Part shown: piece by piece, positions 1 through 64,000 of the stretch | Numbering within the stretch: the stretch's first letter is position 1 | Layout: each line of letters starts with the position of its first letter | Source: Bacteroidetes bacterium GWE2_42_24 | GTDB lineage: Bacteria; Bacteroidota; Bacteroidia; Bacteroidales; TTA-H9 | DNA length: 64,000 nt | Assembly: GCA_001768515.1 (NCBI GenBank) | Contig: MEOA01000010.1 | Location: 64,161 to 128,160, forward strand | Direction of reading: 5' to 3' | The notes under the pieces: model-generated | The model's database searches: none | What the model was told of the DNA's origin: nothing | What the model saw: only the letters and a program-made list of their open reading frames with translations | Made by a program: the position numbers and the translations under genes

Positions 1-1962
1 GTAGCCCAGATCTTTCTCATTTCTACTCTTCTTGGCTTTGACCTGGGGGGCATTGCCATCGGGCAAAACCCTTTCTCGCTCCTTCGTGATACAATGGGAG
101 CCGCGCAGGCAGACTTTTTCTCTCATCCCAATTACCTCTCGATGATTACCGATGGTAACGGGCTGAATCCTCTGCTTGAAAACATCTGGATGACAACCCA
201 TCCTCCTATTCTTTTCCTTGGATATGCAGCAATGTTGGTTCCTTTTGCTTATGCCCTGGCCGGGCTATGGCGATCGAAACCCGTAGAATGGATCAAGCCG
301 GCACTTCCCTGGACGCTCTTCTCATTGCTAATCCTTGGCATTGGAATTATCCTCGGGGGGATGTGGGCTTATGTCTCGCTCACTTTCGGCGGGTTCTGGG
401 CATGGGATCCCGTTGAAAACGCTTCGCTGGTACCATGGATGGTTCTCGCTGCTGCACTGCACTTTCAGCTTGTGGCTCACAAACAGCGTACAAGCCTGGT
501 ATTCTCTGTCATATTTACTCTCGCGGGCTATTTCTTCGTACTATACGCCAGTTACCTCACCAAAAGCGGTGTATTGGCTGATTCTTCGGCACATTCGTTT
601 GGCGATAACGGGATGGTAACGCAGTTGGTCATTACCCTGGCTGCCTTTTTCTTTATTCCTTTGGCCCTGATCCTTAAAAGATATAGGTTATTGAAAGGAG
701 GCAAGAGCGAGAGCTTTGCCTCGCGCGAATTCTGGATGTTTGCCGGTGCTACCATTATGCTGCTTGCCACCTTCCAGATCATCTTTGTTACCTCCATTCC
801 GGTATGGAACCAACTCTTCGGTCTCGATATCGCGCCACCCGCAAACGTTGTGGCCTATTACAACAAATGGCAATCACCTTATGCAGTGCTGATTATGTTG
901 GCGATGGGGGTAGGATCTTTCATGCACTATCAGGTGACCAATATGAACAGGTTCCTTCGCCGGTCTACCTTGGCAGCCGGCATTGGAGTGACAGGCACTA
1001 TATTACTTGCTATTTTTGCCCCTATCCACAATCCTGTTTATATCATCCTCGTCTTCTCTGCCATTTTTACACTTGTGATCTCTATTGAGTTAGCCATTAT
1101 GCTGCTCAAAAAATCAAAAATACCAGGTGGCATGGTTAGTCATGCCGGTCTGGCAATTTTCCTTGCCGGGGTGGTACTCACTTTCTCTAACACCCGTACC
1201 ATTAGCACCAACACCTCGGGCTACTACCTGGGCGACGAAAAATTCAACCGTGAAAACATCATGCTGGTACGTGGCGACACCCTTGAGATGGCTGAATACT
1301 ATGTAACTTATCAGGATACCACCAACCTCGGACGAGAAACCTTTTATCGAATAGACTTTCTTCAAAAGACCGACCATGGTTTCGAAAAATTGTTTGATTT
1401 ATCGCCAACAGTTAATCGCAACACCAGGATGGGCTACGTGTACAATCCTGCTACCCGGCGGGGAATGACCCGCGACATTTACACCTACATCGCCTATGCT
1501 GAGGACGCTCCAGGTACACTGACCCCTCTGGGCGGTAAAGAAGTGGATAGGGGCGATACCATACTTGTTAAGCAAAATATGATCATTCTCGATAGTGTTG
1601 CCATTGGTTCCCGATCTACTGAAATCGACCCCAACAACGTAACGCTGACTGCTTACCTGACGATTAAAAATTCCAATTCCGATATCCGCCAGCATGTTAC
1701 CACTTCTTACATCGTCTCGAACGGCGAAGCCGAAAAGATTCCAACTACCCCTGACAGGGCAGGTGTACATATCGTCTTCGAAAAAGTATCGGATCAGCCG
1801 GGCAAAATCATCCTGAGCTTGTTCGAACCAAAGATGGATTTCATTGTCCTGCATGCCGTTGTAAATCCATACATCAACCTTATATGGGCAGGCGCAGGCA
1901 TTCTCTTTGCCGGTCTTTTCATGGCCATGTGGCGAAGGATACGAAATAAAAGAACAGCTTGA
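1..1962 (+). CDS. ccmF: CcmF/NrfE-family heme lyase (cytochrome c maturation), 5' end outside window
   Basis: Frame 1 is open from base 1 into ORF 94..1962. Polytopic membrane protein with the Trp-rich heme-handling box GGFWAWDPVENASLVPW, then a soluble C-terminal domain and a final TM helix. Confidence 0.8.
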   Translation, partial: VAQIFLISTLLGFDLGGIAIGQNPFSLLRDTMGAAQADFFSHPNYLSMITDGNGLNPLLENIWMTTHPPILFLGYAAMLVPFAYALAGLWRSKPVEWIKPALPWTLFSLLILGIGIILGGMWAYVSLTFGGFWAWDPVENASLVPWMVLAAALHFQLVAHKQRTSLVFSVIFTLAGYFFVLYASYLTKSGVLADSSAHSFGDNGMVTQLVITLAAFFFIPLALILKRYRLLKGGKSESFASREFWMFAGATIMLLATFQIIFVTSIPVWNQLFGLDIAPPANVVAYYNKWQSPYAVLIMLAMGVGSFMHYQVTNMNRFLRRSTLAAGIGVTGTILLAIFAPIHNPVYIILVFSAIFTLVISIELAIMLLKKSKIPGGMVSHAGLAIFLAGVVLTFSNTRTISTNTSGYYLGDEKFNRENIMLVRGDTLEMAEYYVTYQDTTNLGRETFYRIDFLQKTDHGFEKLFDLSPTVNRNTRMGYVYNPATRRGMTRDIYTYIAYAEDAPGTLTPLGGKEVDRGDTILVKQNMIILDSVAIGSRSTEIDPNNVTLTAYLTIKNSNSDIRQHVTTSYIVSNGEAEKIPTTPDRAGVHIVFEKVSDQPGKIILSLFEPKMDFIVLHAVVNPYINLIWAGAGILFAGLFMAMWRRIRNKRTA

Positions 1963-1990
1963 CATGATGTAACATTACTACATCTCCATG

Positions 1991-2037
1991 CGGAGCAAAA
2001 AGCCTGTTTGTGATAACGGCTGTTTGCTCCGTTTTTT
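1991..2037 (+). terminator. rho-independent terminator after ccmF
   Basis: Stem CGGAGCAAAAAGCC / GGCTGTTTGCTCCG (one mismatch) around a 13-nt loop, followed by TTTTTT, about 29 nt after the stop codon. Confidence 0.7.
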
Positions 2038-2255
2038 AAGCTGTACGCAATGAGGAACCGCTAAAATGTTACTTATCTGCCAATACAAGCCCCTGTTTGC
2101 TTATCTGAGAAGTCAAACTGAGCAGCACAATTGTCGATAGCAAAACTCTTTGACGACGGTCATTAAAAAACCAGGCTATTGACCTATATAGGTAAAATGA
2201 ATGGCATCAGCCGGGAAATATATTAAATTTGCCATCCACCCAAATGTAAAAACAC

Positions 2256-2798
2256 ATGGAAATCATCGAGACGGAAATTCGCGACCTTAAGATCATCAAA
2301 CCTCAGGTATTCGAAGACGAGCGCGGCTATTTCTTTGAGTCATATAATCTTGAGAAATTTGCCAATGCCGGAATTGATATAGCCTTTGTACAGGATAACG
2401 AATCGAAATCAATGAAGGATGTGCTCAGGGGGCTTCATTTTCAGGCACCGCCATTTGCCCAGGGGAAGCTGGTCAGGGTTATGCGGGGTGCTGTGCTTGA
2501 TGTTGCCGTCGATTTACGTAAAGGAAGTTCCACCTATGGGAAGTGGGCATCTATCATCCTGACCGAATCAAATAAATTCATGTATTGGATTCCTGCGGGG
2601 ATGGCACATGGATTCCTGACGCTTCAGGATCATACCGTGTTTTTTTACAAATGCACAAATGTGTATAATAAGCCATCAGAAGGAAGCATCCGCTGGGACG
2701 ATCCTACCCTTCAGATTGATTGGGGAACTAAACAACCGATACTATCAGCCAAAGATGAAACTGCCCCTCTTTTCGAAGGCTTTGTGAGTCCGTTTTAA
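2256..2798 (+). CDS. rfbC: dTDP-4-dehydrorhamnose 3,5-epimerase
   Basis: 180 aa with RmlC-type motifs FEDERGYFFESYN and RGLHFQ; typical length. Confidence 0.9.
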   Translation: MEIIETEIRDLKIIKPQVFEDERGYFFESYNLEKFANAGIDIAFVQDNESKSMKDVLRGLHFQAPPFAQGKLVRVMRGAVLDVAVDLRKGSSTYGKWASIILTESNKFMYWIPAGMAHGFLTLQDHTVFFYKCTNVYNKPSEGSIRWDDPTLQIDWGTKQPILSAKDETAPLFEGFVSPF

Positions 2799-2862
2799 AC
2801 AGTGTAATACCTTTAAGCCTTCTGTTGACCCCAAAAATATTACCTTTGCGGGTTCTTTCCTT

Positions 2863-2890
2863 TACCCCTGAAAAAGGGGTATTGGTTGTT
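2863..2890 (+). terminator. possible terminator after rfbC
   Basis: Hairpin TACCCCT-gaaaa-AGGGGTA followed by the T-rich tail TTGGTTGTT. Confidence 0.4.
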
Positions 2891-2908
2891 ATATTATTAT
2901 ATATAAAC

Positions 2909-3901
2909 ATGTACATTCGCAATCAAATCGTTCATATAGCACTGCTGCTCGGAATCGGTATCGCGATTATAATATTGCACCTTAGTATGGCTGATAACCG
3001 CCTGGAAAACATTGCCAGCGATTTCTCCGAACGAACAGGGTTCCATTCCGTGGCGGTTCCACTACCTTCGCAACTTGAACTCGCGGGAGAAAAGGTGCCG
3101 TTAAATCTTTTCTACGTTCGTGAAAGCCTTGACCGTGAACTCACTTCAAACACTTATTGGCACTCGAACACCATTCTGATGTTCAAGCGAAGCCATCGAT
3201 TCTTTCCAATCATTGAAAGAATCCTGAAAAAAAATGGCATTCCGGAGGACATGAAATATCTGGCATTGGTTGAAAGCGGGCTTACCGTAGTAACCTCATC
3301 TGCCGGCGCAGGCGGTTATTGGCAATTCATCCCGGAAACAGCCAAGACCTACGGCCTGGAGATCAATTCTTGGGTTGATGAACGCAATCATATTGAGAAA
3401 TCAACAGAGGCAGCGTGCAAATACCTAAAGAAATCGTATGAAGAACACGGTAACTGGACCATGGTTGCAGCATCTTACAATGGCGGTCAGGGGCGGATGA
3501 AAAGGGTCGTTAAACATCAGGGAACAAACAACTTTTACGAGCTTTTTCTGAACAATGAAACCTCTAGATATGTGTATCGGCTGCTCGCCATGAAACTCAT
3601 TTTTGAACATCCTGAAAAATATGGATACAAGATTCGCCCTGAAGACATGTACCCCCACATTCCCACAAAAAAAGTAGAAATCACCCAATCAGTGAGTAAC
3701 TTACCTCAATTTGCCCGGGACAATGGCATCAACTACCGCATGCTTCGAGAAATGAATCCCTGGCTCTCCGACAGCACAATTCAGGTGAAGGATGGGAAAA
3801 AATACACGGTACTCATCCCGACAGGGAGGTTTAATGATTATGACCAACTCATCAGGGATGATATTCAAAATACTGCCAGAGCCGACTCATCGAAGATATG
3901 A
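2909..3901 (+). CDS. membrane-anchored lytic transglycosylase (SLT domain, MltD-like)
   Basis: The ORF opens at 2825 (TTG), but the first ATG at 2909 sits just before the single N-terminal TM helix. SLT motifs LALVESGL, GYWQF and AASYNGG are present. Confidence 0.75.
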   Translation: MYIRNQIVHIALLLGIGIAIIILHLSMADNRLENIASDFSERTGFHSVAVPLPSQLELAGEKVPLNLFYVRESLDRELTSNTYWHSNTILMFKRSHRFFPIIERILKKNGIPEDMKYLALVESGLTVVTSSAGAGGYWQFIPETAKTYGLEINSWVDERNHIEKSTEAACKYLKKSYEEHGNWTMVAASYNGGQGRMKRVVKHQGTNNFYELFLNNETSRYVYRLLAMKLIFEHPEKYGYKIRPEDMYPHIPTKKVEITQSVSNLPQFARDNGINYRMLREMNPWLSDSTIQVKDGKKYTVLIPTGRFNDYDQLIRDDIQNTARADSSKI

Positions 3902-6783
3902 AAAGTGAACTCAACTCGGGTGAAATGAAGGAGCATAAAAAAGAAATTGGCTCTTTCGAGGAAGAAAAACTACAGATTTATGGCGCAAGGGTTCACAACC
4001 TTAAGAACATTGATCTGACCCTACCACGTAACAAACTCGTGGTTATTACAGGCCTTAGCGGAAGCGGCAAGTCCTCCCTCGCCTTTGATACCATTTATGC
4101 CGAAGGGCAACGCCGTTACATGGAAACCTTTTCGGCCTACGCAAGGCATTTTCTAGGTACAATGGAGCGCCCCGATGTAGATAAAATTACAGGGCTAAGC
4201 CCGGTAATCAGCATTGAACAAAAATCGACCAACAACAATCCCCGCTCAACTGTTGGTACAATTACCGAGATTTACGACTTCCTTCGTTTGCTTTATGCAC
4301 GTGTAGCTGAAGCTTACTCGCATGTTACAGGCGAAAAAATGGTTAAGTATACCGAGGAAAAGATCATTGAGCTTATTCTGGAGGAATTTGCCGGGCGGAA
4401 GGTTTTGCTGCTTGCCCCGGTGGTTAAAGGACGTAAAGGGCATTACAGAGAGTTGTTTGAGCAGCTTCGAAAGCAGGGTTATCTGCGTGTAAGAGTCGAT
4501 GGGGAACTGGTTGAATTGCATCCGACCTTGCAAACTGACAGGTATAAAATTCATGACATTGAACTCGTGATTGACCGCCTGAAGGTAAATCAGGAGAGCA
4601 GGGCACGGTTGGTTCAGTCGGTTCAGGCTGCACTTCGGCAGGGGAAAGGCAGTGTCACAGTAATGGAGGAGAACCAAACCCTAACCAGGCATTTCAGCAG
4701 ACACCTCATGTGCCCAACATCTGGAATAGCCTACGAAGAACCAGAACCCAATACCTTTTCTTTTAACTCACCTTATGGCGCCTGTCCAAAATGCAATGGA
4801 CTGGGGCAGATCTCAGAGATAGACCTTGAAAAAATATTTCCGGATCCAAAACTTTCAATTCGAAAAGGGGGGATAGCACCAGTCGGAGAATACAAAAACA
4901 GTTGGATTTTCCATCAACTTGAAGGGATCGGAATCCGCTATGACTTCACCCTGGATACATCGGTGGAAGATATTCCCGATAAAGCTATCAATGCCATACT
5001 CTATGGGAGCGACGACAACTTCAAAGTAAAACGGGAAGTAAATGGCGTAATTAATACCTATACACTAAGCTTTGAAGGTATTGTGAATTTCATTCTGGCC
5101 CAAAACGATGAAAACGCAGGTCCTTCAGTACGCAAATGGGTTGGCAGTTTCCTGAACCGCATTGACTGCCCTGAGTGTAAAGGAGCCCGCCTGAAGCGTG
5201 AGTCGTTGCAATTTAAAATTGACGGGCACAACATCAGTGAACTGGCACAAATGGATCTTGTTTCGCTTCGTGACCTGATTGACAACCTCAGCGAGAGGCT
5301 TGATGAGCGGCGCAGAACAATCGCTTTCGAGATGATCAGGGAGATCAGAACAAGGCTTGGCTTTTTACTCGATGTGGGATTGGAATATCTGGCACTTGAC
5401 CGGCCAGCAAGAAGCCTTTCAGGCGGAGAGGGTCAACGGATAAGACTCGCCACCCAGATCGGGTCACAGCTTGTCGGGGTACTCTACATTCTCGATGAGC
5501 CGAGTATTGGACTTCATCAACGTGATAACCAGAAATTGATACATGCACTCCGTAATTTGCGTGATGTAGGAAACTCGGTGATTGTAGTCGAGCATGACAA
5601 GGACATGATTCTGGCAGCCGACCATGTCGTTGACATCGGGCCAGGCGCAGGTGTTCATGGCGGTCATGTCGTAGCTCAGGGGCCTCCTTCCTCAATGGAT
5701 CATTGCAATACCCTCACATGCGATTATATCAGCGGGAAAAAACGGATTGAAATACCTGCCATACGCCGTCCTGGGAACGGGCATTTTCTGACATTATCGG
5801 GCGCCACCGGAAACAACCTGAAAGATGTTACCCTCAGGCTCCCGCTTGGAAAATTTATTTGCGTAACCGGAGTCTCAGGAAGTGGCAAATCAAGTTTGGT
5901 AAACGAAACCCTGTACCCGATACTAAGCAACAAGTTTTACCGCTCGGAGCGAAAGCCTCTGCCCTATAAATCGATTGAAGGCTTGTCGAACATCGACAAA
6001 GTAATTGAGATCGATCAATCTCCCATCGGACGTACACCCCGCAGTAACCCTGCCACTTATACTAAGATATTTGACGAGATACGCAGCCTTTTTGTCATGT
6101 TACCTGAGGCCAAAATCAGAGGCTACAAACCCGGCCGCTTTTCTTTCAACGTAAAGGGTGGCCGTTGCGAGATATGCACCGGAGCAGGTGTCAAGGTGAT
6201 TGAGATGAATTTTCTTCCCGATGTGATGGTTCCTTGCGAAGAATGTCAGGGAAAACGATATAACCGCGAGACACTGGAGGTGCGTTACCGGGGAAAATCT
6301 ATCAGTGATATACTTGATATGACGATTGATCAGGCTGTTGAGTTCTTCGAAAACCTTCCGTCACTGTTGCAAAAAATCAGAACCCTTCAGGAAGTCGGAC
6401 TTGGATACGTCACACTTGGACAGTCCTCCACAACGCTTTCGGGAGGAGAAGCCCAGCGGGTAAAACTTGCAACTGAGCTCTCCAAGCGCGATACAGGAAA
6501 AACCCTATATATTCTGGATGAACCCACAACCGGACTACACTTTGAAGACGTACGAGTACTCATCGAGGTATTGAACCGGTTGGCCCTGAAAGGGAATACC
6601 ATCCTCGTGATTGAACATAGCATGGAGATCATAAAGGTGGCTGATCACGTCATCGATATGGGTCCTGAAGGTGGTGCCAAAGGAGGGCAAATCGTGGCAG
6701 AAGGCTCACCCGAAGAGGTGGCTCATGCAACATCAGGGCACACAGCCCGTTTTCTACTTGAATCGCTTAATGAATTTAAATAA
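3898..6783 (+). CDS. uvrA: excinuclease ABC subunit A
   Basis: 961 aa with GLSGSGKSSLAFDTIYAEGQRRY, two ABC ATPase modules (LSGGE repeated) and Cys4 zinc modules (CPKCNGLG, CPECKGAR, CEICTGAG..CEECQGKRY). ATGA overlap with the upstream gene. Confidence 0.95.
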   Translation: MKSELNSGEMKEHKKEIGSFEEEKLQIYGARVHNLKNIDLTLPRNKLVVITGLSGSGKSSLAFDTIYAEGQRRYMETFSAYARHFLGTMERPDVDKITGLSPVISIEQKSTNNNPRSTVGTITEIYDFLRLLYARVAEAYSHVTGEKMVKYTEEKIIELILEEFAGRKVLLLAPVVKGRKGHYRELFEQLRKQGYLRVRVDGELVELHPTLQTDRYKIHDIELVIDRLKVNQESRARLVQSVQAALRQGKGSVTVMEENQTLTRHFSRHLMCPTSGIAYEEPEPNTFSFNSPYGACPKCNGLGQISEIDLEKIFPDPKLSIRKGGIAPVGEYKNSWIFHQLEGIGIRYDFTLDTSVEDIPDKAINAILYGSDDNFKVKREVNGVINTYTLSFEGIVNFILAQNDENAGPSVRKWVGSFLNRIDCPECKGARLKRESLQFKIDGHNISELAQMDLVSLRDLIDNLSERLDERRRTIAFEMIREIRTRLGFLLDVGLEYLALDRPARSLSGGEGQRIRLATQIGSQLVGVLYILDEPSIGLHQRDNQKLIHALRNLRDVGNSVIVVEHDKDMILAADHVVDIGPGAGVHGGHVVAQGPPSSMDHCNTLTCDYISGKKRIEIPAIRRPGNGHFLTLSGATGNNLKDVTLRLPLGKFICVTGVSGSGKSSLVNETLYPILSNKFYRSERKPLPYKSIEGLSNIDKVIEIDQSPIGRTPRSNPATYTKIFDEIRSLFVMLPEAKIRGYKPGRFSFNVKGGRCEICTGAGVKVIEMNFLPDVMVPCEECQGKRYNRETLEVRYRGKSISDILDMTIDQAVEFFENLPSLLQKIRTLQEVGLGYVTLGQSSTTLSGGEAQRVKLATELSKRDTGKTLYILDEPTTGLHFEDVRVLIEVLNRLALKGNTILVIEHSMEIIKVADHVIDMGPEGGAKGGQIVAEGSPEEVAHATSGHTARFLLESLNEFK

Positions 6784-6791
6784 TAATTACC

Positions 6792-8462
6792 ATGGCTGCT
6801 AATACCATCGAGATCATTTGTGAAAACACCGGGATGACAAAGTCCTACACGAAAGGAACCACACTTGATCAGATTGCCGCCGATCAAAACATCCAACTAA
6901 AGGAGCCTGTTCTGGGTGCACTAATTAACAATAAATTGCGTGAATTATGCTACGATGTTTACAAACCCAAAACCGTCCAGTTTGTCGACATGACGCATCC
7001 CATCGGTTACCGGATGTATGCCCGTTCGTTGGCATTTATCATGTACAAGGCCGTAATGGATATGTGGCCCGAGGCAACACTTCGTATTGAACATTCGGTT
7101 TCGAAGGGCTGGTATTGCGAAATTGACAATGTGGGTATCATCATCAAGCCCGAGAACGTGGAAGAGCTTGAGAAAAAGATGAAAGAAATCGTGATGGCGG
7201 ATATCCCTTTCACCCGAACAGAGGTTCGTACTGAAAAGGCAATAGCGCTGTTTCAGGAGCGTCAGATGTCCGATAAGGCCGACCTTTTTGGCACACGCAC
7301 CGATATGTACACATCCATTTATAGTCTTGGCGATCAGATAAATTACTTTTACGGTTATTTGGTTCCATCAACCAGGTACATTCATACTTTCGACCTGATT
7401 CCTTTCAATGGTGGCTTATTACTAAGGCTGCCCGAAAGGCACAATCCCCACCATCTGCCACCTGTTCCCCGACAAGAGAAACTATTTAAGATTTTCCGTG
7501 AGCATAAAAAATGGGGTATCATCATGAAAGTCCCATACGTTGGGAATCTTAATGAAGCCGTCGCCGGTCACCATGAATCTGAGCTGATTCAAGTGGCCGA
7601 AGCACTACATGAAAAAAAAGTAGCACGTATTGCCGATAAGATTTTTAAACGACGGCATGAAGTAAAAATAATCCTGATTTCGGGTCCATCATCCTCGGGC
7701 AAGACAACCTTCAGCAAGCGACTTGGTGTTCAGCTTTCGGTACTGGGTTTTCGTACACGACTGATTTCAATCGACGACTACTTCGTTGACCGTGAATTAA
7801 CGCCGCGCGATGAGAAAGGCGATTATGATTTCGAAACCATCAAGGCGATCAATGTAGAAAAGTTCAATCAGGATCTTAAGGATCTGATCGACGGGAGACA
7901 GATTGAATTGCCACGATTTGATTTCAATGAAGGGAAAAGCAAACTTTCTGGCAAAATACTGCAATTGGGAGACAATGACCTGCTGATCGTTGAAGGCATC
8001 CATGGATTGAATCCGGAATTAACCCCCGGGATTAAACCAGGGCAAAAGTTTAAGGTTTTTGTTTCGGCACTTACACAGATCTCCATCGACACCCAAAACC
8101 CAATTCCTTCGACCGATAACCGACTCATTCGTCGTATTGTACGTGATTATCAGTACCGGGGTTATTCGGCCCTGAATACGCTACGCAGGTGGGATAGCGT
8201 GCGCGCTGGTGAAGAGGCCAATATTTTCCCCTTTCAGGAGCAGGCTGACATCATGTTCAACTCTGCTTTGTTTTATGAACTGGCAGTATTAAAAACGATG
8301 GCCGAACCCATTCTCAAGGAGGTTCAGCAGAACGTTCCTGAATACGCTGAAGCCGTCCGCCTGCTCAAATTTCTCTCCTTCTTCAGAACAATTGGATCGA
8401 AGGAAATCCCCCCAACGAGCATCCTTCGTGAATTTCTTGGAGGAAGCAGCTTCATATATTAA
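6792..8462 (+). CDS. uridine kinase/phosphoribulokinase-family nucleoside kinase with long N-terminal extension
   Basis: P-loop ISGPSSSGKTTFSKRL in the C-terminal half, followed by a PRK/Udk-like region (IVEGIHGLNP). The roughly 280-aa N-terminal domain has unclear function. Confidence 0.6.
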   Translation: MAANTIEIICENTGMTKSYTKGTTLDQIAADQNIQLKEPVLGALINNKLRELCYDVYKPKTVQFVDMTHPIGYRMYARSLAFIMYKAVMDMWPEATLRIEHSVSKGWYCEIDNVGIIIKPENVEELEKKMKEIVMADIPFTRTEVRTEKAIALFQERQMSDKADLFGTRTDMYTSIYSLGDQINYFYGYLVPSTRYIHTFDLIPFNGGLLLRLPERHNPHHLPPVPRQEKLFKIFREHKKWGIIMKVPYVGNLNEAVAGHHESELIQVAEALHEKKVARIADKIFKRRHEVKIILISGPSSSGKTTFSKRLGVQLSVLGFRTRLISIDDYFVDRELTPRDEKGDYDFETIKAINVEKFNQDLKDLIDGRQIELPRFDFNEGKSKLSGKILQLGDNDLLIVEGIHGLNPELTPGIKPGQKFKVFVSALTQISIDTQNPIPSTDNRLIRRIVRDYQYRGYSALNTLRRWDSVRAGEEANIFPFQEQADIMFNSALFYELAVLKTMAEPILKEVQQNVPEYAEAVRLLKFLSFFRTIGSKEIPPTSILREFLGGSSFIY

Positions 8463-8470
8463 TAGAGCAT

Positions 8471-9316
8471 ATGAAAAGTTTTGTTCCACTACAATACATC
8501 CCCATTGAGGACGACGGCTACCACATTCAGATCCAAGCCACTGTCAACAGTCACAATGTACGGCTGGTTGTTGACTCTGGCGCCTCTCGTTCAGTGTTAG
8601 ACCTGAACAGAATTAACAGGCTTAATGGAACAGATCAGCGGGCTGTCGCTCATATTGAGGCTCAAGGTCTTGGCGAAGATATAGAAAGCTATTTACTTCA
8701 TTGTGATGAAATTAAGCTTTTAAGCCAGCGGTTAGTGGACTACAATGTTGTACTTGTTGATCTGACCCCAATGAACCAATTGTTTAGTTCTCTCAATGCA
8801 CCCAAAATTGCAGGTATTCTGGGAGGGGATCTTTTGGCTGAGTATAAAGGAATTATAAACTACGATAAGAGAACCCTGAAAATTGCAGGAAAGAGCTACC
8901 CCCTCTTTATATTAAGCTTTACAGACGGTTCTTTTCACATGATAACCCATCTTCCGGTGAATGGTAAACCTGCTTGTTTCCTGCTGGATACCGGAGCCAG
9001 TAAAACTGTTTTTGATATCAGGGAATTTCCAAACCTTCACTCTTTTGACACTAATGACTTGGTCCTAAACGATAGACCATCTGCAGGTATTCACATAACA
9101 ACTTCCGAGCACCAATCCATTCAGCTTGAGAAATTGTCGTTTGGTTACCTTACTATGTACAAAACAGAAATTTTGTTACTTGACTTATCAAACATAAATT
9201 ACACTTATTCGTTGCTGAATCTCCCCCCCATCGATGGTATTCTGGGAAACGATTTGCTTAGATCGCTTGAAGCCATTATCAATTATAAAAAGAAAACACT
9301 AAGGCTTAAAGATTAA
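8471..9316 (+). CDS. tandem retropepsin-like (clan AA) aspartic protease, two domains in one chain
   Basis: Two internal repeats each carry a D-S/T-G-A catalytic motif (VVDSGASRSVLD and LLDTGASKTVFD) and a GILGxDLL..IINY.K.TL closing motif. Confidence 0.6.
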   Translation: MKSFVPLQYIPIEDDGYHIQIQATVNSHNVRLVVDSGASRSVLDLNRINRLNGTDQRAVAHIEAQGLGEDIESYLLHCDEIKLLSQRLVDYNVVLVDLTPMNQLFSSLNAPKIAGILGGDLLAEYKGIINYDKRTLKIAGKSYPLFILSFTDGSFHMITHLPVNGKPACFLLDTGASKTVFDIREFPNLHSFDTNDLVLNDRPSAGIHITTSEHQSIQLEKLSFGYLTMYKTEILLLDLSNINYTYSLLNLPPIDGILGNDLLRSLEAIINYKKKTLRLKD

Positions 9317-9324
9317 TTATTTAT

Positions 9325-10686
9325 ATGCAAAATCTTACTGAAGGCAAGGCAGGGAGCCTTATTCTCAAATTCGCCATACCAATGTTGCTTGGGAATGTCT
9401 TCATGCAAATTTATAGTGTAATTAACAGCATTGTGGTCGGGTTATTCATTGGAAAAGAGGCTCTCGCTGCAGTGGGAGCCTCTTTCCCTTTAATCTTTGC
9501 ACTGGTGAGTTTCATTATTGGAATTGGTATGGGATTCTCAATCGCCATCTCACAATACTTTGGTGCGCGCGACATAACAAAAGTTACCAGGACCATCGAC
9601 ACCATGTGGATTTTTCTGCTAGTATCATCAATAATTATTACAGTTATTGGGTTAACCTTCAGCAGACAATTGCTTGTTCTCACCGGTATTCCTGGAGATG
9701 TTCTTCCACTTGCGATACCCTATTTCAACATTAATATCATCGGGTTTATTGTGTTGTTCGCGTTCAATGGTGGGACGTCCGCCTTGAGAGGACTCGGCGA
9801 CTCCAAGACTCCCTTATATTTTCTCATTATTTCCACGCTAGTCAATATTGCCCTTGATTTGCTCTTTGTTCTGGTGTTCAAATGGGGCATAGAAGGAACA
9901 GCATGGGCTACAGTCATTGCTCAGGCCGGTGCTTTCTGTACAATGGCCATATACCTGAACCGGACGCACCAAATCATTAAAATAAACTTTCGCAGATACG
10001 TTTTCGATCGCGAAATATTCATGAAGAGTGTCAAAATTGGATTGCCTACAGGTTTCCAGCAAACATTTGTCTCTCTTGGAATGGTAGCCTTGCTCAGTAT
10101 TGTTTCCCAATTTGGGACCGTGGCTGTTGCAGCCTATACAGTCGCCACTCGCATTGACTCATTCGCTTCGATGCCGGCAATGAATTTTGCCTCCGCCTTA
10201 TCGACTTTTGTAGGTCAAAACTTAGGAGCAGGACGTGCCGACAGGGTAAGATCAGGAATGATTGCCACCTTGAAAATGACTTCTGTCATCTCCCTTTCTG
10301 TAACCATAATTGCTATCCTCTTCAGCAGGCAAATGATGGGCATCTTTACCAGAGACCCTGAGATTATAGCTATTGGAGCCGATTATCTGGTAATCGTAAG
10401 TTCGTTTTATTTGTTCTTCTCTGCCATGTTTGTTATAAGCGGTGTAATGCGTGGTGCAGGCGATACATTGATTCCGATGTTCATCACACTGCTCTCGCTC
10501 TGGCTAATCAGGATCCCTGTATCGTGGTTGTTGTCTGATGCCATAGGTATTCATGGCATTTGGTGGGGTATTCCCATAGCCTGGTTTATCGGAATGGTTG
10601 GGGCATGGTTTTACTACAAAACGGGCAGATGGAAACTAAAGGCCATCGTAAAGCATCTGTTGACTGTAGACGCTGGGGCTAAATAA
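9325..10686 (+). CDS. MATE family efflux transporter
   Basis: 453 aa with about 12 predicted TM helices and a MATE-typical N-terminus (LILKFAIPMLLGNVFMQIYSVINSIVVG). Confidence 0.85.
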   Translation: MQNLTEGKAGSLILKFAIPMLLGNVFMQIYSVINSIVVGLFIGKEALAAVGASFPLIFALVSFIIGIGMGFSIAISQYFGARDITKVTRTIDTMWIFLLVSSIIITVIGLTFSRQLLVLTGIPGDVLPLAIPYFNINIIGFIVLFAFNGGTSALRGLGDSKTPLYFLIISTLVNIALDLLFVLVFKWGIEGTAWATVIAQAGAFCTMAIYLNRTHQIIKINFRRYVFDREIFMKSVKIGLPTGFQQTFVSLGMVALLSIVSQFGTVAVAAYTVATRIDSFASMPAMNFASALSTFVGQNLGAGRADRVRSGMIATLKMTSVISLSVTIIAILFSRQMMGIFTRDPEIIAIGADYLVIVSSFYLFFSAMFVISGVMRGAGDTLIPMFITLLSLWLIRIPVSWLLSDAIGIHGIWWGIPIAWFIGMVGAWFYYKTGRWKLKAIVKHLLTVDAGAK

Positions 10687-10695
10687 CTAAATGGT

Positions 10696-11418
10696 TTATT
10701 GCCAGCCGGAAGCCAATACATCGATCAGGTGAATGGTCTTAATCGGTAAATTGTTCTTCTTTATATAGCCTTCCATGTGCATTAAACAACTCGCATCAGT
10801 ACTCACTATATAGCTTGCTCCTGTAGCAAGGGCATTCCCTACTTTCTGCTCAGCCATAGCCACAGAAATGGGTTCATGCTTTATCGTAAAGCTACCTCCA
10901 AATCCACAACAGACATCCCGCTCTTCCATCTCAACCAATTCAAGACCCTTAACTTTTGAAAGCAAAATGCGGGGTTGATCTGTAAGACCATACTCACGCT
11001 GCGCTGCACAACTATCATGAAAGGTCACCTTCTCAGGAAAAACAGCCCCGAAATCGACAACATGTGCCACATTTACCATAAAATCGGTAAACTCATAGAT
11101 ATTGCGTTTCAGTTGCTTATACTCATTATGTAAGGCCGAATTGTGAAAAAGCTGCTGGTAATAATTCCTGACATAACCTGCACACGAAGCAGAAGGACCT
11201 ACAACTGGCCGGTCGTGAGGAAAATCTTTGATAAACTTTTCTCCAATGGCTTTTGCTTCATCCATAAAGCCACTGTTAAAGGCCATCTGACCGCAACAAG
11301 TCTGGTTGGAATTATAATTAACCTTAATACCGGCCTTTTTCAGAATTTTTATCATGTTAATCCCAGTCCCGGGATATACCTGATCGATGAAACAGGGAAT
11401 GAATACGTCTACTTCCAT
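10696..11418 (-). CDS. (Fe-S)-binding oxidoreductase with two CCG domains (LutA/GlpC-like)
   Basis: 240 aa with duplicated cysteine-rich CCG motifs (CCGQMAFNSG and CCGFGGSF). No lutB/lutC partner lies next to it. Confidence 0.7.
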   Translation of the reverse strand: MEVDVFIPCFIDQVYPGTGINMIKILKKAGIKVNYNSNQTCCGQMAFNSGFMDEAKAIGEKFIKDFPHDRPVVGPSASCAGYVRNYYQQLFHNSALHNEYKQLKRNIYEFTDFMVNVAHVVDFGAVFPEKVTFHDSCAAQREYGLTDQPRILLSKVKGLELVEMEERDVCCGFGGSFTIKHEPISVAMAEQKVGNALATGASYIVSTDASCLMHMEGYIKKNNLPIKTIHLIDVLASGWQ

Positions 11419-11486
11419 GAGGCTTATAATTATTCATGCAAAGTTATCGAAATAATGAATGATATTTATTGTCAGAAAAAAATCAA

Positions 11487-12731
11487 CTATCCCAGAGTAA
11501 TACCTACCTGCTGAAGATGGTAAAAAAAACCGGGATATGACTTTCCAACAACCAGAGGATCATCAATCAAAAGAGGCTGTGTAAGCACAACAAGGGGGGC
11601 GAAAGCAAAAGCAATACGGTGGTCATCGTAAAAATCCACACTTCCGTGATGTAATCCACGATGCCGGCTGATCTCTACCGAATCATCATCAACTATCTTA
11701 AACGAGCCTCCCAGTTCAGTAATTCCTTTACACATTGCCTTCAACCGGTCGGTTTCCTTTATCCGCAGGGTATTCAGCCCTGTTATTCTTTGGGAAATAT
11801 TCAACCCGGCCAGCGTGGCAAGATAGCATGGGGCAAGATCGGGATAATCAGAAAAGTCAATGGTCGATGGAAGCATACCCACCTGCCCGGTATTAAAGAT
11901 CGTCAGGCCTGTATCAGATGATACAGTTACGACACCAAAACAGCGATAAAGATTTGTAATCTTTTCATCTCCCTGTAATCCATTCGTGGTCAAATTTTTA
12001 AAATAGATTTTAAGTGCGGGATTCAATGCCACCAGCTCATACCATGGAGCAGTAGCCGACCAATCGGCAAAACCCTGCACAGGGATACTTTTATAGAGGC
12101 CGGCACTTATTTTGATAAAATGCTCGTTTAGGTCAACTCCGATTCCGGCATCCTGCATCAACCTTGCGGTCATCTGAACGTAGGGCTCTGAAATAAGCTT
12201 CCCTTTCATTCTTATGGATATCCCCCTTTTCATGGCAGGGGCAATTAACATCAGTGCCGATACAAACTGGCTGCTGATCGTTGCCTCAACATCAACCTGC
12301 CCACCATCCAGCTTTCTGCCTGTAATCACAAGGGGTAAAGAATCATCCGGTGTCTCGCTTTCAATCAGGGCACCAAGCTGACGTAACGCATCAATCAATG
12401 GTTTCATCGGACGCTGCTGCATGCGCTCAGTCCCCCTAAGTATGAATTGGCCGTTGCAAATTGACAACAAGGCCGTCAAAAACCTGGCCACTGTTCCGGC
12501 AGCACCGCAGTCCAGGTTAAGCACGCCATCCTCTGCGCGATGAGCTGCAACCCGTTGAAGAAGTTTATTCATAACAAGCATATCTTCTGGGCTATTAACT
12601 GATATAGCATCCAACGGGTACGATTGCAAAAAACGCATGATCATGAGTCTGTTTGCAATGCTTTTTGATTCAGGAAGGTCGATAACTGCCTCCCTGATTC
12701 CAGGTTTATAAAGGAGTGGCAAATAACTCAC
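11487..12731 (-). CDS. aroA: 3-phosphoshikimate 1-carboxyvinyltransferase (EPSP synthase)
   Basis: 414 aa with an LPESKSIANR motif (LPGSKSxSNR type) and a two-domain EPSPS layout. 4-nt overlap with aroB. Confidence 0.9.
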   Translation of the reverse strand: MSYLPLLYKPGIREAVIDLPESKSIANRLMIMRFLQSYPLDAISVNSPEDMLVMNKLLQRVAAHRAEDGVLNLDCGAAGTVARFLTALLSICNGQFILRGTERMQQRPMKPLIDALRQLGALIESETPDDSLPLVITGRKLDGGQVDVEATISSQFVSALMLIAPAMKRGISIRMKGKLISEPYVQMTARLMQDAGIGVDLNEHFIKISAGLYKSIPVQGFADWSATAPWYELVALNPALKIYFKNLTTNGLQGDEKITNLYRCFGVVTVSSDTGLTIFNTGQVGMLPSTIDFSDYPDLAPCYLATLAGLNISQRITGLNTLRIKETDRLKAMCKGITELGGSFKIVDDDSVEISRHRGLHHGSVDFYDDHRIAFAFAPLVVLTQPLLIDDPLVVGKSYPGFFYHLQQVGITLG

Positions 12732-13819
12732 GATAATAAACTTAAGACCAATTCAACTTCTTCCCTGACCGACTCGGCGGCAATTTCCTGATCAAACAAT
12801 GGCATTCCGGGTTCCTTCAGCAAAACAAAGCGCAAAGAATTGCCGACATTCTTTTTATCATATCTCAGGAATTGCATTAACGACATTGAAGTCATCCCAC
12901 ATGTTTTCGGTATTGAAAAATTATTCAGAATGAATTCTTCCCATTTTGCTGCAAAATCAGGACTCAATCCGGCAACCCTGACAGAAAGACGCAAAGCAAC
13001 CAGCATACCAGCGGCTACCGCCTCACCGTGAAGCCACGGCTCAGCGTTCGCCAGTAATGAAGCTGATTCGAAAGCATGGCCAACGGTATGCCCGAAATTC
13101 AAGATTTTACGCTGCCCTATTTCGTACAGATCAGCATTTACCACGCTGTCTTTAAATTTCACAGAGGCCTCAACCAAAGATGCCAATGTTGCCGGATCGG
13201 CAGGTAATCCGTGGTTTACGAGCCGCAACGCCTCACCTCCCTGCAGAAATGCATGCTTAAGGCATTCAGCAAAGCCGGACTTTAACTCCCGCGAAGGGAG
13301 CCACTTCAAAAAACCCGTCCAGATAATGACCTCATCGGCCCGGGAAAAGGTACCGATCTGATTCTTGGCTCCGCCAAGGTTAACCCCCGTCTTCCCACCT
13401 ACTGAAGCATCAATCATGGACAAAAGTGTGGTCGGGATATTAATAAACCGGATACCCCGTTTGAAAATCGATGCAGCAAAACCACCAAGATCAGACACTA
13501 CACCCCCACCTATATTAATAATCAACGAATTGCGATCCATTCCTGCTTCCAGCCATTCCTGACTAAGCTGTTCGACGACCGTTAATGATTTGGATGCTTC
13601 TCCTGGCTTAACAACAGACATATGTGCAGAAGATGAGATTTTCTGCAGCAGTCCTGTCTGTTCAATCACGGTTTCTTCAACATTCCGGTCAGTAAGCACG
13701 CCAACCGAAGCAAATCCGGGGATACGGCGTCGTAACCTGGACACTAGCCCAGCCATATCGTTAACCATCAACACATTATCTGACAGCCTGATCATAAAAT
13801 TACTATTTTGCAGAGCCAT
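12728..13819 (-). CDS. aroB: 3-dehydroquinate synthase
   Basis: 363 aa with GGGVVSDLGGFAAS nucleotide-binding motif, NFGHTVGHAFE metal-binding motif and LHGEAVAAGM. Confidence 0.9.
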   Translation of the reverse strand: MALQNSNFMIRLSDNVLMVNDMAGLVSRLRRRIPGFASVGVLTDRNVEETVIEQTGLLQKISSSAHMSVVKPGEASKSLTVVEQLSQEWLEAGMDRNSLIINIGGGVVSDLGGFAASIFKRGIRFINIPTTLLSMIDASVGGKTGVNLGGAKNQIGTFSRADEVIIWTGFLKWLPSRELKSGFAECLKHAFLQGGEALRLVNHGLPADPATLASLVEASVKFKDSVVNADLYEIGQRKILNFGHTVGHAFESASLLANAEPWLHGEAVAAGMLVALRLSVRVAGLSPDFAAKWEEFILNNFSIPKTCGMTSMSLMQFLRYDKKNVGNSLRFVLLKEPGMPLFDQEIAAESVREEVELVLSLLS

Positions 13820-13944
13820 TGAAAAGCGATGGCAATTTACGAAAAAGAAAGGAGCCTGTCATTCTGTCGCTGCAGGAGCCATTTGCCCGAAGAAAACAAA
13901 CATGGAACAATCTTTGAACATATTCAAAAAAATAGATATAATAA

Positions 13945-14280
13945 ATGGATATAAATAAGCCTGTACATATTAATTCGATGAATTTCGAAAAAGTAATCAG
14001 AAAGGGGATTGTACTCGTTGATTTCTGGGCTCCATGGTGTAGCCCCTGCCGTGCGATGGAACCAGTATTGGATGACCTGGCCTCGCATCTGGAAGGGAAA
14101 GGCCTCATCACAAAAATAAATGTCGATGAAAACCCCAGCATTTCATCGCGATACGGAATTTTTAGCATTCCAACCATGATAATTTTTCATGACGGGAAGG
14201 AATTTAGACGTTTCACGGGAGGTCAATCTTCAGAAAAATTACAGAAAATTATAACCGATCAATACAACAACACCATATGA
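13945..14280 (+). CDS. thioredoxin (atypical WCSPC active site)
   Basis: 111 aa with FWAPWCSPCR and the downstream FSIPT cis-Pro loop; thioredoxin length. Confidence 0.85.
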   Translation: MDINKPVHINSMNFEKVIRKGIVLVDFWAPWCSPCRAMEPVLDDLASHLEGKGLITKINVDENPSISSRYGIFSIPTMIIFHDGKEFRRFTGGQSSEKLQKIITDQYNNTI

Positions 14281-14495
14281 TAACAAAAGACAAGCTGAGA
14301 AAAATGTGGCCCTCGCTGGCAGGAATTGTTGCAGGCATTGCAGGAGGATACCTCTACTACATCGAAATCGGGTGTAGCAGCGGCACCTGCCCGCTCACCG
14401 GCAACCCATGGATGACTATGCTTTGGGGAGGTGTGATGGGGTACCTTGTTGGTGATATGTTTGTTAAAAAAGAGCAGGGTAAAAATCAGTCGTAA
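14277..14495 (+). CDS. small two-helix membrane protein with CSSGTC motif
   Basis: 72 aa. ATGA start/stop overlap with the thioredoxin gene. Two hydrophobic helices flank GCSSGTCPL. Confidence 0.5.
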   Translation: MITKDKLRKMWPSLAGIVAGIAGGYLYYIEIGCSSGTCPLTGNPWMTMLWGGVMGYLVGDMFVKKEQGKNQS

Positions 14496-14975
14496 AATAG
14501 CTTATAAATCAGTCTTTCCATTAACATAGCATAATGCTGGTATACTCCGGCGTCAGTTACCCGCGATGTTGAATTCAAACTTATTACTTCCAAATATCCT
14601 GTTTAAAACAACAACCAGTACAGGGCTTTTTCGTACAGCTCGCATTACTGCAATTGTTTGGCAGTAATACAGTCAATCATGATAGATAAGACTCCTGCCG
14701 GTAGTGGGTAAATGAAAGGGTATGGCATCTGCACTTAACGCCATCGTTTTCTTTTGCCGGATAGTTATATCAACCCCTTATTGCCATATTTCGACAATAT
14801 ATTGATTAAAATTCAGGATCATCAGACACACTGATGTGAAAAGCTCTGCCTGGATTGCACTAACAATCAACTATTGGATGCCGCTGGATGATAGGTCTAT
14901 ATCAATTCCGCCGACAGCCACATAGAACTATTTCATATCCTCAAATTTTAGAGCCGGTTTGCGTTAAAATCAGCA

Positions 14976-15111
14976 AAAAACCCACATTATTCTACAACAA
15001 AACAACAAATATTCAAAATACTGATTAACAGGGGTAAAATATAGTGTCGCTTCGTTGTCGCTTCGAAGCGGCTTCGAAGCGGCTTCGTATTTTTTCGAAA
15101 CGATAACGAAG
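14976..15111 (+). repeat. 136-nt non-coding element, copy A (19-mer + four 11-nt GCTTCG units)
   Basis: A hand alignment without gaps to 47968-48103 gives 105 of 136 identical positions. AAAAACCCACATTATTCTA is identical in both copies. Units tcGCTTCGttg, tcGCTTCGaag, cgGCTTCGaag and cgGCTTCGtat lie at 15047-15090. Confidence 0.8.
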
Positions 15112-15885
15112 CCATTATGAACAAGCCCCGAATGAAATATAACTTAGGTATAATTTATGTAAGAAGAAGAGAGGAGCAGTTTTTTAACCTGAAAAGTAAA
15201 ATCAGTGAGAGAGGTTTATGCTTCTTGCTCGGAAGCAAAGAAACCGGCGCCATCTGGCATAAGCTGATGGATTGATTGTTAATAAATTAATGGCAAGCAT
15301 CGGGGAATAGCTGCATGAAAAGATGCACCTTTCGTCTGTAATTTGCCAATAATTCCCACATCAAAAAAGGCTGGCTTTCAAACAGGATGAAAACAGAAAA
15401 AGTTGTGACTTATCGAATCTGAAGGGCTACGACTGGTTATCTTTGCACAGCAAAACACCTTTTGTATTCCATTCCATTACGTATTGGAACACGGACATAA
15501 CCTACTTCAGTTCCATCTGGAATATGAGACCTTATATCGATCAGTAAATATTTTCATGTTATGGTGGAGAGGAGCTTCCTGCGATAAAAACCATTACCCT
15601 TCATAACTATTGGCCTTTATACTGTTCATGCAATTCGGGGCAGAACCTCAAATAGTTAACTTGCAGAAATCAAAAAAGATATTGAACGCTAATCGATAGG
15701 CTCCAAAAGACTTCTTTGTCTTATTAGTATGATTTACATTCGGAGAAAAATCACAATATGACCTCGGAATTGACCTCAATTAAAAGTCTGATTAACTGGC
15801 AAATAAGCTTCAGGATATACGAAAAGAGGAAGGGCGATTAACCAGAAACCGGAGAGAAACAATGATGAACAGACAAAACAGTGTT

Positions 15886-16251
15886 TTATTCCTTCTGGCT
15901 GATCAACCTGAGTTCATCTTTTACTTTTTTGGGCAGCGAAGCCACAACCAGCTCGTAAGAGTGGTCAATCCATTGCATGACAATCTCATCACTTACAGAA
16001 CCGTCGATCAGGACAGTATTCCACAATCTCTTATTCATGTGATAACCAGGAGAAACACAAGCATATTGTTCACGAAGACGAATGGCAAGATCCGGGTCGC
16101 ATTTCAGGCTGATAGAAAAAGCATCTTCCAGATCGGTAAGGGCAAACATTTTATTCATTACCTTGATAACCAATGTAGTTTCATCAAAAGGGAAAGAATC
16201 GGTAGCACCGGCTTTCTGCAGGCAATAGTTATGAAAGGATTCTATATTCAT
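15886..16251 (-). CDS. MmcQ/YjbR-family protein
   Basis: 121 aa with a YjbR-like pattern (FPFDETTLVIKVMNKMFAL, GYHMNKRLWNTV, SYELV). The fully overlapping + strand ORF 15862..16266 is treated as a shadow ORF. Confidence 0.8.
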   Translation of the reverse strand: MNIESFHNYCLQKAGATDSFPFDETTLVIKVMNKMFALTDLEDAFSISLKCDPDLAIRLREQYACVSPGYHMNKRLWNTVLIDGSVSDEIVMQWIDHSYELVVASLPKKVKDELRLISQKE

Positions 16252-16455
16252 GTTAAAAAAGTTTAAAAAAAAAGAGACTACAAAAGTAGTAACATCAGAC
16301 TATCAAAGGCAAAGGTGAAAACGAATTGTTAAAACAGGCATGTGATGAAATAGGATGGTACCATGATAACGCAATAGTGTGGTTAAAATGGATTATTTTT
16401 GCCGGTATCGTGGCAAAATTTGTATTGAACTCAACTGAAAGTTAACCAAAAAGCG

Positions 16456-18006
16456 TTGCTTATGTTACTAAGTTCCAAGACGTCAGACCTCAAAAAGAGG
16501 ATGCGTGAAGCACTTCAGGGTGGTGGCTCAAAGGCCATTCAAAGCCAGAAGTCTAAAGGGAAACTAACAGCGCGGGAGCGTATTCTTGCCCTGCTCGATC
16601 CCAAAACATTCCATGAATATGATCTTTTCGTGTCTCATGCGGGAAAAGATTTCGACATGGATAAAAAATTCCTGCCAGGCGATGGTGTTGTCACCGGGAC
16701 TGGAACCATCAACGGTTATCCGGTGTGTATATACGCCCAGGATTTTACTGTTGCCGGAGGAAGTCTGGGCTATGCTCATGCCAAGAAGATTGTCAAGATC
16801 ATGGAACAGGCTATGAAACTGAAGGTACCAATTATTGGTATCAACGACTCAGGTGGAGCTCGTATCCAGGAAGGTGTGAATGCGCTGGCCGGTTACGGAG
16901 ATATCTTCTTCCGCAACACGATGGCCTCAGGCGTGATTCCACAAATAAGTGTTATTCTTGGCCCCTGTGCCGGAGGTGCTGTCTATTCTCCAGCCCTTAC
17001 AGATTTTGTATTCGTGGTTGACAAGATCTCTCAGATGTTTATCACCGGTCCTGAAGTAATCAAGACTGTATTGGGTGAAGAAATATCCAAGGAAGATCTT
17101 GGCGGGGCACGAGTACAGGCTGAAATAACTGGAAATGCCCATTTCTTTGCCGACAGTGAAATTCAATGTTTTGAACAGATCAAACAGCTTGTGAGCTTCA
17201 TTCCCTGGAATAACGAGAACAAAGCCAAGCCTTTCCCCAAAAAAGCACCAAAACGGCAATACAAAATCGAAGAGATTATTCCGGTTGATCCTTCTGAGCC
17301 TTATGATGTTAGAAATGTTATCAAATCGATATGCGATGACAGTGAATTTCTTGAGGTTCAGGAACGGTTCGCCCGTAATATTGTCATCGGTTTTGGACGT
17401 ATTGGTGGTCAGACAGTAGGTGTTGTTGCTAATCAGCCTATGTACCTGGCGGGAGTACTCGATGTTGACAGCTCAGATAAGGCAGCTCGTTTTATCCGTT
17501 ACTGCGACTCATTTAACATCCCGCTGGTAACTCTGGTCGATTTACCCGGCTATCTTCCGGGTGTTGATCAGGAATATGCAGGGGTTATCAGGCATGGCGC
17601 AAAGATGTTGTATGCCTATTCTGAAGCAACAGTGCCCAAGATTACCCTTATTCTGCGCAAAGCGTATGGTGGTGGATATATTGCTATGTGTTCGCACCAT
17701 CTAAAAGCAGATTTCGTTTTTGCATGGCCAACCGCCGAGATAGCCGTAATGGGCCCGGAAGGAGCTGCTAATATCATTTTCAGAAAAGAAATCACTGAAG
17801 CTGAGAACCCCGAGGAAATGCGCCGCCAAAAGATAGACGAATACAAGGATAAATTCGCCAATCCTTATGTTGCTGCTGCATACGGATATGTAGATGCCGT
17901 TATTGAACCTGCAGAAACAAGACATTTCCTGACCCATGCGCTTGAAATCTCGCAAAATAAAGCGGAACAACGGCCATGGAAAAAGCATGGCATCCCTCCA
18001 TTTTAA
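16456..18006 (+). CDS. acyl-CoA carboxyltransferase (methylmalonyl-CoA decarboxylase alpha / propionyl-CoA carboxylase beta family)
   Basis: 516 aa with the two-lobed carboxyltransferase pattern (INDSGGARIQEG, GPCAGGAVYSPALTDF, YGGGYIAM). The start may be the ATG at 16462 rather than the TTG at 16456. Confidence 0.85.
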   Translation: MLMLLSSKTSDLKKRMREALQGGGSKAIQSQKSKGKLTARERILALLDPKTFHEYDLFVSHAGKDFDMDKKFLPGDGVVTGTGTINGYPVCIYAQDFTVAGGSLGYAHAKKIVKIMEQAMKLKVPIIGINDSGGARIQEGVNALAGYGDIFFRNTMASGVIPQISVILGPCAGGAVYSPALTDFVFVVDKISQMFITGPEVIKTVLGEEISKEDLGGARVQAEITGNAHFFADSEIQCFEQIKQLVSFIPWNNENKAKPFPKKAPKRQYKIEEIIPVDPSEPYDVRNVIKSICDDSEFLEVQERFARNIVIGFGRIGGQTVGVVANQPMYLAGVLDVDSSDKAARFIRYCDSFNIPLVTLVDLPGYLPGVDQEYAGVIRHGAKMLYAYSEATVPKITLILRKAYGGGYIAMCSHHLKADFVFAWPTAEIAVMGPEGAANIIFRKEITEAENPEEMRRQKIDEYKDKFANPYVAAAYGYVDAVIEPAETRHFLTHALEISQNKAEQRPWKKHGIPPF

Positions 18007-18053
18007 TAGATATACGCAACAACTTATCGATTCAATCATTGACGAATTCTACT

Positions 18054-18407
18054 ATGATGGAAAAAGAAAACATTGAAGAAAAACAGTCTCCTGTTCCTGA
18101 TAACCTCGAAGTTTTTCATGTTGAGGAGGGTTACTATAAAACCATTATCCCCGATCGGTTTAAAAACCGGAAGACGAAAGTCCCTCCGCAATCAAATATC
18201 GTTGCGCAGATTCCAGGAAAGATCGGCGAGATATTTGTGAAGGAGAATCAAAAAATAAAGGCAGGTGAACGACTTATGATGCTGGAAGCAATGAAAATGA
18301 ACAATATACTTACCTGCCCATTTTCAGGTACAATAAGAAACATTTTGATAGAAACCGGCGCAGTAGTCCCTAAGGGTGAACTGCTGATGATTATTGATCC
18401 TGCCTGA
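18054..18407 (+). CDS. biotin carboxyl carrier protein (biotinyl domain)
   Basis: EAMKM biotinylation motif in a C-terminal lipoyl/biotinyl fold. ATG at 18054 chosen inside ORF 17976..18407, because the upstream part overlaps the preceding gene. Confidence 0.8.
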   Translation: MMEKENIEEKQSPVPDNLEVFHVEEGYYKTIIPDRFKNRKTKVPPQSNIVAQIPGKIGEIFVKENQKIKAGERLMMLEAMKMNNILTCPFSGTIRNILIETGAVVPKGELLMIIDPA

Positions 18408-19020
18408 AGCCTCCGGGAGGGAGCAGAGAATTGGTAGCAGCCACGAAGCCTAACAATTCCTGTCGTCCTGCACCTGTATCGGCAGAGGTGACAAACAATT
18501 GCGGCAATTCCTCCCAGGATTGCCGCAATTTCTTCTTATAATAATCGAGATTTTTTTCCTGACCAATCTTTCCGAGTTTGTCAGTCTTGGTAAATACCAG
18601 GACAAAAGGCAATTCATTTTTAGCCATAAATTCCATAAAGGAGATATCAATGGCTTGTGGCTCAAGTCGGGAATCAATAAGTATGAATGTGCACATCAGA
18701 TTCTTTCTCAGGCGCAAGTATTCTGATATCATTCCAACCCAGTCATTACGCAACGATTTAGGAGTTTTGGCATAGCCAAAACCGGGTAAATCTGCCAGAT
18801 ACCAACTATTATCAACCAGAAAATGATTAATTGTTTGCGTCTTCCCGGGAGTAGAAGAAATCTTGGCAAGTCCCTTGCGTTCGCAGAGCATGTTGATAAG
18901 CGACGACTTACCCACATTTGACCGTCCAATAAAAGCAAACTCAGGCAATACCGGAGAAGGGCATTGTTTATATGAAATAACACTCGAGATAAACTCTGCT
19001 GTTTTGATTTTTAACCTCAC
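18391..19020 (-). CDS. engB: ribosome biogenesis GTPase YsxC/EngB
   Basis: G1 GRSNVGKSSLIN, G3 DLPGFGYA, G4 TKTDK. Confidence 0.9.
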   Translation of the reverse strand: MRLKIKTAEFISSVISYKQCPSPVLPEFAFIGRSNVGKSSLINMLCERKGLAKISSTPGKTQTINHFLVDNSWYLADLPGFGYAKTPKSLRNDWVGMISEYLRLRKNLMCTFILIDSRLEPQAIDISFMEFMAKNELPFVLVFTKTDKLGKIGQEKNLDYYKKKLRQSWEELPQLFVTSADTGAGRQELLGFVAATNSLLPPGGFRQDQ

Positions 19021-20006
19021 TTGTGGTTCCTCCTCACGCGAAGCGATAATCCCCTGAGATTAATCTTCTTAATATAAGAAGCCAGGTGCCTCGTTTTCTT
19101 CTTTTCGTAAACGTCATTAATAGTAATAAGTATGCCCGACTCTTCCACATCGCCAAAATGTTTGTTGATCGCAGCACCAAAAAATCTCATGGTAGGAGAA
19201 AGGTTCATGTAAGCATTAAATAGCGGCGGGATATTCTCCTTATACAGCCGGATCGTATGGTTGAGGATTCGATAATTTTCTTCGTAATTCTTTCCGGTGA
19301 AGAGTGCCGATAGCTCATCCGGATTGGTCATGATAGGCACAGGCTCAAATGGGACAACAAGTTTATCGGGATCAGGAAAATAACGATGCAGAAAAAACAG
19401 CAACACGTCACGTGCCATCAGATTATACTGAGAATACATTGTCATTTTCCCGAAGAAATAGCGCACACTTGGATTATCAATCACAATAGCTCCCAAACCA
19501 TCCCAGAGGTTGTCGAGCGAAAACATACCTTTCCGAACATTATAAGTTGCCTGGTATTTGGGCTGAACAAACGACCTTCCCAATTCAATGGTTTGAGGCA
19601 TAAACTCCCTTACAAATCTCTCAGAAAAATGAAACAGGCTGGCGGTAGGAGATTTAAACCGTCCATTCAGGTCGGTTCCGATATCCTTACAATGAATAAA
19701 CCGATATCCGCCAATGATCTCTTCATCGTCAGGATCCCAGACAATTAATTGCTTGAAAGGAACCCGGGAGGTATCATATTCATCAAGGTCCACCTCCATT
19801 CCGGTACCTCCCCCCCCATCGCGAAAAGAAATTTCACGTAAACGGCCTATCTCACGCATAGTATGTGGTGAGTCCTGTTGGGTAACCACAAATATTTGAC
19901 GGTTGCCGTAATTGGTGTTCCTGACAAACCGGGCCTCAGTCAACTCCGAAGCAATCAGATCACGATCGACCGGAGGAATTACTGGTTGCAAACTTATCTC
20001 TTCCAT
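19017..20006 (-). CDS. GNAT/hemolysin-like N-acyltransferase (GlsB/OlsB-like, N-acyl amino-acid lipid synthesis)
   Basis: 329 aa with EIGRLREISFRDGGGGTG, as in OlsB-type Acetyltransf_5 proteins. 4-nt overlap with engB, and directly downstream of a PlsC-type acyltransferase. Confidence 0.65.
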   Translation of the reverse strand: MEEISLQPVIPPVDRDLIASELTEARFVRNTNYGNRQIFVVTQQDSPHTMREIGRLREISFRDGGGGTGMEVDLDEYDTSRVPFKQLIVWDPDDEEIIGGYRFIHCKDIGTDLNGRFKSPTASLFHFSERFVREFMPQTIELGRSFVQPKYQATYNVRKGMFSLDNLWDGLGAIVIDNPSVRYFFGKMTMYSQYNLMARDVLLFFLHRYFPDPDKLVVPFEPVPIMTNPDELSALFTGKNYEENYRILNHTIRLYKENIPPLFNAYMNLSPTMRFFGAAINKHFGDVEESGILITINDVYEKKKTRHLASYIKKINLRGLSLRVRRNHK

Positions 20007-20013
20007 AGCAGCA

Positions 20014-20913
20014 TTATTTTACCTGTTCTTGTCCCTCAAATATCGCACCAGAGTCAGCTCCTAATCTGTAAATATATTTTCGCATACTTGAAGCCCATTG
20101 TCCGTCTGATATATCAGGTGAGAAAATTTTCCATGAAATCGGTTTTCCGAAAGTGATGGTGATCGTCTTTCCCTTCTGTCGAAACATTTCATCAGGCAAA
20201 AACAGCATCTCTATATTGGCTTTAATGCCAAGCCATACACGTAATCTGGCTATATTGTAAAAAAAAGCCCTGTTAGCTCCATCGATGTGGACAGGTACAA
20301 TATCGCGTTGATATTGCTTCGCTTTTGTTATAAAGGTCTTTTTCCATTCAAGGTCCAACACCTCGTTTCCTTGCCGTCTTGAGCACAATCCTGCAGGGAA
20401 ATAGAGAACTGCTTTTGATCCGTTAAAAGTATCATCAAGCAGTCTGGAAAGACTGGTATTCCGACCATGCTTGTTTATTGGCAGAAACAGCGGCTTCATA
20501 TTGGGGATGTACATCAACAGATCATTAACCGGGAAAACCAGATCAGGTCTGAAATCACCGACCGCCTGCATGAGTGCCAATCCGTCAAGTCCCCCAAGCG
20601 GATGATTGGAGGCAACGACAAATCGGCTGCCCTCTGGCAGGTTCTCAGCCCCTTTGACCTTGATATGAACATGAAAGTCATTCAGACAAGCCCGAACAAA
20701 ATCAAGCCCCATCTTATCCTTGTGCCGGGTCAGAAAACCGTTGAGTTCATCCTGATGGACAAGACCTTTGAGCCGTCCAATCAACCAGGCAGGAATCCAA
20801 CGATATAACCTGGGATTTTTACCCTTAAGAACTGCATCGACATCAATCTTCTGAATATCGTCGGATAAAACATCCGACTCATCTATTTTAACAACTTCTG
20901 GCATAACACCCAA
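20014..20913 (-). CDS. lysophospholipid/1-acyl-glycerol-3-phosphate-type O-acyltransferase (GlsA-like)
   Basis: 299 aa with acyltransferase box SNHPLGGLDG and FPAGLCSR. Paired with the N-acyltransferase gene 7 nt downstream. Confidence 0.65.
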   Translation of the reverse strand: MGVMPEVVKIDESDVLSDDIQKIDVDAVLKGKNPRLYRWIPAWLIGRLKGLVHQDELNGFLTRHKDKMGLDFVRACLNDFHVHIKVKGAENLPEGSRFVVASNHPLGGLDGLALMQAVGDFRPDLVFPVNDLLMYIPNMKPLFLPINKHGRNTSLSRLLDDTFNGSKAVLYFPAGLCSRRQGNEVLDLEWKKTFITKAKQYQRDIVPVHIDGANRAFFYNIARLRVWLGIKANIEMLFLPDEMFRQKGKTITITFGKPISWKIFSPDISDGQWASSMRKYIYRLGADSGAIFEGQEQVK

Positions 20914-21123
20914 TCATCAAGAGAATTTAGTTACAAATGTAGTGAATAACCTTGCCCATTTTACAACAATTTAAAAATCAGCATGTTTTCCACACGTTTA
21001 ACCAAATGGTTGATTCGCGTTGTAAAAATTATTACAATTCAATGAAACTTTAAACACTAACAATCAACTATTTAACAGCTAGATCAAAAGACACCCTTCC
21101 AATTCATAAAAAAAGTTATCAAC

Positions 21124-21180
21124 AAAAGTGGACAAAAGTGGATAGAAGTGTAACGAAGTGGGAAATCTGTCGTATATTTG
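21124..21180 (+). promoter_or_regulatory. mraZ promoter region: four 10-bp-phased AAGTGnn boxes (putative MraZ operator) plus TATATTTG -7 box
   Basis: The stretch aaAAGTGGAcaaAAGTGGAtagAAGTGTAacgAAGTGGGaaa has AAGTG starting at 21126, 21136, 21146 and 21156. TATATTTG at about 21173-21180 lies 17 nt before the mraZ ATG. Confidence 0.6.
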
Positions 21181-21196
21181 GACAAAATTTCCGTAG

Positions 21197-21667
21197 ATGC
21201 TCAATTTCATTGGAGTACATGAGTGTAAAGCAGATGACAAAGGCAGGATTATGTTTCCGGCACCACTTCGCCGACAGTTGCAGGGAATAATCGATCAGGG
21301 CTTTGTTGTCAAGCGTAGCGTCTTTGACCGCTGCCTTGAGCTTTTCCCCATGTCGGAATGGAATAAAGAGATGGATCGGATAAACAAGTTAAACAGGTTT
21401 GTAAAGAAAAATAATGACTTTATCAGGATGTTTATGGCCGGCGTTAAAGTGCTTGAACTTGACGGCAATGGTCGCTTCCTGATTGCCAAGGATCTGATGA
21501 CCTTTGCAGGCCTCCAGAAAGAGGTAGTGCTGGTAGCATCAGGAACACGGATTGAAATCTGGGATAAAGAAAAATATGAAACTGCGGTGAACGATCCCGC
21601 AACTGACTTTGGAGCTTTAGCCGAAGAGGTGATGGGATCAATGCCTTACGATACTTCAACTGAATAA
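21197..21667 (+). CDS. mraZ: transcriptional regulator MraZ
   Basis: 156 aa, first gene of the dcw cluster, with duplicated SpoVT/AbrB-like halves (DDKGRIMFPAPLR and DGNGRFLIAKDL). Confidence 0.9.
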   Translation: MLNFIGVHECKADDKGRIMFPAPLRRQLQGIIDQGFVVKRSVFDRCLELFPMSEWNKEMDRINKLNRFVKKNNDFIRMFMAGVKVLELDGNGRFLIAKDLMTFAGLQKEVVLVASGTRIEIWDKEKYETAVNDPATDFGALAEEVMGSMPYDTSTE

Positions 21668-21677
21668 ATAACTTACC

Positions 21678-22577
21678 ATGTATCACGTACCGGTAATGCT
21701 TAACGAATGCACAGAAGGGCTCTCCATTAAACCGGAAGGGCTATATGTTGACGTCACCTATGGTGGTGGAGGGCATAGCCGTGCAATTCTCGGGCAATTA
21801 CAGCAGGGCCGGTTATATGGTTTTGATCAGGATGAAGATGCACGGCAAAACATCCCTGAGGATGACCGTTTCACGTTTATCGCACAAAACTTCAGGTACA
21901 TGAAAAACTACCTGAAACTTTATCAATCCATTCCTGTAGACGGAATTCTCGCCGATCTGGGGATCTCCTCCTTTCAGATTGATGAGCCCTCCAAAGGATT
22001 TTCAACTCGGTACGACGGGCCGCTTGACATGAGAATGGATCGTCGACGGGGAACTACCGCCGCAGAGGTGGTAAATCTGTACTCTGAAGAGAAGCTTACA
22101 GAAATCTTCAGGCTCTATGGCGAACTAATCAACGCCCGTAAGATCGCATACAGGCTTTCAACCAGCCGAAACGACCAACCCATTCAAACGACCTCGCAAC
22201 TCTGCGAACTCTTACGTCCTCTGGCACGACCCCATACAGAGAACAAGTTTCTGGCTCAGGTATTTCAGGCTCTACGGATCGAAGTGAACGACGAGTTGGG
22301 AGCTCTTAAAGATTTTCTGCTTCAGACCGTCGATGTTCTGGCCCCAGGTGGTCGCCTTGTGGTTATGGCGTATCACTCCCTCGAAGACAGACTTGTAAAG
22401 AATTTTATGCGAACAGGGAATTTTGAAGGAGAGCCGGTAAAAGACTTTTACGGCAACCTGATCTGCCCGTTCACGCCTATCACCAGAAAACCAATGATGG
22501 CATCAGAGGCCGAACAGGAATCCAATCCCCGCTCACGCAGTGCCCGACTCCGCATTGCAGAAAGGAGGTCCGCATGA
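21678..22577 (+). CDS. rsmH: 16S rRNA (cytosine1402-N4)-methyltransferase
   Basis: MYHVPVMLNE start, DVTYGGGGHS SAM motif, DLGISSFQ. Confidence 0.9.
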   Translation: MYHVPVMLNECTEGLSIKPEGLYVDVTYGGGGHSRAILGQLQQGRLYGFDQDEDARQNIPEDDRFTFIAQNFRYMKNYLKLYQSIPVDGILADLGISSFQIDEPSKGFSTRYDGPLDMRMDRRRGTTAAEVVNLYSEEKLTEIFRLYGELINARKIAYRLSTSRNDQPIQTTSQLCELLRPLARPHTENKFLAQVFQALRIEVNDELGALKDFLLQTVDVLAPGGRLVVMAYHSLEDRLVKNFMRTGNFEGEPVKDFYGNLICPFTPITRKPMMASEAEQESNPRSRSARLRIAERRSA

Positions 22578-22984
22578 TCGGTTTTAATACAAGAAAACCA
22601 GAACTGGAAAAGGCTGCACCATCTACCGCAATCCCTAAACCAAAGGTGAAAAAGCGGACAGGTATCTTTAAAAGTATGGCCACAGGAAAATTTCTGGCAA
22701 CAGAATCAACGATAAAATCGGTTCCATTTTTCCTTTTTCTGGCTACCATCGGCATGTTGTACATCGGTAATAATTTTTACACCGAACGCACCATCCGCAA
22801 CGCTAATCACCTGAAGAAAGAACTCAAAGAACTCAGGTTTGAATACATCGCTACCAAATCACAATACAGCGATTCCACCAAGCAATCCAAGGTGGCACGC
22901 AGGCTTGCTGAGATGGGTATTCAGGAAGCAATAAAGCCACCCGAGAAGATCTTTGTAAAAGAAAGCGAATTAACATATCCATAG
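22574..22984 (+). CDS. ftsL: FtsL-like cell division protein (Bacteroidota type)
   Basis: 136 aa with a single TM helix followed by a coiled-coil-like segment. Lies between rsmH and ftsI, with an ATGA overlap with rsmH. Confidence 0.55.
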   Translation: MIGFNTRKPELEKAAPSTAIPKPKVKKRTGIFKSMATGKFLATESTIKSVPFFLFLATIGMLYIGNNFYTERTIRNANHLKKELKELRFEYIATKSQYSDSTKQSKVARRLAEMGIQEAIKPPEKIFVKESELTYP

Positions 22985-23001
22985 AAAAGCGCCATCTAAA
23001 T

Positions 23002-25179
23002 TTGATTGATAACCCCTCACCGGCTCAAACTGAAACCCCAGACCCGAAGACCACTTTTCTCAGGCGGGTTTGGATTGTTTACTTCCTGCTCATCGTAGCG
23101 GGCATTGCCGTTTTAGGAAAGATCATTCATATTCAATCGGTCCAGGGCAGCGAGCTACTTGAAAAGTCAGAAAAGGCTACAATCAAGTATGGGGCAATTG
23201 AACCGGTCAGAGGAAATGTATTGGCTTATGATGGAGCACTTTTAGCCACTTCAGTCCCCATCTATGATTTCAGAATGGATGTAGCCTCAAAAAACATCCC
23301 CGACTCCATATTTGACACCAGAGTTGATTCATTATCAAGAGGGCTTTCAAACCTTTTCCGCGATAAATCATCATCCGATTACAAAAAACTCCTTACATCC
23401 GAACGTCATAAAAAGAATCGCTACCTGCTCATCAAGCGTAACGTTGATTATAACACGGTTGCCCGCTTGAAACAGTTACCCCTTCTCAAATTGGGGCAAA
23501 ATAAAGGGGGGCTGATACTGGTACAGAAAAGCTCACGCAAAATGCCCTATGGCTTGCTGGCACGCAGAACAATAGGCTATGAGATCAAGGAAGAGAACCT
23601 TTTCGTCGGGCTGGAAGGTGCTTACCGAAATGAACTTCAGGGAGTTACCGGCAGGATGTGGCTGCAACGCATTTCAGGAGGAGAGTGGATTCCGCTAAAC
23701 GATAATGATCGCATTGAACCCCGCAACGGGAAAGATATAGTCACCACCATCGACATTCACTTACAGGACGTAGCGGAAAATGCACTCATGAATCACCTGA
23801 TCAACCATAATGCCGAGCAGGGATGTGTCATTCTGATGGAAGTTAAAACAGGAGCCATCAGAGCCATTGCCAACCTGCAACGTCTTCCCGACGGCACTTA
23901 CGATGAACGTTACAATTACGCCATTGCCGAAAGCATTGAGCCGGGATCTACATTTAAACTGGCTTCGATTATGGCAACAATTGAGGACGGACTTATTGAT
24001 ATCAACGATACTGTAACTGTCGGCAGAGGGTCACTAAATTACTATGGCAAAGATATGACCGATGTACATGCCATGCCTCGTGAACGGCTAAGTGTACTTG
24101 AAGCTTTTGAGTTGAGTTCGAATGTCGGAATCAGTCGTATTGTTCATGATGCCTATAAAAATTCACCGGAAAAGTTCATTGAACGTCTCTATAGTTTCTC
24201 TCTCAACAAACCATTGGGAATTGAAATTCAAGGAGAAGGAAAACCCGGTATTAAATCAACCGACCAGAAAAACTGGTCCAAGCTTTCACTCCCATGGATG
24301 TCAATTGGCTATGAATTAACGATCACGCCATTACAAACCCTCACCTTCTACAATGCTGTAGCCAATGGAGGAAAGATGATGAAACCAATGTTTGTCGCGG
24401 AAATCAGGGAAACCGGAAAACATTCAAAACTATTTGAACCTGTAGTAATCAATAAGAAAATTGCTTCTACAGAAACGCTGGCAAAAGCCCGGATTCTGCT
24501 CGAGGGGGTTGTAAAAAAGGGTACAGCAAGAATCCCGTTTCTAAACAGTGCATATACCGTTGCAGGAAAGACCGGTACAGCTCAGATTGCCAAGGGAGGC
24601 AGATATAACAAGCGAAATTATAACGCCAGTTTTGTTGGATATTTTCCTGCCGATGAACCGGCTTATTCATGCATTGTCGTTGTAAACAATCCTGCTGGTG
24701 GCACCATCTATGGTTCTTCGGTGGCAGCTCCTGTATTCAGGGAACTCGCCGATAAAATTTATGCCACCAACCTCAGCCTGCGTGATGAATCCGAAAGCCA
24801 AAACGATACACTAACTCACGAGGAGGCTAATCTGCTGGTTAGTGTACCCTACATCAGAGCTGCTAGGTATTCCGACATCGAAGTAATCAAAGACTATTTC
24901 GATTTCGATACTGACACAGCGAGCCGTGAAGCTGACTGGGTTTCTGTTACAGGTACCGGAAATCAGGTAAAGACTCAACCCCGCAGATTCATAGAGAATC
25001 TGGTTCCGGATGTCATGGGTATGACTGCCCGCGATGCCATCTACATGCTTGAGAAATATGGTCTCAGGGTAAAGATTGAAGGCTGCGGAAAAGTAAAAAA
25101 GCAATCAATCCAACCCGGGAGCCGCGTAGCAAAAGGAGGTGAGATTACCCTTAAACTATCAAATGCCTGGATTATATGA
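23002..25179 (+). CDS. ftsI: penicillin-binding protein 3-type transpeptidase with C-terminal PASTA domain
   Basis: SxxK (GSTFKLAS), SxN (LSSNVG) and KTG (GKTGTAQ) motifs. The C-terminus VPDVMGMTARDAIYMLEKYGLRVKIEG is PASTA-like. TTG start ahead of the TM anchor. Confidence 0.85.
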   Translation: MIDNPSPAQTETPDPKTTFLRRVWIVYFLLIVAGIAVLGKIIHIQSVQGSELLEKSEKATIKYGAIEPVRGNVLAYDGALLATSVPIYDFRMDVASKNIPDSIFDTRVDSLSRGLSNLFRDKSSSDYKKLLTSERHKKNRYLLIKRNVDYNTVARLKQLPLLKLGQNKGGLILVQKSSRKMPYGLLARRTIGYEIKEENLFVGLEGAYRNELQGVTGRMWLQRISGGEWIPLNDNDRIEPRNGKDIVTTIDIHLQDVAENALMNHLINHNAEQGCVILMEVKTGAIRAIANLQRLPDGTYDERYNYAIAESIEPGSTFKLASIMATIEDGLIDINDTVTVGRGSLNYYGKDMTDVHAMPRERLSVLEAFELSSNVGISRIVHDAYKNSPEKFIERLYSFSLNKPLGIEIQGEGKPGIKSTDQKNWSKLSLPWMSIGYELTITPLQTLTFYNAVANGGKMMKPMFVAEIRETGKHSKLFEPVVINKKIASTETLAKARILLEGVVKKGTARIPFLNSAYTVAGKTGTAQIAKGGRYNKRNYNASFVGYFPADEPAYSCIVVVNNPAGGTIYGSSVAAPVFRELADKIYATNLSLRDESESQNDTLTHEEANLLVSVPYIRAARYSDIEVIKDYFDFDTDTASREADWVSVTGTGNQVKTQPRRFIENLVPDVMGMTARDAIYMLEKYGLRVKIEGCGKVKKQSIQPGSRVAKGGEITLKLSNAWII

Positions 25180-26636
25180 AGCAGATAACCAACATAATCA
25201 AAGGATTTAATTTTACGGTAGTTCAGCCCGGCAGCCACAAAACGTGCACAGGCATTACTTTTGATTCCAGAAAAGTGGAGCCCGGTTTTGTGTTTATTGC
25301 ATCCAAAGGGACTCAGGCCGACGGTCACCAATTTATTCAGATGGCCATCGAAAAAGGTGCTGTAGCAATCGTCTGTGAAGATAGTCCTGCTATGATTCCC
25401 GACGCTATCACGCTTATTGTAACACCCGACGCACATCTGGCATTAGCCTGCATGTCAGGCAACTGGTTTGATCATCCCTCACAAAAGCTCAAATTAACGG
25501 GGGTAACCGGAACCAACGGTAAAACGACGATAGCCACAATGCTGTATAAACTATTCGAATCGTTGGGCTATCGCTGCGGATTGCTTAGTACGGTAGAAAA
25601 CCGAATACACCAAAAGGTGATTTCTGCCACTCATACCACCCCTGACCCTATACAGTTGAATGCCCTGCTTGCCGAAATGGTCAAGGCAGGTTGCGATTAT
25701 GCCTTCATAGAAGTCAGTTCGCATGCCGCTGTTCAGCATCGTGTGGCCGGACTTCAATTTGCAGGAGGCATTTTCACAAACCTTACTCACGACCACCTCG
25801 ACTACCATAAGACCTTCGCGGAATATCTAAAAGCCAAAAAAGGATTTTTCGACGCTTTGCCCAAAACTGCCTTTGCGCTAATTAATGCCGATGATAAAAA
25901 TGGCGGCGTGATGATTCAAAACTGTATTGCCTCAAATTACAGGTATTCGCTTACCTCGATGGCAGATTTCCATACCCGGTTGATCGAAAACCATATCGAT
26001 GGCTTACTGCTTCAGTTAGATGGCATAGAAGCCTGCTTCAAATTAGTCGGGGAATTCAATGCTTATAACATCACGGCTATTTATGGGGCTGCCGTGCTGC
26101 TCGGACAAGACAGACATGAAGTGCTTGAAAAACTCAGTGATATAGAGCCAGTGGAAGGTCGGTTCGATACCATCAGATCTGACAACGGCATAACGGCCAT
26201 TGTTGACTATGCCCACACACCTGATGCCATTAAAAATGTCATCAGCACCATCAACAGCATCAGAACAGAAGGCGTCAAACTGATAACAGTAACAGGTGCC
26301 GGTGGAGATCGTGACCGCGCAAAACGTCCGATCATGGCAAAAATAGCTGCAGAAAACAGCGACAGGCTCATTCTGACTTCAGATAATCCCAGAACAGAAG
26401 ACCCGGAGGCTATCCTTGAAGAGATGCGCAGCGGACTTTCCCCTACCCTTCTTAAGAAAACGCTCACCATCACTAACCGGCATGAAGCCATTCGTACGGC
26501 TCTGGCTTTTGCTCAAAAAGGAGATATTGTGCTGGTTGCCGGCAAAGGCCACGAAAAGTACCAGGAGATCAATGGAGAACGGCATCATTTCGATGATAAA
26601 GAAGAAATTAATAAAGCCATTGGCATTAAAGTGTAA
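25176..26636 (+). CDS. murE: UDP-N-acetylmuramoyl-L-alanyl-D-glutamate--2,6-diaminopimelate ligase
   Basis: [11 protein letters not shown]-loop and [10 protein letters not shown] motif; position in the dcw cluster. Confidence 0.9.
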
Positions 26637-26641
26637 TACCT

Positions 26642-27895
26642 ATGCTATACTATCTTTTTGAATATCTGGATAAGGCAATCGATCTCCCCGGTGCAGGAGT
26701 ATTTCAATACATCTCATTCAGGGCAGCCATGGCTGTCATTACCTCGCTCCTCATCTCCCTAGTATTTGGCGGACGATTAATCCGGTTTCTCAAGAAAAAG
26801 CAGGTTGGTGAAACAGTTCGCGACCTTGGACTTGAAGGTCAAATTCAAAAACAGGGAACACCCACAATGGGCGGTCTGATCATTCTGGGAGCCATACTGA
26901 TTCCAACTCTTCTGTTTGCAAGGTTGGATAACGTTTACATTCAGCTAATCCTGTTTACTACTGTCTGGTTGGGCATGGTTGGCTTTCTGGATGACTACAT
27001 TAAAGTATTCCGTAAGAACAAGCAAGGGTTAGCCGGAAAATTTAAAATCGTTGGACAGATAGTTGTCGGACTTGTGGTAGGGATTACCATGTACTTCAGC
27101 CCCGATGTTGTTATAAAAGAAAAAAATTCAGCCCACGCGTATATTGAGGAAGTTAATGTGATGAATGATGCCACCTATGCCCGTGCGAAGGAGGTATTCT
27201 CAACTCAGAGCATTAAATCGACCAAGACAACCATTCCTTTTGTCAAGAACAATGAGTTCGACTATTCCCTGCTCATTAACTGGATAGGCGATGGTGCTCC
27301 AAAATATGCATGGTTGGTTTTCATCCCCATAGTTATCCTTATCGTCATTACCGTTTCGAACGGAGCCAACCTGACTGATGGTATTGATGGTCTGGCGACT
27401 GGTGTCTCGGCATTTCAGGCTGCCACATTAGGTATCCTTGCCTGGGTCTCGGGTAACATCATTTTTGCCGATTACCTGAACATCATGTATATACCAAACA
27501 CCGGTGAACTCACAATCTTCATCAGTGCATTGGTAGGTGCATGTATTGGTTTTCTGTGGTATAATACTTATCCGGCACAGGTCTTCATGGGAGATACAGG
27601 ATCGCTGGCATTGGGAGGCATCATTGCCGTACTGGCTGTTATTATCCGCAAAGAACTGCTAATCCCGATTCTCTGCGGAATTTTCCTTGCCGAGAACCTC
27701 TCGGTAGTTCTCCAGGTAAGCTACTTCAAGTATACAAAGAGAAAATATGGTGAGGGAAGGCGCATTTTCCTGATGTCACCATTGCATCATCATTTCCAGA
27801 AGCTGGGGTATGCAGAACCAAAAATTGTTCAGCGCTTTCACATCATAGCAATTATGCTGGCTGTGCTAACCATTGTTACCCTCAAACTCAGATAA
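26642..27895 (+). CDS. mraY: phospho-N-acetylmuramoyl-pentapeptide transferase
   Basis: Polytopic membrane protein with [21 protein letters not shown] and PLHHHF motifs. Confidence 0.95.
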
Positions 27896-27931
27896 TAATA
27901 AAAATGAAATATTCAAACAAATACAAATCCT

Positions 27932-29275
27932 ATGGACAAACCCCGCATCGTGGTGCTGGGCGGGGGCGAAAGCGGAACAGGTGCTGCCGTTCTGGCCCAC
28001 ACAAAAGGTTTTGAAACTTTTCTGAGCGATACAGGAAAAATTGCAGAAAAATACCGCGAAGTTCTTTCTCATCATGGCATCCCGTTCGAAGAAGCGAAAC
28101 ATTCTGAAAGGCTTATTCTAAATGCCTCCGAAATTATAAAAAGCCCAGGAATACCAGAATCTGCCCCCCTTGTCCTCAAGGCTCGCGAGTTGAAAATTCC
28201 TGTGATCTCGGAAATAGAATTTGCTGCCCGTTACACCAATGCTTTCCTGATTTGTATTACAGGAAGCAATGGAAAGACAACAACTACGATGCTGATCTGG
28301 CACATCTTAAAAAATGCCGGATACAACGTCGGGCTGGCTGGTAATGTAGGCCAGAGTTTCGCATTGCAGGTAGCAACCTGCGACTTTGATTACTATGTTC
28401 TAGAGCTGAGCAGCTTTCAACTCGACGGCATGTATGATTTCAAAGCCGATGTAGCAGTGCTGACAAATATCACACCAGACCATCTGGATCGGTATGATCA
28501 TCAGCTAAAACTTTATGCAGCTTCGAAGATGCGGATTCTACGTAATCAAACTGAAAAAGATTCATTCATTTGGTGCGCAGACGACAAAATCACAAACGAG
28601 ATGCTGAAAAACAGATCGATAACTGCAAAAAAATATCCGATATCGCTCAACGGTCAGCAAGCCGAAAATGGCGCCTGGATAGAAAATGAAGAACTGATTA
28701 TACATATTGACAATAAAACATTGAACATGAACCTCGAAGCACTGGCCCTACAAGGCAAACACAACATATGCAATTCAATGGCTGCAGGCGTAGCCTCGAA
28801 AATTGTAAATGTGCGCAACGAAAAAATCAAGGAAAGCCTGTCCGATTTCGCTGGCGTAGAGCACAGACTCGAATTTGTAGCCAATGTCCACGGCATTGCC
28901 TTCATCAACGACTCGAAAGCCACCAACATCAATTCCACATGGTACGCACTCGAGAGCATTAACCATCCAATTGTCTGGATTTGCGGAGGACGTGATAAAG
29001 GAAATGACTATACCGAGCTGCTCGATCTGGTCAGGAGCAAAGTAAAAGCTATTGTTTGCCTGGGTGCGGACAACTCTAAAATTAAAGCAGCCTTCGCCGA
29101 TTCAGTAGAAATCATCGAAGAGTATGTCACAGCACGTGGTGCTGTAGAAGCCGCTTACAACCTGGCGCAAAAAGATGATGTTGTACTGCTTTCACCAGCC
29201 TGCGCCAGTTTCGACCTTTTCGAGAATTACGAAGACAGGGGCCGTCAGTTCAAACAAGCAGTAAAACGCCTGTAA
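27932..29275 (+). CDS. murD: UDP-N-acetylmuramoylalanine--D-glutamate ligase
   Basis: ITGSNGKTTT P-loop, Mur ligase layout, cluster position. Confidence 0.9.
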   Translation: MDKPRIVVLGGGESGTGAAVLAHTKGFETFLSDTGKIAEKYREVLSHHGIPFEEAKHSERLILNASEIIKSPGIPESAPLVLKARELKIPVISEIEFAARYTNAFLICITGSNGKTTTTMLIWHILKNAGYNVGLAGNVGQSFALQVATCDFDYYVLELSSFQLDGMYDFKADVAVLTNITPDHLDRYDHQLKLYAASKMRILRNQTEKDSFIWCADDKITNEMLKNRSITAKKYPISLNGQQAENGAWIENEELIIHIDNKTLNMNLEALALQGKHNICNSMAAGVASKIVNVRNEKIKESLSDFAGVEHRLEFVANVHGIAFINDSKATNINSTWYALESINHPIVWICGGRDKGNDYTELLDLVRSKVKAIVCLGADNSKIKAAFADSVEIIEEYVTARGAVEAAYNLAQKDDVVLLSPACASFDLFENYEDRGRQFKQAVKRL

Positions 29276-29287
29276 AAAGTTATTATA

Positions 29288-30517
29288 ATGAAAATGGATG
29301 TTAAAAATATAGCTGATCTGAAAGGAGACAGAGCCATCTGGGTCATTGTTTTCTTTCTTTCTGTACTCTCAGTGCTGGTGGTCTATAGTTCCACCGGTTC
29401 GCTGGCCTTTAAAAACAAGGATGGCAACACTGAGTTCTATATGCTCAAACATCTGTTCATTCTAGCAGCCGGTTTAGGGCTGATGTATGGGGCGTACCGC
29501 CTTCCCTACCGTTATTACAGCAAATTAAGCTACCTCGGCCTTATTGTTGCAATTCCGCTCCTGATCTATACCATTGTCGGCGGAACCAATCTGAATAGTG
29601 CAAACCGCTGGATTAGCATTCCTTTTATTGGAATTACGTTTCAAAGCTCTGACCTTGCAAAGCTGGTAATCATCACCTACCTATCAAGTCAACTGACAAG
29701 ACGAAAAGACTACCTTGGTGATCTAAAAAGAGGATTCATCCCGGTACTAATACCTGTTGGGCTGATCTGTCTCTTGATTTTCCCTGCCAACTTCTCTACT
29801 TCAGCACTCATTTTCCTGATTTGCGCGGTCATGATGTTTGCTGCTGGTACACCATTTAAGTTTCTGGCAAGTACGGTTGGTATAAGTATTGCAGGTTTTA
29901 TAATGGTATTGCTGTTGGCTGGCTCAATGCCCAGATTATTGCCCCGCGCAACCACCTGGCTCAACCGTATTGAGATCTATCTGGGGATGGTGGAAGACAA
30001 AGAACAAAAGGATGCGTCCAATTACCAGGTTGAGCAGTCAAAAATTGCCATCGCCTCTGGAGGAGTACTCGGAAAAATGCCGGGAAACAGTACCCAGCGT
30101 AATTTTCTCCCCCATCCCTACTCCGATTTCATTTTTGCCATCATCGTTGAAGAATATGGCACCGTTGTAAGTGCTTTTGTTATATTACTCTATCTGATCC
30201 TGCTCTACAGGGGCATCCGGATAGCCATGAAAGCGGCGAGTGGATTTGGTATGCTGCTTGCATTTGGCCTCAGCTTCGGACTGGTAACTCAGGCTATCAT
30301 AAACATGTTGGTAGCAGTTGGTATGTTTCCTGTTACAGGGCAACCATTACCTTTGGTCAGTATGGGAGGAACTTCCATCTGGTTTACACTTATTTCACTT
30401 GGTATGATTCAGAGTGTAAGCCGCTATAGCGAAGAAACAGAAGCCGAACAGAAGCTTGAAGAAACTCCGGGCTTTATGGCACATCCGGAATCAGAACCTC
30501 AAATCCAAAGCGTCTGA
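29288..30517 (+). CDS. ftsW: SEDS-family peptidoglycan glycosyltransferase FtsW
   Basis: 409 aa, about 10 TM helices, SEDS motifs (PHPYSDFIFAII, GQPLPLVSMGGTS). Confidence 0.85.
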   Translation: MKMDVKNIADLKGDRAIWVIVFFLSVLSVLVVYSSTGSLAFKNKDGNTEFYMLKHLFILAAGLGLMYGAYRLPYRYYSKLSYLGLIVAIPLLIYTIVGGTNLNSANRWISIPFIGITFQSSDLAKLVIITYLSSQLTRRKDYLGDLKRGFIPVLIPVGLICLLIFPANFSTSALIFLICAVMMFAAGTPFKFLASTVGISIAGFIMVLLLAGSMPRLLPRATTWLNRIEIYLGMVEDKEQKDASNYQVEQSKIAIASGGVLGKMPGNSTQRNFLPHPYSDFIFAIIVEEYGTVVSAFVILLYLILLYRGIRIAMKAASGFGMLLAFGLSFGLVTQAIINMLVAVGMFPVTGQPLPLVSMGGTSIWFTLISLGMIQSVSRYSEETEAEQKLEETPGFMAHPESEPQIQSV

Positions 30518-30519
30518 CG

Positions 30520-31632
30520 ATGAAAAACACTAAACAAATACGAATCCTGATGAGCGGAGGTGGTACTGGTGGACACATCTTCCCGGCAATAGCAATTGCG
30601 AATGCAATCAAAGCAATGTCACCCGATGCAGAATTCCTCTTCGTCGGAGCCAGGGGGCGTATGGAAATGGAGAAGGTACCGCAGGCAGGTTATGAAATTA
30701 AAGGATTATGGATTAGTGGTTTAAAAAGGGAACTCAATTTTTCTAACCTGCTATTCCCGCTAAAGATAGCCGTTAGCATGTGGAAGGCTTACCGTATTGT
30801 TAAGAGCTTCAAGCCCGATATAGTTATCGGTACAGGTGGTTATGCAAGTGGACCCACATTGCGCGCAGCTGGCTTTCTAAAGATACCAACGGCCATTCAG
30901 GAACAAAATTCGTTTCCGGGTATCACCAACAAACTTTTAGCCGACAAGGCATTACGCATCTATGTTGCCTATGAAGGCCTTGAAAAATATTTTCCCGCCG
31001 GGAAACTGATTCTTAGCGGCAATCCCATCCGTCAGGACGCTGTTGACATCGCCGGAAAACGAGGTGATGGAGCAAGCTATTTTGGCATCGACCCTCACAA
31101 AACTACAGTGCTGGTTGTTGGCGGAAGTCAGGGAGCGCGATCGGTTAATCAAGCCGTAAAAACTTTCATTAGTACATTAGCCGGAAACAATTTACAACTC
31201 ATCTGGCAGACAGGTGTGGCTTTTGAGGCAGAAGCCAAAAGAGTTGTTCAGCCTTTTGAAGGTCAGGGCTTAAAAGCACTAGCCTTTATTAACAGGATGG
31301 ATCTGGCCTATGCGGCTGCCGATATCATTATCAGCCGCGCAGGGGCTATTGCCATTGCAGAACTTTCTGTAGTTGGTAAACCAGTCATTCTTATACCGCT
31401 TCCTACTGCTGCCGAAGACCATCAACGACATAATGCAGAGGCCCTGGTTAACAAGGGGGCAGCCCTGATGATAGCCGACAACCAATTGAAAGAAAAATTA
31501 TCAACTGAAGTAATCGCGCTGTCCACCAACACTGATAAATGCCGCGCTCTGGGAAATGCAATCGCAACTCTTGCCCGCCCATACGCTGACAAAACCATTG
31601 CCGAAGACGTTCTTAAATTAATTCACAAGTAA
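30520..31632 (+). CDS. murG: undecaprenyldiphospho-muramoylpentapeptide beta-N-acetylglucosaminyltransferase
   Basis: SGGGTGGHIFPA motif and GT28 layout. Confidence 0.9.
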   Translation: MKNTKQIRILMSGGGTGGHIFPAIAIANAIKAMSPDAEFLFVGARGRMEMEKVPQAGYEIKGLWISGLKRELNFSNLLFPLKIAVSMWKAYRIVKSFKPDIVIGTGGYASGPTLRAAGFLKIPTAIQEQNSFPGITNKLLADKALRIYVAYEGLEKYFPAGKLILSGNPIRQDAVDIAGKRGDGASYFGIDPHKTTVLVVGGSQGARSVNQAVKTFISTLAGNNLQLIWQTGVAFEAEAKRVVQPFEGQGLKALAFINRMDLAYAAADIIISRAGAIAIAELSVVGKPVILIPLPTAAEDHQRHNAEALVNKGAALMIADNQLKEKLSTEVIALSTNTDKCRALGNAIATLARPYADKTIAEDVLKLIHK

Positions 31633-31634
31633 CA

Positions 31635-33023
31635 ATGATCAGGATTAACGACATAAATCACATTTATTTCCTTGGAATCGGCGGTATTGGCATGAGTGCC
31701 ATAGCCCGTTTTTTCAAATGGAAAGGTGCAGATGTGTCGGGATATGATCGTACACCTTCGCATTTAACAGAAGAACTTCAAAAAGAAGGTATTTCAGTTT
31801 GGTTTGATGAATCACCAACTCTGATTCCCGGCAATATAGATTTGGTAGTAATCACGCCTGCTATTCCTGTTAACCATCGCGGTCTTGTCCATCTCAAAAA
31901 CAAAGGGTTACCCATTGTCAAAAGATCAGAACTCCTCGGGATCATTACAGGGGAAGGAAAAACCATTGCAGTAGCTGGAACCCATGGAAAAACAACTACC
32001 TCTACGCTGACTGCACATATTCTGTATCAATCTGAAATAGGATGCAATGCTTTTCTCGGGGGCATCTCTAAAAATTACCAAAATAACTTGCTGATCTCAG
32101 ATCATCCCACACCGTGGATGGTCACTGAAGCCGACGAATTCGACAGGAGCTTCTTACAACTGTATCCCTTTATTGCAACAATAACTGCTACCGATGCAGA
32201 TCATCTCGATATATATGGTACACATCAGGCATTACTCGACAGTTTTCAACAGTTTACCCAACAAATCCAACCAGGCGGTTTTCTTATCTTGAAAACAGGA
32301 ACACCTCTGGACATTATCAATAAAAGCCTTACGGTCTATACCTATTCTATTGATGACGAAACAACAGACTGTCATGCAGCAAACATCACGTTTGATGGAA
32401 CGCGCTATCATTTCGATCTGGTAATGCCTCGGCGAATCATACCGGATCTATGTCCCGGGATACCAGCAAAAGTAAATGTTGAAAATGCAGTAGCTGCTTG
32501 CACCATGGCCGCATTGGCCGGTTGCTCAGACAATGAAATCAGATCGGCATTGTCCACCTTTTCCGGTATCAGGCGCCGTTTCGACTTAAGAATCAATGAG
32601 GGTGGGCGGGTTTATATCGATGATTACGCCCATCATCCAGAAGAGATAAAAGCCCTGATCAGTTCAGTACGTCATATGTACCCAAACAGAAAAATCACAG
32701 GCGTTTTCCAACCTCATCTGTTCAGTCGTACCCGCGACTTCGCCGAAGGGTTTGCTCTGGAGCTAAGTAAACTTGATGAATGCTACTTACTTGACATCTA
32801 CCCAGCCCGCGAATTACCAATCAAGGGAATTACTTCTCAATTCGTGGCCGACAGAATGACAGCCGAACCAAAGGTTGTTTCAGTTAAAGCGCTTCTTCCC
32901 ATTATAGAAGACAAAAAACCGGAAGTCTTGTTGACCATCGGAGCAGGAGACATCGACAAACTGGTGGAACCATTGGAGATCATAATCAGAAACCAAATCA
33001 AACAGAGCAATGGAAAAATCTAA
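31635..33023 (+). CDS. murC: UDP-N-acetylmuramate--L-alanine ligase
   Basis: GIGGIGMSAIA and GTHGKTTT motifs. Confidence 0.9.
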   Translation: MIRINDINHIYFLGIGGIGMSAIARFFKWKGADVSGYDRTPSHLTEELQKEGISVWFDESPTLIPGNIDLVVITPAIPVNHRGLVHLKNKGLPIVKRSELLGIITGEGKTIAVAGTHGKTTTSTLTAHILYQSEIGCNAFLGGISKNYQNNLLISDHPTPWMVTEADEFDRSFLQLYPFIATITATDADHLDIYGTHQALLDSFQQFTQQIQPGGFLILKTGTPLDIINKSLTVYTYSIDDETTDCHAANITFDGTRYHFDLVMPRRIIPDLCPGIPAKVNVENAVAACTMAALAGCSDNEIRSALSTFSGIRRRFDLRINEGGRVYIDDYAHHPEEIKALISSVRHMYPNRKITGVFQPHLFSRTRDFAEGFALELSKLDECYLLDIYPARELPIKGITSQFVADRMTAEPKVVSVKALLPIIEDKKPEVLLTIGAGDIDKLVEPLEIIIRNQIKQSNGKI

Positions 33024-33798
33024 ACGCATAGCCATCATTATCCTGTGGTCACTTTTAATTCCAGCGGTTCTGGTTATCTTAGGATTTGCGGATGTAAACC
33101 GGAACCAACAACTTTGCAAGGGTATCGATGTTGAAGTGAAAATCCCCGGAGATGATGTAATCATCACAGAAGCTGAAGTCCTAACCATGGTTTCTTCAAC
33201 TTCAGAGCCATTAAAAGGACGTAAAATCAGTAGTATTAACCTGAAATCAATTGAATCGCGTATAAAAAGGAATCCCTGGATTGCCGATGCAGCAGTTTTT
33301 CCGACTCTGTCTGGAAAGCTATGCGTAAAAGCACAACCCAGAGAAGCAGATATCAGAATCATCAATCGATGGGGCGAGCAATATTACATCGACAAAACAG
33401 GTATCATGTATCCAACGCGACCAGGTTTCCCGGCACGTGTTCTGATCGCTTCAGGAATAATCAATACCCGCTTTGTAAAAGGAGGTAATGTGAATGAAGT
33501 GCCCGACTCAATAAAAAAACGCTCCATTTTACCCTCAGTGATGTATTTGAACAAATATATCGCTAATGATAAATTTCTAACGGCAATAATTGGACAGATC
33601 TATGTGGCTGAATCGGGTGATATAGAACTGGTTCCAATAACAGCCAATCATACCATTATTATCGGCGACACCTCTCACCTGGAACGCAAATTCGGAAAAC
33701 TAGTCATTTTCTACGACAAAATTCTGAAAACGCGTGGTTGGGATAAATACAAAACAGTGAATTTAAAATTTGAAAACCAAATAGTTTGTTCAAAATAA
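33010..33798 (+). CDS. ftsQ: cell division protein FtsQ (POTRA domain)
   Basis: 262 aa with an N-terminal TM helix. Lies between murC and ftsA and overlaps the murC end. Confidence 0.7.
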   Translation: MEKSKRIAIIILWSLLIPAVLVILGFADVNRNQQLCKGIDVEVKIPGDDVIITEAEVLTMVSSTSEPLKGRKISSINLKSIESRIKRNPWIADAAVFPTLSGKLCVKAQPREADIRIINRWGEQYYIDKTGIMYPTRPGFPARVLIASGIINTRFVKGGNVNEVPDSIKKRSILPSVMYLNKYIANDKFLTAIIGQIYVAESGDIELVPITANHTIIIGDTSHLERKFGKLVIFYDKILKTRGWDKYKTVNLKFENQIVCSK

Positions 33799-33805
33799 TA
33801 GGCTT

Positions 33806-35131
33806 ATGAAATCTCAGGAAGTATTCATCGTAGGACTCGATATCGGAACAACCAAAATCGCAGCCATTGTAGGTCGAAGGAATGAACATGGAAAAATTGA
33901 GATCCTCGGTTATGGCCGAACGGAATCAATTGGCGTTAAGAGAGGTATGGTCTCAAACATCGAGAACACCGTGCAATCCATTAAACTTGCTATTGAGGAG
34001 GCCGAAGCCAAATCAGGCGTTGAGATTAAGTACGTGAATGTTGGTATTGCAGGTCAGCATATCAAAAGTCTTCAGCATCGAGGAAATCTCATCAGAGGAA
34101 ATGCCGATGATGAGATCGCACAGCAAGACATTGATACGCTGATTAATAATATGTACAACCTGAACATGAACCCCGGCGAGGAGGTAATTGATGTGATTCC
34201 CCAGGATTTTATTATCGATGGGGAACAAGGGATCAAACATCCAGTCGGCATGTTGGGTAATTCCCTCGAAGCCAACTTTCATATCATAATTGGACAGACT
34301 GCTGCCGCTAAAAACATCTATAAATGTGTCAGAAAAGCCGGTCTTGAGGTTGTGGAACTAATTCTGGAGCCAATTGCATCAGCCGAAGCTGTCCTTTCTG
34401 AAGAAGAGAAAGAGGCTGGTGTTGTACTGGTCGATATTGGTGGTGGCACCACAGATATTGCGATCTTTCAGGATCATATCATCAGACACACGGCGGTAAT
34501 ACCATTTGGTGGTGACATCATCACTGAAGATGTTAAAGAAGGATGTAGCATCATAAAAAAGCATGCTGAAGAGCTAAAAATAAAATTTGGTTCAGCGCTG
34601 GCGGGAGAGAACCGCGATGAAGAAGTTGTAGCTATACCAGGCCTGCGGGGCAGGCCACCCAAAGAGATCACGCTTAAAAACCTGGCCAACATCATTCAGG
34701 CTAGGATGGAGGAAATAATTGAAAACATCTATTATGAAATAAAAAACTCCGGTTTTGAAAAGAAACTCATCGCCGGAATTGTCCTTACCGGTGGAGGCGC
34801 TCAGTTAAAACATGTCCGACAGCTAACTGAATACATGACAGGGATGGACGTCCGTATCGGTTACCCCAATGAGCATCTTGCACCAGGTTGTCCCGAAGAG
34901 ATGGCCAGTCCAGCTTACGCAACAGGCATCGGGCTTGTAATCATGGGACTACAAAGATACGAATCAGAGCAAAAGAAACGAACCAGAAAAGAGGATCCAA
35001 TTCCTGTTCAACAAGCTCCCGCGCAAAGCCAACCAGTACAAAAAGAAAAAGAAAGAAAGGAAGAAGAAACCCGGCGCCGAACCAGCTTTCTTGAAAGAAT
35101 CCAACGCTGGTTTGATGAAGGCAGCGAATAA
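33806..35131 (+). CDS. ftsA: cell division protein FtsA
   Basis: Actin-like ATPase motifs GLDIGTTKIAAIV, VDIGGGTTDIA and LTGGGAQL. The C-terminal amphipathic tail is preceded by a K/E-rich linker. Confidence 0.9.
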   Translation: MKSQEVFIVGLDIGTTKIAAIVGRRNEHGKIEILGYGRTESIGVKRGMVSNIENTVQSIKLAIEEAEAKSGVEIKYVNVGIAGQHIKSLQHRGNLIRGNADDEIAQQDIDTLINNMYNLNMNPGEEVIDVIPQDFIIDGEQGIKHPVGMLGNSLEANFHIIIGQTAAAKNIYKCVRKAGLEVVELILEPIASAEAVLSEEEKEAGVVLVDIGGGTTDIAIFQDHIIRHTAVIPFGGDIITEDVKEGCSIIKKHAEELKIKFGSALAGENRDEEVVAIPGLRGRPPKEITLKNLANIIQARMEEIIENIYYEIKNSGFEKKLIAGIVLTGGGAQLKHVRQLTEYMTGMDVRIGYPNEHLAPGCPEEMASPAYATGIGLVIMGLQRYESEQKKRTRKEDPIPVQQAPAQSQPVQKEKERKEEETRRRTSFLERIQRWFDEGSE

Positions 35132-35221
35132 AAAGTTATTAACAATAGATTGTTGATAACTAATTCAAAAAAATGACATTACAAGAATAATATTAGTTTA
35201 ATTTCGAAGAGGATAAAAATT

Positions 35222-36796
35222 ATGAATGACATGCTGAAATTCGACCTGCCGAAAGCGCAGTCTTCAATCATAAAAGTCGTTGGAGTTGGTGGTGGTGGTA
35301 ACAATGCCGTCAACCACATGTTTAAACATACGATTAAGGATGTGGACTTTATACAGTGCAATACCGACGCACAAGCGCTGGAAGCGAGCCCTGTTCCTAC
35401 AAAGATTCAACTGGGGGTTAACGGCCTTGGAGCCGGTGCAAAACCTGAAGTTGGACGTAAAGCGGCCGAAGAGTCAATAGAACAAATCCGCGCGTTGCTC
35501 GAAAAAAATACTCAAATGCTGTTCATTACAGCAGGAATGGGTGGAGGAACAGGAACAGGTGCTGCTCCTGTAATTGCTTCCGTCGCTCGTGAATTGGACA
35601 TCCTCACGGTTGGCATCGTTACAATTCCGTTCTCCTTTGAAGGAAGAAGACGTAAACTTCAGGCTGAACAAGGCATCGAAGAGCTTCGCAAATATGTTGA
35701 TACGCTGCTCATCATCAACAACGATAAATTACGCGAACTCTATGGTGACTTAAAACTTACCGAGGCTTTTGATCATGCCGATAACGTTCTTACCACGGCA
35801 GCTAAAGGTATTGCCGAAATAATCACCGTAAAGGGTTATGTGAACGTCGACTTCGAAGACGTCAAAACTGTTATGAAAGACTCGGGAAAGGCCATCATGG
35901 GTTCAGGTGTTGCCTCAGGCGAAAACCGTGCCCTTGAAGCCGTTGAAGTTGCATTATCGTCACCCTTACTTAACGACAGCGATATTCTGGGAGCTAAAAA
36001 TATCCTCCTCTATATTGCCTCTGGAACAGAAGAGGTAACTATGGATGAGGTAACCGAAATTACCGATTATATCCAGGAATCGGCAGGACTCGAAGCCGAT
36101 ATCATTTGGGGAACTGGCATTGATCAATCGCTCGAAGACCAGCTTAGTATCACGCTTATTGCAACAGGCTTCGCCACAAAACCTACATCGACGGAAACAA
36201 CAGGCCTGAAAAAAAACGTCGTAGGTCTTAATGACAACGTACAATCGACAGTAAAAATGCCGCCTATGAGGGAAGCGATCGATGAAATCACACTAATCAC
36301 TCCGAAGACAGAACAGCCTCTGGAGAGATCAAAACCCGAAATAATTGTTCATCAGTTGGAGATGACCGAAGTCCCCACACTTTCAATTCCACAACCTGAC
36401 CCGGCAACTACGCTGACGGAACCAGTCCTTATCAACCGTTCTGCCGAAACCGCAATCGCCAATGAGCCATCCATGAATCTGGACGGCAAACCCGATAACA
36501 GACCTTACTCTTTTGAGCAGCCGCTTCCTTCGGGATTCAATACCGAACGCATGGAAGCCCGCAGTGCTGAACGAGAATCAATCGTTAAACGCCAACTGCG
36601 GGAGATGAGTTGGCGCTCGAAAAACCCTGCCGCCCTGACTGAAATGGAAAACCAACCAGCCTACCAGCGTAAAAACGTAACCCTGGCCGAGGCTGTTCCC
36701 TCAAGCGAATCAGTTGTCTCACGATTTGTACTAACCAGCGAAAACGGCACTCCTGAAATCAAAAACAACTCCTACCTACACGACAATGTTGATTAA
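35222..36796 (+). CDS. ftsZ: cell division protein FtsZ (long disordered C-terminal linker)
   Basis: Tubulin signature [13 protein letters not shown] and NTDAQAL. 524 aa, with about 190 aa of low-complexity linker before the conserved C-terminal peptide. Confidence 0.95.
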
Positions 36797-36807
36797 ATAA
36801 AATTATT

Positions 36808-37263
36808 ATGTCACTCGAAATAATTATTAATAACGACATTAAAGCAGCCATGCTTGCACGCGATAAGCGTAAGCTGGAAGCACTGCGTGCCATTAAAGCC
36901 GCTTTGTTGCTCGAAAAGACCGGAAAAGATACATCAGGTGGAGAAATTCCCGATGAAGTGGAATTTAAAATGTTGCACAAACTGGTAAAACAACGCCGCG
37001 ATACTGCAGAAATCTATGAACATGAGAACCGTGCCGACCTTGCTGAGGAAGAACGCTATCAGCTCTCTATCATAGAAACTTACCTGCCGCAACAAATGAG
37101 TGAAGAAGAAATTCTGAAACATGTTAAACGAATCATCACGGAACTTGGAGCAACATCCGTCAAGGATATGGGCAAGGTAATGCAGGCTGCCTCGAAAGAA
37201 CTGGCGGGAAAAGCTGATAACAAAACTATCTCGGTCGCTATAAAGCAGACCCTCGGATTGTAA
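36808..37263 (+). CDS. GatB/YqeY domain protein
   Basis: 151 aa; IKAAMLARDKRKLEALRAIKAALL and the YLPQQMSEEE pattern. Confidence 0.8.
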   Translation: MSLEIIINNDIKAAMLARDKRKLEALRAIKAALLLEKTGKDTSGGEIPDEVEFKMLHKLVKQRRDTAEIYEHENRADLAEEERYQLSIIETYLPQQMSEEEILKHVKRIITELGATSVKDMGKVMQAASKELAGKADNKTISVAIKQTLGL

Positions 37264-37293
37264 GACGCCGGACGGTGTGATTCAAAACCCGAA

Positions 37294-37320
37294 AGCCGGC
37301 ATCTTGTCCGGCTTTTTTTG
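37294..37320 (+). terminator. rho-independent terminator closing the dcw/yqeY transcription unit
   Basis: AGCCGG-catcttgt-CCGGCT followed by TTTTTTT, about 30 nt after the stop. Confidence 0.75.
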
Positions 37321-37410
37321 GCTCAAAGTTAATCAGGCACCAATATTAATCGCTTTGTTTTTAATTAAATATAGCTACATATCCAGTAAATTGTTTAACA
37401 TATCAGTTGT

Positions 37411-37917
37411 ATGATCAAATGTCAGATTATTACCCTCAGTGACCGTGCCAGCTCAGGCGAATACATCGACACAAGTAGTGTGGATATCTCCGGCTATGTT
37501 AAACAATATTTCGAAGATAAAAACATAGAGTACTCAATTGGTTATACCCTGATTCCGGATGATGCCGATAAACTACGCGAATTAATCTATTATTTCACGC
37601 GAACAACCCAAGTGGAGGTAATCTTTACCTGTGGAGGAACGGGTGTCGGCCCCCGCGACATCACTCCCGAAACGGTAACACCATTGCTGGACAAAACCCT
37701 GCCAGGGGTCATGGAACTCATCAGAGTAAAATATGGACTGACCAATCCAAAAGCAACTCTGAGCCGTGGTATAGCCGGTATTATCAACCAAACGCTCATC
37801 TTCACACTTCCCGGAAGCCCGAAAGCAGGCAGGGAATACTGCGAAGTAATCATGCCGCTTCTGAAACATGCTGTTGATGTATTAAAAGGACACAAAAATC
37901 CTAATTGTAACCACTAA
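37411..37917 (+). CDS. MoaB/MogA-family molybdopterin adenylyltransferase-like protein
   Basis: 168 aa with GGTGVGPRDITPE and LPGSPKA motifs. Confidence 0.75.
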   Translation: MIKCQIITLSDRASSGEYIDTSSVDISGYVKQYFEDKNIEYSIGYTLIPDDADKLRELIYYFTRTTQVEVIFTCGGTGVGPRDITPETVTPLLDKTLPGVMELIRVKYGLTNPKATLSRGIAGIINQTLIFTLPGSPKAGREYCEVIMPLLKHAVDVLKGHKNPNCNH

Positions 37918-37931
37918 AGTAAAACATTACC

Positions 37932-38486
37932 ATGAATCGCGATAAGGCCATCGATCTCCTCCACACGTATGTGAAGAACCAGAAGATGATTCAGCATAGT
38001 CTGGCCTCTGAAGCCGTTATGCTTCAAATAGCGCTGCATCTTGGTCAGAATACAGAAACCTGGGCTATGGCAGGCCTGCTGCACGATCTTGATGTAGAGA
38101 TTACCAATGCCGACCCTAAAACCCATGGCCGCGAAACTGTACGTATACTGACAGAATTAGCAGAAGACGCTGAAATGATTGCCGCTATTGGTGCTCACAA
38201 TGAAGATTCTTGCAACAGACAAAGGGAAACAGTATTTGAACATGCCCTTGCCGCCGGCGAAACTATTACTGGCCTTATCACTGCCACTGCGCTGGTCTAT
38301 CCCGATCGTAAGGTAGCATCAGTGAAACCAAAGTCGGTAATTAAAAGAATGAAGGAGAAAGCATTCGCGGCAAGTGTAAAACGCGAAAACATCCTCGAAT
38401 GTGAAAAAATAGGAATACCAATTGAAGATTTTGTCATTTTGGCGTTAAATGCCATGACACTTATCCATCAGGATCTGGACCTCTAA
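37932..38486 (+). CDS. HD-domain metal-dependent phosphohydrolase
   Basis: 184 aa with H..(LLHDLD) HD motif spacing. Confidence 0.6.
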   Translation: MNRDKAIDLLHTYVKNQKMIQHSLASEAVMLQIALHLGQNTETWAMAGLLHDLDVEITNADPKTHGRETVRILTELAEDAEMIAAIGAHNEDSCNRQRETVFEHALAAGETITGLITATALVYPDRKVASVKPKSVIKRMKEKAFAASVKRENILECEKIGIPIEDFVILALNAMTLIHQDLDL

Positions 38487-38498
38487 GTAAAACAAGCC

Positions 38499-38792
38499 AT
38501 GAAGAATATCAGAATACCCAAATTACTAAAAAATAAATATGGAATCATTTTGATTCTGTTCGCAGCATGGATGTTGATGTTTGATGAAAACAATATTTTC
38601 CGGCAGATAAAGATTACTATCGAATATAACAAGTTGAAGAAAGAACGCTTGTTTTTCGAGCAGGAGATCAAAAACAACAGCCAGGGTGTTAAACAACTCT
38701 CAGATGACCCTGATCTGCTTGAAAAGCTAGCCCGTGAGCGCTATATGATGAAGAAAAGCAACGAAGACGTTTTCCTCATAATACCTGATTAA
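38499..38792 (+). CDS. FtsB/DivIC-family septum formation initiator
   Basis: 97 aa: one TM helix, then a coiled coil, and a C-terminal LEKLARERYMMKKSNEDVF motif. Confidence 0.65.
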   Translation: MKNIRIPKLLKNKYGIILILFAAWMLMFDENNIFRQIKITIEYNKLKKERLFFEQEIKNNSQGVKQLSDDPDLLEKLARERYMMKKSNEDVFLIIPD

Positions 38793-38943
38793 CCCTTCCT
38801 ATTTCCTTGCTTTCAGCATCTCAACGAAAAACCATTCAACATTATTCAATAAATAGGATTACTATTTTCAGCCCCAGCCACCGGCAATTATTGAAAAATC
38901 TAATACCCGGATATATTTAACAATCCTGCCTTAGCTAAAGATT

Positions 38944-40119
38944 TCAATCTTCACCTTCCATCTCAGGTAAATCCTTTACATAAGATGCATACTTGTCATC
39001 CTGTAATAGACTATCCTTTACTGCCTTTAATTGTCGCATGAGCGGGCGTTTGTATATAAATCCTGCCTTTGCCCTTCTTCTATCCGTGTCATCGTATCCG
39101 CTCAAATCAACATTATCCTCTTTTGAAGCATTCACCAGATCTATTTCTTCGGCTAAAACATCAAAAAGTTCCTTTGTCTCATTAGAATTAACGGCGAAAA
39201 ATCTAATTTGCTTTAATATCTCATTAGGCAGAGCATAAGGCCAATATTCATCGAAACGTCGGTCATAATGCCAGCCTCCTTGTTTGAAGTTTCTAATTAC
39301 TATTTTTTGAAGAATAATCGTTTCCAAAGAAACAGGAGCATTTCTCGAAAAAGCTTCCTTAATACTAACAACCTGATTAACTGAACTATCGGTATACCAT
39401 TTCTTCAACATGTTAATTGTCGCATTATCAAACTGAATTCCATATTCAGCTTTTGATCTAGACATTTCCTGATCAATATATTGGTAGTCTTTTTCAAACC
39501 TATGGAGGTATATACTATTGAGCCTTCCCTGATTCACAGATGTAGACACTTTAAGCGTAAATGCTGTCAGAATGCAAAGTACAAAGGATAATAAAATCCA
39601 CTTTTCCGAACGATAAACAAGCCTTACTGAAGCCCAACTTTGCATAAATATTACGATTGGCATCAGGATAAATAATATCTGATAATCTTCATACAGGTTA
39701 AAATAATTGTCATAGCCAGCCATTCCATATAAAACAATTGGCGGGATTGAGCCAAAGCGTGCAATTACCATTAAAATGACCCAAAAAATCAATAAAGCAT
39801 TTGATACTGCCAACTGTTTATACATTCTATCTAATCTACGATTATGAGTATGATTGCTCATCCAGATCCAAATGGTAATTGAAAATCCTAAAGTTGTTGC
39901 AAGGGTTGAAAAAAAATAATTAAAAAAAAGTAATTCATTATCCTTCAATATCAGTAAGTCAGTTGACATACTAGTGAAATACCGGTAAACTTCTCTAAAA
40001 TGATTAAATACCAATGCAATTAAAAACGCGGTAAAAAGTCCAGCGAAAATCCCCATCCAAAATCTATTTCGGCCGATGCTTTGAATAGATAAGTGATCTT
40101 TAACAAATCTTTTCGTCAT
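38944..40119 (-). CDS. hypothetical polytopic membrane protein with soluble C-terminal domain
   Basis: 391 aa: about 5-6 hydrophobic helices in the first 200 aa, then a hydrophilic 190-aa domain. No motif I recognise. AT-rich codon usage. Confidence 0.55.
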   Translation of the reverse strand: MTKRFVKDHLSIQSIGRNRFWMGIFAGLFTAFLIALVFNHFREVYRYFTSMSTDLLILKDNELLFFNYFFSTLATTLGFSITIWIWMSNHTHNRRLDRMYKQLAVSNALLIFWVILMVIARFGSIPPIVLYGMAGYDNYFNLYEDYQILFILMPIVIFMQSWASVRLVYRSEKWILLSFVLCILTAFTLKVSTSVNQGRLNSIYLHRFEKDYQYIDQEMSRSKAEYGIQFDNATINMLKKWYTDSSVNQVVSIKEAFSRNAPVSLETIILQKIVIRNFKQGGWHYDRRFDEYWPYALPNEILKQIRFFAVNSNETKELFDVLAEEIDLVNASKEDNVDLSGYDDTDRRRAKAGFIYKRPLMRQLKAVKDSLLQDDKYASYVKDLPEMEGED

Positions 40120-40302
40120 TTTGGTTTACTGTTCAATAGTATGAGATAACGATGGGTAAATAATGCGGATCGAATTTCGGAAAGTGCTAATGCCTGGTAA
40201 AGCTAAACTGGGACTCAAAATTACTCATAGTATAGTACACCGATCAAACTCAATAATATTTCCGTTGAAAGCGTTTCACACTTTACTATATTAGCCTATT
40301 CC

Positions 40303-40725
40303 TTATTCAATAAATTCATTTTCAATTCCCTCAAGTGTTGCAGATATCTTATGCCTCCAGTCTGATACTGTCTTTACATTCACACCGAGAGTTTTAGCTG
40401 CCTTCCTTACCGGAATATTCCCAACTATCATCTTGGTGTACTGATGGAACAAATCCGGTCTTTTTAGGTATGCACCCGCTGTTCCTGTTAAGTCATTAAA
40501 CGTCTTTAAACATGCCATGCACCTATACCGCTTTCTTCCCTTATAGATACCATGTCCAATAATACTTGTGCTTTTGCAGTGGGGACATTGAATCAACTGA
40601 TCCCTGTTGGGTTCAGATTTGATTAAACCCAGGTTCTCCTCTGAATTCAAATCTGATTCCAGACGATGGTACAAATCTATTTTATCCTGAATACTAAGCC
40701 GTGATAGTATTGTCTCAATTTTCAT
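40303..40725 (-). CDS. IS1595/IS1-like zinc-ribbon + HTH protein (transposase N-terminal module only)
   Basis: CPHCKS..17 aa..YRCMACLKTF zinc ribbon, followed by an HTH-like segment (VRKAAKTLGVNVKTVSDWRHKI). No DDE domain follows in any frame. Confidence 0.55.
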   Translation of the reverse strand: MKIETILSRLSIQDKIDLYHRLESDLNSEENLGLIKSEPNRDQLIQCPHCKSTSIIGHGIYKGRKRYRCMACLKTFNDLTGTAGAYLKRPDLFHQYTKMIVGNIPVRKAAKTLGVNVKTVSDWRHKISATLEGIENEFIE

Positions 40726-40792
40726 CTTTAAAAGGTTTAGGTTTCACATAAAACAAATACTTGCATCATAAGTAAGACCTAAGCATATACAC

Positions 40793-42103
40793 CTAATTCA
40801 TCCCCTCAGGAAAGGAAGGAGAAAAAACAAACACATCCTCTCCCTTTTTCAAGCCAAAGCCTTTTGATATCGTTTTTGACTCCAAAAGTTTCCGCTCGCT
40901 GTATGTTTTAAACAATATATTGCGTAACCACGAATAATAGGTTGCCTGATTACCAAAACGGCTCAAAGAAACGCTGGCCTGCGTGAACCGGGATTTATCA
41001 AGATTAACAATGGCCTCAACAGCTAATGGTATTTCCGGCATCTTATACCGCGATGATGAACCTGGCCCATAAATCTTCCAGTAAACTCGATAACTCAGGA
41101 TCCCTTGACTAGCTGTGAAATCATACTGCCATTCTGCAAACGACATATCAAAATCAGCGGTAGTTTGCCACGATAACACAGGCCATTCCGTTGATTCAAA
41201 ACTGAATGTCCCATCGATGCCAGTAAATACCGATGGTATAACACCCAGCGTTTCAGACGACAAGGTAGCTTCATCAGAGGCATTATAACAAGAAACAGAA
41301 GTAAAAAAGGTTGTAAATAAACCACCTGAAGGATACCAGACAACGCTATTCAACTCAAGATGAGGATTGTAATCGAGAAGATACAGTGGCACGGAAATTG
41401 GTTCTGTTTCAAATGACCCAGAGATCCGGGCAGAGAAGAGAGTTAAAGCAGGGTCGGCCGTTAATGCTATCTCTTGAAGTGGAGTTGTTTCCTGTAAGTC
41501 AATATCGTAGTTACCGGTCTGAGGTGCAACCGATACCATCTTGTAAAATCCCTGACCTGATTCCTTTTCTATTTTAACGTAAAACTTATCGGAGGACGGA
41601 ACAGATGGCACATCAAACTGACAGCCTTCCGCCGGCCTAAAGATTCTTGATGATACACCTGCTGAAATAATCCCGATGGAACCAGGCTGAAGCGAGGGTC
41701 TGTTTATCAGGTTGACTCTTGCATGCCCAGAACTAAAGTCGTACCCTCCCGAAAGGTTAAAAGTCCCTCCCGGAAGGCTGTAAAATGATGTAATATAAGG
41801 CACCCTGGCCAAGCTCAAAGAGTATTGAACTATTGTAAGCGTTACCGAATCGGGCCAATGCACTCCCGATGGTGGTTCAAAAACCACGCTTCCGGGGCCA
41901 CACTGCCATTTTCCAGCTAAAAAAGCACCGTCAGCCGTGCTAATCATGTAATAAACAGAATCCTCAAGGTTAAGAAAGTTATCGTTAACGATCAGAGTCA
42001 TCGGAAAAGGAACAGACTCGGTATAAACCTCCTCTTCTTTGTCGCTGCACGCGAAAAGAAACACAAGTAACGTGAAAAGTGAAAAAATGGAATTGATTTT
42101 CAT
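40793..42103 (-). CDS. hypothetical lipoprotein
   Basis: The internal Met gives MKINSIFSLFTLLVFLFAC, a lipoprotein signal peptide with lipobox Cys. 436 aa, beta-rich, no recognisable motif. Confidence 0.6.
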   Translation of the reverse strand: MKINSIFSLFTLLVFLFACSDKEEEVYTESVPFPMTLIVNDNFLNLEDSVYYMISTADGAFLAGKWQCGPGSVVFEPPSGVHWPDSVTLTIVQYSLSLARVPYITSFYSLPGGTFNLSGGYDFSSGHARVNLINRPSLQPGSIGIISAGVSSRIFRPAEGCQFDVPSVPSSDKFYVKIEKESGQGFYKMVSVAPQTGNYDIDLQETTPLQEIALTADPALTLFSARISGSFETEPISVPLYLLDYNPHLELNSVVWYPSGGLFTTFFTSVSCYNASDEATLSSETLGVIPSVFTGIDGTFSFESTEWPVLSWQTTADFDMSFAEWQYDFTASQGILSYRVYWKIYGPGSSSRYKMPEIPLAVEAIVNLDKSRFTQASVSLSRFGNQATYYSWLRNILFKTYSERKLLESKTISKGFGLKKGEDVFVFSPSFPEGMN

Positions 42104-42375
42104 AGCGTATTGCAGTAGATTAATAATAACCGGAGCCTGATATCTCAGCCCCAATAATAATCAGTTAAGAATATAAGCACAAATCTATAGCTTTTTATTT
42201 ACGAAAGCATTTTTAACCAGCGAATTTATATACCGTTTCATCCTTTATGTTTGGTCTACATGGAACTGTGTGAAAAATAATCCTATCTTCAATATGCCCA
42301 AAAAACCAAATTTTTACACACAAACCCGGAAGAATCAGTTAACTTAACATCATCCTCATCCTTTCAACTAATCAT

Positions 42376-43797
42376 TCAATCAACTGTTTTGTTTTTTATA
42401 AAACTCAATGCCGTTTCGAGTACAGTATCCACGCCTTTGCGAAAATCGTCAATTGTAAGATGTGACTCTAAATCGGGTTTTATTCCAACGCCAACAAACT
42501 CCCGACCATCCGGGTATATATCCTTTTTCGAACATATTGACAACAAACCACCATAGGGGAGATTCCACGTAATGGGGTTACCGGTACTACCGGCTGTCAT
42601 TTCGCCAATTAGCGTAATGTGTTTTTGATTGTCGCAAAACACAAGAAAATCTTCAGCAGCCGAGTAGGTTTGATGCCCGATAAGAATAACGGTAGGAACA
42701 ACATGGCGCTCGCGCTCGACGTTAAAAGTAAAATTAGACTCTCCTCCCTTTTCATAATACCTATGATTAGCTATTTCGAAGAGTACTTTGTTTTCCCTAT
42801 TCTCTATAGTGTCATTTGAATTAACACGCATCCCCCATGACATCTGATCAGGTTTATGTACACGAGTATACCATGAAGCCCCAACAAGATCATTATCGGG
42901 TGTAAGTCGGCTAAGTATCTGTGCAGCATAGCTGGTATTTCCGCCACTATTGTTCCGAATATCTATTATCAATCTTTTCGCGCGTTCCTTAAGCTCGGGA
43001 AAAATAGCTTCAAAGTCATCAACAACCTGCTTGCTGTTAAATGAGTTGATAGCAATATAGGCCACATCGCCCTGATACCATTTTAATTCTACAAATTTCC
43101 ACTCCTTGCCAACCGGAATCATTGTATCATTTTTAATATCGGGGGGAAAATCATGAATCACATGTGTTACAATTTTGTCACCCTTTGGTGTCAGAAAAGT
43201 AATATCATAAGGATCATATCTCAGCGAACAAAATAATCCACTAATCGATTCGTCATTTAAATAATGTTTTGTTGAGGAACTTTTATAGGGCATAATTGCT
43301 TCCTCCATATACCTGGACGTTGGCAAACCATTAACCGCTACTATCTCACTACCAAAAGGAATCCAATTACTTTGCTTACTACTTATTTGTGACACCATAG
43401 CCCGCCCTTCAACGGGCTTAACAATAATTTGGAATTTGTCAAAAAAGGTAGTAACGGTTGGATTGTATTCATAATAAACATAGGAGTGGCCATCTTTTAA
43501 CATTGCACAGTAACGGCTTAACAGGCGATAGCATTCGTTATCACTCTCTGACTCCATAACTGGCTTTATCATTGCCAGATACAGACTATCCCATGCCTTC
43601 TCACCCACATTATCAAAAAATGCCTCATTATACTTAGCCTCTGACCAGACTTTCGACAGCGCATACAATTTATCCCCGGGTGTCATATAGGTATTAATCC
43701 CATAAGGGATTTTTTGCTGTTGTGCTTTAGACGCTAATATTGACGCAAAAAAGAATACAGTTAATAGAAATTTGTTCATTAGAATATTTTTAAACAT
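42376..43797 (-). CDS. S41-family (tail-specific/Tricorn C1-like) peptidase, secreted
   Basis: Met at 43797 gives signal peptide MFKNILMNKFLLTVFFFASILASKAQQ. IDIRNNSGGN and SAAEDF motifs are typical of peptidase S41. Confidence 0.7.
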   Translation of the reverse strand: MFKNILMNKFLLTVFFFASILASKAQQQKIPYGINTYMTPGDKLYALSKVWSEAKYNEAFFDNVGEKAWDSLYLAMIKPVMESESDNECYRLLSRYCAMLKDGHSYVYYEYNPTVTTFFDKFQIIVKPVEGRAMVSQISSKQSNWIPFGSEIVAVNGLPTSRYMEEAIMPYKSSSTKHYLNDESISGLFCSLRYDPYDITFLTPKGDKIVTHVIHDFPPDIKNDTMIPVGKEWKFVELKWYQGDVAYIAINSFNSKQVVDDFEAIFPELKERAKRLIIDIRNNSGGNTSYAAQILSRLTPDNDLVGASWYTRVHKPDQMSWGMRVNSNDTIENRENKVLFEIANHRYYEKGGESNFTFNVERERHVVPTVILIGHQTYSAAEDFLVFCDNQKHITLIGEMTAGSTGNPITWNLPYGGLLSICSKKDIYPDGREFVGVGIKPDLESHLTIDDFRKGVDTVLETALSFIKNKTVD

Positions 43798-44421
43798 GGT
43801 TTTACAATATTTATCGAAATCTAATAAGCTATGTAGTTTTGGCAAATTTTGATTGATGTTTTGCTAATATAATTATATCCTGATATTTTCATTCTTCACT
43901 TTCAATAGGATTTCCTCAAATATCTTATTAACGCCAGCGTTGAGATTCAATTTCATGGTACAGGGTAGGTTGCTGCCAACTGTGGAGGTTTTGCGCCTTC
44001 GACGGCTTGCCGGAATAAAATCAGCAAAATAACCTCAACCGCTACTTCATATTGGCGAAAGTTAAACTGAACATCCGATTTCGTGCCTCAAAAGTTTCCG
44101 TAATCCACGGGTTGAAAAACAAAAAAAAAGAACCAATTATTGCATTCGAGATGATGTCACGATAGAAAAGAACTCTTAAAATGCCCAACACGCAAAGATA
44201 TAAAAAGCTCTTGATTAATATTCACATGGAAATTCAATGGAAACTCTCTTCTACTAAGAACCATAAGTACCCCTTGATAAAATGCCTGTACTTTAAATCA
44301 AACCTACGATTGATTAATGCCCCTATGTGCATTACACAAACCGACACAACAAACTACACATTTTAAAACGCCATAATTGCAGATGGTTTCGTTCAATACC
44401 TCCTTAAACTATAGCCACAGG

Positions 44422-45014
44422 TTACGATGTGCAATTCATCGACCGCGCCTGTAAATGCTCTATATTATATACCTCTTCTTTTAACTTATAAATCAACCAA
44501 ACATACCCATCTTTCAACATTTCACAATGTGTACATTCCCATGCGATTTTCGCATCTATTCCCTCGAAAAGGTTTCGGGAACTATTCCCAAGTATTTCGG
44601 GTGAAATGAGACGACTAATTTCATCAATCAAGTCGCTGTTTATCAAAACATTTTCAAGTTTGCTCCCCGTATCAGCCAGTATCTTTCCTATCGAACATTT
44701 TTCTGCCAACTGATTTATGGCCTTTCCATAATCTAAAGGCTTTCTTTTGCTATGATGTAGTCGTATTGCCTTTCATCCAAATACTTTATGTAATCAGATG
44801 GAGTAGATTCTGAAACCAGTATGATAATATTCCCACTGTAATCAAGTCTACAGTAATGATGCAAAAGTCCTTTTAAAGTTCCTTTTGTATCAGGTATAAT
44901 CCAAGATGAAAGAGACTTATCCTTATCAGATCTTAAAAAATCCGCCAGCATCTCTGATTGCAACGTTTGTCCAAACATCGTAATTCCGGATTTTGCAGTA
45001 ATAGAACCAAACAT
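44422..45014 (-). pseudogene. frameshifted dihydrofolate-reductase-like (RibD C-terminal domain) gene
   Basis: ORFs 44733..45014 and 44422..44709 are the N- and C-halves of one RibD_C-like protein (C-half: SDLIDEISRLISPEILGNSSRNLFEG...GYVWLIY). They lie in different frames, with the shift near 44710-44740. Confidence 0.55.
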
Positions 45015-45186
45015 TTAGCCCTCAGTTCTATAAGAACTAACAATATGATAATGCAACTCCATATTTGGGTTCAACCCAATAAAGGCACAATCCATACTTA
45101 TTGAATTGTGCAAAATTACTTTTGAATTCATAACCTATTTCGACATAGCGGATGCCGCTAATTTGTTTCAGTATGGTTTAATTCAA

Positions 45187-45783
45187 TTATATTAAAACAA
45201 AGCCATAAGGCATGGGTACAGTGAAATTCTTTTCGTCCTTAAATTGACTTATTCTGTCGATTGAACGTTGTCCCTGAACATTAACTTTCTGAAAAAGTTC
45301 TTCATAGTCATGGAAAAACTGAACGGTTTCGTATTGCTGTATTTTTTTTATATTAAATCTCTTTAAAGTTTCCCAACTATTTATCACTTTTTCCGTCTCA
45401 TCAGCAATATATGCCCATTCTGAGTTTGGCCAATGATCACAAATAAGAACACCTGGAGCCATCGTTAATGCGTGATTTATAGCTGCTTCAGGGCTTTTCA
45501 TTTCATGAAGACAAAATTCAAACATAACGATATCTCCTTTCCTATTTACAAGAATAAAATCTGAATTAATGAGAGTATACTTATCTAAAAGTTTTGATTT
45601 TTCAAGGCTATCTTTAAGCTTTCCAAGTGCTTCTTTATCATTGTCAATTGCGATTACTTTTTTCGAAGCGCGCCCATATTCAATAAATTGGCCGCCTCCG
45701 GCACCGACTGAAATGATCGTCTGATCATCAAAGTCATAGAATGCAAAAAGATTCGCTATAATTTTCTTTATGTCTGTAGCCAT
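45187..45783 (-). CDS. class I SAM-dependent methyltransferase
   Basis: 198 aa; motif I ISVGAGGGQFIEY followed by an acidic motif II (AIDND). Confidence 0.7.
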   Translation of the reverse strand: MATDIKKIIANLFAFYDFDDQTIISVGAGGGQFIEYGRASKKVIAIDNDKEALGKLKDSLEKSKLLDKYTLINSDFILVNRKGDIVMFEFCLHEMKSPEAAINHALTMAPGVLICDHWPNSEWAYIADETEKVINSWETLKRFNIKKIQQYETVQFFHDYEELFQKVNVQGQRSIDRISQFKDEKNFTVPMPYGFVLI

Positions 45784-45876
45784 AGCTTTACGATTATATC
45801 TCTAAATCTATTCTAAATGTTGCGACTGTTAGTATTCGGAGACGCACCACGTCGCGAAACAGATTATATTGACCGG

Positions 45877-46497
45877 TCAGGAATTATCATTTTTTGTTAC
45901 AACAACAAATAGCATTGGCATTATACCTTCAACAAAAGCACTTTTCTCCAGATTATAGCCACATGCCGAAATAAATTTTATCAAACTCTTAGAATCGAAT
46001 CTTGTGTTTATTGGATGACCTTTGATTTCCATAATTTTTGAAATAATCTTCGTCTTGATACTCTCATTATGTAAAAATGTTGGAACAATCAATTTACCGT
46101 TTTTCTTTAAAAGCCTCTTAATTGAATTTAAGAATTGCTCAGGCCTGTCTAAGAGATGCAAGAGATTTGAAACAATAATAATATCAAACATTTCATCGTT
46201 AAAACTCAGATTATAACAATCCTGTACTTGAAATGATATATTATTTATGTGTAGTCTTTCAATTTTTAGATTAGCAATATTAACCATCTCCTGTGAAAAG
46301 TCGGTTGCAACAATCTTTTCCACAGAATCAGCCAATGCAATCGGTATTTCTCCGGTTCCGGTTCCAATATCTAAAAGAGTTTGAGCCTTATTGCTCTCTT
46401 TTATAATTAACTCAATAATTTTAGAGTAAGAATTCTTAGATTTCTTCAGGTGATTGTCATAATCAGATGCTTTTTTGTCCCAATAATTTGTTTCCAT
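45877..46497 (-). CDS. class I SAM-dependent methyltransferase (Methyltransf_11/UbiE-like)
   Basis: 206 aa; motif I LLDIGTGTGEIPIALA, ATDFS, and post-motif LKKNGKLIV. Confidence 0.75.
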   Translation of the reverse strand: METNYWDKKASDYDNHLKKSKNSYSKIIELIIKESNKAQTLLDIGTGTGEIPIALADSVEKIVATDFSQEMVNIANLKIERLHINNISFQVQDCYNLSFNDEMFDIIIVSNLLHLLDRPEQFLNSIKRLLKKNGKLIVPTFLHNESIKTKIISKIMEIKGHPINTRFDSKSLIKFISACGYNLEKSAFVEGIMPMLFVVVTKNDNS

Positions 46498-46684
46498 TTT
46501 TTAAATATTAATTTTTAAGACAGATATTCTGAATGATTTTCAGTTCGAGAGACCTGAAAACTGAAAGGATAATCTGCTGATGACACATCATTACTCCCGC
46601 ATCGACTTACTCCGTAATGTAGTCCCGGGCGTTGCACCTGACCAGGCTGCATGCTTATGTACTATTTAATAGCAGAAGGCTGTA

Positions 46685-47296
46685 CTACTTAAATTTAATT
46701 GTGATTAAAAAATAGTGCGGAATTTTAAAATGTTCTCCTAATTTTTCAGGCATTACATCTGACTGAGCAACTTCACAGTATGAGGACGAGCCGTCTTTGT
46801 GAATTGTTGGAGTAATTATTGCTAATATGGCGTTACCTTTTTCGGTTAGTCGAAGAGTAAGTTCACTGTTTCTACCAAAAAAGTCTTTTAAAGCATAATC
46901 ATCTGTATTACTATTCAAATCGAAATACATTCTTTTGCTTTCAAAATTTTTTCCAATAATAAGTGTCTTCAATTTTTCTTTCTCCAACTTGAAATAGAAT
47001 TTTAAGGACAATTTGCTCCCCCTGATCATAAAAAAGTCAGACTCAGAAGCATCAAATAATGAGGTGTTTTTTACGAAATTGCCATCTTTGTATTCCTGCA
47101 AATTTATTTCGTAATATTTTCCATTCAACGTATCATTTTCAAAAATGAGTTTCTCTATAAAAACACCTTCAAAATCAATCAGATTCTGTATTTCTTCATT
47201 TCTACTTCCATACTCGCTTGTTAATCTCACGGTTTTTTGGGCAAAAGCGAAATTCGAGATTAGAACCAGTGCTAATACTATTTTCTTCGACTTCAT
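46685..47296 (-). CDS. hypothetical secreted protein
   Basis: 203 aa with signal peptide MKSKKIVLALVLISNFAFAQ. Very AT-rich; no recognisable motif. Confidence 0.5.
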   Translation of the reverse strand: MKSKKIVLALVLISNFAFAQKTVRLTSEYGSRNEEIQNLIDFEGVFIEKLIFENDTLNGKYYEINLQEYKDGNFVKNTSLFDASESDFFMIRGSKLSLKFYFKLEKEKLKTLIIGKNFESKRMYFDLNSNTDDYALKDFFGRNSELTLRLTEKGNAILAIITPTIHKDGSSSYCEVAQSDVMPEKLGEHFKIPHYFLITIKFK

Positions 47297-47967
47297 GTTT
47301 TATTTTGTTGGAAATTCATGCTACCAGTATTTATATACCCCCAAAAAGTCATTGCAATTCTCTTATTTCGCTCTTACAACAGTTACTTTGAGGCGATTAT
47401 TTCTTTCTGAAACACTTGTTTAGAACGCTGCAACCTTGCATACCAAATAACAATTTACTGTGCGCTTTATTGCTTTCATAGGTGAAAATCTCCGAAGATT
47501 TGCTACTCCTGTGCCCTCTATGCCGCAAGCCGGTGCCGCCTTCCGGAAAATACCTGGAATAACAGATCCACAGCCACCACAACCTGACCGGGATGATTGA
47601 TTTTGCTTTTACCAAGCCTGCTTCGCAATACCCTGTACACTCTTTCCGCTGTAACACGCTCCGGTACCAAAAAGCACTAAAAATGATATAGCAAATGAAA
47701 ATTACGCCAGTTTTCCACAGCCTGAGAAGTAAGTTACCTGTGTTGATCGGTTTATAATACCACGATCAAAAAGATGGCGCAAGGCCATTCCAGGTCATCT
47801 CTCTTGATCAGCATTCCAGCTCATGAAGTTCACCGCAATGGAAAATCATGTCTGGTCTGGCCATACAATCAATAATGGAATGCTGCCGGTTGGTCGCGTC
47901 ATCTAAACGCTATTGCCCGTGGCCTCAAACTATCAAAATCAAAGGTCAGTATGAACGAAAATATCCC

Positions 47968-48103
47968 AAAAACCCACATTATTCTAAAACAAAACACAAA
48001 ACACCGAAAATGCTGACAAACAGAGGACAAACTTAACACCCCTTCGTTCTCGCTTCGAAGTAGCTTCGAAGTAGCTTCGTCAATTTTCGAAGCAAAAACG
48101 AAG
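47968..48103 (+). repeat. 136-nt non-coding element, copy B
   Basis: Same orientation and exact length as copy A. Units ccCCTTCGttc, tcGCTTCGaag, taGCTTCGaag and taGCTTCGtca lie at 48039-48082. My reading agrees with the ORF-track translations of 47848..48036 and 47899..48132, which cross it. Confidence 0.8.
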
Positions 48104-48543
48104 AGGCTTTGGAAATACTTCGGAACAACCATAGCTTTGGTCTAACCAAATTAACTTGATGCGGGTATTCACTTTTATGGAAACCGTATACTATGATGTA
48201 TCGCTCAACCTGTATCTGATACTGTTGCGCGGAGGGAAGAGCGTGCCCGGGCTGTATAAACGGGACTCCAACCCTTAAAAAAGTATGTTTATTGAGATAT
48301 GGTATCCTGAAACACGAGAGGCCAGGAAGCGGACAAAATGGACGATGGAGTTACAAAATGATCGCCCTGAAGCCAAATTGAACAGATGTAATGAAATACG
48401 TTGTTTTCAGGAAGCGGTAATATCAAACCAGATGTAATACAGCGAAAAATGCATCCTGCAACCACCGGTAAAATTAATACGGCCGGGGAGATCAACACCA
48501 TCAGGCTCAGAAATCATAACCAGCACATCATGACTACCACAGA

Positions 48544-51027
48544 TCATGAAGGATCTACATCCGGCACAATCTGCAGCCGACTCATGCCAGGCATGTGCAG
48601 AACCTGCTGAATGACAACCAATATCTGCTGCTTCATGGGGCGCAGATCGACTGAGCGTTCAAGTTTAAGGACGACCAGCCTGATATATTGGTTTTTAACA
48701 CGTCCAATGACAGGATAAACCGGACCAAGTACACGGGTTCCGAGCGAAGCTGCAAGCCCCCCGGCGAGACTCTCGGAGGCCTCCTTTACCACCGTTGCAT
48801 CGGGGTGCTTCACGCTCAGAAGAATGAGCCGGACAAACGGGGGGTAAAGGTATTGGCGTCGTTCGGCAATTTGAGAATGATACATGGAGTAATAGTCGTT
48901 CAGGAGTACAAATTCCAACACCGTATGATGTGGATTGCGGGTTTGGATGATTACCCGGCCAGGTACGTCCTTTCGTCCTGCGCGACCACTCACTTGCATC
49001 AGCATTTGAAAAGATCGCTCAAAGGCTCTGAAATCAGGGAAGCTCAGCATGGTATCGGCATCCAGTACCCCGACAACGGAGACCCGATCGAAATCGAGTC
49101 CTTTGGTTACCATCTGCGTTCCCACCAGAATATCAATCCTGTGTTCACCAAAGTCAGTTAAGATTGAATGATAGGAGTGTTTTGAACGGGTGGTATCAAG
49201 GTCCATACGTCCGATACGCGCGTCGGGAAACAAAGTAGTCAGGTCTTCCTCAATCCTTTCGGTTCCCAGCCCTTTCATCAACATCCGGGGGGTATGACAC
49301 TCGGGACACTCGGCAGGAACAGGAGTGCTGAAACCACAGTAATGACAACGCAGCATGTTGATGGTCTTGTGGTAGGTCAAAGTCACATCGCAATTACGAC
49401 AATGCGGGACATGACCACAATTGTCGCATTCAACATGCGGGGCAAATCCCCGGCGATTCTGGAAAAGGATGATCTGCTCTTTTTTATTAAGAGCACTTTC
49501 TACTGCGGTGAAGAGTACCGATGAAAGGCTGGCTTTCATCGATTTCTCACGTTGCCCGGTTTTAAGATTCGCCATTTCTATTTTTGGCAACACCGCGTTC
49601 CCAAATCGCTCGTTCAGCTTCACGAGAGAATACTTTCCATTCAATGCATTGTAATATGACTCAATCGATGGCGTTGCACTCCCAAGCAGCACCTGCGCTC
49701 CATGAAAATGAGCCAGCATCACAGCGGCATCGCGCGCCTGGTAACGGGGAGCAGGATCATATTGTTTGAAAGAGGCATCGTGTTCCTCATCGACAATAAT
49801 CAACCGCAGATTCGAAAAAGGCAGAAAAATTGATGAACGGGCTCCCAGAACGAGACTGTAGGGCGAATGGGCTGATTTCCCGGCTCTGAACCATACCTCG
49901 CCGCGCTCCTGATCGTTATACCTCGAATGATACACACCGGTACCACTGCCAAAGAAAAACCGTAACCTGTCGACAATTTGCGTGGTGAGTGCTATTTCGG
50001 GCAACAGGTACAAAACTTGCCCACCCTCCTTAATAACGCGGTCAATCAGTTTGATATAGATCTCAGTTTTGCCACTGGAAGTAAGTCCATGCAACAATAC
50101 AGGACGATCGGGTAGCGATGAGGTGATCTCGTCGAAGGCATTTTGCTGAGCCGCACTTAAAATGATTGAGTCAGGGTGAGCCTGAGCCGGAAAATCCCTA
50201 AACCGGCTGATATCCTTCTCATACACGTTAAGCACTTTTTTCTTAACCAGTGAATCAAAAGCTGACTGTGCCTGTTTGGACATCTGAAGGACATCACGGC
50301 GGCGAACCTCGGTACGATTCTGACCAAACCAAGCCGCAAGGGTAAGAAAAGAGGTCAGTACATCAACCTGTTTCGGTGCACGCTTTTCTATTTTATCGAA
50401 AAGTTGTTTTAAAGCGTCTTCGCTGTGAAAATCTCCCGAAAGGGTGACATAAACTTCCTTTTTGGGGTGATACTTCTCTTGAAGTTCCTCCTCCATCACA
50501 ACAACCTCCTGTTCGATAAGCCTTCTGATAAGAGGAATTACGCGCGTAACCCCAACAGAACGGGACGCCTCTGAAAGCGTCAGGACAGGCGTGTTATGGA
50601 GCGCTTCGATCACCTGTTGTTCCTTGTCGGTAAACTCATCGAGGCGACCATCATAGAGTGGATGCAGCATCAGTTTCGACTCAGAGGCGAGCTTCAGCGC
50701 TGACGGGAGGGCCGCCTGCATGACTTCGCCGGGTGTGCAGAGGTAGTAGCCTGCCATCCATTCCCAAAACCTGAAATGCTCCTCACTGATACATGGAATC
50801 GCATCCAGCACCGAGAGAACATATTTCACTTCATAATCGAGTGGCACTTTGTGGTGAAGCCTCCGCACCAAAGCTGTGTATATCTTTTGTTTCCCGAACG
50901 GGACTACAATCCGTACTCCCGGGATGACAGAACTCACCATATCTACAGGAATGCGATAGGTGAAACTACCCGGCAAGGGAACCGGCAGAATCACATCGCA
51001 CAGGTAGACCAGGGGCTCATCAGTCAT
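48544..51027 (-). CDS. priA: primosomal replication restart helicase PriA
   Basis: 827 aa with Walker A GLTSSGKTEIY, a DEEHD box, and the Cys-rich zinc region CDNCGHVPHCRNCDVTLTYHK..CHYCG. Confidence 0.95.
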   Translation of the reverse strand: MTDEPLVYLCDVILPVPLPGSFTYRIPVDMVSSVIPGVRIVVPFGKQKIYTALVRRLHHKVPLDYEVKYVLSVLDAIPCISEEHFRFWEWMAGYYLCTPGEVMQAALPSALKLASESKLMLHPLYDGRLDEFTDKEQQVIEALHNTPVLTLSEASRSVGVTRVIPLIRRLIEQEVVVMEEELQEKYHPKKEVYVTLSGDFHSEDALKQLFDKIEKRAPKQVDVLTSFLTLAAWFGQNRTEVRRRDVLQMSKQAQSAFDSLVKKKVLNVYEKDISRFRDFPAQAHPDSIILSAAQQNAFDEITSSLPDRPVLLHGLTSSGKTEIYIKLIDRVIKEGGQVLYLLPEIALTTQIVDRLRFFFGSGTGVYHSRYNDQERGEVWFRAGKSAHSPYSLVLGARSSIFLPFSNLRLIIVDEEHDASFKQYDPAPRYQARDAAVMLAHFHGAQVLLGSATPSIESYYNALNGKYSLVKLNERFGNAVLPKIEMANLKTGQREKSMKASLSSVLFTAVESALNKKEQIILFQNRRGFAPHVECDNCGHVPHCRNCDVTLTYHKTINMLRCHYCGFSTPVPAECPECHTPRMLMKGLGTERIEEDLTTLFPDARIGRMDLDTTRSKHSYHSILTDFGEHRIDILVGTQMVTKGLDFDRVSVVGVLDADTMLSFPDFRAFERSFQMLMQVSGRAGRKDVPGRVIIQTRNPHHTVLEFVLLNDYYSMYHSQIAERRQYLYPPFVRLILLSVKHPDATVVKEASESLAGGLAASLGTRVLGPVYPVIGRVKNQYIRLVVLKLERSVDLRPMKQQILVVIQQVLHMPGMSRLQIVPDVDPS

Positions 51028-51119
51028 ATTCTAAGTTTATTGATCTCTCAGGAGAAATAACAGCATTACAGCAGCTTTACGATGGCTGTGCTAAGTCTTC
51101 TCACCCATTGTCATTTCGG

Positions 51120-52349
51120 TTAATGGCTGCGGGAAGCCAGCATATCGCGTCGTGCACCGCTGAACAGTTCATAACCTGAAAGGCGGCACTCCAGCGGTCC
51201 GTTAAACAGGGTAAACCGCTGAGATGGCTTCAGCCCGATAAATTTCATAGCAGAGAGGTCGGAGGTGATAATCCATGCTGTCCAGCCACTCCAGTTACGT
51301 TTCAATGCATCGCCGATACCCTGATAAAAAGAGACGATGTCGTTCTGCTTCATCCGCTCGCCATAAGGTGGATTCATCACCAGAATGCCTGAATCACCCG
51401 GAGGAGGCAGCCTCATGAAATCAGCTTTCATCAGGCTAATGTCCTTGTGAAGGCGCGCGCTACGCAAGTTACCCTGCGCCACCTCCACCACGGTAGCATC
51501 GAGATCTGATCCGGTGATGGGGTGTTGCTGATCACGCAACTGATCGTCGGCTTTATCCTTGATCTGCTGCCAGAGGTCTTCGTCAAAATCAGGCCATTTC
51601 ATGAAACCAAAGACTTCGCGGTAATAACCGGCCGGTATATTTTGGGCAATCATGGCTGCCTCCGTTAGTAAAGTACCCGATCCACACATCGGATCATGAA
51701 GAGGGGTTGACCCATCATATCCGGCCAGCAACAGAATGCCGGAGGCCAGAATCTCATTGAGGGGTGCTTCACCCGTTGCAAGCCTGTAGCCCCGCTTGAA
51801 AAGAGGCTCACCAGAACCATCAAAAGCCAGACTTGCTTCGTTTCCTGAAAGGTGAAGGTTAATCCGCAAATCTGGATTCTGCAATTCCACATCAGGACGA
51901 CGACCACACACTTCCCTCCAATGATCTGCAATGGCATCCTTCACACGTTGAGCGGTAAACTGCGAATGAGTAAAGACGGAGTTTGAAACCACGGCATCAA
52001 TGGCGAAGGTGTTATCAACTGTCATCCAGTCGTGCCATGGCAATTCTTTCACCTTTACATACAGGTCCTCCTGGCTTTCAACCGCAAAGGAGGCGACTGG
52101 ACGAAGTATCCGTAAGGCAGTACGACATAAATAATTGGCCTTATAAAACACCTCCTTGTTACCATTGAAGCTAACGGCCCGTTTAAGTGTGGAGATATTG
52201 GAAGCACCAATGGCAGCCAGTTCGGCTACCAGTACTGGTTCAAGGCCATGAAGGGTCTTGGCTATATAGGTTTGTTGATCAGTTTGATTCACCTTGATGA
52301 TATTTGAGGCAAAGATACAACGTGTTGCCCTGACTTCGGTTGAAAACAA
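51120..52349 (-). CDS. THUMP-domain class I SAM-dependent RNA methyltransferase (RlmL/UPF0020-like)
   Basis: DPMCGSGTLLTEAA motif I and VMNPPYGER motif IV after an N-terminal THUMP-like region. The annotated TTG start is uncertain; the true start is probably about 20 codons downstream. Confidence 0.8.
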   Translation of the reverse strand: MFSTEVRATRCIFASNIIKVNQTDQQTYIAKTLHGLEPVLVAELAAIGASNISTLKRAVSFNGNKEVFYKANYLCRTALRILRPVASFAVESQEDLYVKVKELPWHDWMTVDNTFAIDAVVSNSVFTHSQFTAQRVKDAIADHWREVCGRRPDVELQNPDLRINLHLSGNEASLAFDGSGEPLFKRGYRLATGEAPLNEILASGILLLAGYDGSTPLHDPMCGSGTLLTEAAMIAQNIPAGYYREVFGFMKWPDFDEDLWQQIKDKADDQLRDQQHPITGSDLDATVVEVAQGNLRSARLHKDISLMKADFMRLPPPGDSGILVMNPPYGERMKQNDIVSFYQGIGDALKRNWSGWTAWIITSDLSAMKFIGLKPSQRFTLFNGPLECRLSGYELFSGARRDMLASRSH

Positions 52350-52460
52350 AGTTAATCTTCGCCCCTGTATCCATTAAAGGCACAAGACAGCCCGGGTTCT
52401 CCAACAGAGAACAGGTATGGTTGTGAACCAGACATGAAAAACAAAAAAGAGGGTATAGTC

Positions 52461-53900
52461 TTACTCAACACAAAACACCCAGGCCTCGCTGCCTTTTTGA
52501 TAATTGCGCAAGGCAGAAGGAATTATTACAACAGTACCATCACCTGAACTGACAAATTCGAGAGGAGTTTTATCTCCGTTGAGAGTAATCTTTGTGGATG
52601 ATTTTGCAAAAAACTCATTCATCATCACCTTAGCAGGAAGGCTCTGTTCATTCTCTTCGGGAAGATAGATCGCGAATCGTTTCCCATCCTTTCCCTGGGT
52701 CCAGGCCAGATGCCCCTCACGGTAAGGGCTTACGGCGCGGGTATTATAAATGGCATTCCCGTTCTGTTTCATCCATTGCCCGACACCCTCAAGCATCTGA
52801 AAGGCTTCTTTATCCCATGTGCCATCAGGCCCAGGGGCAATGTTCAGGAGCAGGTTGCCACCCTTGGCGACGATTTCGCATAGGGTATGAATCACTTTTC
52901 GCGGAGTGAGGTATTTTGCATCGGGAATCCATGACCAGCTTCCACCAGCAATGATGCACGATTCCCACGGATAGGACAGATGCTGAGCCGGCACCGTATT
53001 CTCAGGAGTAAGATAATTCTGGTTTTTCCCCGGAACAGCACGATCAACGACAATCAGGTCGGGTTTCACGCTACGGAGTTTTCCGACCAGCTCATCCATC
53101 CGGATATCCTGACTTTTAATTTTCTGGAACCGGTATTGCGGGTCATTGCTCTGCGTCTTCACCTGTTCATCTGATAGCTTTTGTACCCAACCACCATCAA
53201 GCCACACCAAATCAAGCGGGCCATAATTTGTAACAAGTTCCAGCAACTGGTTATGGGTATACTGCACATATCGTTCCCACCTTTCGGGATACCGACTGAT
53301 CTCGTAATTTACATTACGGTCGGGGGTGGCGAAGTTAGGCCACCAGTAGTCGGTGTTGTGCCAGTCGGGTTTAGAAAAATAGGCACCAGCCCACATCCCC
53401 TCGGCACGAAAGGCATTGAACACTTCCCGGGCTATGTCACTCCGCTTGTTAACATGAAACGGGCAAGCGGAATCGGTCACCTTGTAGTCGGTGTATTGGG
53501 TATTGTACATACAAAAACCATCGTGGTGTTTGGTGGTAAAAACGACATACTTCATTCCGGCCTCTTTGGCCGCTTTTGCCCAGATTGACGGATCGAAGCG
53601 AACGGGGTTAAAACTTAGCTTCAGGTTTTCGTAATTCTTTTTATACAATTCATAGTTGTCGGTATTGCGTCGGCACCAGTCCTCATCCTCTGCGCAAATA
53701 CTCCATGATTCCACAACACCCCACTGGCTATAAGCACCCCAGTGCATAAGCAGTCCGAACTTCATATCCTGCCATTGCTCCAGCTTTTGATTAACCAACG
53801 GACTGGGATCCAGGGTATAGGTTTGTATTGATTCCTGTGCCGAGAGGGTAGTGACATGAAGCACAACGAAAAAGAAAATCGATTTTACAAGGGTTTTCAT
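52461..53900 (-). CDS. alpha-L-fucosidase (GH29), secreted
   Basis: Signal peptide, then GH29 motifs WGVVESW, YVVFTTKHHDGFCMYNT and LVWLDGGW. Confidence 0.85.
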   Translation of the reverse strand: MKTLVKSIFFFVVLHVTTLSAQESIQTYTLDPSPLVNQKLEQWQDMKFGLLMHWGAYSQWGVVESWSICAEDEDWCRRNTDNYELYKKNYENLKLSFNPVRFDPSIWAKAAKEAGMKYVVFTTKHHDGFCMYNTQYTDYKVTDSACPFHVNKRSDIAREVFNAFRAEGMWAGAYFSKPDWHNTDYWWPNFATPDRNVNYEISRYPERWERYVQYTHNQLLELVTNYGPLDLVWLDGGWVQKLSDEQVKTQSNDPQYRFQKIKSQDIRMDELVGKLRSVKPDLIVVDRAVPGKNQNYLTPENTVPAQHLSYPWESCIIAGGSWSWIPDAKYLTPRKVIHTLCEIVAKGGNLLLNIAPGPDGTWDKEAFQMLEGVGQWMKQNGNAIYNTRAVSPYREGHLAWTQGKDGKRFAIYLPEENEQSLPAKVMMNEFFAKSSTKITLNGDKTPLEFVSSGDGTVVIIPSALRNYQKGSEAWVFCVE

Positions 53901-54005
53901 TGCAATGAATTAAAGTTAGGCTATGAACTATTTCGGATGAACTAATGATTATCATCAACCGGTGACAGATTTGTTTATAGAACAAGACACAAGATACCGA
54001 CATGG

Positions 54006-54245
54006 TTAATGGACGGTAATCTCATCAACGAATATCCAACTTTCGAGACCATGCCCGGGACACCATGCAGGACAATAGCGTATAGACCGGCTCTTCAATC
54101 TGACGAACCGGGCAGCCTCTGACTGCAAAGGTATAATGAATTCATGTGAAAAACTACCCGTTTCGTCTGATTGGTGAGGATTAGAGGCCATACCCACAGG
54201 GAGGGAAGAGTCTCCATCAATCGACACTTCAGCAGTCACCTCCAA
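54006..54245 (-). pseudogene. possible C-terminal remnant of an F5/8 type C (discoidin/CBM32-like) domain protein
   Basis: 79-aa ORF with only a TTG start. It ends ARFVRLKS...WIFVDEITVH, resembling the last strands of discoidin domains. No upstream coding continuation exists. Confidence 0.3.
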
Positions 54246-54302
54246 CGGGAGGAAGATCCAGTTAAAAGGCTACAAAAATAGCAACTATGGTAAGGTACTA
54301 AA

Positions 54303-54337
54303 CTGAAAGAGCCCCCATTTGGCGGGGGCTCTTTCAG
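54303..54337 (-). terminator. terminator-like hairpin after the S46 peptidase gene
   Basis: Perfect 14-bp stem CTGAAAGAGCCCCC / GGGGGCTCTTTCAG with a 7-nt loop, about 18 nt beyond the stop at 54355. A short TTT follows on the minus strand. Confidence 0.6.
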
Positions 54338-54354
54338 AATATTTCAAAACAGAA

Positions 54355-56589
54355 TTACTGAACCAATGTCATCTCATCTATCAAGCGGTTGCAACCGCCG
54401 AGTTTTTCGATGATAAACAGCACGTAGCGTACATCGACATTAATGGTACGTTGCAGGTTAACTTCGAAAGCAATATCGCCGCTCATGGCTTCCCAGTTGC
54501 CATCGAAAGCAAGGCCGATCAGTTCGCCATTGCCGTTGATTACAGGGCTGCCGGAATTACCACCGGTGATATCGTTTGTGGTAAGGAAACAAGTTACAAG
54601 CTCATCTTTACCATTAATCTTCACACCATAACGGCCATAATCCTTTTTCTCCCAAAGGGATTTAAGTTTCGGATCAACAACAAATTCAGGGTTCGTTGCA
54701 TCCTCCTTTTCCATCACACCATCGAGGGTTGTAATGAAGTCGTAATGCATAGCATTGCCGGGATAATAATCGAGAACCTTTCCATAAGAAAGGCGCATGG
54801 TAGAGTTTGCATCGGGGGCAAATTTATGTTCAGGATTCATCTCGCGAAGCGCTTCAATAAACAGACGGTTGCCTTTGCCAATCATCTCCTCTGAAGGGCC
54901 TTGCATAGCATAGAGGTTCATGATGTTGGTGCGAACCTTTGCCGCGATGTCGAAAAGAGGATCGCGCGTGAGGGTTTTATAATCGGGGTCGGCAAGGAAT
55001 GCTTCAAACTTATCAAAGGAAGCAAAAATGCTTTTTTCATACAGATAATCAGCCCAGGCCTTAAAATCGCCTTTAAATTTGCCTTCAAGCTGCCCAAAGA
55101 TAGCAGGCCGCTGATCTACAGGGACATTCTTATAATAAAGCTCAAGCATCCCGGCAAAAAGTTTGCGATCGGTAGGCAAATTATAATCTTTATAAAAATC
55201 AGAGGCTCGATTCTGCATATTGTCAATGGTAACCTTTAATTTCTCCTGCAGTTTTACTTTTTCATCTTTTTTGGCCTTTTTTAAAGCCTCCATGTTAGTT
55301 GCCATTGCACCTGTACGCATAGCAAAACGAATGATTTCAGGTCCCTGAATGACTGCTTCACTCAGATAGAGAAGCGAAGGGTTGGTTTCTTTCATTTGAT
55401 CGTATCCTCCGGCAATCAGCTTAAGAGCTTCGCCATATTTGGCAGTACGTTCGGCCGACTGGTCAATCCATCTGTTGAAATCATCTTCAATACCCTTTTT
55501 CCTATCAACAATTTTCAGTCGTTTAAGCATGCGGTTTTGTCCTATGGCATATTTCCAATAATTTGCTGAGCCGGCAAATTTAGCAGCATACATCAGGTTA
55601 ATACGGGGATCTGTATCCATGTCTTCACGCATAATAGCAAGCTTGCGGTCGCGTGCTTTAACGGTGATAGGATTTGTTTCATCAATGGTTGCCTGCACAC
55701 CATAGCTTGTCATGTAACGGTCGGTTGAACCAGGGAAACCCCAAATCATAGCATAATCATCCTTCTGAACGCCTTTCAGAGAAACCGGCAGATGATGTCT
55801 GGGTTTCAGGGGAACATTGTCCTTACTGTATTCAGCAGAAGAACCGTCGGGGGCAGTATAAACACGAAATATTGAGAAGTCGCCGGTATGACGGGGCCAC
55901 ATCCAGTTGTCGGTGTCGCCGCCAAATTTACCAATTGATGACGGGGGCGTTCCTACCAGACGGACATCCTTGTATGTGATATAAACAAACAGGTAAAACT
56001 CATTTCCACCAAAAAAGCTGTGAACAACTGGGGTGTATTTTCCATCTTCTGAGGCCTTCTTTTGAATCTCTTCAGAAAGTTCCTGAATCTTTGCCGCACG
56101 GGTGGCTTCACTCATGGTGTCGCTGAGCTGTGAAAGAATCTGCTCAGTTACGTTTTCCATACGATTAAGGAAAGAAGCAGTAAGACCAGGATTTGGAAGC
56201 TCTTCCTCCAGGCTCATAGCCCAGAAACCATTGGTCAGGTAATCATGTTCAACTGTACTATGCTCCTGGATGCTGTTATAACCGCAGTGGTGATTGGTGA
56301 ACAACAATCCCTGATCACTCACGATCTCACCGGTACAGAAGTACCCGTATGGTGCACTACCTGCCGCCAGTCCGACGACGGCATCCTTCAGGCTTGAATT
56401 GTTTATTGAATAGAGCTCTTCGGCAGTGAGTTTCAACCCCATTTTTTGCATATCGACGTAGTTTAGCCGCTCAACAAACATCGGGAGCCACATCCCTTCG
56501 TCGGGGGTTCCGGCCTTAAGAACCGGCAAGGACAAAAACAACAGACCGGCAAGAAAAAACCGGGTGATTGCTTTATGAAAAATATTCAT
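54355..56589 (-). CDS. S46-family dipeptidyl-peptidase (DPP7/DPP11-like)
   Basis: 744 aa: signal peptide, then DEGMWLP, the catalytic His region FTNHHCG, and the catalytic Ser motif TGGNSGSPV. Confidence 0.85.
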   Translation of the reverse strand: MNIFHKAITRFFLAGLLFLSLPVLKAGTPDEGMWLPMFVERLNYVDMQKMGLKLTAEELYSINNSSLKDAVVGLAAGSAPYGYFCTGEIVSDQGLLFTNHHCGYNSIQEHSTVEHDYLTNGFWAMSLEEELPNPGLTASFLNRMENVTEQILSQLSDTMSEATRAAKIQELSEEIQKKASEDGKYTPVVHSFFGGNEFYLFVYITYKDVRLVGTPPSSIGKFGGDTDNWMWPRHTGDFSIFRVYTAPDGSSAEYSKDNVPLKPRHHLPVSLKGVQKDDYAMIWGFPGSTDRYMTSYGVQATIDETNPITVKARDRKLAIMREDMDTDPRINLMYAAKFAGSANYWKYAIGQNRMLKRLKIVDRKKGIEDDFNRWIDQSAERTAKYGEALKLIAGGYDQMKETNPSLLYLSEAVIQGPEIIRFAMRTGAMATNMEALKKAKKDEKVKLQEKLKVTIDNMQNRASDFYKDYNLPTDRKLFAGMLELYYKNVPVDQRPAIFGQLEGKFKGDFKAWADYLYEKSIFASFDKFEAFLADPDYKTLTRDPLFDIAAKVRTNIMNLYAMQGPSEEMIGKGNRLFIEALREMNPEHKFAPDANSTMRLSYGKVLDYYPGNAMHYDFITTLDGVMEKEDATNPEFVVDPKLKSLWEKKDYGRYGVKINGKDELVTCFLTTNDITGGNSGSPVINGNGELIGLAFDGNWEAMSGDIAFEVNLQRTINVDVRYVLFIIEKLGGCNRLIDEMTLVQ

Positions 56590-56891
56590 AACTTGATTTT
56601 AAATGGTTTAAGGCTTCAATTTTTAAATTGAAACAGGGTAATTTTTAGCCGTCAAACATACGGATATTTTACCTATAAAAACTACTAACCACGCTGATAT
56701 TGATGCAAAGGCACCTTAAAAGCACTAACGCCCCTCAAAGAATGCCCGGTCTTCAGGCCTCTGAAAAGGGAAACAGGGAGAAAAACTTAGCCTTATCAGT
56801 AATGAAAAGGGGCATAACAATTCAAGAGATCAACAGTAAATCAGGTTTCGAAGTATATTGAATCCTGCAGTATAAATTCCAGCAATTCATT

Positions 56892-56931
56892 AAAAAAAGG
56901 AAGTTGCCCAGCCTCCCGGCGGAGCAACTTC
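56892..56931 (-). terminator. rho-independent terminator after the superoxide dismutase gene
   Basis: On the minus strand, GAAGTTGC..GCAACTTC stem with an inner TCC-GCCG-GGA extension, followed by CTTTTTTTA. About 40 nt after the stop. Confidence 0.7.
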
Positions 56932-56971
56932 ATCAGAAAATCAATCACCAAAATCAAAAAAACAACCAGAT

Positions 56972-57613
56972 TTACAACGATTTGATTGCGTCGCTGTAAT
57001 ATTTTGCAACCTGCTCCCAGGAAACTACATGCCAGAAACCTTCGATGTAGTCGGGACGACGGTTTTGATACTTCAAATAATAGGCATGTTCCCAAACATC
57101 CAGCCCCATAACCGGTAATCCCCTGCAATCCGAAATGTCCATAAGTGGGTTATCCTGATTAGGGGTACTGCTGACTGCCAGAGAACCATCTTTTTTAACA
57201 ACGAGCCATGCCCACCCGCTTCCAAAACGTGTTTTGGCAGCATCGGAGAAGGCTTTTTTGAATTCATCAAACGAATTAAATTTCCTGACAATGGCATCCA
57301 AAAGTTCACCTGTTGGCTCACCACCACCCTGCCCGTTCATAATAGTCCAAAACTTAGCATGATTATAATGCCCGCCCGCATTGTTTCGGACAACAGTAGG
57401 ATAACGACTGATGTTGCGCAAAAGATCACCGAATGCTATATCGGCCATTTCGGTATCCTTCACGGCATTCTGAAGGTTATCGAAATAGGCTTTATGGTGC
57501 TTTGTGTAATGGATTTCCATAGTCATTGCATCGATATACGGCTCCAGCGCATCGAAATTGAATGGTAATGAAGGAAATATAAGATTTTTGACTGTAATAT
57601 TCATTTTCTGCAC
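56972..57613 (-). CDS. Fe/Mn-family superoxide dismutase
   Basis: [25 protein letters not shown] and the DVWEHAYYL metal-ligand motifs. Metal specificity cannot be told from the sequence alone. Confidence 0.9.
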
Positions 57614-57685
57614 CAGGATTATTTATTCTGTTTCCAGATAGAACAGAAGCCAGACAGAAAAAGTTCACATGACAAGCTGATTATT

Positions 57686-58324
57686 TCAGGAAACCTTTCG
57701 TGCCATGGTGAGACCGTCACGTAGAGGAATCATCACGACCTCCATAGCTGAATCATTGACCAACAATTGATTAAAAGACAAAACGCCCCGGGTTTCCTTG
57801 TCATGGTGTACCGCTGGCTGAAGCACTTTACCGCCCCATAAAACATTATCTACAAGCATCAAACCTCCTGAATTTAAAAGGCTTACAGCTAAAGCATAAT
57901 AAACCGGATAATTTTCTTTGTCGGCATCAATAAAAATCAAATCAAAGCCTTGATTCAGCGTAGGGAGGATTGTAACTGCATCACCAATCTTTAATTCAAT
58001 CTGGTCTTTCCATGATGACTGAGAGAAATAACTTTTGGCGATCAGTTCAATCTCAGGATTGTTGTCGATAGTGATAACGGATCCTCCGGGTTGAAGGCCT
58101 TCGCACAGGCAAAGGGCTGAATAGCCTGTAAAGGTTCCGATTTCAAGAACTCTTAATGGCTTAACAAGTTTGCTTATCATCGCCAGCACCCTGCCCTGAA
58201 GAGCACCTGAGATCATGTGCGGGTAAGCTGACCGCAAAAAGGTCACTCGTTCCAGATCGGCTAAAAGTTTACTTTGAGCAGTTGAGTGGGCTATACAATA
58301 GGTCTCCTCCGGATTTTGAAACAT
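57686..58324 (-). CDS. class I SAM-dependent O-methyltransferase (Methyltransf_3, YrrM/caffeoyl-CoA OMT-like)
   Basis: VLEIGTFTGYSAL motif I, then FIDADKENY. Confidence 0.8.
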   Translation of the reverse strand: MFQNPEETYCIAHSTAQSKLLADLERVTFLRSAYPHMISGALQGRVLAMISKLVKPLRVLEIGTFTGYSALCLCEGLQPGGSVITIDNNPEIELIAKSYFSQSSWKDQIELKIGDAVTILPTLNQGFDLIFIDADKENYPVYYALAVSLLNSGGLMLVDNVLWGGKVLQPAVHHDKETRGVLSFNQLLVNDSAMEVVMIPLRDGLTMARKVS

Positions 58325-58329
58325 CGCGA

Positions 58330-59622
58330 TTATTTTGTTGGTTTCCCCCGCTGCCTTGCCTCAAAGATGAGTGTACTCATGGCCATGGGATTAGTAATTT
58401 CAAGCGCTGCCTCTATCATATCATCCTGCTTTACATTCTCAATCAGATCTAATGTATTGACCAGCGATTCGATAAAGCCGGCATGAAGCCATTGTTTTCC
58501 ATAGGCCATCAGGCGGTTGGCATTCGATTCGGCAGCAATGGCAATCTGTCCCTGAAATTGTCTCTTCGCCTGCAGCAACTGCAAAGGACCTAAAGGGCGC
58601 TCGCGTAATCTGGACAATTCATGTTCAATGACTTCGAGTGTTTTTTGGTGCAATCCATTTTCAGTTCCGAAATAGACCCAGAATAATCCGGTATCGGTAT
58701 ATGCCTGATAACCTGATTCAATGTTGTAAGTATAACCATGTTTTTCACGAACAACCAGATTGAGACGTGAAGTCATGGCACTTCCCCCGAGATAATTGTT
58801 GAGAAGGGCAAGGGGTGTTCTCCGCGGATGTTTCATGTCGTAAGCCAGATTACCAATCACACAATGATTCTGATAATGGCTTTTTTTGATCACTTTCTCA
58901 AAAGGGATATAATTCGAAAAGGCTGGTCTGGAGAATTCGGCAGCAGGGAATGGAGCATCCGTAAAGTAACGTTGTGCCAGAAGTTCTACCTTCGCAAGGG
59001 AAAGATTCCCCGAAACTGCCAAAAGCATTCTCGAAGGATGATAATGACGTTGGATAAAAGTGATAACATCTTTTCGGTTGAATTTCCTTACCGTCGATTT
59101 AGTTCCGAGGATATTGCGTCCAATGGGATGTCCTGAATAAAGATGTTCCTCAAAATCGTCCATAATCTGTTCAGACGGGTTGTCGCGATAAGAATCAATT
59201 TCGTCAGTGATTACCTGCTTCTCTTTTTCGAGTTCGTTTTCCGGAAAGACAGAATTAAAAATCACATCGGCGAAGAGTTCTACCGCCCTGCCAATGTATG
59301 GTTGCATGACAGCAGCGTAGAGACAGGTTTCCTCCTTTGAGGTATAAGCATTCAGGTCTCCCCCTACCGATTCAAGTCGGTTAAGTACATGGAACGACTT
59401 CCGGTGAGTTGTCCCCTTAAAAAGTGTATGCTCAATAAAGTGAGCAATACCATTCTCGGAAGGAGCTTCATCACGTGAGCCCACATTAAGATAGAGGGTT
59501 ACATGAGCCACTGGCAACCGGTTCGGTAACAACAATATCTTTAGTCCGTTTGGCAGTTCACTCCGCCAGATTAATTCATCGTTCATGGAGCGCAAAATTA
59601 CTCTTTTACCCGGCGCGAACAC
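58330..59622 (-). CDS. M16-family (pitrilysin/insulinase-like) zinc peptidase
   Basis: Inverted zincin motif HFIEHTLFKGT (HxxEH) near the N-terminus. 430 aa. Confidence 0.85.
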   Translation of the reverse strand: MFAPGKRVILRSMNDELIWRSELPNGLKILLLPNRLPVAHVTLYLNVGSRDEAPSENGIAHFIEHTLFKGTTHRKSFHVLNRLESVGGDLNAYTSKEETCLYAAVMQPYIGRAVELFADVIFNSVFPENELEKEKQVITDEIDSYRDNPSEQIMDDFEEHLYSGHPIGRNILGTKSTVRKFNRKDVITFIQRHYHPSRMLLAVSGNLSLAKVELLAQRYFTDAPFPAAEFSRPAFSNYIPFEKVIKKSHYQNHCVIGNLAYDMKHPRRTPLALLNNYLGGSAMTSRLNLVVREKHGYTYNIESGYQAYTDTGLFWVYFGTENGLHQKTLEVIEHELSRLRERPLGPLQLLQAKRQFQGQIAIAAESNANRLMAYGKQWLHAGFIESLVNTLDLIENVKQDDMIEAALEITNPMAMSTLIFEARQRGKPTK

Positions 59623-59655
59623 TTCCTATTTCATTACATTTGTATAAAAGAAGAG

Positions 59656-60198
59656 ATGATGTGTCATTTGCAGAGAAATGGATTTTTGATGTCTGGAGTC
59701 ATTTTACCGGCCATCAGCGGATACATACAGTCAAGTATATTCCCTGATTCATTCAGGCATGAACGGAGTGAAGCAGGAGCCTCATCCTGTCTTAATTATC
59801 GGTATATCGATCAGAATATTATGATTATTGAGACTACATGGAATGGCATTCACGAAGAAATGGATGCCGTAATCAAAGCTGCAATCTCGTTAGATGATAA
59901 TGCAGTAAAAATGAGAGTATCGGCAGATGAGTGCCTGATTACCGGAACCATTGCCTTCAATTCAGCGATTATCTTGTCTGGTGAGGGGGCGGAAAAATCC
60001 AAGGTGCTTTTTGATCAGGGAAGCCAGCCAATATACGCCATTTCAACCAATGCTTCAAAGATTGGTTTTCCGACAGGTCATAGTGTTTACAACACAGAAA
60101 ACAGTTATGCTGCCAATTGCAGAAAAGAAGGAATATATTCCCAAAAAAGCAATGGCGGCCATCTGCATATTTATCCTGATGCTGGACAACAGCTATGA
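59656..60198 (+). CDS. doubtful hypothetical ORF
   Basis: Only ORF in a 613-bp gap. No recognisable motif or signal peptide. If real, a later start (MIIETTWNG, about 59821) is more plausible. Confidence 0.25.
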   Translation: MMCHLQRNGFLMSGVILPAISGYIQSSIFPDSFRHERSEAGASSCLNYRYIDQNIMIIETTWNGIHEEMDAVIKAAISLDDNAVKMRVSADECLITGTIAFNSAIILSGEGAEKSKVLFDQGSQPIYAISTNASKIGFPTGHSVYNTENSYAANCRKEGIYSQKSNGGHLHIYPDAGQQL

Positions 60199-60235
60199 TT
60201 CAGCGGGAATAAAAAAATCAAATTTCGATTAACAG

Positions 60236-61087
60236 ATGAAAATTCTTACAAACGATGTGGTGATTAAAACCATGAACCTTTCCGACATGCAGACTGCACT
60301 CGACTGGGCTGACTCCGAAGGCTGGAATCCCGGATTGCATGATGCAGAGGCATTTTACTACTCTGATCCGAACGGTTTTTTTATTGCAACCATCAACGAA
60401 AAGCCAGCAGGGATAATATCGGCTGTTGCCCACGACGATAAATACGGCTTCATTGGTTTTTTCATTGTTAAACCCGAATACAGAGGAACCAGTCTGGCGA
60501 TGCTTCTCGGAAAAACAGCTTTCGCACATCTTGGCAACAGAAACATTGGCCTCGATGGTGTACCGGCAAGGCTGGAGAACTACAGAGCCTTCGGGTTTAC
60601 TGTTGCCCATCAGAACACGCGCTATACAGGGATAGCATCAGGCAGTTCCGATCCCCGTTCAATACCCCTTTACGACATTCCCTTCGATCAGTTGTTATCT
60701 TACGATTCAAAAATTAGTGGTTTTAATCGTCGGATCTTCCTCTCGCACTGGATAAATCAACCAGGCAGCCATGCTCTGGCATGGCCTGACAAAGAGGGAA
60801 ACCCAATTGGTTACGGTGTCATCAGACCATGCCGGATGGGTTATAAGATTGGGCCGCTCTTTGCCTGCAACGATCAGATTGCCCGAGTACTGTTCGACAA
60901 CCTATGCCATAGGGTAAAGGGAGAGCAAGTTTATCTGGATGTACCAGAACCCAATGCTTGTTCAACAGAGATGGCTCATGAGGCTGGCATGACACCTGTA
61001 TTCAGCACCGCAAGGATGTATTCCAAATACAGTCATGTAACAGAAGAAAAATCAGTTTATGGTATTACCAGTTTTGAACTGGGGTAA
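60236..61087 (+). CDS. GNAT-family N-acetyltransferase with C-terminal YitH-like domain
   Basis: N-terminal GNAT core (GFIGFFIVKPEYRGTSLAMLL) followed by a second, roughly 130-aa domain. Confidence 0.7.
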   Translation: MKILTNDVVIKTMNLSDMQTALDWADSEGWNPGLHDAEAFYYSDPNGFFIATINEKPAGIISAVAHDDKYGFIGFFIVKPEYRGTSLAMLLGKTAFAHLGNRNIGLDGVPARLENYRAFGFTVAHQNTRYTGIASGSSDPRSIPLYDIPFDQLLSYDSKISGFNRRIFLSHWINQPGSHALAWPDKEGNPIGYGVIRPCRMGYKIGPLFACNDQIARVLFDNLCHRVKGEQVYLDVPEPNACSTEMAHEAGMTPVFSTARMYSKYSHVTEEKSVYGITSFELG

Positions 61088-63577
61088 TCAACCAGGAGTC
61101 AGGCTCTTCAATCGGGTTGTCGATCGTTCAATCACAGATTTGACATAGAATCTGGCAATAGGCTTTGTAAGGTACCCACTGATATGAATTTCTCGTGATT
61201 CGGTTCGCAATCGATCGGATTCGTTGTTATCGATAGCGAAAAACAACCTATCGGGGTATAGTCTGTGGAAAGTATCTGCAATTTCATTGAATGGCATTCC
61301 GGAAATACCTGTGTGAACCATACCCATTACATTTGGCTGGTGTTTTTTGCACAGTCTGAAGAATCCACCGGCATTTGAAGCCATCACTGTTTCAATTCCT
61401 GAATTCATAAGGAAAAGGCGCAGTGAAGCATAGCTGTCACCATCAGCATCCCCAACCACGACAACCGGAAAGGAATCAGGCAGACATGAATTAGTTGGGT
61501 TAACGGATGGTTTCAGGGCATCAATTGGAAAGATGGCAGTAAAAGTACTCCCGGTGTTCTTTTTAGAAGCAAGCTCAATCTGCCCGCCTAACACCTCAAT
61601 CAAACCCTTGGCAACAGAGAGGCCCAATCCCAAACCTTCAAAATTCCGGCTTGCTGTGCTGTTCTCCTGATTAAAAGCGCCGAATACTGTTTGATGAGCA
61701 TTTTCGCCTATACCCATCCCTGTATCTTTTACCCACATCCGCAGATACTCTTCATCGGCGCTGTAGCCAACCTCAATAAAGCCCTCAGTTGTATATTTAA
61801 CAGCATTACTGATCATCTGATCGAATGCTTGTCGAAGCAACTTCTGGTCGGTTGTAATACTTAGCCTCCGGCTCTCTTCCGGAACTGTTATATACACAGC
61901 TATGCTTTTATGTTCAAGACTACTGAGCGTATATTGCTGTAATATTCTGAAAAATTCATTCAGATCAAATGCTATGTGATGTGGGGTTGTGTTGCCCGAC
62001 ATCACCAGCGACACCTGCAGCAGGTTGTTCACAGTGTTAATTAACCTATCAGTACTTCCGTTAAGAATTTGCAGATATTCTGTTTTCTCATATTCTGTTA
62101 TATCTGACATTGACATCAGCTGGGCAAAGCCCAGGATTCCATTCAGAGGTGTTCGGATTTCATGCGTTACCAGATTCAAAAAATTCGATTTGAGTCGATC
62201 GCTTGCTTCAGCCAGCTCTTTAGCTTTACGCATCTGTTCATGCGCCAGCCCGATCGATTCATTCTGCGCTTGGTAGAGGTGGTTAAGTTTGCTCAATTCT
62301 TCGTTCTGACTAGCCAGACGCCTGTGATGTGTATCGAGATCTTCCTGTTGACTTTGCCGTATGAGAAATGAACCGATGAGATCAGCAAAAAGACGGATCA
62401 GGTGTGCCCTTTTATAGTCATTGCCAGGAGGAGATTGTTTGTATAAGAACACTATAAACCCCCGACATTGTTTACCATCAGAGAGAGGAATTACCTCGAG
62501 GGCGGACAGGTTATAACATTCTGCCAGAAGCCTTGCAGGGTGAGTTGACGACATTGCCGGGCTGAGACTCAATGACAGCCCAACACCTCCTGCAAGCGAG
62601 GGCATCCATTCATCAAAAAGCGACACGGGCAAATGACTGTGCTTGTCGGGATTGGATTGAATCCCCACAGAGAGCCATTCAACACTACGACTCAGAGAAA
62701 AATTATCGTCGTCAAACTGATAGAGTAATATTGCCGGGGATTTTAATTCCCTTCCGATACGACCTATGGCATCGGTTAGCATCCGCTGAGTTAATTCAAA
62801 AGGAGCCCGAAGCAATTGCCCCGTAATTGCTACCAGCAGTTCAAGTATCCGCAACATCGACTTTCTGCTTTCACTGACCTGATATGATGTGGTAATATCA
62901 CGGATAACACAAAGCACCTCATCAGCACCAAAGGCAACAAATCGTGCCTCATAATGCAGAATGGAATCAGTAACCGGCATGGTATATTCTGCTGTTGTCT
63001 GCATCTTGTCGTGTAGGCAAAGGTCAATAGCTCGGATAATGCTTGCCTTTTCTTCAGAAGATAGAAGACTGAATACATTGAAACCGACTATATGGGAAGG
63101 ATCAACGGCAAAGGTTTCATTGGCAGTATTAAAATATTTTGTAAGGATACCTGACCTGTTTACAGTAATCAATAGGTCAGGCAACAAGGAGAGCAATTGG
63201 GCAAATACACGCTGCTCCAATCCGGATTTTGATTCCTGTTTTTCCGACAATCTCAGTGTCAACAACTGTAACGATGAACCCGCACCATTGAGCCACCTGA
63301 CTGAAATACTCAGCTCAGGCTCTTTCTCTTCACCTGCAGCAGTATCATTGATCACTTTACACGCTGAAAACGCCCTCTCAGCGGCTAAAGGAACATACTT
63401 CAAAAACAGACTAATGGATTTCCCGATTAATGCGTCGGCAGGTTGGTGCAAAAGCGAACAAAAGATAGAATCGACACTACTGATAATACCCTCACTGTTA
63501 CAAACAGCCAATCCGGTTTGGTGGCTGTTCAATGGCCTGACAATAAAATCATGTAATTGTGCACTGTTGGATACCAT
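61088..63577 (-). CDS. sensor histidine kinase with large cytoplasmic PAS/GAF-like input region and C-terminal receiver-like domain
   Basis: H-box THEIRTPLNGILGF, N-box ISNAVKYT, G-boxes DTGMGI and GLGLGLSVAKGLIEVLGG. The last 127 aa resemble a receiver fold (..LTKP). Confidence 0.85.
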   Translation of the reverse strand: MVSNSAQLHDFIVRPLNSHQTGLAVCNSEGIISSVDSIFCSLLHQPADALIGKSISLFLKYVPLAAERAFSACKVINDTAAGEEKEPELSISVRWLNGAGSSLQLLTLRLSEKQESKSGLEQRVFAQLLSLLPDLLITVNRSGILTKYFNTANETFAVDPSHIVGFNVFSLLSSEEKASIIRAIDLCLHDKMQTTAEYTMPVTDSILHYEARFVAFGADEVLCVIRDITTSYQVSESRKSMLRILELLVAITGQLLRAPFELTQRMLTDAIGRIGRELKSPAILLYQFDDDNFSLSRSVEWLSVGIQSNPDKHSHLPVSLFDEWMPSLAGGVGLSLSLSPAMSSTHPARLLAECYNLSALEVIPLSDGKQCRGFIVFLYKQSPPGNDYKRAHLIRLFADLIGSFLIRQSQQEDLDTHHRRLASQNEELSKLNHLYQAQNESIGLAHEQMRKAKELAEASDRLKSNFLNLVTHEIRTPLNGILGFAQLMSMSDITEYEKTEYLQILNGSTDRLINTVNNLLQVSLVMSGNTTPHHIAFDLNEFFRILQQYTLSSLEHKSIAVYITVPEESRRLSITTDQKLLRQAFDQMISNAVKYTTEGFIEVGYSADEEYLRMWVKDTGMGIGENAHQTVFGAFNQENSTASRNFEGLGLGLSVAKGLIEVLGGQIELASKKNTGSTFTAIFPIDALKPSVNPTNSCLPDSFPVVVVGDADGDSYASLRLFLMNSGIETVMASNAGGFFRLCKKHQPNVMGMVHTGISGMPFNEIADTFHRLYPDRLFFAIDNNESDRLRTESREIHISGYLTKPIARFYVKSVIERSTTRLKSLTPG

Positions 63578-63693
63578 GATTTACCTTTTTCTGTAAAAGT
63601 AATACATTCTTCCCATGATTAATCATTTATCCAAAGATATTCATCAGAAAAACAGACGCAAAATCAAGAGAAGAGGTCAAAGAACAACTGCTG

Positions 63694-64000
63694 TTAATTA
63701 AATATCGCCATAACAGTTCTGAAAATTACCAAAAGGTCACTACGCCAGGTAGCTGATTGGATATATAAAAGGTTAATCGACAACTTCCTCGGCATAACCA
63801 CTTCAAGATAGGTTCTTACCGGATCTGCAGATGCTTCTAACAGTTCGTTTTCGCTAATATATTCTATTGAAGCCGGGTCAGTAACCCCAGGTTTTACATC
63901 AAGTACCTGTCTTTGTAGAGGAGTATAATGCTCAACATACATCCTGACCTCAGGACGCGGGCCGACAAGACTCATTGTCCCCCCGATAACATTGAACACC
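63694..64000 (-). CDS. bacterial sugar (undecaprenyl-phosphate hexose-1-phosphate) transferase, N-terminus outside window
   Basis: C-terminal domain motifs SLVGPRPE and KPGVTDPASI. The ORF is open to the window edge. Confidence 0.75.
   Translation of the reverse strand, partial: VFNVIGGTMSLVGPRPEVRMYVEHYTPLQRQVLDVKPGVTDPASIEYISENELLEASADPVRTYLEVVMPRKLSINLLYIQSATWRSDLLVIFRTVMAIFN

Follow-up and report, generated by a model that had tools for sequence, protein, structure and literature searches.

The window analysed here is a stretch of 64,000 nucleotides from Bacteroidetes bacterium GWE2_42_24, and its PriA and YjbR proteins group with those of uncultured Bacteroidota/Bacteroidales-like organisms. 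The earlier note had placed a 136-nt element in the gap between a thioredoxin pair and yjbR, and this setting was correct. The thioredoxin and DUF6132 genes lie on one side of the gap on the plus strand (13945–14495), yjbR lies on the other side on the minus strand (15886–16251), and the junction between them is occupied by an ORF-free insert of DNA (14496–15885), recognised as such from the junction lengths in relatives, which contains copy A. The second copy, copy B, is located in the ORF-free gap downstream of priA (47658–48543), between the 3′ end of this minus-strand gene and the next minus-strand genes. When the two gaps were compared with the whole window by blastn, a single shared block was returned, in which copy A (14976–15111) and copy B (47968–48103, plus strand) aligned without gaps over 136 nt with 77.2% identity (E 1e-24). 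Thus, the element is real, both of its copies were confirmed, and everything that had been described within it was found in place. The extent given to it applies to the block shared by the two copies only; the zone of copy A that is homologous to family members elsewhere, including core and arms, reaches roughly from 14680 to 15480, as judged from blastn against the loci L222, L242, L250, and L262 and from the entropy profile. Copy A was identical in five assemblies from different samples, and the ideas of an invertible promoter and of a contingency locus were rejected on this ground.

The core begins with a 19-mer, AAAAACCCACATTATTCTA, which is exact in both copies (14976–14994 and 47968–47986, plus strand) and occurs only these two times in the window, whereas two matches of it were obtained in none of 100 shuffles of the window. 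It is followed in copy A by the motif CTGAnnnACAG (CTGATTAACAG, 15021–15031). The four 11-nt units reported earlier (tcGCTTCGttg, tcGCTTCGaag, cgGCTTCGaag, and cgGCTTCGtat) were seen at 15047–15090, and Tandem Repeats Finder returned a period of 11 with a 100% match at 15045–15087 and at 48052–48079. A limit of four units did not hold, however, as the periodicity runs further and gives eight head-to-tail units at 15049–15136 in copy A; the array of copy B spans 48041–48128 and has the spacer TA instead of CG. The units are of GCTTCG type on the left, form the palindrome GCTTCGAAGC in the centre, and are of CGAA(G/A)C type on the right, and a 1-nt phase slip was noticed at the T-run near 15093 in the array of copy A. 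The array is flanked by two sequences similar to the −7 promoter element TAnnTTTG. Box L is on the minus strand at 15036–15043 in copy A (TATATTTT, one mismatch) and at 48028–48035 in copy B (TAAGTTTG, exact), has the family consensus TATGTTTG, and is read on the plus strand as CAAAyATA adjoining the first unit. The statement that the element has no TAnnTTTG box is therefore true of the plus strand only, because box L lies inside the element on the minus strand. Box R, the weaker of the two, points rightward on the plus strand; it is TAACTTAG in copy A (15140–15147) and TAGCTTTG, an exact match, in copy B (48132–48139), and its family consensus is TAACTTTG or TGACTTTG. In this window, TAnnTTTG was found within 150 nt upstream of 12 of the 27 genes with a free upstream region as against 4% of coding windows, an enrichment of ∼11-fold. 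The canonical −33 TTTG, expected 19–21 nt upstream, was absent at both boxes on inspection of the sequence, and the array unit at that place reads TTCG.

When copies were counted and their neighbours recorded on JGI metagenome contigs, many copies with a conserved core were found. A scan with a pattern of two adjacent units with a non-GG spacer yielded 108 loci, and the whole layout recurred in the flanks of ∼40 of them, with the common order CAAAA-ACCCACATTATTCTA, ∼20 variable nt, CTGAnnnACAG, CAAAyATA, the array, TTTwCGAA, and AACGAA. A profile of copies A and B, searched with nhmmer, gave 38 matches at E < 1e-12, representing 36 unique sequences (35 full-length and the truncated L150), in which the blocks always follow one order. 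A single metagenome with large contigs (Ga0209319) contained 18 of the pattern-positive loci, roughly one per 100 kb, which is of the same order as the two copies in the 64 kb of the window. Each member is within an ORF-free gap of 1.1–1.5 kb, and the flanking genes are all different. Within 4 kb of the 36 members, no neighbour gene or functional theme was recurrent; by their sequence, and with no Pfam scan, the neighbours apparently include a TonB-dependent receptor, an Rhs-type protein, IspH, a histidine kinase, and an XerD-like recombinase, among others. The family thus consists of lineage-specific ORF-less DNA insertions of ∼0.8–1.4 kb in total, scattered between genes, and its host is an uncultured Bacteroidota/Bacteroidales-like lineage of aquifer and sediment metagenomes.

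The element did not correspond to any catalogued class in the searches made. No Rfam family reached its gathering score in the 64-kb window, the matches around both copies at a permissive threshold were at chance level (E 3–8), and 12 other family loci gave only an unrelated FMN riboswitch outside the element, in agreement with the earlier view that no known Rfam motif is present. Similarly, no catalogued end of an IS, MITE, or integrative element was found in the collections searched, in line with the earlier remark on IS ends. A blastn search in distant mode of 72,556 plasmids and 50,697 phages gave no match, the IMG/VR scans contained no family member and their 16-mer matches were unrelated, and a tRNA/tmRNA scan of the window was negative. 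Literature searches on the palindrome and 11-bp repeats in Bacteroidetes returned primers only, or nothing. An exact 18-mer was matched 10 times in 185,579 species-representative genomes, which is about the chance expectation, and none of these matches was a family member; two were in cas2 coding sequence (RIMWVL; L010 and L011) and several in other genes. As no family-like context of the 18-mer was seen among species representatives, the host lineage appears to be narrow or unrepresented there. A CRISPR array was rejected because the units are 11 nt with 2–5 nt of variable sequence and without spacers, and the cas2 matches are coincidental.

The possibility of a protein-coding gene or pseudogene was also rejected. 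The gene finder called a 47-codon ORF on the plus strand (15132–15275), which is part of the 52-codon ORF listed earlier, and this call is spurious. Its product matched only itself among 5.8 billion proteins, the ORF in either length is unique to the MAG of the window, and the ORF starting from the same conserved ATG varied between 2 and 52 codons in 12 members. Conservation had no period-3 signal, similarity was equal in all six reading frames, 1-nt indels were present in the arms, and six-frame translations of the arms (of the right arm for the copy A locus) had no Pfam match above the cutoff. With no conserved frame, the description of the element as ORF-free was thus borne out. A possible mini-ORF has its ATG in the reverse complement of the 19-mer; it reads MWVFC* in copy A and MWVFxxI* (seven codons) in the family, and its stop was kept in only approximately half of the members, about as nucleotide conservation alone predicts.

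The conservation of the core was then compared across the family. The 19-mer was nearly invariant in ∼30 members, and CTGAnnnACAG occurred in every subfamily, even where the 19-mer is missing. Box L was the only TAnnTTTG position conserved over ∼1 kb; it was exact in 17 of 36 members when counted in fixed-position bins, was exact or had one mismatch in 11 of the 12 long members, and scored 5 or 6 of 6 in 28 of 35. The subfamily that lacks the 19-mer (L215, L255, L240, L178, L164, and L218) is also without a good box L and keeps CTGAnnnACAG, the array, and the right-hand block. Box R is degenerate, with an exact TAnnTTTG in only ∼5 of 35 members; the “ACT” at its positions 3–5 is conserved, yet it is no feature of the −7 consensus. 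Between the boxes the array forms one continuous 11-nt lattice, the length of which is quantised in whole units throughout the family. The distance from box L to box R, taken from alignment columns alone, was 85 nt in 10 members, 96 nt in 14 (as in copy A), 107 nt in 6, and 118 nt in 5, and therefore equals n × 11 + 8 in 35 of 35. No out-of-phase indel was observed over these 85–118 nt in the 35 diverged members, whereas the neighbouring spacer, between the 19-mer and box L, measures 40 or 41 nt and so tolerates 1-nt indels. The 11-bp phasing pointed out in the earlier note is thus real and looks functionally constrained. Each box has a CGAA unit upstream on its own strand and begins exactly 11 nt after it, and because the units mirror from left to right, both boxes see the same unit orientation. 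Repeat slippage could also contribute to the 11-nt length steps, which may then reflect selection only in part.

The reading we favour, with a confidence that stays slightly short of even, sees in the core a bidirectional promoter/operator module that occupies the centre of an ORF-less insertion and acts at the level of DNA. The two promoters and the two transcripts are predictions from sequence motifs. In this module, the two −7 boxes would face outward and bracket an array of 8–11 units, with box L adjoining the first unit on the minus strand and box R on the plus strand. As a TTCG/CGAA (TTCGAA) motif stands in every 11-bp unit, all the motifs and both boxes would come to lie on one face of the helix, and the phasing favours the DNA-level idea of the earlier note, in which the units would be bound by protein on that face. 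A putative protein, bound cooperatively along the array, would control the two promoters, and the TTCG unit at the −33 position in place of the usual TTTG would make these promoters factor-dependent. The leftward transcript is predicted to start a few bases beyond box L and to contain CTGTnnnTCAG, then a G/U-rich stretch, and then the reverse complement of the 19-mer, UAGAAUAAUGUGGGUUUUU. On the promoter/operator reading, the 136-nt element would therefore comprise the left promoter with the initial ∼60 nt of the transcript from it, together with six units of the array. No candidate for the binding protein was found.

The insertion of the element was examined at the syntenic junction of copy A. 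Gene order around yjbR is perfectly conserved in the recovered relatives, and the gap between the DUF6132 gene and yjbR is only 13 nt in L265 and L266 (YjbR 68% identical to that of the window), 17 nt in L269 (73%), 29 nt in L267 and L268 (72%), and 52 nt in L270 (76%), as against 1,390 nt in the window. In L263, the YjbR of which is 87% identical, the gap is 828 nt and contains a family core in the same orientation. The family thus behaves as inserted DNA, with presence/absence polymorphism at this junction. As the C-termini of the flanking genes differ at the empty sites, the insertion point is not placeable to the nucleotide and no target-site duplication was defined. The core of L263 is 77% identical to copy A, and its arms are related neither to the arms of copy A, with local alignment scores of 14 and 17 that shuffled sequence equals, nor to those of any other member. 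The ortholog of copy B, L150, is located downstream of a priA gene with a 90% identical product; here, the arms are homologous (score 177), and identity is ∼95% in the core and ∼75% in the flanks. The higher identity of core than flank in L150 and the presence of a core with unrelated arms in L263 together show that constraint falls on the core. The arms are fast evolving or of mixed origin; they form subfamilies and are mosaic, with modules shuffled between members, and homology within subfamilies ends at only roughly consistent places. Column entropy has its minimum at 14976–15180 and rises steadily outward. For the near-invariance of the 19-mer within this region, the promoter/operator model offers no reason.

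These observations bear on the main rival to the promoter/operator module, namely a mobilisation or recombination site, in which the 19-mer and the phased TTCGAA units would bind a recombinase, transposase, or relaxase-like protein encoded elsewhere that copies or moves the element, the boxes being secondary or coincidental. The clear polymorphism at a syntenic site and the shuffled modules of the arms are as this reading would have them, the most conserved part of a selfish element is usually the part recognised by its mobilising enzyme, and the cores of the window and L263, at the same site and in the same orientation with unrelated arms, suggest repeated targeting or turnover. However, self-comparison by blastn of five long members returned no terminal inverted repeats and only the central palindromic array, and the conserved part is central, whereas in IS elements and MITEs it is terminal. 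No transposase or integrase gene is recurrent nearby, the XerD-like gene near L206 is apparently a housekeeping gene, and the identity of copy A in the five assemblies gives no sign of ongoing movement. We therefore rate a mobilisation site as possible but rather doubtful. The remaining readings (a small RNA, an origin or centromere, and a neutral relic) are less likely than this one.

A more speculative reading is unlikely in our judgement. The family may represent a novel class of ORF-less selfish DNA in Bacteroidota, the functional unit of which would be, instead of its ends, a central nucleoprotein platform, that is, the 19-mer and the phased TTCGAA array between outward promoters. A protein encoded by the host or by the element would assemble on such a platform, which would fire transcription into the neighbouring DNA and mark the element for copying or for the capture of flanks. 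This would explain how sister lineages came to have the same core with unrelated arms at the same chromosomal site.

The earlier note had also raised pairing in single-stranded DNA or RNA, and this bears on the possibility of a small RNA gene on the plus strand. In such a gene, the 19-mer and the A/C-rich stretch would be a single-stranded 5′ seed, and the palindromic units would form hairpins, with the T-run (GCTTCGTATTTTTT) serving in an intrinsic terminator or with the units as a protein-binding repeat. The layout is like that of a typical trans-acting sRNA, the folding energies are well below those of shuffles (z = −4.4 for copy A and −4.1 for copy B), and a simple scan flagged terminator-like stems followed by a T-run at 15057–15092. 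However, low folding energy is expected from any tandem palindrome, the minimum-free-energy structures of the two copies differ, and the T-run in many members falls within the loop of the final hairpin. The simple scan, which was for sigma-70 promoters and terminators and is unsuited to Bacteroidota promoters, returned terminator-like matches driven by the palindromes only. The proposed hairpin structure was scored on 18 gap-free members; 15 of its 22 pairs never vary, and the four variable flanking pairs were unpaired in 4–12 of the 18 sequences. The covariation score was 0.025 against a shuffled mean of 0.029, with 345 of 500 shuffles scoring at least as high, and left–right complementarity was 0.57–0.64 within an element and 0.58–0.64 between elements. 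As there was neither covariation nor extra complementarity within elements, pairing itself is not under selection, and the single-strand hairpin proposal did not survive; a long hairpin or cruciform was rejected on the same two results. Selection acts on the motifs and their spacing and not on pairing, and the lack of covariation argues against RNA stems and in favour of phased protein binding to DNA, as far as can be read from the aligned members. RNAalifold gave only weak consensus structures for both arms on both strands. The stems of a small hairpin just downstream, around box R, differ between two subfamilies, and G.U pairs are frequent in it on the plus strand, which favours that strand and hints at an RNA or single-strand feature outside the promoter/operator model. 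In addition, a TAnnTTTG box upstream on the plus strand is absent in most members and no Rfam family was matched. Together, these points leave a small RNA gene distinctly unlikely.

The iterated units had further been likened to iterons and to type II partition centromeres, and the element could in that case be a relic of integrated plasmids or phages, or a site used by them. An A+T-rich stretch lies beside the array, and the head-to-tail 11-bp units next to a promoter are like parC of plasmid R1. In addition, arrays of GCTTCGAAGGG with 2–4 units were found on 113 IMG/VR contigs (for example L059, 9728–10585) in an origin-in-initiator arrangement. Against this, the family has dozens of dispersed chromosomal copies, with 18 pattern-positive loci in a single metagenome, no rep, par, or phage gene is present within 4 kb of any of the 36 members, the plasmid, phage, and IMG/VR searches had no family member, and the 19-mer agrees with a DnaA box at no more than 6 of 9 positions. 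Thus, the tandem units of an iteron origin are present, with 6–11 units of 11 nt, whereas its adjacent rep gene and low copy number are not; the likeness does not extend to membership in either class, and we consider an origin or centromere very improbable. Finally, a neutral relic duplication or product of repeat slippage would account for arms that evolve fast, can be wholly unrelated at orthologous sites, and flank cores differing by 11-nt steps, but this reading, allowed for in the earlier note, is effectively refuted by the conservation data, as the opposite was found: many copies, a conserved core that is 95% identical between orthologs with ∼75% in flanks, a block order and near-invariant 19-mer kept in 36 unique members, and no out-of-phase indel in 35.

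From its sequence features, the element is best classed as a mosaic repeat, dispersed and non-coding, the core of which is phased and operator/promoter-like, and this is more than the two-copy repeat noticed in the window. If the promoter/operator module is true, an uncultured Bacteroidota lineage would carry dozens of portable, gene-free control modules, and between unrelated genes each copy would set a protein-binding array and two outward promoters. Antisense and read-through transcription would arise from such modules, which would also constitute a hidden regulon and mark genome dynamics. The spacing of the boxes in exact 11-bp steps is unusually clean comparative evidence for a helical-face constraint, and it offers a direct handle on the putative binding protein. 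Furthermore, the family accounts for recurrent contig breaks in the assemblies of these genomes and for “gene deserts” of 1 kb in which annotation pipelines place spurious small ORFs.

The element was compared with known systems, and the defining features of Rfam families, of IS elements and MITEs (terminal repeats), of iteron origins, of parC centromeres, and of CRISPR arrays were each lacking. Like MITEs and non-autonomous IS derivatives, it has no ORF, multiple copies, and presence/absence polymorphism at syntenic sites; unlike them, its peak of conservation is central and it is ∼1 kb long, no terminal inverted repeats were found in it, and no target-site duplication was defined. The phage GCTTCGAAGGG arrays share the 9-nt core GCTTCGAAG and the 11-nt period with the family. 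Unlike the family, they lie inside the coding sequence of a DnaD-like helicase loader next to a DnaB-like helicase, have the spacer GG and a second, inverted array ∼250 nt away beside (CTGTTC)n, and have neither the 19-mer nor −7 boxes. The shared core may reflect related binding proteins or convergence, and its occurrence in phage loader genes raises the question of whether one DNA-binding fold serves both.

Among phased operators, the tandem sites of PhoB and OmpR (pho boxes; OmpR F and C sites) are repeats with a period of 10–11 bp that abut the −10-equivalent and occupy the −35-equivalent. The repeats of the family are placed likewise, and several units extend upstream on one helix face; in contrast to these sites, the family motif is based on TTCGAA and is palindromic in part, a single array serves both of two opposed boxes, the units do not precede a protein-coding gene, and no response regulator is linked. 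In parC of plasmid R1, 11-bp iterons bound by ParR flank the parMR promoter, and the metboxes of MetJ and the omega heptads are arrays bound by ribbon-helix-helix proteins. The family shares with parC and the metboxes the short head-to-tail units, the period of one helical turn, and the placing of about ten units against promoter elements, and its units are palindromic as metboxes are. It differs from parC in having no adjacent parM/parR or partner gene, dozens of chromosomal copies, an unrelated unit sequence, and two divergent promoter-like boxes rather than one; no actin-like or ribbon-helix-helix gene was recurrent, the flanks of the family being ORF-free for 0.4–0.8 kb on both sides.

The pneumococcal BOX elements are built as boxA-(boxB)n-boxC with a boxB of 45 nt, and the REP sequences of enterobacterial BIME/REP clusters are ∼35 nt. 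Like BOX and BIME/REP, the family is dispersed, lineage-specific, non-coding, and intergenic, has many copies per genome and no gene of its own, and combines constant modules at its ends with internal tandem units that vary in number. Unlike them, its unit is 11 nt, its insert is ∼1 kb, and it has promoter-like boxes at a phased distance; there is no sequence similarity, no support for an RNA structure of BOX type, and no RAYT-type gene was seen. By analogy, the behaviour of the family most resembles that of modular mosaic intergenic repeats such as BOX and BIME/REP, and the logic of its putative operator core resembles that of phased operator arrays of the parC/ParR, MetJ, or PhoB/OmpR type.

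The DNA flanking the core of the family was found to be modular. A 126-nt segment of the right arm of copy A (window positions 15355–15480) recurs within the left arm of the family member in L195 (8863–8986), so arm modules can occupy either side of the core and the family is thus mosaic. At another locus with a family member, L222, an FMN riboswitch (3320–3442, plus strand, 104 bits) was located immediately beyond the left arm, upstream of an 857-aa ORF resembling a TonB-dependent receptor. Furthermore, the contig ends in or directly beside the array in five independent assemblies, representing the copy A locus (L005, L006, L008, and L009) and the copy B ortholog (L150), at points that correspond to ~15092, ~15110, and ~48052 of the window. 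These ends are most simply explained by k-mers common to many family copies. The array of L150 appears to be at least one unit longer than that of copy B.

A small hairpin encloses the promoter-like box R at 15126–15160 of the window and at the aligned positions of the family. Its stems vary by subfamily (ATGA.G/CTCAT versus TACCCTG/CAGGGTA) and, read on the plus strand, it is rich in G.U pairs. The hairpin is possibly an RNA or single-strand feature, which the model of the core as a bidirectional promoter/operator module leaves unexplained. The reverse complement of the 19-mer contains an ATG that opens a mini-ORF (window 14966–14986, minus strand) with equivalents in family members. It reads MWVFC* in copy A, extends to 26 codons in copy B, and has seven codons (MWVFxxI*) in 8 of the 12 long family members, the same stop position being filled by TGA, TAG, or TAA. 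The support for this mini-ORF is no stronger than expected from nucleotide conservation alone.

Outside the family, the 23-mer AAAACCCACATTATTCTACAACA, which is the same sequence as the beginning of copy A, was found at three Flavobacteriaceae loci (L014 7426–7448; L015 5111–5133 and L017 3665–3687, both on the minus strand), and MWVF* was read at two Flavobacteriaceae loci. The chance probability of this match to copy A is roughly 1%. The 23-mer is non-coding there, lies ~20–30 nt past a conserved 117-aa ORF, and possibly forms one side of a terminator-like hairpin; in L015, a tRNA-Phe is ~320 nt away. Two type II-C-like cas2 genes (L010 3666–3683 and L011 678–695) likewise contain the 18-mer at their 5′ end, where it translates to RIMWVL and was taken as a coding coincidence.

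The same metagenome scan returned a second repeat family (L165, L176, L180, L191, and L236, and also L159 and L182) with arrays of GGTTCGAAGCT/GCTTCGAAGCW units and inverted AAATTCCATTACGCTAGC copies on the flanks, which has no relation to the family of copies A and B. In the Chitinophagaceae MAG contig JADLEN010000305.1 (L013, 4900–5440), the exact 18-mer AAAACCCACATTATTCTA is the final one of three ~21-nt repeats (CCAAAACCYACATATT...), preceded by ~300 nt of G/T-poor, A/C-rich DNA and followed directly by about ten tandem 22-nt units (TGTAGCGCCTCTTTATA). This arrangement looks like iterons.

Tandem GCTTCGAAGGG units, 2–4 per array with an 11-nt period, were observed in 113 IMG/VR viral contigs (L037–L149), within a gene for a DnaD-like helicase loader (phrog_1701). 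Often a second, inverted array was present at a distance of ~250 nt, adjoining hexamer repeats of the type (CTGTTC)n. With the arrays placed inside the DnaD-like gene and a DnaB-like helicase gene next downstream, these viral loci, for example L059 (9728–10585 and 10919–11902, both plus strand), look like a lambda-type origin lodged within the initiator gene.

Follow-up and report, generated by a model that had tools for sequence, protein, structure and literature searches.

Two copies of a non-coding element, here called copy A and copy B, are present in the window, i.e. the 64,000-nucleotide stretch of contig MEOA01000010.1 of Bacteroidetes bacterium GWE2_42_24 that was analysed (Table 1). 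Copy A is located in an ORF-free gap of 1.39 kb between the gene for a DUF6132 protein, found downstream of a thioredoxin gene, and the convergent gene yjbR. Copy B is located in a gap of 1.25 kb between a gene for a hypothetical protein of 203 amino acids and the 3' end of priA. The two copies have one orientation, are separated by 32,992 nt, and the end of copy B was found to lie 441 nt from the priA stop (48544), which agrees with an earlier estimate of about 440 bp. The region between divIC and priA that has copy B at its right edge (approximately 38800–48543) is AT-rich. Its genes, which all lie on the minus strand, mostly encode proteins without Pfam hits; two methyltransferases and one S41 peptidase are also encoded there. 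A search of the window for tRNA and tmRNA genes gave none.

Table 1. Features of copies A and B and of their surroundings (positions are those of the window).
Feature	Position	Strand	Basis or remark
Copy A core	14976..15111	+	Alignment to copy B; match to core profile
Extended copy A (leader and tail common to class-1 members)	14678..15480		Alignments of ~69-71% identity
Lineage-specific inserted region, copy B at its priA-proximal edge	38800..48543		Left border approximate, after divIC
Leader-side extension of copy B, common to some members	47805..47967		Alignments with L152 and L165
Spurious ORF, 62 aa, over copy B	47848..48036	+	No conserved frame among copies
Spurious ORF, 77 aa, over copy B	47899..48132	-	No conserved frame among copies
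Copy B core (19-mer box, leader, phased array)	47968..48103	+	105/136 without gaps against copy A; core profile E = 2e-38
19-mer box AAAAACCCACATTATTCTA	47968..47986	+	Same in copies A and B; at least 90% conserved at most positions in 22 copies
Leftward -7-like box TAAGTTTG (top strand CAAACTTA)	48028..48035	-	TAnnTTTG-type; fixed offset +53/54
Phased array: CTTCGTT / CTTCGAAG x2 / CTTCGT, T-rich dyad centre, TTCGAAG, AACGAAG	48042..48103		Spacings
-33-like TTCG, bottom strand of unit 2	48056..48059	-	20 nt upstream of leftward -7-like box
Copy B tail, constrained non-coding DNA to the priA stop	48104..48543		72% against L173, no indel
Rightward promoter-like site TTTG-N20-TAGCTTTG, copy B only	48108..48139	+	Motif match; kept in L173

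The two copies had been aligned by hand in the first-pass annotation of this DNA, with a count of 105 identities over 136 positions and no gap. This count was exact on recomputation, and an alignment with MAFFT also introduced no gaps. The 19-mer and the 11-nt unit TCGCTTCGAAG have the same letters in both copies, as had been read, and the spacer triplets were confirmed as CGG,CGG in copy A and TAG,TAG in copy B with the CTTCGAAG cores intact in each. A correction is needed in that the variation within each triplet is confined to its last two bases, the unit being G-C-T-T-C-G-A-A-G-Y-N (57 units). BLAST pieces shared by the two copies within the window are collinear, with E values of 7e-9 (29 nt) and 3e-5 (39 nt), and CTTCGAAG occurs six times in the window against 0.9 expected, with four of the six inside copies A and B. 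The similarity between the copies is beyond chance.

The sequence flanking the 136 nt had been described as dissimilar on both sides. This has to be amended for approximately 45 nt upstream and for a TAnCTTnGGT block approximately 35 nt downstream, both of which align. The conserved unit exceeds 136 nt, extending from about -50 to +250 in every member and over as much as about 800 nt in copy A, to which class-1 members align at 14678–15391 (L165), 14746–15476 (L157) and 14974–15480 (L172). Alignments to copy B cover 47805–48080 (L152) and 47843–48079 (L165), with many copies starting at approximately 47933. The two ORFs crossing copy B had been suspected of being artefacts, and they are, as ORFs over the conserved block use all three frames and either strand, depending on the copy. 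A protein-coding element was rejected, all three frames being used in different copies with no frame conserved.

At least 26 distinct copies of the element, copies A and B included, were identified in a few metagenomes and related assemblies. A scan of metagenomes with CTTCGAAGHNDCTTCGAAGHNDCTTCG returned 49 loci, approximately 26 of them with the whole element, and the full-element loci were mostly on long contigs of metagenome Ga0209319. A consensus of 22 full copies reads cAAAAaCCCACATTATTCTAnaACAAA, about 20 variable nt, cTGAnanACAGnggtcAAAcATAnnntCg, the array, TTCGTnTTtTnaCGAAnCnAnAACGaA and a short hairpin with an ACTTTGG-like loop. The copies have their grammar in common: the 19-mer box, which is near-invariant, is followed by a leader that keeps its length (68–69 nt between box and first TTCG), by the array with its TTCG/CGAA sites and by a tail, with four copies, termed class-3, having no 19-mer leader. 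Each of the copies is intergenic, in an ORF-free gap of 0.8–1.6 kb, and its flanking genes were seen in every orientation. Among the family loci no recurrent neighbour gene was found, be it for a protein family accompanying the element, which had been raised as a possibility beforehand, or for a cognate binding protein adjacent to the copies. The intergenic location in all orientations and the lack of a recurrent neighbour indicate that the element is self-contained.

No match to the element was obtained with Rfam at gathering score for the window and 15 family loci, and a permissive threshold applied to both intergenic gaps gave a single Ocean-V match at chance level. No family member was found in viral contigs or in phage and plasmid collections, nor were further copies found in the 9.6 kb past the right end of the window, and a literature search on the motif returned only primer noise. 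A scan of species-representative genomes for the 13-mer together with CTTCGAAG gave only four chance matches. The host lineage seems to be absent from that collection, and the box of the copy A orthologue carries a 1-nt deletion. The identities of PriA homologues are 90, 80 and 72% and then drop straight to 55% or less, which indicates that the host belongs to a thinly sampled Bacteroidota lineage. The inserted non-coding elements of this uncultured lineage form a hitherto undescribed family, to which copy B genuinely belongs. Four Logan short-read contigs (L120, L121, L173, and L179) end inside or at the array, which fits a multi-copy repeat breaking assembly graphs. As the element breaks short-read assemblies and seeds spurious ORF calls, its recognition improves the annotation of these MAGs.

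Some other sequences were seen in the course of these searches. An FMN riboswitch (L157, 3320–3442) and a SAM-II riboswitch (L149, 7969–8028) are ordinary, several kb from the elements and unrelated to them. Around the class-3 copy of L153, three DnaA-box-like sequences, including a perfect TTATCCACA, lie within about 300 nt on either side of the array, which is probably a coincidence. Unrelated tandem arrays with a CTTCGAAG core and a period of 11 nt were found on short metagenome contigs (L131, L132, L136; L139, L141, L151; L142, L171; L147), examples being (CAGCTTCGAAG)n between CCAGCTTCGAA units and (AAACTTCGAAG)n with at least five units. The viral pattern GCTTCGAAGNNGCTTCGAAG was present at 113 loci (L001–L113), compared with 19 and 1 for two control palindromes. 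These 113 matches were rejected as family members and represent an unrelated phage family, in which arrays of 11-nt units, (GCTTCGAAGGG)n, often lie inside a conserved ORF (...YYLP..HETGLGFEGASKGL...; e.g. L023, 9914–9933 and 10169–10188). A second phage array, in the opposite orientation and approximately 250–290 bp off, is found beside (CTCCTGTTCCTG)n repeats. The arrangement resembles that of origin iterons located within or close to the gene of a replisome organiser.

The surroundings of the two copies of the window were compared with those of related loci. Copy B is kept at the same site in L173, of which PriA is 90% identical. From the priA stop into the array, 494 nt are 72% identical between the two without any indel, compared with 43.5% identity at the four-fold sites of priA. 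The copy B region therefore evolves approximately three times slower than synonymous sites and is under purifying selection. Within the tail, mismatches are distributed over the codon phases as 42/46/48 and stops occur in every frame, i.e. there is no codon periodicity, and the consensus RNA structure of the tail and its orthologue (z = +0.1 and +1.3) showed nothing above shuffled controls. These 440 nt are conserved without indel against the orthologue, yet carry no coding or RNA structure signal. Several hundred intergenic bases under purifying selection with neither coding capacity nor detectable RNA structure are rare in bacteria. Copy A is kept in the gap between trx/DUF6132 and yjbR of L178 (YjbR 87% identical), where the copy has two additional units (55 nt against 33 nt) and flanks which cannot be aligned. 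Both orthologous copies thus persist although synonymous sites are near saturation.

More distant relatives have neither copy. In L175 (PriA 72% identical) priA and divIC are 109 nt apart, and the whole 9.7 kb (~38.8–48.5 kb) including copy B is absent; in L201 (YjbR 68% identical, same synteny) yjbR and DUF6132 are 13 nt apart with no copy between them. Each copy is therefore polymorphic for presence or absence with an intact empty site. The absence from such compact junctions places both copies of the window in inserted DNA, between convergent genes, and bears out the earlier suggestion that the element marks junctions of insertion or deletion. The modules are mosaic between copies, and the core of copy A is 85% identical to that of L140, an unrelated locus, and only 77% identical to that of its own orthologue, which suggests that modules are exchanged. 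Conservation could in part reflect gene conversion between copies.

The array is the most regular part of the element. Its CG centres are spaced 11, 11, 11, (11, 11), 10 and 11 nt apart in every copy (11, 11, 11, 10, and 11 in copy B), with the 10-nt step at the T-rich dyad. The distance from the first TTCG to the TTCG of the dyad is 33 nt in 12 copies, 44 nt in three and 55 nt in seven, with no other value in 22/22 copies, so that the length of the array is conserved only modulo 11. A repeat of one helical turn thus keeps its phase when the number of units changes. The exact conservation of length between copies A and B had been taken to indicate a spacing or structural constraint. The spacing constraint is real in the form of helical phase, but the absolute length is not a property of the family, copies A and B both belonging to the commonest length class (12/22 copies). 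The order of sites is also fixed, with left-type or full palindromes followed by left half-sites, the 10-nt T-rich step and right half-sites, giving 6–9 phased sites per element, with a full palindrome at unit 2 in each of the copies.

Counted over 57 full units, the base matrix reads G(55) C(46)/G(11) T T C G A A G(55) Y(T38/C19) N. The TTCGAA is invariant in 57/57 units, though the copies are only about 65–80% identical overall; position 10 is always a pyrimidine and position 11 is free. Conservation of the core is thus base-specific with free spacers, in keeping with the proposal that the cores are the constrained part. Longer arrays contain degenerate extra units (e.g. CGTTTGTAGCT) with substitutions and never with an indel breaking the phase, and the absence of a gain or loss of 1–2 nt in such units points to selection on phase and not to slippage alone. 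The alternative proposal, that spacers are homogenised within each copy, found modest support, with identical spacers in 16/50 pairs (permutation p = 0.03). The pattern of spacers which match within a copy and differ between copies was seen again in the comparison of copy A (CG,CG) with its orthologue in L178 (CA,CA,TG), but it is not universal, as many copies have TA,CG or TG,TA,CG. The matching spacers are most simply explained by units being turned over through slippage or duplication.

Such turnover could be all there is to the array, which would then be a selfish or neutral minisatellite in decaying repeat DNA, with an 11-nt unit that slips and nothing that is specifically recognised. Multiples of 11 are an automatic product of slippage, the number of units varies even between the orthologues described above and identical spacers are frequent in adjacent units. 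This explanation is considered very improbable, since the TTCG cores and the 19-mer are invariant where other positions have diverged by 20–35%, the half-sites keep a fixed grammar (L or LR units, 10-nt step, R units) and the copy B region shows the slow, indel-free evolution relative to synonymous sites noted for L173. Two other candidates were tried for the array and discarded. A CRISPR-like array, with unique spacers of ~25–40 nt, was rejected as the units abut and only 2 nt vary, and avoidance of TTCGAA as a restriction site was rejected with 33 sites observed against 19 expected.

Whether the palindromic units would act at the level of DNA or as RNA or single-stranded DNA was addressed by structure prediction. 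In the latter case the units would fold into several hairpins and serve as a terminator, as an element for processing or stability, or as an RNA bound by protein, and predicted folds are indeed strong (z = -3.6 to -6.6). The palindromes of 8–10 bp give very stable predicted hairpins (z = -4.3 to -4.7), which counts against a reading in terms of double-stranded DNA only, the pair G1:Y10 is only ever G:C or G:U, a terminator-like hairpin with T-run was flagged in copies A and B, and copy A lies between convergent genes. RNAalifold, applied to 26 copies, gave three helices with 17 pairs; 13 of these pairs never vary, no pair shows a compensatory change, and for covariation the core scores the same as the shuffles. 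The earlier idea of cores as stems with the triplet as a loop gains no support from these values, as a mere stem would tolerate compensatory changes, whereas base-specific invariance is what a binding protein predicts. Furthermore, the minimum-energy folds of copies A and B differ, and the pyrimidine at position 10 is kept even where the fold would make it a loop base.

An intrinsic terminator was rejected, the T-run being the loop of the TTCGT...ACGAA dyad and not a 3' tail; copy B has no upstream plus-strand gene, and the orientations of neighbouring genes are mixed among copies, every one of them being found. In the leaders and tails (class-1 tail; class-1a leader, both strands) no consensus structure beyond controls was detected, with consensus energies of -0.2, -5.0, and -4.2 kcal/mol, and the lack of a match in Rfam also speaks against a structured RNA. 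Action as RNA or single-stranded DNA is therefore thought to be quite improbable. The invariance of the core, the free spacers and the absence of compensatory change favour sequence-specific recognition of double-stranded DNA over RNA folding.

In another explanation, a mobilising enzyme supplied in trans (for instance a transposase, a recombinase or a rolling-circle HUH Rep) would recognise the array and the 19-mer as its cis-sites. This would make the element mobile but non-autonomous, and its conservation would reflect element-level selection for competence in transposition and not a function for the host. Phased enzyme-binding repeats are known from the ends of Tn7 and Mu. Besides the compact empty junctions and the mosaic modules, this explanation is favoured by L133 and L154, which have in common a sharply bounded unit of 636 nt (-386 to +249) of 92% identity within unrelated flanks. 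It is also favoured by the island beside copy B, which encodes on the minus strand (40303–40725) a stand-alone protein of 140 amino acids resembling the N-terminal Zn-ribbon and HTH of IS1595/ISXO2 transposases, without a DDE domain. This protein has 2352 relatives at E <= 0.001, many of ~300–340 amino acids with DDE_Tnp_IS1595, and in L133, at the contig end, a homologue of its N-terminus (21 amino acids) starts ~590 nt from the element.

Against mobilisation stand the absence of significant inverted matches between the ends of six copies, and thus of terminal inverted repeats, and of any target-site duplication found. The copies are old (65–80% identity), with cores intact even in positional orthologues with saturated synonymous sites, viral contigs, phages and plasmids contain no family member, and in approximately 350 kb of family flanks no transposase-like gene was found besides that of the window. 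The IS1595-like small protein as a consistent neighbour was not supported. Mobilisation by such an enzyme is accordingly regarded as rather unlikely. Two further repeats were observed at family loci. A segment of 426 nt with 93% identity lies to the left of the element in L133 (-2253..-1828) and to the right in L154 (+1668..+2093), which points to either a rearrangement that has the element at its breakpoint or a second copy close by. In L157 a 21-nt direct repeat, GGCT(A/G)TCAA(A/T)CAGAATAAATG, is found at -329..-309 and +414..+434 from the start of the 13-mer, which places one repeat close to each outer border of the long class-1 form; related sequence is present at the right border of other class-1 copies.

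Promoter-like sites were also detected in and beside the array. The promoter consensus of Bacteroidota quoted by Ryan et al. (PMC7366714) has TAnnTTTG as its -7 box and TTTG near position -33. A box of the form TA(T/A)(G/A)TTTG is found at one fixed minus-strand offset in 17/22 copies, and its spacing to the TTCG of the array is 20 nt in every copy with the box. The box is imperfect in copy A (TATATTTT) and missing in the four class-3 copies without the 19-mer. Both boxes of the rightward site of copy B are conserved in the orthologue L173. From the fixed promoter-like sites overlapping the array, the core is interpreted as a putative regulated promoter cassette firing outward. The leftward -33 reads TTCG and not the consensus TTTG, and the rightward box is weak or absent in most copies, both of which count against this interpretation. 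A sigma-54 promoter was rejected, with TGGCAC present in some tails and no downstream TTGC in those tails by eye, and so was a DnaA-box or origin reading, with only weak similarity to the box and a GC skew that is monotonic across the window.

Our preferred explanation, which is tentative and to which we give somewhat less than an even chance, is a phased protein-binding array acting at the DNA level and coupled to outward promoters, carried on an insertion-derived element. Copy B is one of the dispersed, modular non-coding elements, with leader, 11-nt array and tail, and its 136-nt core would act as double-stranded DNA. The array would offer TTCG/CGAA half-sites, with full CTTCGAAG palindromes in the centre and single half-sites at the edges. 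As the sites are one helical turn apart, they would all face one side of the helix and would form a docking platform on which a DNA-binding protein, sequence-specific and probably a dimer, binds cooperatively. The conserved leftward site, which resembles a sigma-A-type promoter, has its -33 within the array, and in copy B the second, rightward promoter-like site lies just beyond the array; transcription running outward into the non-coding leader and tail would consequently depend on whether the array is occupied.

If the array is such a platform, it represents a new cis-element whose grammar is unusually clean (invariant tetramer, strict 11-nt phase, dyad switch), and a synthesised array could be used directly to fish the binder from a poorly known Bacteroidota lineage. 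More speculatively, the family could constitute genome-wide "landing pads" for one dedicated protein that, bound to their phased arrays, switches in concert the outward promoters of long ncRNAs, constrained in sequence but unstructured, or organises the chromosome. This extension is judged unlikely as it stands; if true, a mobile element would have been domesticated into a lineage-specific regulatory or architectural system, in which the length of the array is adjusted by whole turns of the helix.

Several known systems resemble the element in part. BOX elements of Streptococcus pneumoniae, with the structure boxA - boxB(n) - boxC, are likewise dispersed, intergenic and modular with variable internal units and mosaic copies. 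They can affect the expression of neighbouring genes. They differ from the present family in that they are thought to act via RNA secondary structure, in belonging to another phylum, in units of ~45 nt and in lacking a rule of helical phase. Among protein-bound arrays, the parC site of plasmid R1 contains ten 11-bp iterons around the par promoter, bound by the ribbon-helix-helix protein ParR, and the omega and ParG arrays and the met-boxes of MetJ are likewise repeat arrays bound by ribbon-helix-helix proteins. The likeness consists of units of about one turn, tolerance of direct and inverted half-sites, cooperative filament-like binding and overlap with a promoter. These arrays adjoin the gene of their binder on plasmids or in operators, whereas the present copies are many, chromosomal and without an adjacent cognate gene.

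The "bind" locus of pMV158 has three 11-bp direct repeats bound by RepB, plus a nick hairpin. The combination of 11-bp direct repeats near a hairpin with a conserved loop is found here as well, the array being followed by a hairpin whose loop is of the ACTTTGG type. To our knowledge this loop sequence is not a known nick site, and the present element differs in having no Rep gene, a chromosomal multi-copy setting and a hairpin register that varies between classes. Sites of the OmpR/PhoB/ArcA type are direct repeats of 2–5 units with 11 bp from centre to centre. They share the 11-bp phasing, and their units likewise vary in number and lie upstream of promoters or overlap them, but they are not palindromic and not part of a dispersed repeat element.

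The closest described element is the BrickBuilt MITE of Porphyromonas gingivalis, which occurs in approximately 19 copies, always intergenic, with a narrow host range within Bacteroidota (Klein et al., 2015; PMC4596501). It consists of a leader of up to 285 nt, a variable-number tandem repeat and a tail of up to 318 nt, with a total length of 84–991 nt, some copies without leader or tail and spurious ORF calls over the element (PMC4596501). The present family is also multi-copy, strictly intergenic, arranged as leader, repeat and tail, and found in Bacteroidota. BrickBuilt has bidirectional promoter activity shown experimentally (PMC4596501), a likeness that is based here on motifs, with the leftward box in 17/22 copies and the full rightward site only in copy B. 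Its units are of 23 nt, in up to 22.8 copies, with no palindromic core and with small terminal inverted repeats (PMC4596501). In contrast, the present family has 11-nt units, the invariant palindromic core CTTCGAAG, a grammar of dyad and half-sites in strict phase and no inverted-repeat ends found in six copies. These four differences, in unit, core, grammar with phase, and ends, set the family apart by description as a modular interspersed intergenic repeat which is not a member of BrickBuilt.
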